Position numbers and translations under genes: made by a program. DNA of 64,000 nucleotides from Auanema rhodensis (lineage: Eukaryota > Animalia > Nematoda): NCBI GenBank assembly GCA_964057225.1, contig OZ059895.1, forward strand, positions 18,538,001 through 18,602,000, written 5' to 3'. The notes below the pieces were generated by a model. The model ran no database searches, was not told the DNA's origin, and worked only from the letters and a program-made list of their open reading frames with translations. Positions within the stretch are counted from its first letter, which is position 1; every line of letters starts with the position of its first letter. Positions 1 to 64,000 of the stretch are shown here, piece after piece.

Positions 1-369
1 TTTATATAAGCGATAAGAAGAATAACATAAACAACTGTTTATTTGCGAACAAAGGTGGAATAGAAGCATGTAAGGCATTTGATATGATCACTTTTGTTGT
101 TATCAACATGAAAGCATAATTAATGAAATTCATAAAAAAATAATAAAGATGGATATGGAATATCAAAGACAGGGATTGTCCTTTACATAACACCGAAACA
201 CATCATATCAATTAGCATTACATACCAAAAAAAAACAAAAGACAGACATAGTGCTTTTCGCTGAAACTAAAGTTATTTTTATCAAAAAATTGGTTAATGC
301 TTTATTTTACCAAGAACCTTTGTTTTTATTTATTATATTATAAATCATTATGAATACATCAAATTTAAA

Positions 370-397
370 TGTGGCCCTAAAGAGGGCCGTTGGGTTA
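370..397 (-). promoter_or_regulatory. Histone mRNA 3' stem-loop (H3); second copy 4058-4085
   Basis: Sense strand TAACCCAACGGCCCT-CTTT-AGGGCCACA, just after the stop codon; 6-bp stem, 4-nt loop starting with C as in C. elegans. Confidence 0.95.
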
Positions 398-414
398 TGT
401 AACGTTTCAAGCGC

Positions 415-918
<504 letters not shown>

Positions 919-1395
919 TCACTATTTTGGTATTTAGACTATAAATATATTTAATCGGATCATAGCTACATAAGTAAAGTATTACAGTAATAAGGACAAA
1001 AACTTAGTAATTGTAAGTTGAATGGAATGTAATAGTGAATTTGTATTAAAAGATTCACAGTTCCATTTAAAAAATAATTGTCTTCACACATTGTATAGTA
1101 AAATTTCTGATTAGAATACACTTGACTAATTATAGATATTTCAACATCATTATAGCAAACATCTTTAAATGAACTAAATGAAACACTTGACAAGCGTTAC
1201 TAATCTCAAAAGAATTACAACAATATTAATAAAGAAGCTCAAAAAAATTAACTATAAGAACAACCGATCAACTGCCATCTGTCTTAAAAATGAAATATCG
1301 ATCAAAATTATTGAGCACCCAAGTTTGTTATAATAATTATATTATTTATATTACATGAAAAACAATAATAAATATATGAGAGAAAATTCTGTATT

Positions 1396-1423
1396 TGTGG
1401 CCCTAAAGAGGGCCGTTGGGTTA
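1396..1423 (-). promoter_or_regulatory. Histone mRNA 3' stem-loop (H2A); second copy 5084-5111
   Basis: Same 28-nt element as H3. Confidence 0.95.
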
Positions 1424-1442
1424 GATGATAGCAGCACATCAT

Positions 1443-1826
1443 TTATTCCTTTTCTCCGGCAGTCTTCTTGGGGAGAAGGCTGGCTTGGATGTTTGGAAGA
1501 ACTCCTCCTTGAGCGATGGTTACACCAGAAAGAAGTTTGTTCAACTCTTCGTCATTTCTGACAGCAAGTTGAAGATGGCGAGGGTTGATTCTGCTCTTCT
1601 TGTTATCACGAGCAGCGTTACCAGCCAATTCGAGAACTTCAGCGGCAAGGTATTCAAGAACAGCAGCAAGGTAGACTGGAGCTCCGGCACCAACACGCTT
1701 AGCGTAGTTACCTTTGCGAAGCATACGGTGAAGACGTCCAACGGGGAATTGAAGTCCAGCTCTTGATGAGCGAGACTTGGCCTTTCCACCGGTCTTGGCT
1801 TTTCCTCCCTTTCCACGTCCAGACAT
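1443..1826 (-). CDS. H2A: Histone H2A (127 aa)
   Basis: [11 protein letters not shown]...[14 protein letters not shown]...LLPKKT; true ATG at 1826. Confidence 0.99.
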
Positions 1827-2293
1827 GATGATAGCTAGGGCAGAGTTGTTTAACTCGTTAGCCCAAAAGAAATTGCTTGCGAAGCATATAGAGTTTAGCA
1901 AGCAGGCTCCGCCCATATGGACCATTGTCCCAATTCTCGCCACAGGTAAAAAATTGTATAGTAAAGATTACTATATAACCTATATAATATATTTAATTTT
2001 GATTAAAAATGGTTACAATAGACTGCTTTTTTTTCAAAGCATTGTCTTTATATAGTCAAGCTGATTTAGAGCATACACAATTACAATGTTTTTCCAATAA
2101 CCATGCCCTGTTTATCTACATATTTAAATATCCTTTTTTAATATATATTTGTATATATTGATACATCTACCATAGTACATCAATAATATATCCTAACCAT
2201 TACAAGCAGTTCTGCCTGAAATCAAAAAAATAATACATTTATACATATTTATTATGACAATATTAATTTAATAATTCAACAAAATTAACTATA

Positions 2294-2321
2294 TGTGGCC
2301 CTAAAGAGGGCCGTTGGGTTA
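2294..2321 (-). promoter_or_regulatory. Histone mRNA 3' stem-loop (H2B); second copy 5982-6009
   Basis: Same 28-nt element as H3. Confidence 0.95.
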
Positions 2322-2344
2322 GGTTGCAGCACAACTCTAACAAT

Positions 2345-2716
2345 TTACTTGCTAGAGGTGTACTTAGTGACAGCCTTGGTTCCTTCAGAGACGGCGTGCT
2401 TGGCAAGTTCTCCTGGGAGGATAAGTCTGACGGCAGTCTGGACTTCGCGAGATGAGATGGTAGATCTCTTGTTGTAGTGAGCCAGACGGGAAGCCTCAGC
2501 AGCGATGCGCTCAAAAACGTCATTGACGAATGAGTTCATGATGCTCATAGCCTTGGAGGAGATTCCGGTGTCAGGGTGGACCTGCTTCAATACACGGTAG
2601 ACATAGACGGAGTAAGATTCCTTTCTGGACTTTCTCTTCTTCTTGTCTCCGGTACGGCTGACCTTCTGGGTCTTAGCGGCCTTCTTAGCTCCCTTGGCGG
2701 ATGGCTTGGGTGGCAT
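2345..2716 (-). CDS. H2B: Histone H2B (123 aa)
   Basis: [13 protein letters not shown]...[26 protein letters not shown]...KYTSSK. Confidence 0.99.
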
Positions 2717-2781
2717 AGTTATTGCTTCACTGACGAATCAAGTGGTATCGTACAACTCGGTAGCCTGACCTTTATGTTCAT

Positions 2782-2803
2782 TGGCGCGCCAACCACGCCC
2801 ACA
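2782..2803 (-). promoter_or_regulatory. H2B promoter element: TGGCGCGCCA plus CGCCCACA (copy at 6470-6491)
   Basis: 20/22 identical to 881-902. Confidence 0.6.
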
Positions 2804-3164
2804 TTCCTAACGTCAATGAAAGCTGAACTGTACAAATGGTAATATGTTAACTAGTTAGCTAAATCTCTCAATATATACATTATATTTATATTTATATGTA
2901 TAAATATAAATATGAAAAGAAACTGGAAAAATTAAAAATTAAAAACAATACAATACTAAGAATATTTAAATTTTCAAAACAACATTAGCAAGCAATGAAA
3001 ATCTAAACAATCATATCATTTTGAAAAAAAAGAAAGAGCGGTTGTATTCAGCATCATTACTTCAACTTCTAATCAACAACAAGCACATAGTACAGATAAG
3101 TCATTCATTATTTTATTATTCAATCATATAAATTAATATGTTAACAAAAAAAAATTTGTATGTT

Positions 3165-3192
3165 TGTGGCCCTGAAGAGGGCCGTTGGGTTA
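3165..3192 (-). promoter_or_regulatory. Histone mRNA 3' stem-loop (H4; loop CTTC); second copy 6853-6880
   Basis: 28-nt element with one loop substitution relative to the other three. Confidence 0.95.
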
Positions 3193-3216
3193 GGTAGTTG
3201 TCACATGTTATACAAC

Positions 3217-3549
<333 letters not shown>

Positions 3550-4102
3550 CTATGTGTTGAAGACTGCTCCTAGCATCTCCCTTATATACTAGTGCTGTAG
3601 AGGTCACCGCGCAAAAACCCATTGTAATCGGCACCAAGCATATTGGCGCTTAATTTTGCCGCTCAATTCTAGAAATGTATATTTAAATTTTATATAAGCG
3701 ATAAGAAGAATAACATAAACAACTGTTTATTTGCGAACAAAGGTGGAATAGAAGCATGTAAGGCATTTGATATGATCACTTTTGTTGTTATCAACATGAA
3801 AGCATAATTAATGAAATTCATAAAAAAATAATAAAGATGGATATGGAATATCAAAGACAGGGATTGTCCTTTACATAACACCGAAACACATCATATCAAT
3901 TAGCATTACATACCAAAAAAAAACAAAAGACAGACATAGTGCTTTTCGCTGAAACTAAAGTTATTTTTATCAAAAAATTGGTTAATGCTTTATTTTACCA
4001 AGAACCTTTGTTTTTATTTATTATATTATAAATCATTATGAATACATCAAATTTAAATGTGGCCCTAAAGAGGGCCGTTGGGTTATGTAACGTTTCAAGC
4101 GC

Positions 4103-4606
<504 letters not shown>

Positions 4607-5130
4607 TCACTATTTTGGTATTTAGACTATAAATATATTTAATCGGATCATAGCTACATAAGTAAAGTATTACAGTAATAAGGACAAAAACTTAGTAATT
4701 GTAAGTTGAATGGAATGTAATAGTGAATTTGTATTAAAAGATTCACAGTTCCATTTAAAAAATAATTGTCTTCACACATTGTATAGTAAAATTTCTGATT
4801 AGAATACACTTGACTAATTATAGATATTTCAACATCATTATAGCAAACATCTTTAAATGAACTAAATGAAACACTTGACAAGCGTTACTAATCTCAAAAG
4901 AATTACAACAATATTAATAAAGAAGCTCAAAAAAATTAACTATAAGAACAACCGATCAACTGCCATCTGTCTTAAAAATGAAATATCGATCAAAATTATT
5001 GAGCACCCAAGTTTGTTATAATAATTATATTATTTATATTACATGAAAAACAATAATAAATATATGAGAGAAAATTCTGTATTTGTGGCCCTAAAGAGGG
5101 CCGTTGGGTTAGATGATAGCAGCACATCAT

Positions 5131-5514
5131 TTATTCCTTTTCTCCGGCAGTCTTCTTGGGGAGAAGGCTGGCTTGGATGTTTGGAAGAACTCCTCCTTGA
5201 GCGATGGTTACACCAGAAAGAAGTTTGTTCAACTCTTCGTCATTTCTGACAGCAAGTTGAAGATGGCGAGGGTTGATTCTGCTCTTCTTGTTATCACGAG
5301 CAGCGTTACCAGCCAATTCGAGAACTTCAGCGGCAAGGTATTCAAGAACAGCAGCAAGGTAGACTGGAGCTCCGGCACCAACACGCTTAGCGTAGTTACC
5401 TTTGCGAAGCATACGGTGAAGACGTCCAACGGGGAATTGAAGTCCAGCTCTTGATGAGCGAGACTTGGCCTTTCCACCGGTCTTGGCTTTTCCTCCCTTT
5501 CCACGTCCAGACAT
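5131..5514 (-). CDS. H2A: Histone H2A (second unit)
   Basis: Identical to 1443-1826. Confidence 0.99.
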
Positions 5515-6032
5515 GATGATAGCTAGGGCAGAGTTGTTTAACTCGTTAGCCCAAAAGAAATTGCTTGCGAAGCATATAGAGTTTAGCAAGCAGGCTCCGC
5601 CCATATGGACCATTGTCCCAATTCTCGCCACAGGTAAAAAATTGTATAGTAAAGATTACTATATAACCTATATAATATATTTAATTTTGATTAAAAATGG
5701 TTACAATAGACTGCTTTTTTTTCAAAGCATTGTCTTTATATAGTCAAGCTGATTTAGAGCATACACAATTACAATGTTTTTCCAATAACCATGCCCTGTT
5801 TATCTACATATTTAAATATCCTTTTTTAATATATATTTGTATATATTGATACATCTACCATAGTACATCAATAATATATCCTAACCATTACAAGCAGTTC
5901 TGCCTGAAATCAAAAAAATAATACATTTATACATATTTATTATGACAATATTAATTTAATAATTCAACAAAATTAACTATATGTGGCCCTAAAGAGGGCC
6001 GTTGGGTTAGGTTGCAGCACAACTCTAACAAT

Positions 6033-6404
6033 TTACTTGCTAGAGGTGTACTTAGTGACAGCCTTGGTTCCTTCAGAGACGGCGTGCTTGGCAAGTTCTC
6101 CTGGGAGGATAAGTCTGACGGCAGTCTGGACTTCGCGAGATGAGATGGTAGATCTCTTGTTGTAGTGAGCCAGACGGGAAGCCTCAGCAGCGATGCGCTC
6201 AAAAACGTCATTGACGAATGAGTTCATGATGCTCATAGCCTTGGAGGAGATTCCGGTGTCAGGGTGGACCTGCTTCAATACACGGTAGACATAGACGGAG
6301 TAAGATTCCTTTCTGGACTTTCTCTTCTTCTTGTCTCCGGTACGGCTGACCTTCTGGGTCTTAGCGGCCTTCTTAGCTCCCTTGGCGGATGGCTTGGGTG
6401 GCAT
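6033..6404 (-). CDS. H2B: Histone H2B (second unit)
   Basis: Identical to 2345-2716. Confidence 0.99.
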
Positions 6405-6904
6405 AGTTATTGCTTCACTGACGAATCAAGTGGTATCGTACAACTCGGTAGCCTGACCTTTATGTTCATTGGCGCGCCAACCACGCCCACATTCCTAACG
6501 TCAATGAAAGCTGAACTGTACAAATGGTAATATGTTAACTAGTTAGCTAAATCTCTCAATATATACATTATATTTATATTTATATGTATAAATATAAATA
6601 TGAAAAGAAACTGGAAAAATTAAAAATTAAAAACAATACAATACTAAGAATATTTAAATTTTCAAAACAACATTAGCAAGCAATGAAAATCTAAACAATC
6701 ATATCATTTTGAAAAAAAAGAAAGAGCGGTTGTATTCAGCATCATTACTTCAACTTCTAATCAACAACAAGCACATAGTACAGATAAGTCATTCATTATT
6801 TTATTATTCAATCATATAAATTAATATGTTAACAAAAAAAAATTTGTATGTTTGTGGCCCTGAAGAGGGCCGTTGGGTTAGGTAGTTGTCACATGTTATA
6901 CAAC

Positions 6905-7237
<333 letters not shown>

Positions 7238-7271
7238 CTATGTGCTTGTTTGTTCTAATCTTGTTTGGACG

Positions 7272-7314
7272 TTATATAGTACGAACGCCGAAGTCACGTT
7301 GCATAAACCCATTG
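7272..7314 (-). promoter_or_regulatory. Core promoter of the terminal H4 copy (TATA plus upstream GTGAC/TGC/CAATGGGTTT blocks); internal-copy equivalent 3582-3624
   Basis: Same motif blocks with the same spacing in otherwise unrelated sequence. Confidence 0.75.
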
Positions 7315-7699
7315 GAAAATTGAATAAACTTGAAAGTAGAGTATGCTCTCTTAATTGACTTGAAAACTTGAAAATAGAGTATGCGTTTATAAGTGCAAAG
7401 TTTGTAGCAGTAGATCTACATTGCTGATAAAGCAATTAAACATTTGTTTGAGTTAAAACTTAAATCATTTGACGGGCATCAAGAAAGTAAAAACATTTAG
7501 ATATTTCTAACTAAGTTCATTTGACTGTACGATTAGATGTACTATTATGAAACATCAAACTGGTTCACGATATATAAGAGACAATCAGTTAATAACAAGC
7601 ATCTATCCACTACCAAATAAAGCTGTATCATATTTTTAACTGTACCTATTATATATTGAAATCTTTGGATTATTACGTTAACCATATTAATTGCAGAAA

Positions 7700-8054
7700 A
7701 TGATATCAATTTTTCTCCTATTTACTTCATTTTCTGTTCTCTTCTTTGATAGTAATGCACAATTTTCGCCGGTTTATACATGTCATCTCTGCTCTAAGGG
7801 TGTTCCAGCGCTTATACCTGTCGTACATGAAGGAGGAGATTTAGATGAAGTACGTTCAAAGATAGTTATATTTCATACTCTCTTCTTAGGCTATCAGTGA
7901 CTTTTGCCGCAACAATGCTTCACCTTTTCTGTATGCACCTTGCTTGGAAGCTATCAAGGGCAAAATCGATGAAATAGTTGAAAGAATCAAGAAAGGAGAA
8001 AATGCTGAAGAAATATGTTTAGCTTTATATAGTTGTGAGAAAACCTTCCTATAA
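7700..8054 (+). CDS. Secreted saposin-like protein (spp/caenopore type), 104 aa; exons 7700-7849, 7890-8054
   Basis: MISIFLLFTSFSVLFFDSNAQFSPVYTCHLCSKG...DE|AISDFCRNNASPFLYAPCLEAIKGKIDEIVERIKKGENAEEICLALYSCEKTFL*; signal peptide, six Cys in saposin-B spacing, 40-nt GT-AG intron. Confidence 0.85.
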
Positions 8055-8201
8055 TATCCCTTTTCTGTTAGGCTCTTATTTAATCTCATAATTTGAATAT
8101 TTTCTCAGCAGATTGAATTAAAATTTTGTTTGTATGATGATAATAGCAAATCATTAGGAAAGTATATTTTTATTTAAATTATGTTCAATGCAAAAAAATT
8201 T

Positions 8202-9839
<1,638 letters not shown>

Positions 9840-10515
9840 TTACCTAAACTCAAGGAAAACTGAATAACTGAAGGATGATTCCATAAAACAACAATAGAAG
9901 ATAATAGCAGGAAACAATTTTTTAATTGTTATTTACTAAATAGCTAGATACCGTGCATTGCACTTCAACTGAATGAACTGATTTGTTTCTTTCGATCAAC
10001 CAGTACCTCTCCCATTTCAGGTAGATCAAAACTATTCTTCGATCTCCACATTTCTGTTAAAAACAGTGCAAAATTTCATTTGAAGTTCGTAATTTCGGTA
10101 CACTTGCACCGTAATCTTAAAATATTTTTCTAATATATTTTCCCACACGTTATACATCAAACTACATTCAAAAATGAACTTAAATATAAATTTTGTTAAA
10201 GACTAGCTATACATTTTGAATATATCCAATTTCTATTAATACTTGGCTTCAAAATTAAGAAAATAATCTAATATGCGACAAAGTCTCTGTATTAATTCAA
10301 ATATTTGTTGTTAAAATAAACTAAAATTTACTTAACAGCTCATAAAACTATGTGTTGATTTCAAATAGTTTTAATAATATTATTAATAATAAATTCCATT
10401 TTTGCATAGAATACAATTTCTCTTCAGATATGAGTCAAGTATTTTGTTTTGAGGTCATCCTTCTACATTCCGCCTTCGGTGATTCTTCATATTTTTTTGA
10501 AAACTTCTATCGTTG

Positions 10516-11961
10516 ATGTCTTCTTCTTTATCGCATTCAGCTCGAAACTTTGTTGTTAATGCTTGTACACCAGCTGAGCAACGTGAACAAGTGTATCGTC
10601 GAGTTATTCGACTATCCTCCGTGCTTTGTTTGATAAGTATAATTTCAATTATATTTGCTTTATCGTTTGGTTATATCGTAATTCGTTTGAACGAACATCA
10701 GATGACTCGTTGCCAGGTATTTGATATAAACAGTTGAATAGTAATTCAAATTTTTTTACTAAATTAGGGAAATATATCAAAAATCATATCTTATTCACTA
10801 TCTCCCAGACGTCGTGCACGTTATGTGGGATCATACAATGCTGCTGTTCCTCGCACCGATAGCATAATGTCATCGAGCTATGTAGTTAGTTGAATATATA
10901 GTTTCTTATTTAATTTTTTCAAAATATCATAATATTAATTTATATCCTGTCTTAGGGTCATATGAATGTACCTCATGGACGAGATAACATAGCAACTTCT
11001 CTACAAAATCCTTTCTCGTTTACTACAGGTAGTAACGCTGCTCCTTTAACTGAATGCAAGGTTTGGATTATGATCCTTTACTACCAATGAAACATTCTTT
11101 TGTTTCAATTAAGCCATGTTGTACAATTGGACCACCTGGGCCACCTGGTTTAAATGGTCAAAATGGCCTTCCAGGTGAATGTGGCTCACCTGGAGAGCCA
11201 GGACCCCCTGGACCGATTAGTATTATGCCATGTATTGATGGTGTGAACTTTCGAATCCTTCTGAATATTAAAAATTTGAGAATATTGCAGCAACTCAAAT
11301 GCAAGAAATGTGTTCTGCATGCGAGCCAGGACCTCCCGGTCCTGCAGGCCTTCCTGGTTCACGTGGTGATCCGGGACCGCCTGGGGATATCGGTTCAACT
11401 GGTCTTCCGGGCACTAATGGTGAGCCCGGAGCTCCAGGTTTTGATAAACTTCATAATGGGCATAATTTTTTTTTTGAGGACCAGAAGGGCCTCCGGGACA
11501 TCCAGGAAAGATTGGTGAATTGGGTGAACCTGGGCAGACGCCGCTTGCAACTGCAATGGAGCCTGGAGATCCTGGACCACCTGGAGTAAGATAACCACCT
11601 TATTTTATCTTAATATATTATATATAGCCTCCTGGCCTTATGGGAGATATGGGTCCGCCAGGTATTCCATCAGATATGTTTGCTCCAGAGATTGGTATAA
11701 AGGGTGTGCGTGGTTTACCAGGTAAAACTGCTTATTAAACATCAACGCATTCGTAATGAACCTTATATTCCAGGTGACCCTGGTCTGGATGGAGTTTCAG
11801 GTGCAGTCGGTAAACCTGGACTTCCTGGATTATCTGGAGAGCCTGGAATATGTCCAACATACTGTGCAGTGGATGGTGGAGTTTTCCATGATCTTTCCAT
11901 AGTGAGCAACGGGAATTATGAGCATGAGTCAACTAATCGTCGACAAAGAAGATTATATTGA
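10516..11961 (+). CDS. Nematode cuticle collagen (about 8 exons)
   Basis: N-terminal hydrophobic segment, RRRAR furin-type site, ECK|[12 protein letters not shown], interrupted Gly-X-Y blocks, C-terminal [14 protein letters not shown]. Confidence 0.9.
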
Positions 11962-13975
11962 ATTTAAGTTAAAACAATGCTTTAAGCTATAAGTTTGTGT
12001 TTAATACGAATAAAAATGAAAAGTTAATATTGTCTTTATCCCTTTATAGGTGTTTAGTATCGTAGTTTTGATGAGAGAAAACTTGGAAGAATCAACTTTT
12101 GAGATCACGGCTGCTTGACATTCAACGTCCTATTCTCGGCATCAAAACTACAAAAAAATAGAGAACAAGAAGGATTTAGGAATAAGTGGCCATCTATCCG
12201 TTTAGAATCATATATTATTTCCTTTCTAAGAATATTCTCGAATAAATAGTATTTTCAATAGAAAGTTCAGCTATTAGTATTAGTATGTATAACATGATTC
12301 ATACAACATATTTCTAGAATGTTCTGCCTGGTTCTTCACAAAGAAATCAAAAATAATCTCATTTTCACGAAAGAGTATCAAAGTAAATGTTTGTAAGCGA
12401 GAAGATATAGATGTTACCATTGTTTTTGCCCTTTTTTTGTAGAAGAAGAACTTTTCTTTAGAAGAATTTCGGTACATCTTGTTTATAAAACAAATAACTG
12501 ACCGTTACATTCACGAAATAAACCATTCTCTTTAAGTTTGAAGTTATTGTCTTTAGTGTATCCATTTCAAATGATCCGTAACCTTCTATTATAGTTCTAT
12601 CAAATATCTCTTTTTCAAATCTACTAAGTAAATCATCACGTTTCTACTGTCTTTCAGGTTTTTTTTGTTCCGGTCACTCCATGAACAAACAGTTATCCAA
12701 ACAGTCCAAATCTTGTATTGACACGCTAAGAGAGACTTAGACTTTTGCTCTTGTAACATAAACTTTTGGATATTAGTATATTGTAAGTGTTGAAGAAAGT
12801 ATTTTATGTTAATAATCATCAAAATACATTAGAAATTTGGGTTAAAGTTCAGAAAGTGTTATTTCATCCACTTTTTCATCAGATATACAACAAGCGGCTT
12901 CATTGATTTAGTTTTCTAAAGAATTTTATTGCAAATACTATTTTCTTCTTCTTATATTATATCTTCAGATATTATATCTGTCCGGATGTTGAGCATATAT
13001 TCAAGACTAATTTGCCCTTACTCGTGAAGACAAGAGGCAAGTTTCTGCACTAAAAATCTGGTTCAGAACCTCGTTTTCGTCCCGCTCTCGCTGTACGTTC
13101 AAATGCTTGTAGTTGGTCACTTTTAACGGGAATTTTTTATTTTTTCTGTCTCTAGCTCTATGTTATTCAAAAACGAAGAGAGAAAATAGAGGTAATAAGG
13201 AGAGGAGATGGGCATCGGATGATTGAAAGAGTGGACAAGCTTCTTCAAGTGCTTCTTGGATTGTTCTCTCTTTGAGTCTAATCTTTAACAAACATTATTT
13301 GGAAGAAGAGGTAAGATAGTGAAAAATAAATGAGAGATATGTATGTAATATATGAAAATAGAGAGAAAAAAGAAAATAAGAAGAAGGAACAGAGAAAAAC
13401 ATTACACGAGAAACTCTCTTAAAGTCTCTTCTTCTTATTTTCAATTATGATGTATTGACCTATAAGAGGTAAAGATTGATTGACAATTCAACAGTCAAAT
13501 ACGATGTTGTTGATGATTATGATGATGATGTATTCAGATGTATCGTTCAGTTTAGGCGAGAGTTTATAACAACTACGACTATGTCCTGCTTTGAATATTG
13601 ATTGATCCTGCTTTTTTAATTTTTTTTATAAATATAATGTTAAATTATTAGTAAATTTATAAAATAAATATATAAATCAATCTTTAATCTTTCAATATTA
13701 CAATGAAATAATATATAAGTTTTATAGTTTCAATAAAAACCCGTATAATCAGTACAACTATATGTATATTTGAAACAACCAAAATGAATTATTTTCAGCT
13801 AAAATATGAAAATAACAGGTAATGAATTAATGTTTGTACATATGTGTGAAATAACAAACCGATTAGATGTCATTAAAGATTTTTTCGTGCATGTTTGTTT
13901 CAGGTTTTAAGCTCGTATTGTTGTGACATCACATAGAGAGGTGATATATGAGCTGAAAGGTAGTGGAAAAAAGAT

Positions 13976-13978
<3 letters not shown>

Positions 13979-14034
<56 letters not shown>
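13979..14034. repeat. (GA)28 microsatellite, part of the left arm of an inverted repeat
   Basis: Direct reading. Confidence 0.95.
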
Positions 14035-14038
<4 letters not shown>

Positions 14039-14121
14039 TCACAAAGAAGAGAAATTGCGACATTAGATGTTACATGAATGAAATCAACATCCTTATTTTG
14101 ATAGAAAAAATAATTTGGCGT

Positions 14122-16761
14122 TCAAATGGTTGGATTGTAGGCATGTAGTGTTGGCCCCTTGATTGTCGATATCTGGGCTGTCTGCTTACGTGACTGTTTT
14201 CGACGATAGCAGATGTAGGCTGATAGCAGAGACAGATTCAGACCTACGCACACAACAGCAATCACAATAGCTAAGCCCACAGCCCAGACGGGTGCCAATG
14301 AGTGAGGATCTGAGTATGGTGGTCGAATCGTCGAGTAGTCAGAAGATTCACTTGGATTCGGAGTTTCTTCCACCGATGTAGAAGTTGCTGCGGGTTGTAC
14401 GGAACTAGGTGGATTAGTTACAGCTTCCAGATCATTATGCTGCACTTGAACAACAGAAATCGGTGATATCTGAAAATAATATATATTTATAAAGTATAGT
14501 TAGGAATGTTTGTTGGTTTCTAAGAGGATTTTAACTTTTTTTGAGGATTTGCTCATTTTCTTTATTTTTCCTCAGTAATACAAGTATCTGCCTGCTCCCA
14601 AAGCGATGTATTTCTTTGCCATAAGGTAAGCCAATCAATTTTGACCATAATTGTCTCAGATACATCTAACTATATGCATATATGGTAGGCTCAGCTTAAT
14701 AGCTAACTTGATAAAAAATTTATTAGCTGTGCTCTTTGTCTGGCCGCATGTACCGCAAATCGGCACTACGCATAGACTTTCTTGTTTGGCTCTCTCAGAG
14801 CATTGTCCACTTGAGACTCATGGGATACGCGACAGGACGATGCAGCCATCATGTATCAGATGACCATTCATCTGGTTGCATGGCATATTGCTGTGATCAA
14901 TGAACTCACTCGGTAGTCGACATAGTTAAGTCGTGCGATATATAATGAATATGCCCAAGTAAAGCTATACGTTTGAGTCTTTCCGAAGTAATTGTACGAA
15001 ACTGACTTTATCCCCCCCCCCCCCCATCCGTTTCTCTGCTTTCACCGATATTTAGATATTCTTCTCCCAAAATATGGGATAGTATACCCTGGCTTAGGAT
15101 ATGCGTTATATCATATATGCATAAGTATACAAATAAGATTAAATATAAAATATATAGTATAGGTAGTAGCATATGCTATTTTAATAAGAGATAATGTATA
15201 GAATTTAATATTAGACATTTGTTATTTGAATTATAACAGAAGGTAGTATATGTCTAATAAAAAAAGAAAAGATGTTAATGTTAACTCTAAATTTGTATGC
15301 TAATTATTACTATATGTATAGTTAAATGGTTATATATTTATAATTCTTAAGATAATCATTGATTTGTTACCTTTTTTTTGGTTTAAAATACATGCAAATT
15401 AATCCTTTGATTACATATTTGAAAGACCTTCGAAACAAGCTAATTTTCATTTGAGCTAAATCCCACCTGTCATTCTGGAGTCAGAAGCATCAAACAATTC
15501 TGATTTGAAATAACCAAAAAAAATGTTTAATTGAATCGGATGATAATAGCAACCGTTTGTAAGACATTATGGAAAATAAATGAAGATTTAAGCTAAATTT
15601 ACACGTGAAAATTCACGTCAACTCTAATGACGCACGTTCATGTAAATACAATGGAAAGAATAAGTTTTAATCCCTTGTGTATATGTAAAATTATTATTTA
15701 TAATAACAAATTACATTTTATTAATTTCATAAAGAATAATTTTAAGAAAGTTTATACTTTATTATTAATTAATTTATTAAAATATTTAAAAAAAAGATTG
15801 AAACATTCTCATTACTTGCATCATTAATTTAATTCGATTTTCTTGACGTAAATTGAAATCTAAGTTCTAATTTAATATATTTTGAACTTTAAGTATATAA
15901 ATATTTTTGAAAATATTCTTATTCACCCCTTCTCACTCCCCCTCTCCCTCTTATAACTTAACTATACTATCTAACTATATGTATATATTGAATGAATAAA
16001 TGGCCATATATGTATGTATAAATAAACCTGTTAACGTTCAATCTGCTAAGCTGTACTCTCTGAACAGAAGGGTGAGATGACATGGCATATCGGTTAGCCT
16101 CAAAGCTCGACCCCATAATATCATTCAAGCATGTTATATAGGCAAATAAAAGCTTACAACACGGCTTATATCATATGGCTAAATCTGAATAAACGACTGC
16201 CGAATGACGGCTGATGATGATAATGAAATATTTACCAGTCTTTTTCGTCTCATTTTTCCGATAATTATGAGAAAAACAATCCAGAGATGCTTAGCAATGG
16301 TGGCTCACTAGTCAACAATATGATTAACCACATCTTGGAAGCATATTCGAGGTTTGACTAACTAACATTTTATTTTTAAGGTAAAATAATGGTCTACATC
16401 TACGAGTTGTTCAGTTACAAACGTAATTTTGTTTTAAATCAAATGCTTGAATAACATTGAGATGGCTTTTTGAATTCATTCGACCGAACATTGCTCAATG
16501 GCTGCCATGGTGACCTTCTTCCTTCGAGTAGAGAAATGGGCAACCATGGAGGTCAGCTTAGCATGAGCTAGTGGTGAACGATTAGCAAGTTGGCAATAGG
16601 TTGAAGACAGCAATGTTGTTGGATAAACATAAAGTTAGAGAGTGTTGGTTATAGGGAAGAAAAGAAAGTATGAAGAAACCATATAAGCTATACAAAGGTT
16701 GAATCATCTAATCCATAAAGATTCCTGTAACCTTTAATGTCGCAATTTCTCTTCTTTGTGA

Positions 16762-16844
<83 letters not shown>

Positions 16845-19800
16845 TTTCCTCAAAATTTCAATTGATTGACTCAATTTCTTATAATTGTATCCTGTAAAGC
16901 TAAACACAGAACACATAATGATCACATTTGTACAGAATATCAATGAAAAGAATGAAGATGACTAGTCGATGTTGAACGAAACGAAAACAAACATGTGTGT
17001 ATCGAAGTGCAGAAATTCACATTGATCTATGAGGATGTGAGGAAGCATAAAGTGGAGAACAGTAGATGACTGAATGATGCGTATTCATTCTCTCTTAACA
17101 TCGCCATCATCGATTTCAACAATCCTCTCAACTTTTTTTTTGTTTTTTTCTACAGAAGAATTGCAAAATTGTCCTTTTCAAGACTAATAAACATTGAATG
17201 GAGCTATAGTGTTCCGCGTGACAGGCAACTTCAAAGCCAACTTTTTCGCTTCGAGCGCGTAAAAAAAGGTTTCGTTTGCTAGCTTTTCAACACTTTTTTC
17301 ATCTTCATCCCTCAGGTGGTCAGAGAAAAAAAGAAGATATTTTGCTATTCACAATTATTTATCTCAGATATTGGGAAATATTTAGACCAGCAAGCAAAAG
17401 CTACTGAGCAAAATAGGTTTTTGGTTCAAAGATAGTTCTTCTTTCATCATATTCCCAAAATCTACCAATATATCCATTCGTTATCAGCTGTTTGTGTAGT
17501 CAAACTTTTCTTCAAATCCTATCATCGACTTACCGTTGTTGTGGACTGATTTCTGGATAACGTCACGGATATCAAGCCTTCAGCATCGTTAACTCGGTCA
17601 GTCAGACTGCACAAGGTTTCTGGTGATGGTGTGCCAGAGTGTCGACATCCGACTAACAGACAGTTTGGCTCTTCGTCTGCACGAGCTTCAAAAATTCCCG
17701 TAAAAGTGACACCATCACAATCTGAAATGATATTATATAAACTAGGTGAGGGGTATAATGATAGTGTTTCATCATACAACTTGGCAGCTCAATCTTTGCT
17801 CTTCAACAATGCCAACCAGCTTTCTCTCAAATGTTGAAAGCTTATTATACCGAGAGCAAGCCAATTATCAAAATAGAGAGAGAGAGAGATAGAGAAAGAA
17901 TGAGGTGAAGGGAGTTAGTTAGGAAAGCGCTAGATGGATGATAATAGGTTGTCTTGAGAACTGCAGTTTTGCCTAATAAAGGTTCAATTTGGGACAAGGT
18001 ATATACAAGGATTGAGAGAGGTTAACCATAATGAAAAAGATCTTGTGAGATAGTACATGCTATATGGAGATATGTGAGAGAAACGTAGTATAATCGACAA
18101 CATGCGGTTTTGAAATGAATTCGAATGACAGATTGGTGTTTCGTTTCGTGCTAGTAGCCAGAACTCATCTCAATGATTCAGAGATAGATTTCTAGAACAC
18201 AGTTCAGACAATACAATCGTAATTGATCATGAATAGGCACATAGGACTAGTAATAGATGTGAAGTGAAGTGAGAGATGAAAGACACGGGAGTTAGTAAGG
18301 CAAATCGAGAGAGTTTTACGTGAAGATTGCATGGATAAAGGAAAAGGTAAAATGAAAAATATGTCTTTAAGATGGGTGAAGAAAGAAAGAAAGATCAAGT
18401 TATGATTAAAAGAGAAAGTGAATGGATTGATATATACAGAGAGGGAGAGATCGACACTTGATCCACTGTACGAGGTTATCGGTGATATATATCGTCGGCT
18501 AGTAGAATACAAAAAAAAGTTTTTTTTGGTTTCTGTTGATATCTTTTTCTTTTTTGCCACTTGGATTATCATATAGCAGTTGCAGGTAGCTTGGACAGAA
18601 TTGAAAAGCAGAAAAAATCTTTTTTTCGAAGTACAAAAGGAATTATACGACGTGGTTGCCATGGTAACAATAGCACAAAGATTTGTTTCACATAGTTAAG
18701 ACATTATAATAAAAGAAAAAAAGCTGCTTTATAATATTACTTCATAATTTGTGATGAAAATGCTGCAGAATCCGCTGGTAAACATAGATAAAGAGGCTCA
18801 TACCAGAAGGAAGCACTGTTTCATCAGAAATGAGATGCAATAAAAATAAAAAAATATATGAATACTATTGAATATTTTTATAAAATTGAAAAAAGAAATC
18901 AAATTTGAAACATAAAATATAATGTTTTCATAATATTCTCATTGAATCCCTGGCTTTATATTGTGTTATCTCTCTTAAAAGAGTGAGAAAAATGATTCAA
19001 ATATGCTTGTAAAGCTAGCATTTGATCAGCTTAGTCTCATAATATTCCTTATGATTATTAGGTTTTTTGTTTTTTTTTTTTTTTTGGTTGCTTCTATTTA
19101 ATGCTTTGTGATGAAAAACGATAAAGTGAGAAAAAAGGAAAAAAGGAGAGAAAGAGATAGAGATAGATATATAGATAGAGAGAGGGAAGATAGGAAGAGA
19201 GGGAGGAAGAGAGGGAGAGAAGGAATGTATATCTCTGTTAACGTAAATTTCGAATAATATTTGAAAAAAATATTCAAGTAAATGAAATAAACAGACAACG
19301 ACATCAAACATTTCCGCTTATTGGGATGTCATCGGAGGTTGTTGAATTTTTGTTTCTTGAAATCTGAGACGTCAAATCCGACGACGTGAACGATGTCATC
19401 AACGGAGAAATGTAGTTACTGAACTGATGATGACTACAACGCCGACAACGGCGACGACTACATCTTGCATCATCTACCTCATCGTCAAGTTGTAAATTAC
19501 ACGTGTAGCAAGACATATAAGCTTTTAAGTAAATGCAAATCAAGTTTGATTGACGAACGATAAACCATGAAATAGAGACAAATTGGTAAGGATGAAGGAT
19601 AGTTAGGCGGGAAACAAGTTTTTGAACGTTTTTTCTGTTTGGGGAAAGAAAATTATATAAGGCAACAGTGAATAATATACATTGAGATCAGAATACGGAA
19701 GCTGTTGAGGAGAGTGAGGAGAAGAACATGAGAGACGGCTTGTTATAGAGAAGATTACGACAAGCGACAATCAAGAAAATTGGTGTTACGATGAAGAATA

Positions 19801-20084
19801 ACGAAACGAATATAAGAAAACTCACTTAGAATTCCACAACATAACTCAAGGCACTGCTTCAGATCTGTTGTAACTTGTGAAGAGATGGCATAAGAGCCGA
19901 GACCAAATCGCTGTTGATCATAGACAGTCAGACGTCCACAGAAGACGTCAACTGTGGATATTAGAGGTAATAAGTTGAATAGAAATAGAATATGTACAAA
20001 GGAATATGATTGACGGATAGACAAAGCTGATATGCTTCTACTGGCTGTTGACGTGATTGAGGATAGTGATGTGCTCATGGTCAT
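14122..20084 (-). CDS. Single-pass membrane protein with a MANSC/PAN-like Cys-rich ectodomain, about 264 aa; exons 20084-19826, 17721-17534, 14469-14122
   Basis: Phases close across GTGAGT/GTAAGT donors and TTTCAG acceptors. Sequence runs FCGRL...KQCLELCCGILNCDGVTF...NCLLVGC...LC, then a Ser/Thr/Pro stalk, TM helix VWAVGLAIVIAVVCVGLNLSLLSAYICY and stop-transfer RRKQ. Confidence 0.75.
16766..16840. repeat. (TC)n microsatellite, part of the right arm of an inverted repeat
   Basis: Direct reading. Confidence 0.95.
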
Positions 20085-21322
20085 TTGAGCATTTGGAGTG
20101 GCAACGATACAGGAGTGAGGCCGTTACGAGCTGTTCGTCAGATCAATTGAAGCTCCACCTCCTAGTCGTCGTCCTCGTAGTCGTCGTTGTGATCGCGGTC
20201 GTCAAGAATACACAGACAGACCCACAAGAAGAGAGAACGAGAAGGTAGAGGTAAAGAGAGAGCAAGAGGACGAGAGGGAGGGAAGGAGAAAGTGAGTAAG
20301 ACGGAGAGAGGATCCGAAATATAGGAAAACAATGGAGACAAGTATAGATATTGAGAGATAGAGTAAGTCGAATGAGGAGGGGCAGAGAAACAAGCAAGGT
20401 GAGAGAATGAAAATACCGGAGACACGATGGGTGGTAACAGCTGAAATGAGAGAGTTAGTATGTAAAAGGAAGCGAGATAGAGAGGCCCAGACGAGGCAGA
20501 CCTAGCTCCGCCTATTAGCTGGTCACCTAATCTTGGAGAACACAACCAACTTCGTAGTGTTTCTTTTGATGAAAAATAGCTTACACAACGGCATATATTG
20601 ATGATCGAAATCTGGTATGAATACACATCACGTAGAAGAGCAGAATGTCAACGAATTCATGAACGTCAAGAGTGCTTATGATACAGTTGCTAGATGAAAA
20701 TCCGTGAATTCTCATGTGCATATCGTGAACAAGAATTTCGCCAGATCATAAGGCACATGTTTTCAGAAGCGGAATTCAAAGTTGTGGTTGAAAGTTTTCA
20801 TGCAACGTCATTATAATAACCTCAGCATTACGTTATTTTGCGTTTTCATAAGGAAATGCTTGAGAATTAGTAGACGAATGTCTTAAGTATCGCATACAAG
20901 CTGGTTTATTGGGCTTTGAAAAGCATCAAAGCAAGAACATTATGAATATTTTTTTCAAACTTTTCATCTTTCTTTGTACATTTTGAAGTTTTAGATGAAA
21001 ACTATTTGATTATCTATGTAAAAATCAATGATTAAATATTCTTTTGAATAAGACTAAAGTAAATTATGTAAAATTTTACAATTTTTGGACAACAAAAACT
21101 TTATAGTTTTGAAAATGAAAATAAATTTTTATTTTGTATTATACTATATGAATAAATGAGTTTTGTTTGAGTAAATTTATATACAAAAATACAAAATAAA
21201 AGTGAAAAAATCAAAATTAAAATATTTACAATATCAGTTGCATATGAATGGAACATGTTGAGAGCAAGTTGTGGGCTCGTACATCATGATTAAAGCATAT
21301 TTGAAAGATAGAGAAGCTGTTT

Positions 21323-22546
21323 TTATTTGTATTTTGTGTGATTTTCAGTTGATATCTCAAGTATTTTCTGTATATTCTGATCATTTTTTGTATATTTAGT
21401 ATTGTATAGATGAGTTAAACGATGAAGAAATATTGAATAGATTGGATATAACTTGGCTATATTCTCCAAAAATGCTTGACTAGATTCAGGAGATGAGGAT
21501 GTGATTGATGATAGTACGTTTTCGGAAAAAAAAGTGGAAATGGATATTGATGAAGAAGGAGGAGGAGAAGACGATGAAGAAGATGATGTTAAAGATGGAA
21601 AGGCGAGAAGATCAGAAGCATGTTGCACCTTTTTAGAAGTTTTATTAGCAATTGAGATTTTGAAGTACTTTGATCGCCGTCCAAATCGGGAATCTGAAAA
21701 ATCATTTTATTGATATATGGATAGCTCTTGTGCTTTTTCTATCATCTTTATCGTTTATTTGATGAAAAATAGAAGTTTTTCATAGAAAAAAAGAAAAATG
21801 CTGAATGGTATCAGAATGGATTTGTAGAAAATGCTGAGAAAAAGTTTGAAAAGTTGCAACTTACTTGTAGGTGACATGCCAACATCCAAACAAGCATGAA
21901 ATCGACAAAACTTACAAGATGTACGATTACTTCCCTGAAATTCAAAAAAAAATTAAGAAAAGAAAAAGTAATTCAAGTTATCTTGCCTTAACATTACATT
22001 GACGATTGTTTTTACATTCAAACTTCTCACTTGCTTTCTTCATAATGGTTCTTCCGAAAAAAGACTGAAAAAGCCTTTAATACAATTGGAAAACAACAAT
22101 AATTGAGTCTCATAACGATTTTAATTAATTTTTCTATAAAAAAATAAACAAAAACAATGTTTTGAAAATGATCATCAACCGGTTTGTAATCACATTTGCA
22201 TATGAATGTGAAAAGGTTTCCACACTTTATTCATAACGTGATATGGAATTGAGAGAAACCAGAAGAACAAGTTGAAAATCATGCTGATTTAGGCTTAAGC
22301 TTTGATATTTTTACTGTGGATTAGTAAAAAAAAACAACTTCTAACAAACCTTACAGCCTTCACAAGTGAATGCTCCGAAATGAAAGCCACGTGCTGGTTC
22401 ATCACATACAGCACAGTTGAATAGAGTCTAAAAGGACATATAAGATAATAATCAATAAATAGTTAAGATTATGCTATTTAGCTGGTTGTGATGCTAATGA
22501 TTAGGAGAGCAATACCATATCATACCTGGTTATGCGGTAATGGCAT
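21323..22546 (-). CDS. Knirps/eagle-like (NR0A) nuclear receptor, DNA-binding domain only, about 205 aa; exons 22546-22526, 22427-22350, 22064-21987, 21934-21865, 21693-21323
   Basis: [95 protein letters not shown]...; two C4 zinc fingers, knirps-type FFGR and kni-box; all phases close. Confidence 0.9.
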
Positions 22547-24025
22547 GATGAATAACGTTTGCTTATAATCAGAAAATTGTTCCGGATGAACTGTCTGATG
22601 CTGCTACTGCTGAAGAGGCTGTCAGGTGGAAATTGACAATTTTCATGAACTGATCATCATCATTGACGTCGTTGTCATCGTCGTTGTCGTGGTCGTCGCC
22701 AGCATCTACGGAGGTTTGCCCAGATAATCTTCTGGCCCATTAAGCACTAAAGGCCTATACCGTATTCTATCTATCCGTTATGCCATTGAATGAATGAGAC
22801 AAATCAGTTACAAGAACACATTTACACGAAAAGAATTGAAAAATGAAAAGAGAAAAAACTTTTTTTTCCGCCTAAACGTCAAGTTTCTTCATTGGCACAT
22901 GATGTAATGAAAGTACATTTGTGAGTATTATAACATCAAATTTCATCAAATGTATACTATACTATACTATATCATATGATAAATTAAATAATTTTATAAA
23001 AATTTGGGATAATTAGTATATAAAACTTTTTTTTTTCAAAATTTTCATTTTTTCTGTTCATAATTATGTTTGAAATTTACTTTTTCACAAACACTAGTGG
23101 ATAGTATGTTGAAAATATCGAATTCATTTATAATCAAGTTTATTATTGAAACTTAAACTTGAATAAAGAATATATGATAAAATTCTTTTTAGAATATTGA
23201 TATCAAAGTTTTTAAATAATTAGTATTACTTGTATTATGCCCCATTATACAGTTGATCGTTGATCAACAAAGATTTTTCCAGTAGAAAAAGGAAGTAAAA
23301 TCAAAATAAATTTTATGAATTTCAAATTATGGTGAGGATGAAGGTCATACAAATTTGTATCAAGTATTAGTTTTTGAAGTGAAGTCAACGAAGAAACATC
23401 TCGCAAACGTCATCTCATCTCACAGCAGGTGATCACATTCATCACACCTTCATTGAACCTCCATGACTTAGTTCAAGTATTTTCAAATGTTACAACATGA
23501 AGATTATCATCAAATGAGATTACGTTGCTTGAATATTTGATTCAAAGCTCAAAGATATGAACTAAAAGTTACTGAAAGCTATATGTAAAGCATGATACTA
23601 ATATAAAGGAATTGAGTTCTTCGAATGCCATTACGATGTTTGACGCTGTAAAACGCATGAATGAAAGTGTGAGGCCAAGACCTAAATTTTTAGCAGAAAT
23701 TATCGTTGAAAGAGAAGGATAATAGTTGAACGACCAAACCATATTTCACCTTTTTTTCTAATATATTCAATGTAATTGATAAACGTTTTTGGAGCATGAA
23801 TTAGATAATAAAAGATCAAATGAAGCAGTTTAAATTGGTTTCACTCTTCATTCGAGAGTCAGAAGCTTTAAAAAGTCGAGTTTATAGTGATTATACATTA
23901 GGTTTATGTGTTTTGTTACGAGCTAACAGCTATAGATATGAAGATAAAACTGTGTTTTGCATGCTCTCCTTCCCAATACACGACTGATAATGACCCGGAT
24001 ATCACACAGGAATATAAAAAAGAGT

Positions 24026-24026
24026 A

Positions 24027-24082
<56 letters not shown>

Positions 24083-24091
24083 AAGAGAGAG
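24026..24091. repeat. Imperfect (GA)n microsatellite
   Basis: Direct reading. Confidence 0.9.
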
Positions 24092-24212
24092 AAAACGGTA
24101 GAGATTTTTTTCTTGTATCTTAGAAGTTTAAATGGCTTTTTTCGAAAACACTTGGTAAGCAGTAAATATATTTATAGACTGTAAACTGTACATGAATTAT
24201 GTTCTATTCATA

Positions 24213-25363
24213 TCAACGACATCCGGCAGCTCCCCAGGCGCTGACGTCACGGAAGTAAATGCTGTGATCAGCAGTAGAGGTGTCAATCTTTCCATCAGAG
24301 CATCCAATGTTTTCATCTCCACGGCAAACCTTGTAAGTTGGGGTAGACATGTCATTGTTGTAGTAAATCTATAAAGATCATGCTGTTACTACAATTCAAT
24401 TATGCAATGTTCATACCTCGGTATGATGATGGTGGTAGTTCTCGACATGGTTGGGTGGAAGATGTGGAACAACATCATGAGCATGGATGACACGGAAAGC
24501 ATAAGCGATCTATATACATGTGTGATTAAATTGAATTGAACATCACAGATTCTAACCTCCTTGTCAACGCTTTCAGAGAAGACGCGATCTCCGGTACGTG
24601 GCTGTCCGAAGGTAACAAGACGAACCTTGTCGGCGGGAACGAGCTTAGTGTGGACGATGTAACTGGCAGCCAAAGAAGCCATGGCTCCTCCGAGAGAGTG
24701 TCCGGCAACCTATTATATGTTGAAATAGAAACACATGATAATCAAAATATTTTCATACCCAAACGCTGTAGTTTGCGTACTTGTTCTTGAGTTGATTGAA
24801 GTCATCCTTCATACCGTGCTTCCAGACAGAGAAGAAACCGTCGTTGAAATACTTGGAAACGGCACCTCCAGCAACCCAAGCGGTCTGAACACATTTTTAC
24901 ATTCTAAAATAAAGATTTTCAGAAATTTTACATGGTTAGAGAAGATAGATTCCTCAGATTCCAAAAGAAGTTGAGCTACTCCTTGAGTTCCCCTGCAAAT
25001 TACGGTGATAATTTGATGGAAATGAAATCATGATTTATACTTGAATGCAAGAACAATAGCTTGTTCTTGATGAAGAGCAGCAGCATATCCGATGCACTTA
25101 TCAATGAAATAAGGAGAACAGATGGTCTTGTAACGACGCTTGAACTGAAATCACGCACTACATGTCAACGTTATGACAGTCTTGCCTACCTCAACTTGAG
25201 CAAAGTTGTTCTTCAAGCATACATCTGGATGATCGTTATCAGTAGCAGCACAGATAGGCAGAATCTTGTTTCTGGCAAAGCTGTCGTCATACAGACTCTT
25301 GGCAGCATCGAATGGCATGGCATTAGCCAAGGCGGCCAGTAAAACTAAGCCAACGACCTTCAT
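24213..25363 (-). CDS. Secreted class 3 (fungal-type) lipase, 7 exons
   Basis: Signal peptide MKVVGLVLLAALANA; IVLAFKGT; nucleophile motif GHSLGG; TFGQPRTGD; RVIHAHDVVPHLP; DHSIYF; ends GAAGCR*. Confidence 0.92.
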
Positions 25364-26810
25364 CTGAAAGTAAGATATATGTTATAACATGAGTTAGAGT
25401 GTAGGTAAATGAAGATAAGTATTCATAGAATATCATAGAATTGGTTAAGACGATTGAAGAAAGAACTATGATAGCAGTAGTAGAGTGATGGAGGTAAGAG
25501 TTAAAAAGCCAGTTGCAGAGGCACGTAGAAACCTATATGGAATAAAAATTATTCTGGAAGCTTATAAACGAACGAAAAATGATTCGCGTGATAGTAAAGA
25601 TAACAAATCTTTATGACTTTCATTTACACATTTTTCCTTTTTGTCTTTTAATCATATCTCAAATTGCTTTTGAAATGAAATCAAAAGAATGCATATTAAA
25701 CGAGAATTATTTAAAATCTATTAAACATTAAGAATTTTAAAAATATTCTTTCAGTCAAATTGTCTTTTTTTGCTTTATTTTTTCTGAAATATGCTTGAAA
25801 TATCAAGAAAATGCGATGACTTTGTGTGAATCAGTTGGAATCTTTTATACAAACCATCCACATACTCAGCTTTTCCTTCTTTCATCCAATGTCCAAAATA
25901 CAAATTATATTTGAGGATACATTCATGCAGAAGCTTATCACAGACTCAGGAATATGATGGTAAACCCAAAAATCTTTCGATTTCATTAAAAAATTTTGTA
26001 TTATGTCCAATGTACTTCGATAGAGTTGTACACGTCATCTCCCTCTTTCTTTCTCTTTCTCTCCCCTCTCTCACTCTCTTTGTCTCTCACTTTTCTTCTC
26101 AACTATGTTGTCAATATAGTTTTGCAATCAAAAGCTGGTTATATATATGAATATATATGTATATAATATAAAAACACAGCAAAATACAAAGAATCGACTT
26201 ATACAATAAACCGATTTCTTCACAAGTTTCAGTAATTTTATAGTAGGCTTAGCTTTCTTTTGTATTTTTTGTTAATCCTATCGGTTACATCAATCATAGT
26301 TTGGATATGTACATAAGAATATAACTTTGGCATTTGTATGTATTACATAAATTCTGTATAAGACCAATTATTTGTTAATAAGAAATGTTTTTCTTTGCTT
26401 TAATTTCCAGTTATATCTATATTATTTCAAACATCAGACTCTTTTTGAACTAATTCTGACTTCTGTTACCATTTTTTTGCTTTTCTGTATCAGCAGTTGG
26501 AGCAGCAGCAGATCACCTCATATTAACACATTCGCAGAAACATACTGAAATCAAGTTGTGTAATAAGGGCTCATTTTGAGCTTTGATCCGGAACTAATAT
26601 TATTATAGGTTGACAAGTAATAATCATAGCTTATTTCCTTATTTATGAAAAAATATTTAGAGTTTTAGAGTAAAATCTTAAAACATTTGGCATAATTTAT
26701 TAAAAAATTTATTTTATTACGTTTAAATAGCCAGGGGGGAAGAAGAATTATAGCATAAGCAAAGGAAATTTCAAACAAAAACTTGAAAATTTCATTAACA
26801 AGTGCCGATT

Positions 26811-29697
26811 CTAATTGGCCTTTTTCAAAGATTCAGCAATAACCGAAACAGCAACATCAACATCAGCTTTAGTGATACACATGGGTGGTTTGATTCTCAA
26901 GACGTTACCGTTGATACCACCTTTTCCGATGAGAATTCCCATATTCTGAATGATAAACGGTTAAACAGAATACGAAATACAGTTCCACGGCACGAACCTT
27001 TGTTTCTTCAAACACATTAGCTACACGTTCTTTTTCCAATGGTTTTCCATTTTCATTGATAAGTTCTACACCAATCATAAGACCCTGAAATTTGTTGTTG
27101 TTGGTAATCAAGTTGTAGGAACATATCAACGAATGATGATATTCAATAGCTGGCACTTGCTAGTAGTTGATACCAGCAGAAACAGCAGCAGCAATAAGCT
27201 CAACTCATACCTTTCCTCTTACATCTCCAATTAATTTGCTATCAATAGCAGCTAATTGTTTCATGAAATATTCTCCTAAGACGAGGCAATTTTCTTGTAA
27301 TTTCTCTTCCTCAATAACCTATAAATATTTTAAATTATAATTGATATATGTTGTTATGTATCTCATATAGTTAAGTTTTCTTTTAGTTATCTTGATTAAA
27401 CACTTATAGATTCAGCTTATACTATAACAGTGCCGGATGGCTTATGGATAAAAGGGAAAGAGAGGGAGAGAAAGAGAAAGAGAGATAGAGAGACATGATA
27501 ATTAGGTGGTGATGAAGATGACAGGCGATGAAAAGCTAAAAATCTTGTCAATCGAAGACCGAAAAAAGCTCTATAATCGAATCCAAGCATAAAACCATAT
27601 GATAGAAAGAGCTAGATCTGATCTTAGTTAGCGGCGTCTCCGACTATCCTGTTTGAAAACCTGTCTCTCTGGACATACATATTCAATCTCACTATAGCTA
27701 GGTATGACGATTCCTGTATATACATCCACATCCCTTCTCTTCTTCATTCCCATTTACTCACAGACATCGTCCTCCCGCCATCTCTACACCCCTACCCCTT
27801 CTCTCTTTAGCAATCCTCCTATCTATTATAACTGAATCCCTGTAATGATTTCTTCTTATTCTCTTCACTGTTTTCATCTTCTTAATCTTTCTCTCTCTCT
27901 CTCTCTGCCCTTCCCGTTTAGGATATTACGTAGCAGCATAACAATAAAAACAAAACAAACACATCATATAACCATCATATGATATTAGATATAACTATAT
28001 ATATACTAATAGATGATCAGACAATCATATAATGCATAGTTACTGTACCTCTAAAACAGCTTTACCAACGCTGGAAGCCAATGGGTTTCCTCCATATGTA
28101 TTGAAGTACAGAGCTTTTCCGAAAGAGTTAGCAACTTCTTCTGTTGTTACAACAGCGCCTACAAACATAGTTTAAAACTAGAGAAATATCAACAAATCTT
28201 CAATATAAGCTTATAAAGTAAATCTTGTAAACAAGAAAAACCTAGAAACCAATTACATACCCATTGGGAAACCGTTTCCAATACCCTTAGCCATGGTTAC
28301 GATATCAGGCTTAGCATCTTGGGCTATAACATAAATAGTTGTAAAGTGGCTTTATTTCAACATCAAGATTTACTTTGGAATCCCCAGAAATGAGATCCTA
28401 GACGTCCGAATCCCGTTTGTACTTCGTCACTAATAGCTAATCCACCAACATTTTTGACAGCCTCAAAGGCTTTCTTGAGGAATCTGTAAAATCACTTTTA
28501 AAATATATCAGAAGCTTGACTAGTAGAAGATTGTGAAGTCCAAGCTAGGATAAGAGATGTGACGAAGATAATGGGGTTGAAGTTAGTCATTAAGATTAAA
28601 CATACAGACTGTATATAAATGAGATAAAGAAAATGAAAATAAAAAGGAGTCCAAAAGGTAGGTAGACTAGCTAGAGACGACAAAAGAAAAAAAAGAAACC
28701 CGTTGGTATATTGTGTTGTTCCTCCGACACCTTGAATTGATTCAGCTAAGAAAGCTGCTGGACCCGATGCAGCTGGAAAATCATGCTTCAATGTTTCAGT
28801 GAACTGTTCAAGATATCTGAAAAGAAAATAAAAAAATAACTTTATATTCAATATGTCAGAGATGTTTCATCTCCTTTTCATATCGTCACATGTCTTCATG
28901 TATGTTTCAAGCTTTCGGAGAGTAAACCTTCATACCTATCGTTGGCCTTGCATAGTCCAGCTGAACAGTCACAATCTCTATTTGGCTGGATGGGAGAATC
29001 CCGACAAGCTTTGCCTCCCCAAGGTCCATTGTATGGATCGGCAGACATGGCCTTCAAAATACCAAATCCAGCAGGCATAGGCTGTTTCCAGGTTCCTGCA
29101 AGATAGTATGATTAATGTCATCAAACGCTGGCTGTAAACAGCAATGTTTCCAACCCAAGTTTGTGGCTCCAAAGACAGTTTGAGTCATTCCATGATATCC
29201 ATTACGAAGTGAAAGCATATCGAAACGTCCAGTATGAACTCTTGCCAATGCAATAGCTAAATCATTGGCTTCCGATCCAGAATTGACAAAGAAGCATACC
29301 TAAACAATCAAATTATTTCAACACATTCAAAATAAAATTTACTTTCAAGTGTGATGGCATTGTGGAAGTGAGCTTTTGAGCGTACTCAAAGATTGGCTCG
29401 GTATAATAGATGGAAGTTGTGTGCCAAAGTTTATCAACTTGTTTCTTCAAAGCTTCATTGACTTTTCTAAAACAAATTCACTCAAATCACTATATATAGC
29501 CTAAGGGCATATTAATGAACTCACGGATGGCAATGTCCAACAGACACAGTAACGATTCCTCCGAACATATCCAAATACTTCTTTCCAGTCGTATCATACA
29601 AGAATTGTCCCTTTCCATTAGTAATGAGAAGAGGCTCCTTGTAGAAGGTGATAGTAGATTTTGGAATTAATGACTTTAAAGCTTTGACACGTTCCAT
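26811..29697 (-). CDS. AGXT2: Alanine-glyoxylate aminotransferase 2 (class III PLP aminotransferase), about 11 exons
   Basis: [79 protein letters not shown]. Confidence 0.95.
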
Positions 29698-30717
29698 TTT
29701 TACCTTATAAATATATTTTATTAACTATATACATATAAATAAAAATAATTTCTGAGAAAAATTATAAGTTTAGCTAACTTCAAAGCATATTTAATAGATC
29801 AATGAGATAAAGCTGAAAGTTGAAAATCAGCTAAATGTTTCAAGAGGCAGTGATTTCAATGTAACAGCTGACTTATCCGGACATTCATTATGTCGTTTTA
29901 CACTCAATCTGACCTCTTCTACCATCAATTAAGATTTAGAAGATGAAATGAAGTCTTTAATCGGATATATCACTAATTTTTTTGTATATATCAGAAGAAC
30001 AAAAACCAAAAAACAACTAGCAAGTAAGCGTTTTGCAACACTTTTTTTTATACAAACAAAAAGTTTAAAAAACAATTCCAAACAATGAAAAAACAAACAA
30101 AATAAGTTAAAAAATCATAGGTGAATACGGCAATGTGACTATCAGTGATTGTTTTCAATCATATCTAATCTAAAAACGTTTATCACTATATATCAGTCCA
30201 CTTTCATCAACATACAATCGTTTTCATTTAACATTTCCGTTTTCTTTTTATTTTACAATGTAGTTTACTTAAATCAACGAAGTACACACATATTCATTAC
30301 CTTTCATATAGATTTTTATCCATTTTTAGTTAGTCAATCGATTCGTTTTGTTTGGAAAATGTGGCAACTTTTGTGAAATAAAAGGTTGCGACTGATTTTG
30401 CTGATACTGCTGCTTTGGCTGCTGTTGCTATTTCCAATGCTTGGGCAACAATCCGATACAGTTTAATGTCTGATTCAACGTTATGTGTATCCTTTCTCCA
30501 TTTTTTTTTTTGGAAGTGCATTTTTTTTTCAGAAAAGGGAGGAACTGTTCCATCAGATTTCATGAAACTAACAAAAAAAATTCTGATCTTTATGACGTTT
30601 TTTATTTATAAATCTTGATATATTAAAAGTTTGAAATTTTGAAAATTTTGAAAGAAAGATTAACTTCTAACAAGATTTTTGGGTGGATATTACAAGAGGG
30701 TAAGAATAACATCGGTA

Positions 30718-30798
30718 CCGAGCAATCAGTCAGGCCGGGGCGAGTGCAATATTCGACTTTGCTGAACATGGCAAACGACCCGACCTGATTGAATTCGG
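30718..30798 (-). ncRNA. mir-235: pre-miRNA mir-235 (miR-92 family); mature 3p arm at 30751-30730
   Basis: Mature UAUUGCACUCGCCCCGGCCUGA (seed AUUGCAC), one substitution from C. elegans miR-235 as recalled; lies in the 3' arm of an approximately 80-nt fold-back. Confidence 0.93.
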
Positions 30799-32615
30799 AA
30801 TAATATTATAGAAATCAAATTATAATAAATATATAATCACAAAAGTTGATTAGATTAATGTATATCACACAAATAAATGTAATTTTCTTTAAAAATACAT
30901 AACACAGAAAGCGAGGCTAAGCAAAAGAATGAGAGAAGAAGGAAGAAAGAGATGTAAGGTATTGAGAAACTTAATGATAATCAATGATTGGATTCTATTA
31001 ATAAAGATTGAAAGATGAATTGTTTTTAGATGGTTAATAACACGTGATACTATTAGTGACGGTCACGATGTAGATGTGGTGATGGGGATGGTGATGGTGA
31101 TGATGATGGTGACGATGATGGTGATGGTATATGTAGAAGAAGATGATGTTGAAATAATCTATAAAGTTATATTGAATATTTCTAACCTAAACTGCAGCAA
31201 AAAATATTGTTGAAGTTGAATTGCCGGAACAAACCGTCTTAGGAGGATAAGGATGGGGGAGTAGAATAGATGGTATGGATAGGAAGCTAAGCTAGCTTGC
31301 ATAGAGCTTGCATGCAGCCCTAAGTACTCACAGACTAGGCGGCGACCAGTTTAAGCTCCGCCCTTAAGCTGTCCAATGACAGTCTTAATGCTAAAGAAGA
31401 CGAAGAAGGCGAAGAAAAAAGAAGACGAATACAGAGAAAACGAAAGATAATTTGAAAATGGTAGAGTAGTAGATTTACAAGAAAATAAATAAATAACATG
31501 GATTACAGAGAGATACAGGCAGAAAACTAGATAGATAGATACGTGAAAGGAAAGAGAGTGAAACGGGAAGAGATAGGATGATAGAGGTAGAAGACGAAAT
31601 AGTATATCCAAAAAAAAAAGAAGAATTCTTTTTGTTTTTATCTTTTCTTTCTAAAATTGAAAATAATTATCTTCAAATAGGCAATTTCTACGAGGGAATC
31701 ATTTCATTTATGTTTATGAAATATTAGAATTAGAGCGTCGTTCAATCAAACAATATTGAGAAATATTTTTATTGTAATCAAAAATTAAAAACATTTGGTG
31801 TTGATTTAACATATATGAAATAGAAATTTGCACATAATTGAATGAAGGATTCCATATATGTTAATAAAACGCATAACAGTAAACATGAAAAAGAACAAAG
31901 ATGTACAAGTAAACGATAGAATAGGCCTAGATGGAGGGGAATTTAATGAAAACAGATACATTAACTTCGAGAAGAATGAACAAGGATGACAAAGATGGAA
32001 AAGAAGAAGAACTATTCTCTAGTACCTGCCTCGTTCGTACATGTATTGTCTTTAGATGTATGTATGTCCTCTATGTATGATGTAAAGATGACTATAAGCA
32101 AGCAAGTTCATCATCATGTTCTCCTGTTTCTCGGAATGTATTCAAGACATCTATATGTGGATATCAGATTCTTCCATTGTATTATTCAGATTTATTTATT
32201 AGTTTTCCTGTCATCGAAATACAGATACAAAAGAATATTATTTTATTGATTTATCAGCAAATCATTGATAATCATAATTGTTTCGTATACATGTTGTATC
32301 GTTCATGCTAAAATGGCTGTGAAAAGAATATGTGATGGTGATGCAGGAAGAAAAATAATTGGCCAAATGCCAAAATCATCGTAGATGGTATCGGCTGTTC
32401 ATTGCTTGACTAGTTGAAGATCCATACGGGACATGCATACATACATACATGCATTCTGATTCAATCCGGTTCCAATAAGCGATGGACAATTGCGATGGTC
32501 AGTGTGTTGTAATGTAGCCTTTGAAGGGAAAAATGAGAAAGAAGTTTAGGAAAAGTAAAAAAAAGCTGTACAATACCTCATTCACACTCTTCAAACTACT
32601 ACTAATACTCTCTCG

Positions 32616-32627
32616 TTCTCTCGTCTC

Positions 32628-32667
<40 letters not shown>

Positions 32668-32670
32668 ATC
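32616..32670. repeat. (TC)n microsatellite
   Basis: Direct reading. Confidence 0.9.
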
Positions 32671-34112
32671 TCGCTTTTTCTCCCACTTCTCTCTTCTCCC
32701 CTCCTCTCTCTCGTACCATACCTTCACCCCCAGTTTTCTTGAACCCCCCTTAAAAATTTCTTGTTTTATTTCCTCCCTTTTCACCTATTACTCAGACTCT
32801 CTATTTTTCTCAATTGCGCCCTCTCGTACTACTTCCTTAATTCATCTCGTCTCTCCGTCGTTAGTCTTTTTCTATTTCTCAATTAAATATCTTCAATTTT
32901 CACTCTTTTTATGATATTCTTGTCGCATCTCTTTGTCTGAAGATCGCATTTAATTTCTATTCCCTCTTACTTTCTCACATTACCTTCTAACATGTAAATT
33001 TTAATATAAAAAAAACATTTTCAGCCATATTAGTACATGGAAGAAGGCGTTATGCTAATTTCATATTCACACTCATGAATTTCACGTGAACGTGTTTTTT
33101 TGAATTATTGCGTTCACATGCTCATTTCAAGTGTTGCAGTTGGATAGAACGGTTGAACGCACTTCTTCATCTCTAACCATCTACTCAACGATGTGCAGAC
33201 GTACCTCACGCCCCCACAACTACATGTTTTCAATATTATATTTTTAATTGAATTATAAACATATATTGATTATATATATAGATATTTCTGATCAAAAAAA
33301 AAGAACAAGGATCATGTTTATATAAAGGTTGACTGAGGATAATAGATGAAAAGAAATTTTCAACAAGTGAACATTCAACAATTAAATGCATAGGTCAGAT
33401 GGTTATTGAGGTGCAAGCAAATTGGTGGGAGATACGGATTCGAAGCATTTCTTCTAATCAAAAACTTGTAAAAAATGAAAATAAAGAGAATACATAAATC
33501 GAAAATACTATAAAGCGAAAATTTGAAGAATATAAAGACTTACCTAGTTAATAAAATATATAAAATTGATTAATCAATGATATATTATGACGATGTGTTA
33601 GTACTACATGTGGATAAAGCCATAATTACATTTATTCATTAACAATCTTGTGTTATAATCTGTTCATTATATAATATATATTATACAATTAATAAGAATC
33701 AGCAAGTAATAGTCTATCTGTCTCAATTTCAACAATTGCCTCTCGTTTTCGAGATTCTAGTTTTCATTCAGTTTCTAAAAGGTCCACCCAATCCACATCT
33801 TATCGTACAGCTCTGATCTCACTCGTGTCTTCATTCTCATTTTGTCTCATATTTTCAGCATGCATCACAATATTGTTTCCAGAAAGGAACATCTTGTTAA
33901 AGTTTCAACCCACATAAAGCCAAATGTACTTTTTTCTTTTTCTTTTTTTTTTAAATTGATATAGAACTCACTTAGGTCTTCTATTAATTATTTCTTTGTT
34001 TTCATCTGTTACTGCTTAGTTACTCTTATTAGCTTTGAGTTATATGGTTGTGGTTGTAGACAGTTCAGCTTGGATTTTTAAAATTAAATCTGTGAATTTC
34101 TATCTTCAGGTT

Positions 34113-36517
34113 ATGGAGCCAACAAGAAAATTTACCAAATTTGGAACACATCGTGGTCGCTACATCTATAGTTTCTTCGTATTATCAGCTGTTTTTATGA
34201 ATATATGGATAAATTATCTTACTGTATTATGAATTTATGATAAAATACAAAAAATATTTTTATATATTTAGGCAAAAGAAGAATTTCCTCATTGGATACG
34301 TATGCGTAATGTTGTTGAAAATGTTAAGAAATATTCAAAAATTGTGAGTTTATCCTTTGAAACAATCGTCAAATATATTCAAAAACTATCTCAAATATAG
34401 CAAATTTAACGTAAAAATATTTTATATTCTTATTCTATTATTTATTCGTACTACATGACTTCAGTTGCCCTTGAATCCTGGAGATAATTTGCCTCCGGCA
34501 TTTGAGCGATTTCTTGATGTTCTGCGAAATTTTCAAAAAGCTCCATATATAGTATTTGTAAGTTGTTCTTAGTTCATGATTATGATGCTCTTATTATGAA
34601 GCTTACATCTATAGTTTGACAAATCCAATCTCGATGTTACATTGAATTTCGTCTGCAATTTACAGTATTTCGATGGGGCACGCGAGAGGTTAGTTAACTT
34701 GTTTACGAACTTAGACAAAACCGCCTCGCAGTCAACTAACATTCTCTGAAATATTGCTATGTAATAGCTTACTTTCTCGACTAAATCGTATTTGTAGATT
34801 AGCAGCTGTTGCATTTGATCCTATAGCCGAAAAAGCTTTAAACGAAGCACATCCTGATCTGACTACTGTAACGCTGGACTTTACGTATGTCCTCGTAAGT
34901 TTTTATTCTTTCAATGTGAAATTTATTTAAATTCATATATATGTTTCAGTCACTGATGCCATCTGATCTGGAGAATAGGAATTATCTCATTTATCAGCTA
35001 ATACTTTTACTTAGATCTCGAATTTCCTCCTCCATTGCAAGAAACGGAATTGATTTTTGGGGCGTGCAACAAGTAGTGCTCATGAATTATTTGAATTTGA
35101 ATTATTCTTTTTGAATGACTTCAGAGGTTATTTTTCAATTATTTCAGGACAGCCTATGGCTTAATAATGTAGCAAAACTGAAACTAGAGGATATGTACTC
35201 CAATTCGTTAATGGTATTTGATGTTGTGGGTAATGATCAGGTAGCAAGATTGGCATACAGCTTTATAACTTATTGGGCATTTTCTTCCAAAAACAGATTC
35301 CAATCTATGAAAGGATGAAAGGCTGGATATGCGGTTCAACGTATTTCGCTCGAGGAACTGAAATGACAGCAGATTTCTTCGATAAAGTATATATAGCAAC
35401 ATTCATCGTCATTTCACTCTTCTATACTTTGTAATGTTTAGGTTGCTTTATACATGACAAACAGATTGTCTCCCGATTCAGCTATCATGACTTATCTTTG
35501 TGGCAGAAAAAACTATAAATGTGCCAAAATGCCAAGGAGGTAATAGATTGAGATTAGCTTTGTTTTGAACAATTCTCAACATGCTGCGTTTAGAATTGCA
35601 TCAAGCTCCGACTACTTCCTAGGCGACCGAAATTATTTGCCAGCAATGATACAGGTAGATTAATCAATAACTTTATTTACGCCTACTTTAAAAAAAGAAA
35701 GAAATAAAAAGTAATAATTCATGAAGAAAGGAGAGAACATGGCAAGCATTCTGGAACGCAGCAGCGTATTAAAGCTACTCAGATTTCTAATTTTGTCTCT
35801 GATCTCATTCACCCATACATATTAATCTATTTCCGTTTGGCGAATTTTCCTTTGTAATTTAAATGACAAAAAAATAAGAAAAAAATGTTTTTTTTTTGGG
35901 GCAAGCGATCTGAATGCACGTTAACGCTCAACCAATTTTTCAGATTGATCACAGGAGTAAACTTTCTAAAATGGAGTTGTTCCGAGTCAACAAATTCGAT
36001 TTTCTTACGAAAGATGGATCGTGCAATTATACAGCAGTTCAAAATTTACGGTATGTCTTTCAAAAAATGTTTTTTGGTCTAAAATGTAATAGAATGATAG
36101 TTATAATTGAAATGAAAAATAATTAGGGTTAATGATACCAAATGTTGTGAAAGGAGAAGAAGAGTGCACAACTTTTCTTTTCTAATTTAAGGAATTAAAA
36201 TAATTCATAAAGATGATGCTAGTATACAGAACTTATTGATTATTCATAAAACAAAAATTCCTTTATGAAAGTGATTTATGTAATCTGAGTATATGAAAAA
36301 TTATATGAAATATGAGAATAAAAGGGAAATCTTATAACGATGAAAACCATATTTCAGACACACAGTACCACTAGCACTGCCGGAAGTACAGAAGCAGAGC
36401 ATGTTCACGGATTCAAGCAATATGTTCGAAGATATCTTCTATTTCTTTAAGGAACATTTTGGACTAGATCCATTCAATAATCGACGATTTCTACATGTAC
36501 ATGATAGTCTTGTTTAG
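34113..36517 (+). CDS. Type II membrane nucleotide-diphospho-sugar transferase (PF03407/GT77-like), about 12 exons
   Basis: N-terminal TM YIYSFFVLSAVFMNIWINYL; VTLNFVCNL; LAAVAFD; YQLILLLRSRI...GIDFWGVQQ|DSLW; FDVVG; WICGSTYF; MTYLC; phases close to ...HDSLV*. Confidence 0.75.
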
Positions 36518-37417
36518 AATTACTAATATCTCATTATAAAACTACGGGTCAATTACAAAGAATGTATGTATGTATGTGTCTACAGATAGTTTATCAAATG
36601 AAAACGCTTGGTCTACAATTGTAATATTTGAAATGTACACATAGGGTATACTGAACAATACAATCACAAATGAACAAAGGGATCAAGAGATTGATAATAT
36701 AAATATACACATGATTCTGCCCAGAAGCTAATGTCCATAAGAGGACTACTGGTAAGACAAGACCGTATCTAAGCTATGAAAACAGGAAAAAAACGAAACT
36801 TTAGCAACATAAGTAACCATCCAGTAGGACGAGAGAAGGTGTTGGTGGAAATGATAAAAATGAATGTAAAAAGACACAATATCAAACAAAGAATTCTAGC
36901 ACAGGATAATCAAAATTCATAATATAAAAACACGATTTAACAAACAATAATAAAGGAAATCGGTGTTGTTAATGAGTGAAGAGAATGCAACTATGGCGAG
37001 TAATGTGTGGAGAGTAGAAGAATGAGAATGAATATAAAGCACTAACAGCGCTTCCCAGAAGATCCAGTTAGAAATAGACCAGTGAGAAAGAACAGCGTGA
37101 TGATTTTGGTACGCTTGACACGATAATCAAGTGAAACACAATGGAAAACGACGACAGAGTAAGTATTCTGAATGAGAACATCGTGCATTCTGTCCCTATA
37201 GTTCCATTGCCATACACGTATTAGGAAAACAGTCGATAGTATAAAAGCAAACAACCGACTAGAGCATTTTTTGAAAACTGATCAACGGTCGGCTGCTGGC
37301 CCAACAGAACAGTTATTGGGGACACCGGCACCTTGGAGAAGACTTTTATTGCGATCAGGATAAGAGTAATCGTGCTGAACTAACACCAAACTTTGAAGTC
37401 TAGGTGAGAGGATAACA

Positions 37418-37717
37418 TTATTTTTTCCCGTTCTTTTTGTATGCTTCTTGGAAACGCTCTTGGAATTGTCTCATCATTTGAGGATTAAATATAGCAGCGG
37501 GATTCAGAGAGTTCGCTGTAAACAATTATTATAATTGGAACATTTTCATTGAAAACTAACCGAAATTTGGCATACCACCTCCTCCACCCTGGGCTTGTGC
37601 GCTCATAGCTGCTCCAAGAAGCATAGCGGCTACATTAGGTTGCGTTTGTGCCTGAAAAAAAAGGACCTTAGAGAACTACGACAATGTTTCCATACTGGTT
37701 GATTTGCTCGCGAGTGC

Positions 37718-37749
<32 letters not shown>

Positions 37750-40355
37750 CTGATGCTGCTGCTGTTGCTGAGCTATCAGCATCTGAAAAACAGGCCCATA
37801 CATCTGCAAATTAATTTAAAAATTCAGAGAATTAGATAAAAATCAATAATTACCAGCATGCTAGCCATAGCATTGTTCAAACTTGCCGAGTTGGGCGTTC
37901 CAACTCCATTCATCATATTAGCCATCATTGGATTTCGCATCAGCATTGCCATTTGCATTTGCGTCTGAAAATGAAAACAAATGAAATATTATGATTGAAA
38001 GTTCAAAGCTCACCAGATTATTAAATGTAGGAGTATTATTTTTATTCTTAGATGACTGCTGTGAAGCTGATGAACTAGGTGTAGATGGGGTACGGGCATT
38101 GGACGAGGTTGAGGCAGAAGGAGTAGATGGTTTTGGAGCAGATGGGGTGCTATTTGTACCATTCTGCTTAACAGATATGGATGGAGTAGATGGAGGGCCT
38201 AAATAAGAAGATAAATTGTAATATGAAACTATGAGAGAAACCTTGAGCTTGAGCAGCTGCGGCAGCCATAACAGCGTCCAATTTTCCTTCGGCAATTTGC
38301 TTTTCGAATTCTTTCTCTTGGATTTGAACTTTATGGAAGGCTTTACGGAGGTATGAGGTGTGGTCTTTTTGTATTTTCTTCTTCTGAGTAGAATGAACAC
38401 ATCGTTCACAATATAAATGCAAATCGTCAGGAGATCCTGGAAAACGATAAATAAATAAATAAATAACAAGTTAGCTAGTTTACCCATTGCTTTCCATGAA
38501 GGTGAGAAATCGGTATGACACTCTTCACATTCATAAGGCTCTTCATTTACATTTCTTAAAATATAAAAAAAATAATGAAATGTATCAACAAAGACTTACG
38601 CTGTTGCCATTTTATCCTTGAGTAATCTTTGAACAATTAAGTCTAAGGCAACTAGGTGACAAAAATCTGGTTGATTTGGATTAGGAACAAAGTTAAATTC
38701 CACCGGATGAGCTTTAGGAGTATTCAAATTCTAAACAAACATAACTGTTAAAGAATCACTAAGTCATAGATAAGAACCTGAGTAAGCTGCTTATCAGCCT
38801 GCAATCTGAACGCCTGTCGTGCATTTGCTGCCCTTTGTTGTGGAGTCAGAGCAGCAAAGTTTTTAGCCTAAAAGTCATTGAGGTTTCATTTGCTTACATA
38901 GCATTTAAAACATACCGCATTAAGCTGAGCACTCTGCTGTTGTTCTTTAAGAAGAGCCTCTTTAGCTTGTTGTTCCTTGAGCTGTTGTTCTTTCAGTTGT
39001 TGCTGTTGTTGCTGTTGTTGTTGGGTGACAAGCGCCGCAACGAATGTTTGGAGTTGCTGGAGTTAAGTTTTGAACATTTGAAGATTTTTTTACTGATTAT
39101 ACCTGTGGGTTTTTGCCATTCTTTGCCATTTGTAATAGCTGTTGCAGCATTTGTGGATTAGTGGAAGAAAGTTTGATCAACTCAGCCTGTTGCTGGGCCG
39201 TTAAACCTCCAGGAGTATTTGATCTTTGAGGGGTATTAGCTGGAAATTGAAAAATTAGTTTCATACAATGTATTAATTTATACTTCGTTGAGCTGGAGCT
39301 CCATTCTTTGGTAGGGCCATAGCAGGCTTGTAAGCGCCACCTGGATTGTTCAAAGCAATGTTAGGTGTCAACTTCTTGGCTTCCGTCGCCTAAAAAATAC
39401 AAAATTGATCTGAAGAATAAAGCTAGACAAACCTTTTGTTGAGCAATAATTTGACTCGAATTAATCTTTTTCATGAGCATTAATCGTGCTTCTTCAAGCC
39501 TAAAAACAAAAAAATACATGAGACTCAACATGAGATAGTGAAATTCGAGACAAACCTTAATTCTGCTTCACATCTTTTGACCATATTATTGCGTTCTAGT
39601 GTTTGTTCATCAGTAAGTTCTTTACCACATAACTGAAATACTATTGTTAATGCAAATTGCGAAAGAACTATAAACCTTTTCATAGCCTGCTTTTAAAGCT
39701 GCAATTTCACCTGAGTGCAGAGACGATATCTCACTTTCCTCTGAAACTTCGCAAACATCGCCAGAATTTTCTTCCTAAAAAACAACAAAAAATCATATAC
39801 TTTTTGGTGCATAAAATAGCAACCACCTTGATATAGAATGTATGGGAATATTGATCCATATTTGATCCTGATATCAATTTGCGTTTCTTGGAAGCGCTCG
39901 CACCATCTTCTTCATCTTCTGCGTTATCGGACATACCATTTTCCTAAAATAATAAATTTCAGTCAAATATTTTTAGAAGTTAGAAATCTTACCGATCCAG
40001 CCGTTTCTGTAGCAGGCAAAACTCCATCGTATTTTATCTTCTCTTGAGCTTTTAGAGCTGAAGCCCTGGTGCTTCTCCTTCGAGCAGAAGTAGGGGATAG
40101 TTGACCAGACAATAAATCACCATCAGGAGAAGCTTTCGATGGGGAATCAGCGTTTGACTTTGAGAAGTTTTCATTAGAACCCGAGAACTCGGAGTTCTCT
40201 TCCGTCATATGAGTGTCCATAGGCTCAATAGTTAATTCATCAGTGTCTCCGCATCCGTTGGACATTGGACCGGTCTGTAAATGAAATACAACTCAGAACC
40301 AGAAAAAAAGAAAGAACGGGTATACCTGATGAGGCTCAGTCACAGCTTGTGACAT
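37418..40355 (-). CDS. dcp-66: p66/GATAD2 NuRD subunit, many short exons, Gln/Ala-rich
   Basis: CR1 coiled coil ELR|LEEARLMLMKKINSSQ; FNFVPNPNQPDF; GATA-like finger CEECHTDFSPSWK...YCERC; ends EAYKKNGKK*. Confidence 0.88.
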
Positions 40356-43300
40356 AGTCATAAAAATAAACTTAGAAGTGGTCTTGAATCTATAAAGTTA
40401 CTGAGAAGCCATCCCATGCAGTATCAAACCAGGAATGCTATAATCGTTTTTAATAAGAAAATGTAATCAAAATATGAAAAAGAAAAGATAAAAACGAAAG
40501 ATTGCGCCACTGAGAAAACAAGATGAGGAGGACAAATTGGGAATTACTAAGCAGAAAGGTTAATGGATAATAACAACTTTAGTAAGAATAAGAAGAATAA
40601 GAAGAAGAAAAGAGTGAATAAATAGTGATTGAATATTTTCCTAGAAGACGTTCATCGCAATGACAAAAAGCAAAAAGCATAAGAATCAATACATAAACAA
40701 CGAACACCACACACACACACACATACGCACATAGACACACATATACACAACAATGCTAAACGTAGTTATAATATCCATAATTGGCGCGCGGAACGCTAAC
40801 TAAAATTAAAAAAATGAAATAAAAATCAATGAATGAAAAAATTGAAGAAAATCTAAAAGTTGTAGGAAAAGCGTTCGGAGGAATTGGAAGAGTCGTAGTG
40901 GCGCCCATCTGAGTGTCCTGAGTCGCATTGTTGTTATGCGTCCGTGAGACTTACTCAATCAATACGGCTAAAATGGGTCACTCAGGTTTGTTGGCTCCAT
41001 TAGGGAATTGCTGATTACAATGCTCATATTGAAATGCTTAAAAATGTGGGGAATTCAAAAATAATAATAAAATAATTTTTTTTAATTAATTAGTAAAAAT
41101 CAAAAATCTTAGGATTGCGACCAGCATTCAATCATTTTAAACAACGGCGCGACGCTGGAAAAGCTAGCTGGGCCTCTTTTTCAATGTGCGCTTCACAAGA
41201 TAGAAGTCAAAAAAAATGGTTGACGTCATACAGTCTCGAGTGGAGGTTTGAACATAAATGGAATCAATAACCATATATGATTCAAACTTAAATATTGTTT
41301 AAGAGAATATGAAAGCTGCGCTTATTGTAGTTCTGTTCGAAGTGGCGCTGGAAAAATCTGATGACAGTTCCAAGTGCAGTGGAGATCAATCTAGAGGTAG
41401 AGTGATAAAGGGAGTGAGGGAGATACAGAGAGCAGGGGAGACAGTGAGGATATGATAGAAAAGAGCTCAAGGTCCCGAGTTGAATGTTAATGAACAGAGG
41501 CTGGGGATGGAGGATGGGGCGGCCAGGGATGCTGTGTGCGTGTGAGTCGGCACACTATGAAGGGGCAACACACCGAATTATCGATTTTTGGGCTGTGTGG
41601 TGGGTGTGCTCTCTTGTTGGTTGGAGAAGAATTTGTATGATTATCGGCGCCCCCCCCCCCCGCCAGGCTGACTGACCGCGAAAACTTAGCCCCGTTTTGC
41701 GATAGAAGATAGAACCCACAGCAAATTGGATGTCGTTCTGGTCCCCAAGATCTGCTTAATTAAACTGTATACAGCTCATTTACTACTCTAATAACAGCCA
41801 AGTGATTTATCTCTGATAAAAGGATTAGCTGAGATATACAAAGTATGTAACTTTTTCTCAGATTTGTGTTGTGCGAAAGAAGAACTGTTCACTAGGCAAA
41901 GTAGGTATGATAAAGAAATGAAGCTAAGTTAAAAAAAAATGAGTAAAGAGAACCTCGAGTCGGTCGAAAAAAAAAATCATAAAACCATTCGTGATCAAAG
42001 TTCTTGTTCTTACAAGACGAAAAGATAATTTATACGATATGATAAAAGCTGATGATTTGCATTTGAAAGCTTATAAATGAAAACAATATTCGCTTCTGTA
42101 TCATGTTTGATAGAAAATAAAAAAAAAGATAGTAGAATCCTTAAGATGACATTAGAGACATCTACTACTGAGATTGAAGTTCTGTATTGATTGAATGCGG
42201 GGCCAAAGGAAATAAATGTATATGAGAGAAGGGAGGCCGTCGATTGTGGATTAACAATATGAAATGTTCTTTTACCTATGTATTATTACAAGCAAACTAT
42301 GAGTTTGAAGACAAAAAATGAATAGTTTCGAAATCCTATATGAGTCTATCGAAGAAGAGGAGATGAAATATTCATGAATTGCAGCAGCCAAAGTTTTATA
42401 TTCTGGCTATCAAGCCACATTATTTTTGTCAATTTGCTAATGGCAAGATTGGCGAAGGTTAACTGGTTATTATGAGATCCGGATTACATTTTTCCCACCA
42501 CTGAAACTAACGTCCACCCTTAAACAATGACAGAAATAAGGAACAGGATGAGGAAGAAGACATGCAAGAAAATAGGAAAAACTTAGAAATCAACCCGTTG
42601 CAAACCTTTTTTCATTCGAAAGTAAGAATTAAATATCGGCATACATACAAATAGAATACAATTTCATCAAAACACAACCTACAAATTCAGCTAAATCAGT
42701 GCTAGAAGTTAATTGTTGATTTAATACAGATTTATTCCGAAACACCGTCATACCAAGATTACTGTTGAGATATTGATAAAAAAAGAAAATAATAATAATT
42801 AAGAGCAGCTATGAACATGTCCGCGAAAGACGTTCATTGTCTTTTACATCTATCTTTCATTACTCCTCTCCGTCCGGCATCGGTCCGTCCACCGCGGCGT
42901 TGGTTGGTGCGGCTTGTTATTTCTATTGAGAATGCCTTGAAATTGACTAGTGGCCGGAGGTGTTTTCAATCGATTTCAGCCTAGCGCTGTCTTGCTTTCT
43001 TTCTCTCTCAATCTGTCCAGGTGGTGGTCAAAATTACAGTGAGATGAGTTTTGCGAAAAGTTATAATGTGTAAATGAAATTATCTGCAATCTTTTTGGGG
43101 TTTTTTGGGTGATGAGGCTAAAAATCACAAGATTTAAAATTTTTTGAAATATGTAGCAAGTGAATGAAATAATGTGGGCCATACATGGAATAAATAGCGT
43201 CATAACAGACCTCAAAATGCTAATTATAAATTCGAAAAGAGAATACGCTTTTCATTTTTGGCACGCCAGTGACCGGTTGCATTCCCCACTCATGCTTTTG

Positions 43301-44770
43301 AGATATATTATACAGTTCTAATACTTACGAGATTAAGTAAAGAATAACGATCAACATATGAGTAATATGAGAAGTAATGATTCTAAAGCAAACAGGAAAA
43401 CGATCAAAACTATAGAACACTATCGAAATGAACTCATGTTTAATGTTTGAAAATCATGACTGGTGGCAAATGATTCAAGCTGCTATGCCAAAACTTAGCC
43501 ATTAGCTACTATTTGTGCATTGGCATTTTTAATAACTTTTGCATGCTCTCATAAAACACCAGGATATCGAAAAAGTGTAGCAAACACAAAAGATATAAAG
43601 AGTGACACGGAATGGAGGTTGCAGGATATTGATTTGAAGTAAGAAAAGAAAAAAATTGATGCTGGAGAGACTGCTTGTCTTGTTGTTGTTTTCCAAGGGG
43701 CAGACGGAGTCTTATTTGGATATTGGATATAGAAATTCTACTTGTAAAACAAGCGCCTGGTTTGAAAAAATGAGGAACAATGAACTTAAAAACTGAAAAA
43801 CCACTTGGATCTGCAATACGAGAAAACAGAACTAACTGAATGTTAATAAATATCAAATCCATTAATCTCATTCATATAGATATCTGATGTAATGTTATTG
43901 CATTAGAGAAGGCGTTTATGTGAAACTTAGTTATGAAACCTTAATATGATCTGCTACCACTTCGCATTTTCCATGTTCTTCATTATCATATGAAAATTTT
44001 GAATTTTATTGTTAACATTTTTCAGAAAGAATATAAATGACAAAATGATATTCTCAAAAAACTGGCATAGCAGCATAAGGCATATCGAATGGGCCGCTGA
44101 CGGACGCTCCAAGGAATGTTTGTTCTCAACAACTCGCTCGATACTAGGCAGTGCAAGATGAATTTGCCTCTTCCCTTCCTACCACAAGCAGGCTAAGAGA
44201 GTCACCTTGTGTAAATGTGTTGAGTTACTTAAGGAGAAGACGGGGACCAAATGGTAAGCAATCCTTCTTCTAGCTAGCAAAACTCATTAAACAAAACTTT
44301 TGATGAAGATTTTTATTTCTCTCGTTAGCAAATGCGCAACTTTCTAAAACTGTTGTAAATTAACACAAAAATAAAAAATAATAGGAAATAAACTTTTTAA
44401 TTTCAGAAAGCATATATTGAGATAAAATTTTAAAATTTGAATTATATAAAACAGCCACGTTTTTTTTGTCATTGAAAAAAAAATTGAGCAATGTCACAAC
44501 CTCGTAATACTTGTCTCCTCATTGTTAACATTTCAAATGGCAGCTTGAAATAATTCAAAATGGTCTTGCAACGAAACTAAGTAATTTATTTAGATAGAGC
44601 GCATTTAGTTTTGCTCAAGGTTAAAACTTAAGTTTTAATGTATAAACTTTTTGCATTTAATATTTGTTTTCATGAATAGTTCAAATTTTTATGTTTATTG
44701 CCTGTTTTGTATAAATCTTGCTCATTAACTAAATTGTTTTTGCTCATTTTTGTTTTATTATTCAGACAAT

Positions 44771-45549
44771 ATGTCCGGAAAAAAATTAACGTATAAGCAA
44801 AAAGCAGGAATATCTTTTATTGAACAAGATGATCCACCTTTCATAAAGCAAATGAAGATGAAACTAGGCTACAAGGAAGGTCCTAAGTTGGAAGATAAAG
44901 TAAGTATTTGTTTCTTATTCTTTATATAGTGATTTTTTTGCTTTTTTCTTATTTTTAATAGTTTTATTTATTAGCATATCTTTAAAATATATTCAGTTTG
45001 TTTCGTAATTGAACACTGTTCTCTGTTTTTTTTAACTTACCTATAATGCGTTTCAGTTTGCTGATGAAGATGCTGTCGTTGACGGTGACGATGATACGCC
45101 TGAAGGAGAATTTTTACGTATGAAAGAAGAAGAAAGACCACAGGTTGAAAGTTAAATCTTTATTTCATTATAAGTTTTATTCAAGGTTGTCGTTTTAAAT
45201 CCTGAAACTGACTTGAATCCCGAAGATTTGAACGAAGTATTAGATGCTAAGAAAAAGGAAATTGATGGTAAGATTTAAACGCTGCAGTTTTTCTAGCTTT
45301 CGGTTTTCATTTTTTTGTTTTCAGAAAAGATGATAGCTGAAGGTAAAATAACTTTTAAGAAACCTGTTAAACGAAATGCTGAAGCAAATGAAGAAGGAAA
45401 AGAGGAAGTAATAATCTATATTTCCGATCTAATATATAATACTTTTCTTAATTAAGGTATCGAAAAAAAAAGGTTATACCGAAAAAAAAGAAATCAAGCA
45501 ACCAGAAAGTCGGTTACTGTCATTTGGCGATGATGAAGAAGATGATTGA
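44771..45549 (+). CDS. KIAA1143: KIAA1143/DUF4604 family protein, 5 exons
   Basis: PPFIKQMKMKLGYKEGP, EEERPQ|VVVL, GKITFKKPVKR, C-terminal LLSFGDDEEDD*. Confidence 0.88.
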
Positions 45550-48097
45550 AGATTGTTGAATATGATAATCTTTTCATTTGTATATAAATTTTAATTATTA
45601 TTTTCAAATATTACGGGTACAATGCCTCCCAAATTGAAATTGCTTAAAAATAAAAGTTCTTTTCAGTTTGGTTAAAAAACTTCATGATATATGATTTATT
45701 TCTGTTTTCCCTTTTTTTAAATCGTTTAGCAAAAAAAAGGATATTATAGCTTTCTAAATTTTCCCAGATCAATTGTCCTCAAGCCAGATTACTCATAGAT
45801 AACCATGCTTTGTCTCCGGCGTCATTGCGCAGCTTTTCTCTTTTCGATAAAATTAGACTTAGCGACCTTGGTAGGACGAGGGTGAAACCAGATGTAGCAC
45901 ATAAGCAATTTCTTTCAAGATTTCGCCTAGTGATAAAAGAGAAACTGATTTTAGAGGTGGGCATACCGGCTTACGATCTGGCTGTTGTGCAATTTCTGGC
46001 ACGAGGACGGAAAACGTATGAGGTGGTTTGGACTAAGTGTCTCGATGAACTTTATAATATTGTGTTATTTCAGCGAAAGCGGATTTATTTAGCTTAATTG
46101 TTGAACAAGCAAGTTATTCTAAATAGTCGTCATGTACACTATTATTATTATAGAAAGTTTCTTACAGCCAGATGAGTGGCCTAGAGATGTTTGAATCATA
46201 TGTTTCTTTGAATTTCCCTCAATCGACGTCCAACGCTACTGCCTCTTTCAACAGAACATTTTTTCGGGCAGTTCTAAGATATGACACTTCGAACAATAGA
46301 AAGGCTAAATGTCTTTCAAAGATGTTGTTAATCCTTTAGCGAAATTTACGAATGAGCTGTGAAATGAGCCGAATAAGCATAACAAACCGGTTTTTTACTA
46401 AGGATAACCGTATGTACCAGCTATCCAAAAGCAGGTATTTAGCCTAACAAATTATGATCGAAGAAATCAAGTGTTAAATAAAAAATGACACGGCAGCCAG
46501 CATTTAATTTTAATCACACGAGATTGACAAGCTTAATGGAATATGTAACTTTAAATGGAATTTGGTCAACTTTTTTCTGACTCATCATAAGGAAAAAAAT
46601 GGCAATGACATGATGAATAGATTTGAATTTGAAGATTAGCTTGCTTTCAAGGATTTCAAAATTTTTGGGAACATTATTCAACCGTTTATCTGTACTCTTA
46701 GCAGGTATTCAGTCCAGAATGGAATTCAAACGGAATGATTGTTAGAGAAAGACATAGATTACGAAGCTATAGGGAGAACCAGGCAAATGCTTATCAATTA
46801 CAAACGAGATCTTGTTCTTTACATATTGGGAAAAAGGATAGCAGATAGAAAGAACATAGCCATGTCCTTCGCCTATCATCGGCAACGAAGCGAAAGAGAA
46901 AGGGGTAGAAAACAGGCTTTTCGTAAGCATTGTACTAAGCAATATGCTAATGATTGAACAAACTAAGTGCTAAAAGCAAAATCAGGCTAAACCCATCGTC
47001 TTAGTCAGCGACATCGTCATCATCATCACTTTCGTCCCCATCATAACTGTCAGGATTCGCAGATATAATAAGAGAATGAGATTTTTTTTAGAAATAGCTA
47101 GCAGTCAATTTCAATCAGAAGCCAACGATTTTAGTAGTCTCAAACGGTACAACAGTTCCTAGATCAACTTGATGTCATATACATGCATGCATATACGATT
47201 TTACGGTTCAGATACATACATAAACTGAAGTTTCGCTTTCGAATATTATTATCTTAAACTGTCCTGCCACAGGATGCTGAAATCGAATTGAAATCCAGCG
47301 ATCTAAGCAGTTTTTAAGCAATTCAGTCGACTGCAGAAAGGTCAACACTCGAAAAATTCAATGAACATGATAGCAGCATGTACATGATAAGTTTATGCAA
47401 TGTCGTGTCATGATTAAGCAACAATCTAATGTCAGTTTTTATCCATAAAGAGAATTATGGGATAACGCGTATTATTCCATTTAGCAATGCAACATACATC
47501 ATCATACCTGATATATAATATAATATATTATGTAAAAATTACGTTTACGTGAACATATCACGTCAAATTAACATATTTGTAATTGAGACTAATTTGAGAA
47601 TGTAGCAGACTGACAAACGGTTGTATTCAGAATTTCATTATCTAATTATTTCTTTAAACTGAATGTAAAATCATTGAATCAACTAGCTTACCAGATGTAC
47701 TTCACTTTTCCAGGTATTTTTGCCTGGAAATTAGAATGATAGTAAGGTTAATGGTTTCATGATACTAACTATTGATTCATAGCAAAAAGGGTTCCTGGAT
47801 TGGAGTTTATACAGTTTTGCATTTTTTGTTCAGAAAAAACAATTACTTCCTTGCTACTGGTGTAACGATCACATTCTTAGCAATCAACTTCTTTTTTTCC
47901 CAAAGGTTACGTTCTCTATTTCATTATATGCAATGAAAGCCTGCGATCGAAAAAGGGATATGATTTCAAAGAACATTGAACATGCCAGAAAAGCACAGGT
48001 TGCTGCTGCATCAGCATCTTGGCTAGGGGTGGGGTTGACAGGATGAAGATTCCAGATAGCCTCCTCCCACCCACCTGTGGGGTGGGACATTTCGCAC

Positions 48098-48104
48098 TAT
48101 AAAA
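48098..48104 (+). promoter_or_regulatory. TATA box (TATAAAA) of the Ala/Pro-rich gene
   Basis: TATAAAAG 64 bp before the ATG; TCAGTT initiator-like sequence about 30 bp downstream. Confidence 0.6.
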
Positions 48105-48161
48105 GAGGTAACATCGTGATATCTTCTGTCAGTTGACTATTCAACAATCCTTCCTCTAGAC

Positions 48162-49214
48162 ATGGTAAGTTCTCTTATTCCTAGTTTTCCAATTCTTGAA
48201 TTCTGAAGTCAAAAAATGCTTCTTTCTCTTTCAAGTAGTGAAAAGAGTTTCTTTTCCTTTTGCAAAGTACAAAAATGTTTATTTTTGTTTACAGTTTTCA
48301 CTCTTATTTACTATTTTCTCTTTAGCTTCGCACTGCTCTTCTTGTTGCTCTTTCTGCCTCTCCTTTGATGGCTTGCCTCGGAGGTTCCGGTGGAGGATGC
48401 TGCGCTCCATCCAACCCAGGATGCGGATCCGGAGTTCCACCATGCTCTAGCTCAACGTAAACTTATTCCTCTTCATTTCCTGTATTCATCTATTTCTTAT
48501 TTCAGCTATGCTTCCGCACCATCCGGAGGATACGCTACCGCCCCAGCTGCCGCTCCATCTTACGCTGCCCCAGCTCCATCCTATGCCGCCCCAGCTCCAT
48601 CCTACGCCGCTCCAGCTCCAGTCTACAGCGCTCCAGCCCAATCTTACGCCGCTCCAGCTCCAGTCTACAACGCCCCAGTTGCTGACGCTGGATACGCCGC
48701 TCCAGTTGCTGCTGCCCCAGTTGAGACCGGATACGCTGCTTCCGCTCCAGTCATCAATGCCCCATCTCAAGGATACGCTGCTCCAGTAGCCATTGCACCA
48801 AGCCAAGGATACGCCGCTCCAGTTGCTGCTGCCCCAAGCCAAGGATACGCCGCTCCAGTTGCTGCTGCTCCAGTAGAGGCCTCTTACCAAGCTCCAGTTG
48901 AGGCTTCATACGCTTCCCAAGCCCCAGTTGCTGATGCCCCACTTTCCCAAGCTCCAGTTCAAGCTACCTACCAACAAGCTGCTGAGCAAGTTTCCGTTGC
49001 TGCTGCCCCACAAGAAGTTGCCCCAACCTACCAAGAGCAAGCTGCCCCAGTTCAAGCTCCAGTCGCTGAGGTAAAAACCATACAAACAGTTCTATAATAA
49101 CAATTCATATTTAAGCCAACCTACCAACCACAAGCTGTTGCCCAAGATGTCGCTCAACAGATCGTTGACACTACCTACCAGGGATCAGCCCCACAAGCCT
49201 ACCCAAGCCATTAG
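48162..49214 (+). CDS. Secreted Ala/Pro/Tyr-rich repetitive protein, probably cuticular/extracellular matrix; 4 exons, the first contributing only ATG
   Basis: M|LRTALLVALSASPLMACLGGSGGGCCAPSNPGC...; YAAPAPS and GYAAPVAAAP repeats; strongly biased codon use; ends QAYPSH*. Confidence 0.85.
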
Positions 49215-50990
49215 AAAGCTGATACAAGATCAGTTGATAGGCTTTTTCTAATGTTTCATTTCTAAGATATTTCTCAAGGAAGAGGCTGGTATATTACCTG
49301 CCCATCAAAATCTTCCATTATGACCTCATGTTGTTTGTATATATATGTTGCTGGTGTTCTTGTCAAGATATCACCAAGAGCGTGTCTTCTCAAGTAAATT
49401 AATACATTTATAAATTATTCGCCAGTTCAAATAATTGCTTTTCTTTATTCCGGAAGCAAATGGTACAAACAAAGAATATACACAGAAAATCTTCATATAA
49501 TGAAGAGACATGATGAAATGCTTGAAAAATAGAAGCACTGACAAGAGCAGAAATCATATAACCAAGAAGCATAGAGACAACAGGAGACTCCATATGAGGG
49601 AGTCTGATTTTAGAATTGCATACATGCATAATGTATTATTCAAACTAGAAAAATGATGAAAAACAAATTTATCTAGAATGATCCTCGTCGTGAGGAAATA
49701 GATGGTAGTTGCGAGGGTAAATAGCTACTTGTAGTTGACAACGATGTCTGTGGTGATGCAACAGGATGAGATGCATTCATATCAATCTAATAGCAGTAAT
49801 AGAAGAAAACGACTCATGTAGAAACTACCTTATAGGATGGCATTTTTGACATAATGTACACAAATTCTTTAGCTTTAGTAGCAGAAGGAGGCGTGGGTAG
49901 AGGATTAGAGAATATTCTGAATATAAATAAGAATTGAACATAGCGATAACTAGATGTAACTAGATGTGTTAAAACAACTTATGACTGTAAGACACAAGAA
50001 CCGCATAAAGTTAATAACCTACCTGCTTACCGGAGTCTTCTCAGCAACACTTTTGGATGGTTCAGCATGGATTGTGCCAGCTTTTCGAACTACACGAATC
50101 GTTCGTCGTCTGGAAGATTTCGTTAAATTATAATAGCATAATAGAGAGAGTAACATACTGGATAGATTTTTCAATAATTTCTTTTTTTTTACAGCATAGA
50201 CACAACTTACGAACTGATTTCGCATTCTCAAATTAGCCAAAATTGTAAATAAGATTTAGTAAAAGGATGCAAAACCTTAATTAGTAATATAAGTCCACCT
50301 AATATACCTACTAAAAGTACGCCTAAAACGACGATGACATCAATTAAATCGTCCATACTTCTAAAAATAAGATTTTAGTAAAAAATCACTGAGTAAAACT
50401 AGGAATGTGCCTCAAAATCCAAAGGTAAAAATATAATACCAAAGGTAATCGCAATGATTAAGCGGCAACTCGTGAATGAACAGGACACATGAAAGACGGA
50501 TTAACGCATAAAATGAAATCAAACAGCAAAACTGTGAATATTCAAGTTTTAAAGGAAAATCAAATGCTAAACCGCATAGTAATGAGGGTTAGGAATTCAC
50601 TGACCAATGATAAATGTCAATTATGAGACCGCCGGATTATGATATCAATATATCGAAAACAATATTCTCAAAAACTAAAACCATTTATTTTATAATAAAT
50701 AAAGAGAAAAGATGATAAAATATCACTGTAGCATCGATCTATACAGATAATTCAGATCTATCACAAAGAAAAAGATGAAGCAAAAGAAGTTAGTGAAATA
50801 AGAAAATAATTTTACAGGAGAATAGTTATGTTAGAAGTTTTACCCTATGTAAAAATAACAAAATACACATCACATTTTCACAAAACGGAAAACTGTACAC
50901 CAAAATTACAATAGCCAATACTCCTCGAAAAATGAGAAGTTTGTACATTTGGAATTTTAAAAAAAAGCTCAATGATAAGTAGTTAAATTC

Positions 50991-52002
50991 TTAGCGAGCG
51001 AGATAGATCGTAAGACCAATTATGAATATGAGAAGAGCCAAAAAGACAGCTATGAGCAACTTCTTCTGTCTGGCTTTGTGATTATAATAAACAGCTTGTT
51101 GAACATTGGCGGCACCCTGTAAGAGAATTATAATCCCATGGTATAGAAATTGATACAAACCTGCTCGACGCGAATCTGAGCATGCTCGACATTGGCTTCT
51201 ATACTGTCAACCATTTCACCTTGTTCGTGAACAATTCGGGCCAAATCAGCAAAAATCTGGTTGACATCTCCAATATCTTGCTCCAATTGTCGTAATGCCT
51301 AAGAATGTTTAAGATATTAGATCAACAAAAAAATCAAAACTAACTTGTTGGCGACCTTTCATTTCCTCTAAATTGATCTGCTGTTGCTTTTGAACTTGAG
51401 CTCTGTGTTGTTTATTCAAGTCATCAGATTCGATGTTCTTATACGCGGCTTCATCTTGAGCAACAGCATCACGAACCTAAAGTTTACGGCCTATGTGATA
51501 TATTTAAAACTTATTAGAAATTACCCGTTTCATACTGTTTTGTTCAATCTGGGCAGCTTTTCTTTGAGATGCTTGAAGACGATTAAGCACACTAATGTAT
51601 TCATTCTGCAGACGTTCACGATGAATACGTAGTGATCTCTTAAAAATATTATCAATTAAATTTTGAAACTATATGATGCTAACCTCATTGTTACTCATAT
51701 CAACGAGTTGGCGCATCAACCGATTGGTGGCCTTAGACAAATTTTGTGCTTCAAGAGCAACCTTAATTTAATAACTTTATCATTCATTCAAAAAAAGTTG
51801 CTACCTCATTGAATTGTTCGCGATTTCTTTCTCCACTTTCAGAACTATCCGTTAAACAAGTCAGCAGTGATTCCAAACGAAGAACTTTAAAAAAATCTTA
51901 AAATTTCGTTATTGGGTAATGTTTACCTTGCTGACTAAGTTCTTGAATGTTTCTTTGAATAGAAGAAATTATAGTATTACCACCATCTTTTTCAAAGTCC
52001 AT
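50991..52002 (-). CDS. syx-7: Endosomal Qa-SNARE, syntaxin-7/12 family, 7 exons
   Basis: ALRQLEQDIGDVNQIFADLARIVHEQGEMVDSIEANVE SNARE motif; C-terminal TM LLIAVFLALLIFIIGLTIYL. Confidence 0.9.
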
Positions 52003-52631
52003 TATGTTAAAAAATTAAGCACTATAATACTTATATTTATGACAAAAAGAAAGAAAAAAATATGTAAGAAAATCATGAAATAACATGTAAAAACAATATA
52101 TGAGGGAGCGGATTATAGAGAAATCGTGAGCCCTAAAATATGTACGTAAAGCCTATCCTCGTGCTTAAGAAATATCACGTTTCCAAAAAGGAAAAGCTAG
52201 TATTTTCGTTCAATCTTTGATAGGCTTTTTTATAAATTTTTTTTTTTTTAATTTTTTTAGCCACCGAATGAGAAAAATTTTATTCATACTAGAATACAAA
52301 TTTTTCAACAATTTCAAGCGGATTTTTTTATTAAAAAATACTATTAAACTTTGGCTATTTCAAGCTATCAATACAAGTTGAACTTTTTTATTAAAACGTT
52401 TTTGAATTCTAGTACTATTGTAGATACTTTAAAAAATTGTAATACAACTAAATAAAATGAAAAAGAATAAAATTGTCCATCAGTATGATTGTGACGTTTA
52501 AATGCCTAACTGATTTATAAACTAAAGTATAGCATTTCATATACAGGTTTCGTTAATGATACAATTTGTCTTATTAATTTTGTTATAAATTATAATTGTC
52601 ATCTAGGTAAGCAAGAGCCTGTTTAGTTACT

Positions 52632-53120
52632 ATGGGTATTCTCTGGAAGCTTGGAAAGTATGTTTTGCTGAAGAGCTTTAAGGTATTTTATACAAATTTG
52701 CAGAGTTGGAGTAAGAGTAGGTCTGGTTGTCGGTGCTGTGAAGCTTTCATATGATCATGACATTTGGTCACTCAACACCGTGAAGGTATTTTCACTAATT
52801 TAAATAATGAATTCAAGTTGAGTTATAGGGGTCCGATCTTTATAATCAGATCAAAAAGTACATTGTTCCAGGAACAATTGTCTATGTTGATCAGGTATAT
52901 TTGTGTTTAGAATTGATTAATCTCAAGTTCAACTGTTTCAGTTACCATCCGTAGAGGAAGTACAGGTTAAAGTAGGAACTTCTTGGAACAACGGCGTTAC
53001 TAAGGTTTTTAACTATTTATTTTTCTCCGTTACATTTAAAAGTTTCAGGTTTTCGACTCAATTGAAACAGCCCCATCTAGCCTTAACACTGTTGCGAACA
53101 AATTAATTAACAATAAGTAA
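52632..53120 (+). CDS. MIC13: MICOS subunit MIC13/QIL1-like, 5 exons, about 102 aa
   Basis: MGILWKLGK|VGVRVGLVVGAVKLSYDHDIWS...SWNNGVTK|VFDSIETAP; N-terminal GxxxG TM segment and WNxGV motif. Confidence 0.78.
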
Positions 53121-54464
53121 AGCCTATAGTTGTAATTCTGTAGCTCTAGGTTATAGTGCATTTACGTACTATGGGAGAAATAAAGTGTATTATAAAAGAA
53201 ATTTCTGGTTCCTAATTTCTTCTGAGCCTGTCTAAATGAAATGAATGTGTGATGTTAATACCTTATTTAGGCACATTTTCAATACGGATATATAAACATA
53301 AACTACAAGAATAGTACAATTATTTACCTTTTTCTTCATTCTGATGCCAGATGTCTGAGGTGTGCTCGGTAGTTTATGAAAACGAGATGGAACCCTATGC
53401 ATTGTTTGTAAACCTATAACAACCTAAGACTATGCCATTGACAACAAGGAGAATAGACTAGTGACCGTTACCTATTGTAGTTGTATGTAAGTACACAAAT
53501 AAAGATATGTATGTATAATAGGCTAAGTGTATTCACTTTACAGCTATTCCTATAACCTTATGTTGTGCCCTCTGAAGGCTCATTGTGCCACCAGAACGGC
53601 TGGCAACACATTTAGTTAACCTAGTCGATCAACTGAAGATAAATCATAATTTTGTTTTTCCAATCTTCCAGTCTTTTCTTTATGTTAGTTCAAAGTGTGA
53701 GGTTGACCTATCAGCCATCTGTTCAAATATTTTATAACTGCTCAACTCAACTTCCTGACAAGAAGCAAGATCGCAGCTGGGTTTTGACTGATTCGGAGGT
53801 CAAGCTTAAACATTTCCATTTACAGCTTTTCTCTTAGTCCTCATCATTCCATCGGCTATCAGTAATGATTTTCCCAAATGCTAAATAGTATTGTACTTCA
53901 TAATATCTTTAATATTACAGTCATTTTGCTATTTTATGTAGCTGTCTTATATCTATTGTCATAGTTTCGAGTTTCTAAGAGCAAATCCATATGTTTCCGG
54001 TGTAGAAAACTGGCAGATACTGATTAGAAATAGTCTTTTTATGGTGCCGTATTTTACAGTAGAACAAGACCTAATGGTAGCTTAATATATAAAGTATCAG
54101 GTTTCTATGTTGTAATCAAAAGATGTCGCCAGCTTCTTTGAATTCTTGTGTGGGATATCGTCCGTGTCGTCCTCAATTGAGCTGTGACCACATGCACTAT
54201 TTTCCTATTTTGATTTGTGTTACATTACACACCCACACATATATATATATATAATTGTTGTTGCTTTGGTATTCTGAGTTATAGTAGGATCTAGTAATTT
54301 ACATAAGTTTGTATTAAGTTTTGAGTAGTTTTGACCTTACTATGATGATTCTATCATCATCAGTATCTCCACCCCTTTAGTATATTGTCAGTTTGGTAAT
54401 CTTTCTCACTTTACTTTATCTGTTGCAGCATTGAACCAAAAACATTTATTGTGAATCTGTAGCT

Positions 54465-57062
54465 ATGCTTCAGCTTGCACTGTATGTATCGGTAACTTTA
54501 TAATTAATTAGTTTTTTTTATTTTTGTGATGAATATTTAGATATTTACTACGGTTTCTGCAATATTAGGAGAAAATGCTATTATAGAAAAGCCAATTGTT
54601 GAATGTACTGAAGAAGCAATATCATTTACAATTAGAACAGCTTCTCCATTTAGGTTTGCTTCTCTTTCATTCTTTATAGCTTTCGCTCTCTTGATATCAT
54701 ATAATTATATTTTTCTTTACAGAGGTAGTATATACGTCCAAGATCAACATGATTTAGAATTATGTCGCCATATTTATCAAACAAATGAAGTTAACCATGC
54801 CACTTTTGCAGTACGAATTGGTGATTGTGGCATGAGGCGTACAAGACAAGTATGATGACATGACATTTCTATTGCAAAATACCCTTTTTTCCTTTTTAAG
54901 TTAAATCCATATGGTATGACATATTCGTTAATATTTGTTGCAACATTCCATCCACAATTCATGACTAAGCTTGACAGAGCTTTCAACGTCAAATGCTTCT
55001 ATGAGCACGCTGATAAAATGGTGAACGCTAATATGGATGTAAGGTATGATGATGATGATGATAAAACACTTTTAAAATGTGAAGAATGCTATAAAGAAAC
55101 TGAAAAAACACATGAGTCTCAGTTTCAAATAATAATAGGCTGAAAGTGATTTTTAAATTTAAATTTTTAGCGGACTGCCAACAGAACCTTTGGAACAATC
55201 TACAACCATCTTGCCGTCTTGCCATTATTCTATTAGGGAAGGTTCAGTAGATGGACAACGTGTTCGTGATGTACGAATCGGATCCACTCTTGTTCACCGT
55301 TGGGAATGCGATAATCGTTAGTACACAATTCAAAAATATACTCACTTCATTGAATTTTCTGTTTATTTAGCTCGATTTGGAATGCTTGTCAAAAATTGTT
55401 TTGTTACTGACGGAGGAGGAGTTTCCATTAAAGTTATTGATGATCGAGGGTAAGTGAATGAGCTTAGTGCTAAAAAAACGGTTTCAAAAACGTTTCATTC
55501 TGTTTCCAGATGTCCTATTCCGCTAAGTATAGCATCTAATCCACTTGTATACGATCAATCTCTCACCTTAGCCTATACAGTCATTGAAGCTTTCAATTTT
55601 CCTGATCGCAATAAAATTATCTTCCAATGTCAAATTTCAGTATGTGATAAAAAGGAAAATGATTGTATTGGAATAACGGTATTTACTTGTCATTGATTCA
55701 AGTTTTATGTATAATTTGATTGTTGTGCAGCCCCCAACGTGCCCACGTGTTACTCGAACTGAATATCGTCCAAATTCTATCATAGATACAGAAATAAATC
55801 CCACTCAGGTAATATATTCTGATAAATATGCTGAGCATTGAGGGACAACCTATATTTTACAGGTTGTTGCCACATTCAAGGGTGCTGTACGATCCAATAA
55901 CATTGGTCAAACACTAATTGATGGAACCTTAACTCCAACAACCATCAATGACAATCGATTACCAATTGGTATAGACAGCTTGAGCTTATAAACTTGTATG
56001 TGATGCTGTTAATTGACATAGTTACAGGTCGAATAGATGATCTCTACCCATGGCAACGTGAACAAAATAATATTGACTACGAAGAGACTAATGAAATTAA
56101 AGAATCAACGCCTATCTTCCTATCTCGTCAAAATCGAACAATGGTAAGTATGAGCATGCTACTAAAGTTCATTTTTCCAATGTTTTTGGCGCATAGTTTT
56201 AAGAAAAACTGAGTATCACACAATAGGACATACCTTCTCTTATTTTCTGCCAATTTGTATGCAACCGCTGCGTGAAAACAAATAGTGAAAAATGACATGA
56301 ACGTGTATTATCTCACCGCGTCATTTGCTTGCTTTATGCAAATTAGATTGATTCTATATCTCTAGTTATGTGAATCATATTCAGGTGACTCCTACTCAAA
56401 CAACAGAGACCATGGCAACTGTCATAATGAGCAATGATTCAACAGAACCTCCTCGACCATTAGAGATTTTTGTAAAAAGTAGCTCACCTTTGCCAAATGT
56501 GCAACCAGTAGAAAAACAGAGAGGTTTTCACAATAAAAAAACAAAGAAATGACAAAGAAATTTTAAGATTCTCGTCAGCGACGGTTAGCCGACCAAGTTA
56601 TGGATGTCGAATCAGATCCCATCTATATACGACCAGTCGAAGAGCCATTTATTAAGTCAGATGGTTCGTATCATCATTATATTTCTATAAAATGATTGCC
56701 GGAAAATATAATGATGGATTATACCGAATTTCAGCTATGGCAAGCAACAGCACTACGACATTAACATGCTTAAACCAGACTGCTTTGATCACAATGGCTT
56801 CAGCATTTGCTTTGACGACACTCCTATCATTAATATTCATCACTTATCTTTGGAGAGATCTATACAAGACGTAATAAAAAACAAGTATCATTGGAACTTG
56901 AAGCATTGTATGTACTTCAGGTGTGGTCGACAAGAGGAAGAAGAACGATGTGCCCGTTCCGTTAGCAGCGATGCAGCTGAGTCCGGAAACACCACAGCTC
57001 CCATCTATATTCGACGATTGGGAAATCCAAACTATGCTATGCCCTTCAGGCAATTAGAATAA
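54465..57062 (+). CDS. ZP-domain cuticlin-like (cutl) protein with C-terminal TM segment, about 14 exons
   Basis: PIVECTEE, GSIYV, DCGMRRTR, FHPQFMTKLDRAFNVKCFY, CHYSIR, HRWEC, MLVKNCFV, IDDRG|C, AFNFPDR, FQCQISVC, T|PPTC. Confidence 0.92.
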
Positions 57063-57755
57063 AAAAATAATTTCCACAAAAAATGTCTCGGTTATCATGT
57101 TGTTAATCTATAACTTTCCTTGTCAAAGAACAATCTTTCATTTTCTCGCCTTTTTACTGAAAGCGTAACCAAACCTGTTAGAATTCTCTAGTTTTTTCTT
57201 ATCTAAAAGTTTATAACCAACCTGAGCAAAAACTTTTAAAAACAAAATTGCATCCAAGAAACCATAATGCTCTTAATAATTCATTGAATTGAACATCCTA
57301 ATGTACATAAAACGCATAATAAATATTGTTATATTGATATTTTCATGAAGATAGTAGCTGTCTACTAGCTCTGGAACAAGTTTTATAGACCAAAAGTTAG
57401 AATAGTAGCTGATTGATATATGCTAGCTTCTGTTCTAGTATTAACACTCGTAACTGATTAATATTACTTGTCATAGATTATTCAGACATGCTCATTGATT
57501 TTTATCATTGATCATGATATTACATAATTCTTGCAATGAGTGATGACAACAACGTAACATAAGTGATACATAATAAAGATTAATTACTCATTAAATACTA
57601 TTTTCATGACAAATAACGCTTTGTGCAAATGAGTTAGAAGAAAGAAAGAGTACAATTTTGAAAAAAAAACCGTAAATCGTTGTCGTTTAAACTATGTACA
57701 GCATGAAAATCAAGTTTTTGCAGAAAGAATATAGATAGTTGAAGTACAGTCTTCT

Positions 57756-59862
57756 CTATGCTCTAGCTCTTTGATTTACAGGCATTCGTTGAACGGCAAC
57801 ACCGACTGCTAGATGAGGAAAGCAAAGATCATCGGGAGTAAATTTCCATATTTCAACTTCGCAGCTGATAAGCTGCAACATATTTTCATTTTCAAAAAAT
57901 TATAAGTAAAAAAACTAAGGATATGTTGGTAAAAATTATTTATTTCGAAAAAAAATAAAAATTTCTATACAGTAACCGGATATTAACTTACAGATACAGA
58001 ACCCAAAATGAAGTTTAGAACCGAATACATTAGAAGGCACGGGGACAACAAAGGGATATCAGCTGGTAGTGGCGAAAACAGTGAGAACCTGTTAAACCAC
58101 ATGCTCCGCCCATTTTAAATAAAAACACTTTAAATCGATAAGTAGCAGAAAAATTGTTAAATGATGTAAGCATTAGATTATGATAAAATTAGTTAAGGTG
58201 GAGAACTTCAGAGGTCCATGTCTTCAACTCCATGAATCGTTGATGGGCTTCTCTCAGTACCTAAAACAGCAACAAATGTTGATAATGTATGGTTCATAGA
58301 TTGCACCTCATCTCTGACATCGTAGATAGTGTCAGCTTCCTTAAGGTTTTCTTCTAAAGTTAGGAGATATTGGATGGCTCCATCGACGTAGGTACCATCG
58401 CCAAACACCTGAAGTTCAAACAGTTTTGATTTTTCAAGAGGTTTCAGCAACACTAACCTGCTGGCCCATGCTTCTTAGAGAAGTTAATTGAGCAATCAAT
58501 TGGTCAGCATTACCCTTAATGGACTTCAGGAGCATTTCTTCAGGAGCAGCACTGTAGTGGCGGGCATCATCTTCGATACGATTCTGAGAACAGACAAGAT
58601 TAAGGTTTTAAGTCTCATATTAATAAATACCTTGAGATCAGAGAGGGATGCGGACACATCCTCTACCTTTCCACGAACCCATTCACCTTTAGATTTCATG
58701 ATATCTACCTAAAAATATAGAACATCCATTCACTTTTTAGATATTGCATACCAATAAGAAACCACCAGAAAGCTGATCAAGAAGAGTTTTAGTCTTATCA
58801 TTAATAGGGTCAATAACTTTATCATAAGCCTAGAAATTTCAAATAATTACAATGTTTCAACCATATTTTTATTTATTATTTTATACCTTAGATTTGAGAG
58901 AAGCTACAATGGCAGAGGCAATTCCAGCAACACGCTCTCCGATTGATTGATTGGGATCCTCATTAATTTGAAGAGCAAGAGATTTTTCAACCAAGGCACG
59001 GATAATATCAAGAAGAGAATGAGATGTTTCAGCCAAATGAGCAAGTGGGACCTATAGAAAATGTCACATGAAAAATTAAGAAATGTATAGCTTACGTTGG
59101 CAAGGCGTTGAACTTCCTGGATGCAAGCAAAAATCTTTTGGACAAGAGCTTCCTCAAGTTCTTTTACCGAAAGAACTACCCTACGTCCAGCTCCTTTGGC
59201 AATCTTGAACGAATCCAAAAGAAGTTCAGCACCTCCAGCAGTTAAAGCCAACCCGAACTAAATAGGAGAATGAGTGAAGGAAAAAATATTCTTTCTAACT
59301 TGTGTAGCTAAGACGGCAGCACCCAATCCTACGGTAGTTCCATGAATGGCAACAGTTTTTCCGTGATCAATGGCTCCTTTTCCTAAATAATTTATATTTA
59401 TTACTTAAATTAGAAAAAACAAAAATACCAGTGCAATAAGCTCCAGCAACAGCATCACGAGGCTTTACATAAAATGTGTTGTAAGTGTTATTGGCTTTCT
59501 GTTGAGCATACTAAACAGAAACAAAAAAATAAACAGAATAGAAAACCACAAATACCTCGGTAGCATCAGCTACTTTCTGTTCAACACAGCTAAAAGTATT
59601 TTCAGCGAGAGTACAACTGTGCTTTGCCCAATCATAGGTTGCAAAAGCCTGAATTGTAATACAATAATAATAGTTAATCGCAAAGCGCGCTCCAAACACA
59701 ATCAACATTCAACATAGCTATCAGTTTTGATCAAAGCCTTTCTTTGTTAAATAAAATTTTATTATAGGAAAGTATTACCTGCTGAACCCATTGATTTTCC
59801 ATAACAGTGTCGTAGTAGCTTTGAGTTTCTCGTGAGTTATCTTTCATGGGCGTAGAATCCAT
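57756..59862 (-). CDS. plin-1: Perilipin / lipid droplet protein with alternative C-termini (short stop 58189-58191; long last exon 57872-57756)
   Basis: YDWAKHSCTLAENTFSCVEQKV, GTTVGLGAAVLATQ|FGLAL, APEEMLLKSI, VFGDGT..., YDVRDE|VLREAHQRFMELKTWTSE resemble C. elegans PLIN-1/MDT-28 as recalled. Confidence 0.85.
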
Positions 59863-60304
59863 AGTTACCTTAGAATATTTCAAAATTAATAATTAAATAA
59901 AAAAAAATACGAAGAAATATAACAAAGGTAAAGATTCTAGAACTAACTAGAACTATGTTGTTTGTAACGGACTTTTATCTGATGAATGAAAAGAGAGAAG
60001 AAGAGAGAAGGACGAAAAGTAAACGACAATGTTTATATCTTCGAACAGGCACATTAGTGACAACGTATAAAAGTTAAGAACTGATTGTGCGATTTATATA
60101 CTTTATATATTTATAGAAAATATATATACTAATATAGTAAACAATTAATAGGATGAGTCAAAGTAGTTTTGTTAGGTGCAATTTGGCGGCTATATTGATT
60201 GCCCGAAAAAGATCTATTTTATACATATTTATATAATATTTTCTTGTTCTATGTACATTGATCATCATTGTACGTCCAGGTCTTCCTCTAATGGCTACAG
60301 TGGG

Positions 60305-60913
60305 ATGTTAAGTTTCTTAAAACTTTCTATACGAGAGATGTCAAAAGGAAAATCTAAGATTGCGAAAGTAACTGCCTTTTTAAATTACCTGACTATTAGT
60401 TGTTCAGGCGGTCGCGACAAGTTCAAATGCACAGGAAAGAGGAAATTTGGAAACTGATAAGGCAATTTCGCTTAGCAATCAGGGACAAATAAGGTTGAGG
60501 GTTCATGCCCGACCCGGGGCAAAAGAAAGCAGTATCACAGGTTTGTTCATAGACTATGATTGTTCGTTGTCTTGAAGTTGTAATGAAATAGCTGTTTTGT
60601 CCACGTCAGACAACAGATTGCGCGTTCTTTAAATGCTGACGTTCCAGAAATACGAGATGACGAAATTTGTATTTCTATTAACGCTCCTCCAAGAGAAGGA
60701 CAAGCGAATGAGGAGTTAGTAGCATATGTTAGACAGGCTCTAGGTTTACGAAATAATGAACTTTGTTTCGACAAGGTATTCATAACTAAACTATGAACTA
60801 TTATGCATGTATTTTAGGGTGCTAAATCGCGTAATAAAGTTCTTCTTATCACATCCAACAGATTCAGTATACAAGATGTGACCGATAAGCTTAACCAACT
60901 TGTGGAAAAATAA
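60305..60913 (+). CDS. UPF0235/DUF167 (YggU/C15orf40-like) protein, 4 exons
   Basis: IRLRVHARPGAKESSIT, ISINAPPREGQANEEL, K|GAKSRNKV. Confidence 0.88.
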
Positions 60914-61842
60914 ACAATATTTTTATGACGCAAACTCATCATCTTTAATTGTCATCAATCATATTTATGTAGCGGAAATAAAAAAAATTAACTTTTTAAT
61001 TGATAAATCATGATAATCACAACCGCATCCTTTGCTCTTTCATTTTCAAATTAGCTCATAAGTAAACCGGTTGCACATAGCAATTGTTGTCTTTCTATTA
61101 TTCAAATATATTCCATAAACTTCAGGTTAAGAACGTTCGATTTGAAGAAGATCATGTTGACATATTCGGCTGCCTTGAGTACAGACTTATTAATTGCTGA
61201 CCCGAGTGTCAAGCTAACATGAATTCTCATTAAACTAATTGAATCGGTAAGTGCTGTGAGTATTCCATATTGGGTCATAATAATATGATTACAACACACA
61301 ATTTATACCAGCTTTGAGGCTTATTGTTCTATTCAATTCCTCAATTCTATAACTTCAGATAGATAGTGCCATATAATTGAATCACACTTCAATCATACAA
61401 TATACATTTCTAATGAGACATTTTTTAAAAGAAAGGCAATGAGGTATATTTATATTTTCTTTTTTTATTCTTGTTTTATATATATTTCAATTTATTTTAA
61501 TTATGTATTTGATTTATAATTTGAAAAGTTGAGCGCATATTTCTCAGTCTAATCTAATATTAAGATTTATACTGCTTGCCCTTTAACAACATAAAATGCG
61601 TTATTAATCTTAGAAAGACTTAGTTAATTATATTAAGTACTAACATATAATTATGTTATAGTCATTTCTACCTCGGAAATGTTTTAAAGGTATCAAGATG
61701 TATTTCATTGATGCTCATATGTAGCTCTTACTAATCGTATAATCTGACTCATAATCCAAAATTTCTACGCATTTACCAGTATTGTCAGCTATTTATTTGT
61801 TGTTATATATACCATATTTTTTCCCATTAGTCAATTTTATCG

Positions 61843-61844
<2 letters not shown>

Positions 61845-61915
<71 letters not shown>
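61845..61915. repeat. (TC)n microsatellite
   Basis: Direct reading. Confidence 0.95.
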
Positions 61916-63668
61916 GTTTTAGTTTAACTGTCTGAACATCCTTACCTAAGACCATATATCTTCTGATTAGTTTATTCTACTCTGATATTACAAATGAAAT
62001 CGACTAAATTCTGGAATTATATCTGATTTTCATTTTTGCATATCTTCTTAATAAGCTCATTAGACTCCAGGTGGTATACAAGGCTTTAGATTGGTTTTTC
62101 GACTATAATGATCTATCACTTCTCCCCGCTTGCTACACCTCTCTCTTTAAATCTCTTCCACCCTCCATTCATGCTCTATCTCACCCTTCTCTTTGAGTCT
62201 TGATTCCATTCTCTATGGCAATCTCTCATGTGCTCACTACATACAAGCAGAAAGGAAGGAAAATGAAGAGAGAGAGAAAGATCAAATAAGATGAGAGAGA
62301 AAGAAAGAAAGAGAGAATGAATGAGTGAGAGAAGGAGAATATGGGCGCAATTGACTTGAACAGCTAATTTCTTATCAAAATCCTTTTATAGTTAACGCAC
62401 CATAGCTTATAGCCTCGTATACATATTCACCAGACCACCTGCAAAATCACAGAGTTGTAAAATAGCTGAGACTACCTTCTACATCTCTGTGGTGAAGTTT
62501 AGTTAGCTGGCCATTTGCCCATGTGGTCAAGTCATCTTGGGTAAGTTTTACGCATATAATATCACAAATAGTATAGTTATTATAATATACTAAAGATGTT
62601 GCTGCAGCTTTTGTATGAATCTTCGTGCTAATTTTAATTTTTTATTCTTCTCATCCTATTTGCGCAGCTCCTCTATTAGTAAATTGATAGTTCTATCGAG
62701 AAATGGACTATTCTCCACTAGTTTCTTAAAGAATAAAAGAGAAAAAGTGAATAAGGAAGATAGTATTAAATGAGAAAGAGTAAGAGATAATAAGAGAAAC
62801 AGAAGGAAAGACAATGAGAGAAAGAGAACGATAGCACATGTTGAGTATGTCTGTGTCAATGTGTGTGAATGGAGAGAACTAAGTAGAGAACAATCCTTAG
62901 CTCCGTGGGCTCTTCATCTTGTTAATTTCATCTGTTTCAAGTAGTAGTAGTAGTAGCTGTTTCGGTATATCTCCATAGAGAAATGTCATGAAAGTCTCTT
63001 TCAATCTTACATTTGAATTGCTTTAAAGAAGAAATGATACCAAGGATGTTCTTCTTGTGTAGATGTGCTGCCAGATTCACGTAATGCTTAGTCCATGCCC
63101 CTCCATACATACACACACACACACACACATAGGCATTCATCCAGAAGCTTGAGCTTTTTCAGCTCTTGTTCAGCTAATCCAGCTGAATTCTATGTGTATT
63201 AGTTTACTTATCTGTCTCCTATTTGACATCTTCCATCAGAATTCTATAATCTTACGCCATTTCTTCTTTTCTCGTTGTCATCTTGCTTCTTCGTTCTGTG
63301 AATTAATACAAGAATAATTTATCATCCAATTTTTGCCATCTTGAAACACCTCTCAGTATATGATGATCTCTTTATTTTCTTTCTTTCTCCTCTCTCACTT
63401 TTCTTTCTTATTATATTTTACTGATCGGATTCACGTTGGGCATTACTAGCCAGATCCAGATGTAAACATTTGTGTTTGTATGTTTGTGACATCGTTCAGA
63501 TGTTTCCACCACGAGCATAGGCGTTCACTGCTCTGACAACGTTTCCTAGTCATGGTCATGTTCTTATGTATATGAGACATTTCAAATATATATTTAGTTA
63601 ACTATATATTTTTATTTTATTTCTTTCATCTCAACAATGTATTTGATGAATCGTCATGCATCTCGTTG

Positions 63669-63673
<5 letters not shown>

Positions 63674-63731
<58 letters not shown>
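63674..63731. repeat. (CT)n microsatellite
   Basis: Direct reading. Confidence 0.95.
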
Positions 63732-63732
<1 letters not shown>

Positions 63733-64000
63733 TCCTTAGGTAACACTATTTCCAGCCTTCAGAGCAATTGTTTAAACTTCATGTGCTCATATATCCTTAT
63801 TCAAACCATTATGTAAAAACAGTGAGTGTGATATTGGAGGATGATAAGCTTTATAATTTGTCTGTGTTATCCTGTATTGAATAATGAAATGTTGGCAGTT
63901 TTGTAGATGTTTTCTCTTCTTCTTTTTCTTGTTCTCTTCGTTTTCTCTTTTATTCTTCTGCTATCTCAACCTTCCAGCCGAAGTGATTTATTCTTCTCTC

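What the first reader, a model, noticed from the sequence alone, without database searches (positions are those of the whole stretch)
21323..22546. Cryptic knirps/eagle-family (NR0A) nuclear receptor in a nematode
Seen: five small exons, with the zinc fingers invisible to the ORF track, splice in frame to ...[34 protein letters not shown]...ECKNNRQC...[34 protein letters not shown], then a Ser-rich tail and a stop with no ligand-binding domain. Known (recalled): Drosophila Knirps begins [32 protein letters not shown]...NRTTCKACRLRKC..VGMSKGGSRYGRRSNWFKI. FFGR (most receptors have FFRR or FFKR), the kni-box and loss of the LBD are diagnostic. The family is mainly described from arthropods, and I know of no such gene in C. 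elegans, whose LBD-less ODR-7 has a different P-box. Inference: an ancient ecdysozoan gap-gene-family regulator retained here and lost in C. elegans. Its nematode-style introns argue against contamination. No PxDLS CtBP motif is visible, so it may repress differently.
Basis: partly seen in the sequence, partly recalled or inferred. Interest (0 to 1): 0.85.

Follow-up and report, generated by a model that had tools for sequence, protein, structure and literature searches.

The report
Knirps-family nuclear receptor gene in a nematode
This is a real, intact five-exon gene for a small DNA-binding protein of the Knirps/Knirps-related/Eagle family (a nuclear receptor with no hormone-binding half); close copies exist in many other nematodes but none turned up in Caenorhabditis, and no paper found here describes them.

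Summary
Five minus-strand exons (22546-21323) splice in frame to a 205-aa protein. It has a complete nuclear-receptor zinc-finger domain, the Kni-type signature [18 protein letters not shown] and a kni-box-like [12 protein letters not shown]. It has no ligand-binding domain.

Orthologues were recovered from clade III, IV and V nematodes. All are 184-231 aa when modelled cleanly, and Pfam finds only zf-C4 in them. Every other top database hit is an arthropod or tardigrade knirps / knirps-related / embryonic-gonad protein, at 64-68% identity over 84 ungapped residues. No Caenorhabditis or Pristionchus protein appeared.

In trees the Kni-like group separates from the available outgroups (100/98). 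The nematodes form one clade (100/99). The window is sister to Auanema sp. JU1783 (99/89).

Three of the four intron positions and phases are shared with a tardigrade kni-like gene. The tail is coding: the frame stays open (p about 0.001-0.002) and carries a C-terminal hydrophobic motif conserved in clade V.

Public records already call nematode orthologues 'Knirps-related protein' (Dirofilaria) and 'Protein embryonic gonad' (Toxocara). I found no paper describing them.

Expression in this genome could not be tested.

The parts
22526..22546 (-). Exon 1: ATG and 7 codons (MPLPHNQ). The A/B domain is nearly absent, as in arthropod Kni proteins (MNQ-x-C).
   Evidence: Donor is CAG|gtatga. The intron sits 4 residues before the first Cys, phase 0, the same position as in Auanema and the tardigrade kni-like gene. 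The start codon is inferred, not shown.
22350..22427 (-). Exon 2: first zinc finger, with the P-box and the start of the recognition helix ([22 protein letters not shown]).
   Evidence: Pfam zf-C4 E=2.7e-8, profile 2-24. It scores 36-37 bits against arthropod kni-likes and 28.5 bits against the best PDB receptor.
21987..22064 (-). Exon 3: SFFGR, the inter-finger linker and the D-box (CKNNRQC). It ends at a GC donor (21986-21985).
   Evidence: zf-C4 profile 25-48. No PDB receptor matches at E<=10. The intron [10 protein letters not shown], phase 0, is shared with Auanema, Brugia, tardigrade and Apis knrl.
21865..21934 (-). Exon 4: second half of finger 2 and the start of the C-terminal extension ([23 protein letters not shown]).
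   Evidence: zf-C4 E=3.5e-6, profile 50-69. The phase-1 intron directly before SR[FY]GRR is shared with tardigrade and Brugia.
21323..21693 (-). Exon 5: kni-box core, Ser/Pro-rich tail, conserved C-terminal motif, and stop TAA with an overlapping AATAAA.
   Evidence: Brugia and the strongylid transcript also carry the kni-box-to-stop stretch as one uninterrupted coding piece.
21656..21691 (-). kni-box core [12 protein letters not shown].
   Evidence: SR[FY]GRRS[KR]YFK[IV] is invariant in all nematode orthologues. Over the 19-aa box, 10/19 residues match the arthropod consensus.
21404..21451 (-). Conserved C-terminal hydrophobic motif LYPIYSIFLHRLTHLY; candidate co-repressor docking site.
   Evidence: It aligns in frame with Auanema IYPLYSIILNRFLQFY and strongylid IYPFFISNLLRIY / FYPFFLTQLLHLY. 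Function is inferred.

Best explanation
The locus is a functional nematode orthologue of the ecdysozoan Knirps/Knirps-related/Eagle family, the 'NR0A' Kni group. It encodes a 205-aa transcription factor made of a nuclear-receptor zinc-finger DNA-binding domain at the extreme N-terminus, a kni-box-type C-terminal extension, and a short low-complexity tail. It has no ligand-binding domain.

The P-box and recognition helix ([10 protein letters not shown]) are identical to those of arthropod Kni. I therefore infer that it binds Kni-type sites without a ligand and acts through short linear motifs in its tail, most probably as a repressor.

In this lineage (clade V) the CtBP-binding PxDLS motif of arthropod and clade III nematode orthologues is absent. 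The only conserved tail element is a hydrophobic C-terminal motif (21451-21404). It aligns with eh1-like (Groucho/UNC-37-type) motifs of relatives and is my candidate docking site.

Shown here: gene structure, family membership, absence of an LBD, purifying selection.

Inferred: DNA target, repressor activity, co-repressor partner, expression.
For: - Structure and domain.
- Orthologues in clade III, IV and V nematodes show zf-C4 only.
- All other top hits are arthropod or tardigrade kni/knrl/eg. The window segment is 64-68% identical to them over 84 ungapped residues, 94% to Auanema and 75-76% to strongylids.
- 208 of the 234 retrieved proteins carry exactly [16 protein letters not shown].
- Bit-score gap of 114-120 (Kni-likes) against 71.7 or less (any solved NR family) with the same query.
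- Trees: Kni-like clade 98/94 and 100/98, nematodes 100/99, window plus Auanema 99/89.
- Intron positions are shared with tardigrade, Apis and Brugia.
- Purifying selection against Auanema over 97 codons: pN 0.067, pS 0.83 (saturated).
- Tail ORF open beyond chance, with a conserved motif.
- An LBD-less ORF sits on a spliced transcript contig of a strongylid.
- PLDLS in clade III, an eh1 pattern in Strongyloides and Steinernema, and PxDLS in 158/186 panarthropod homologues.
- PMDLS of Knirps recruits CtBP: PMC9890238.
Against: - No expression evidence for this genome.
- No protein identical or nearly identical to the window product is in the collection.
- One donor is GC.
- The start codon and the last 26 or so codons after the conserved motif are unsupported by conservation.
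- The window's own C-terminal motif does not fit the eh1 pattern as I recalled it. Its role is a guess.
- The trees lack named NR1E, NR1J, NR2E, ODR-7 and C. elegans NHR references, because the spliced protein could not be sent to any search. Exclusion of those groups rests on hit ranking only.
Confidence: 0.88

Rival explanations
1. The true product is a fusion of the receptor DBD with the downstream PAN/apple-domain membrane protein, as public gene models have it in Auanema, Necator and Strongyloides ratti.
For: P0007, P0028 and P0153 are such fused models. A GT follows ...KTSKK in the window at the place where the Auanema model splices.
Against: On the strongylid transcript contig L002 the receptor ORF ends in a stop, and the PAN ORF follows about 240 nt later in another frame. 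The fused models join a nuclear DBD to a signal peptide. The read-through tails of the window and Auanema keep a conserved motif in frame. Clean models in eight or more species are 184-231 aa.
Confidence: 0.04
2. It is an unexpressed or decaying gene copy (pseudogene) that merely looks intact.
For: No expression data were obtainable. There is a non-canonical GC donor. No matching protein is in the databases. A 25-codon uORF ends 23 nt before the ATG.
Against: All eight Cys, all splice sites and a 205-codon frame are intact. pN is 0.067 against saturated pS versus Auanema. Synteny (lipase - receptor - PAN gene) is kept. The tail frame is open beyond chance.
Confidence: 0.05
3. It is a canonical NR1-type receptor (Rev-erb/E75, E78, ROR/HR3 or PPAR-like) whose LBD exons were missed, or a nematode-specific HNF4-derived NHR that converged on Kni-like residues.
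For: The second finger and the GMS-x4-RFGR extension resemble Rev-erb, ROR and PPAR, and exon 4 scores no better against Kni-likes (about 20-22 bits) than against PPAR-delta (20.3 bits). Named NR1E, NR1J and C. elegans references were not in the tree.
Against: There is a 45-bit gap in favour of Kni-likes over the whole DBD. The Kni-specific [18 protein letters not shown] is exact. No orthologue has an LBD and none lies downstream here. The only nematode non-Kni NHR in the set is 41% identical.
Confidence: 0.03

Closest known systems
Drosophila and arthropod Knirps, Knirps-related and Eagle/embryonic gonad (NR0A1-3)
   Same: DBD at the extreme N-terminus. Identical first-finger, P-box and helix string [18 protein letters not shown]. 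D-box begins CKN. NRTSCK in finger 2. The C-terminal extension keeps S-x3-SR[FY]GRRSxxFKI. No LBD. Low-complexity tail. The [10 protein letters not shown] intron is shared. Identity is 64-68% over 84 residues.
   Different: The second half of the kni-box (HCLLQE) is not kept (10/19 identical). There is no PxDLS motif. The protein is about half the length of typical arthropod members. It has its own C-terminal hydrophobic motif. Function in a non-segmented animal is unknown.
Nematode orthologues in public proteomes: Auanema sp. JU1783, Mesorhabditis, Ancylostoma, Necator, Cylicocyclus, Steinernema, Strongyloides, Rhabditophanes, Toxocara ('Protein embryonic gonad'), Ascaris, Brugia BM822, Onchocerca, Dirofilaria ('Knirps-related protein')
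   Same: Same family. Same exon structure where checked (Auanema, Brugia). Same LBD-less build. The kni-box core is invariant. Clade V members share the C-terminal motif.
   Different: Clade III and IV members carry a 30-45-aa insert between the fingers. Their tails end in PLDLS or PLDLR (clade III, Steinernema) or FSIANIL (Strongyloides). Several public models are wrongly fused to the next gene.
Rev-erb/E75, ROR/HR3 and PPAR DBDs (NR1D/F/C)
   Same: These are the best-matching solved DBDs (67-72 bits). They share the GMS-x4-RFGR-x2-K extension at the same spacing. This fits the published placement of Knirps inside the NR1 clade (PMC2774871).
   Different: They have GFFRR instead of SFFGR and YGV instead of FGAF. 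They have an LBD and score 45 bits lower than Kni-likes.
C. elegans ODR-7 (NR0A4)
   Same: A nuclear receptor without an LBD.
   Different: ODR-7 is placed in NR0A only for lacking an LBD and groups with NR4 (PMC2774871). It was not recovered among the hits here and was not compared directly.

Membership tests
Nuclear receptor superfamily (zf-C4 DBD) | Two C4 zinc fingers with C-X2-C-X13-C-X2-C ... C-X5-C-X9-C-X2-C spacing | tested here: met
   Pfam PF00105 hits exons 2-4 collinearly. The regex and alignment show all eight Cys.
Knirps/Knrl/Eagle group (NR0A1-3) | Kni-type first finger and recognition helix: [18 protein letters not shown] (P-box EGCKS, FFGR instead of FFRR/FFKR) | tested here: met
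   The string is exact in the window. It is also exact in 208 of 234 retrieved proteins, all of them kni/knrl/eg-type or their nematode and tardigrade kin, and absent from the outgroup DBDs.
Knirps/Knrl/Eagle group (NR0A1-3) | 19-aa kni-box directly after the zinc fingers | tested here: inconclusive
   10/19 residues match the arthropod consensus SKSGSRYGRRSNWFKIHCL. The core SRxGRRSxxFKI is kept but the HCL end is not. The GMS-x4-RFGR part also occurs in Rev-erb.
Knirps/Knrl/Eagle group (NR0A1-3) | No ligand-binding domain | tested here: met
   There is a stop after 205 codons. No Hormone_recep hit is found in the downstream ORF pieces. Orthologues show zf-C4 only. A spliced transcript of a relative ends without an LBD.
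Knirps/Knrl/Eagle group (NR0A1-3) | DBD groups with Kni/Knrl/Eg rather than with other NR subfamilies | tested here: met
   All named non-nematode hits in the top 120 of two searches are arthropod or tardigrade proteins, most of them named kni/knrl/eg. Clade support is 98/94 and 100/98 against the available outgroups. There is a 45-bit gap over solved NR families. Limit: no named NR1E/NR1J/NR2E/ODR-7/C. elegans NHR rows were in the tree.
Knirps/Knrl/Eagle group (NR0A1-3) | PxDLS CtBP-binding motif in the tail | tested here: not met
   Absent from the window and from all clade V orthologues. Present in 158/186 panarthropod and 8/10 clade III nematode homologues. It is a common but not universal family feature.
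Knirps/Knrl/Eagle group (NR0A1-3) | Acts as a short-range transcriptional repressor on Kni-type DNA sites | not testable with these tools
   Needs DNA-binding and reporter assays.

The most novel reading that the evidence does not exclude
Nematodes kept the ancestral ecdysozoan Kni-type repressor but repeatedly exchanged its co-repressor docking motif. Clade III and Steinernema carry CtBP-type PLDLS/PLDLR. Steinernema also has, and Strongyloides ends in, a Groucho-type eh1 motif. Clade V, including this genome, has a new hydrophobic C-terminal motif. The gene was then lost on the branch to Caenorhabditis. In clades IV-V it also travels as a conserved gene pair, possibly an operon, with a PAN-domain membrane protein gene.
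Probability: 0.3. Interest if true: 0.6.

Novelty: new member of a known kind. Interest (0 to 1): 0.5.

Why it matters
Published surveys treat the Kni group as an insect and crustacean family. PMC2774871 says it was previously known only from insects, and lists ODR-7 under NR0A for lack of an LBD only. C. elegans, the reference nematode, seems to lack the gene.

This locus, with its orthologues in clades III-V and in a tardigrade, shows that the family dates at least to the ecdysozoan ancestor and is widely kept in nematodes. That includes major human and livestock parasites (Brugia, Onchocerca, Ascaris, hookworms, Strongyloides).

It gives a small, ligand-independent regulator that cannot be studied in C. 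elegans but could be in Auanema, Steinernema or Strongyloides. It also offers a natural series for asking how a repressor changes its co-repressor.

It also flags wrong fused gene models in three public annotations.

Tried and rejected
1. Exon 5 as a query to the word-indexed protein search found nothing. This says only that no 70-222-aa protein shares that tail.

After that the spliced model was used only in local scripts, and all searches used exact window pieces or database proteins.

No RNA evidence was obtained.

4. Per-exon PDB searches show a nuclear receptor but cannot tell subfamilies apart. Exon 3 matches no solved receptor.

5. The ESM Atlas search gave only generic zf-C4 clusters.

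6. The promoter/terminator scan uses bacterial consensus sequences and is irrelevant here.

7. An alternative GT donor two codons upstream in exon 3 was rejected because it would give C-X7-C.

8. The splice after ...KTSKK used by the Auanema model was rejected (see rival 1).

9. Eight literature searches found no description of a nematode kni-like gene. Rothe et al. 1989 (PMC401387) is not held, so the kni-box was defined from the arthropod hits and PMC2774871.

10. My exon mapper failed on Brugia. tblastn gave the exons instead.

Full report
**Observation**

The feature lies on the minus strand. Reading that strand in three frames and locating the junctions gives five exons: 22546-22526, 22427-22350, 22064-21987, 21934-21865 and 21693-21323. 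They join in frame to 205 codons. The stop TAA at 21325-21323 overlaps an AATAAA.

Acceptors are ttttag or tttcag. Three donors are GT and one is GC (AAG|gcaaga, after exon 3). Only the GC junction restores the obligatory C-X9-C spacing. The Val-Lys codons before it are kept in Auanema and Brugia.

Pfam zf-C4 hits exons 2, 3 and 4 at consecutive profile positions 2-24, 25-48 and 50-69.

**Constraints on the searches**

I have no RNA evidence for this genome.
I did not send it anywhere else.
- I therefore searched with an exact window piece that covers exon 4 (window:21860-21952:-).
- That search returned P0007 (Auanema sp. JU1783), whose DBD plus kni-box is 94% identical to the window's. P0007 and an alignment of nematode orthologues then served as proxies.

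**What it is**

With P0007 residues 1-110 as query, the best hits are nematode proteins. After them come only arthropod proteins named knirps, knirps-related or embryonic gonad. They score 114-120 bits at 65-69% identity, and Pfam finds zf-C4 alone in them.

The profile of eight nematode orthologues retrieved members from three nematode clades (one name):

- Clade V: Auanema, two Mesorhabditis, Ancylostoma, Necator, Cylicocyclus.
- Clade IV: three Steinernema, three Strongyloides, Rhabditophanes.
- Clade III: Toxocara ('Protein embryonic gonad'), Ascaris, Brugia BM822, Onchocerca, Cercopithifilaria, Dirofilaria ('Knirps-related protein'), Acanthocheilonema, Gnathostoma.

Arthropods and the tardigrade Ramazzottius follow in the list. 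No Caenorhabditis or Pristionchus protein is among the best 120 of either search. Together the two searches cover lengths of 110-604 aa.

The same P0007 query against all solved structures peaks at 71.7 bits (Rev-erb). VDR, PPAR, ROR and TR come next. Kni-likes therefore lead every solved NR family by about 45 bits. The nearest other families are NR1, as published for Knirps (PMC2774871).

The window's own 84-residue DBD plus kni-box aligns without gaps to arthropod Kni-likes at 64-68% identity. It is 31-52% identical to the non-Kni DBDs in the set.

The string [16 protein letters not shown] is exact in 208 of the 234 retrieved proteins. The D-box start CKN and NRTSCK are also shared.

**Trees**

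- IQ-TREE on the DBD region gives a Kni-like clade at 98/94.
- With the longest outgroup rows removed, this clade reaches 100/98, the nematodes are monophyletic at 100/99, and the window is sister to Auanema at 99/89.
- Outgroups were limited to what the searches had brought in: 2DBD receptors, one Ascaris NHR and a few unnamed receptors.
- Named NR1E, NR1J, NR2E, ODR-7 and C. elegans NHR rows are missing. This is the main gap in the membership test.

**Gene structure as independent evidence**

- The window's four intron positions and phases are identical in Auanema. tblastn shows the same exon boundaries in Brugia.
- Three of the four recur in the tardigrade kni-like gene: 4 residues before the first Cys (phase 0), [10 protein letters not shown] (phase 0), and the codon before SR[FY]GRR (phase 1).
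- The [10 protein letters not shown] intron is also in Apis knirps-related.
- From memory, the CEGCK| position is also used by TR and RAR genes. On its own it would speak for NR1 kinship rather than for Kni specifically.

**No LBD, and the tail is coding**

- The 110 codons after FKI stay open in only 0.08-0.22% of shuffles. The other two frames hold 3 and 10 stops.
- The read-through frame in Auanema, and the annotated tails of strongylids and Mesorhabditis, align with the window at a hydrophobic motif near the C-terminus: window LYPIYSIFLHRLTHLY (21451-21404), Auanema IYPLYSIILNRFLQFY, Cylicocyclus IYPFFISNLLRIY.
- Clean orthologue models are 184-231 aa.
- Pfam finds no Hormone_recep in ten orthologues. 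It finds none in the ORF pieces between the stop and the next gene either.
- A Logan contig of a strongylid (L002, 1974 nt) carries the whole receptor ORF uninterrupted, that is, spliced, and ending in a stop.
- Against Auanema, 97 codons show pN 0.067 with saturated pS 0.83. The gene is under purifying selection and is not a relic.

**Neighbours**

Downstream on the same strand lies a PAN/apple-domain single-pass membrane protein gene (exons at about 20084-19758, 17728-17534 and 14406-14125). Upstream lies a class-3 lipase. The order is the same in Auanema.

Public models in Auanema, Necator and S. ratti fuse the receptor to the PAN gene. On L002 the two ORFs are separate. They lie in different frames, about 240 nt apart. 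I read the fusions as annotation artefacts and the pair as a possible operon. This is not tested.

**How it probably works**

The P-box and recognition helix are identical to Kni. The protein is little more than a DBD with a tail. I infer a ligand-independent DNA-binding regulator that acts through tail motifs.

Knirps recruits CtBP through PMDLS (PMC9890238). The distribution of tail motifs is as follows:

- PxDLS is present in 158/186 panarthropod homologues.
- PLDLS sits at the C-terminus in clade III nematodes.
- Strongyloides ends in LFSIANILN, which closely resembles the Engrailed eh1 example LAFSISNILSD quoted in PMC9890238.
- Clade V, including the window, has no PxDLS and only the hydrophobic motif.
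- That motif fits the eh1 pattern in Cylicocyclus but not in the window itself.

Repression through this motif, perhaps via UNC-37/Groucho, is therefore a hypothesis. I put it at about 40%.

**Novelty**

The family and the architecture are known. Nematode members are already in public proteomes, two with knirps or eg names.

I found no paper describing them in eight full-text searches. Reviews list the Kni group for insects and crustaceans only.

No protein matching the window's product closely is in the collection. The gene may be unannotated here, or this genome's proteome may not be held.

I rate it a new member of a known kind. It has moderate interest, for three reasons: the apparent loss in Caenorhabditis, the motif turnover in the tail, and the conserved gene pair.

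**Uncertain points**

- The start codon is uncertain. A 25-codon uORF ends 23 nt upstream.
- The last 26 or so codons after the conserved motif are uncertain.
- Expression is untested.
- 'Loss' in C. elegans rests on absence from ranked hit lists, not on a genome scan.

Noticed in passing
window 20084-14125 (-), with L001, L002, P0007, P0028, P0153: A PAN/apple-domain single-pass membrane protein gene follows the receptor on the same strand. The pair is conserved in Auanema, a strongylid, Necator and Strongyloides ratti. Three public gene models fuse the two genes. One spliced transcript contig carries both ORFs in different frames about 240 nt apart. This is an operon candidate and an annotation artefact.
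   Followed up: partly
window 24389-24682 (-): A class-3 lipase exon (Pfam Lipase_3, E=4.9e-10) lies upstream of the receptor. The same neighbour occurs in Auanema L001, so the order lipase - receptor - PAN gene is syntenic.
   Followed up: partly
P0151, P0157, P0149, P0150, P0155, P0031, P0040, P0023, P0144: Tail motifs differ by nematode clade. Clade III ends in PLDLS. Steinernema has an eh1-type DFSV(K/R)SLIG plus a C-terminal PLDLR. Strongyloides ends in FSIANIL (eh1). Clade V has neither PxDLS nor a clear eh1.
   Followed up: partly
P0149-P0157, P0031, P0040, P0023, P0144-P0147: Clade III and IV orthologues carry a 30-45-residue insertion between the two zinc fingers. Clade V, including the window, keeps the 16-17-residue arthropod-like linker.
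   Followed up: no
window 22572-22646 (-): A 25-codon upstream ORF (MKIVNFHLTASS...) in a G+C-richer stretch with GAC/GAT repeats ends 23 nt before the receptor's ATG. It may be 5' UTR, or part of an unrecognised first exon.
   Followed up: no
No reads were laid, and the stretch was not sent to any tool afterwards.
   Followed up: no
window about 13930-14060, 16740-16890 and 24050-24110: GA/CT dinucleotide microsatellites, which read as (RE)n or (LS)n in ORF lists, recur in the introns and intergenic DNA around the PAN gene and the lipase.
   Followed up: no
P0030, P0013, P0014, P0016, P0018-P0020 (second DBDs): The second DBDs of two-DBD receptors (rotifer and unnamed) are the nearest non-Kni relatives of the window DBD in this set, at 48-52% identity.
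   Followed up: no
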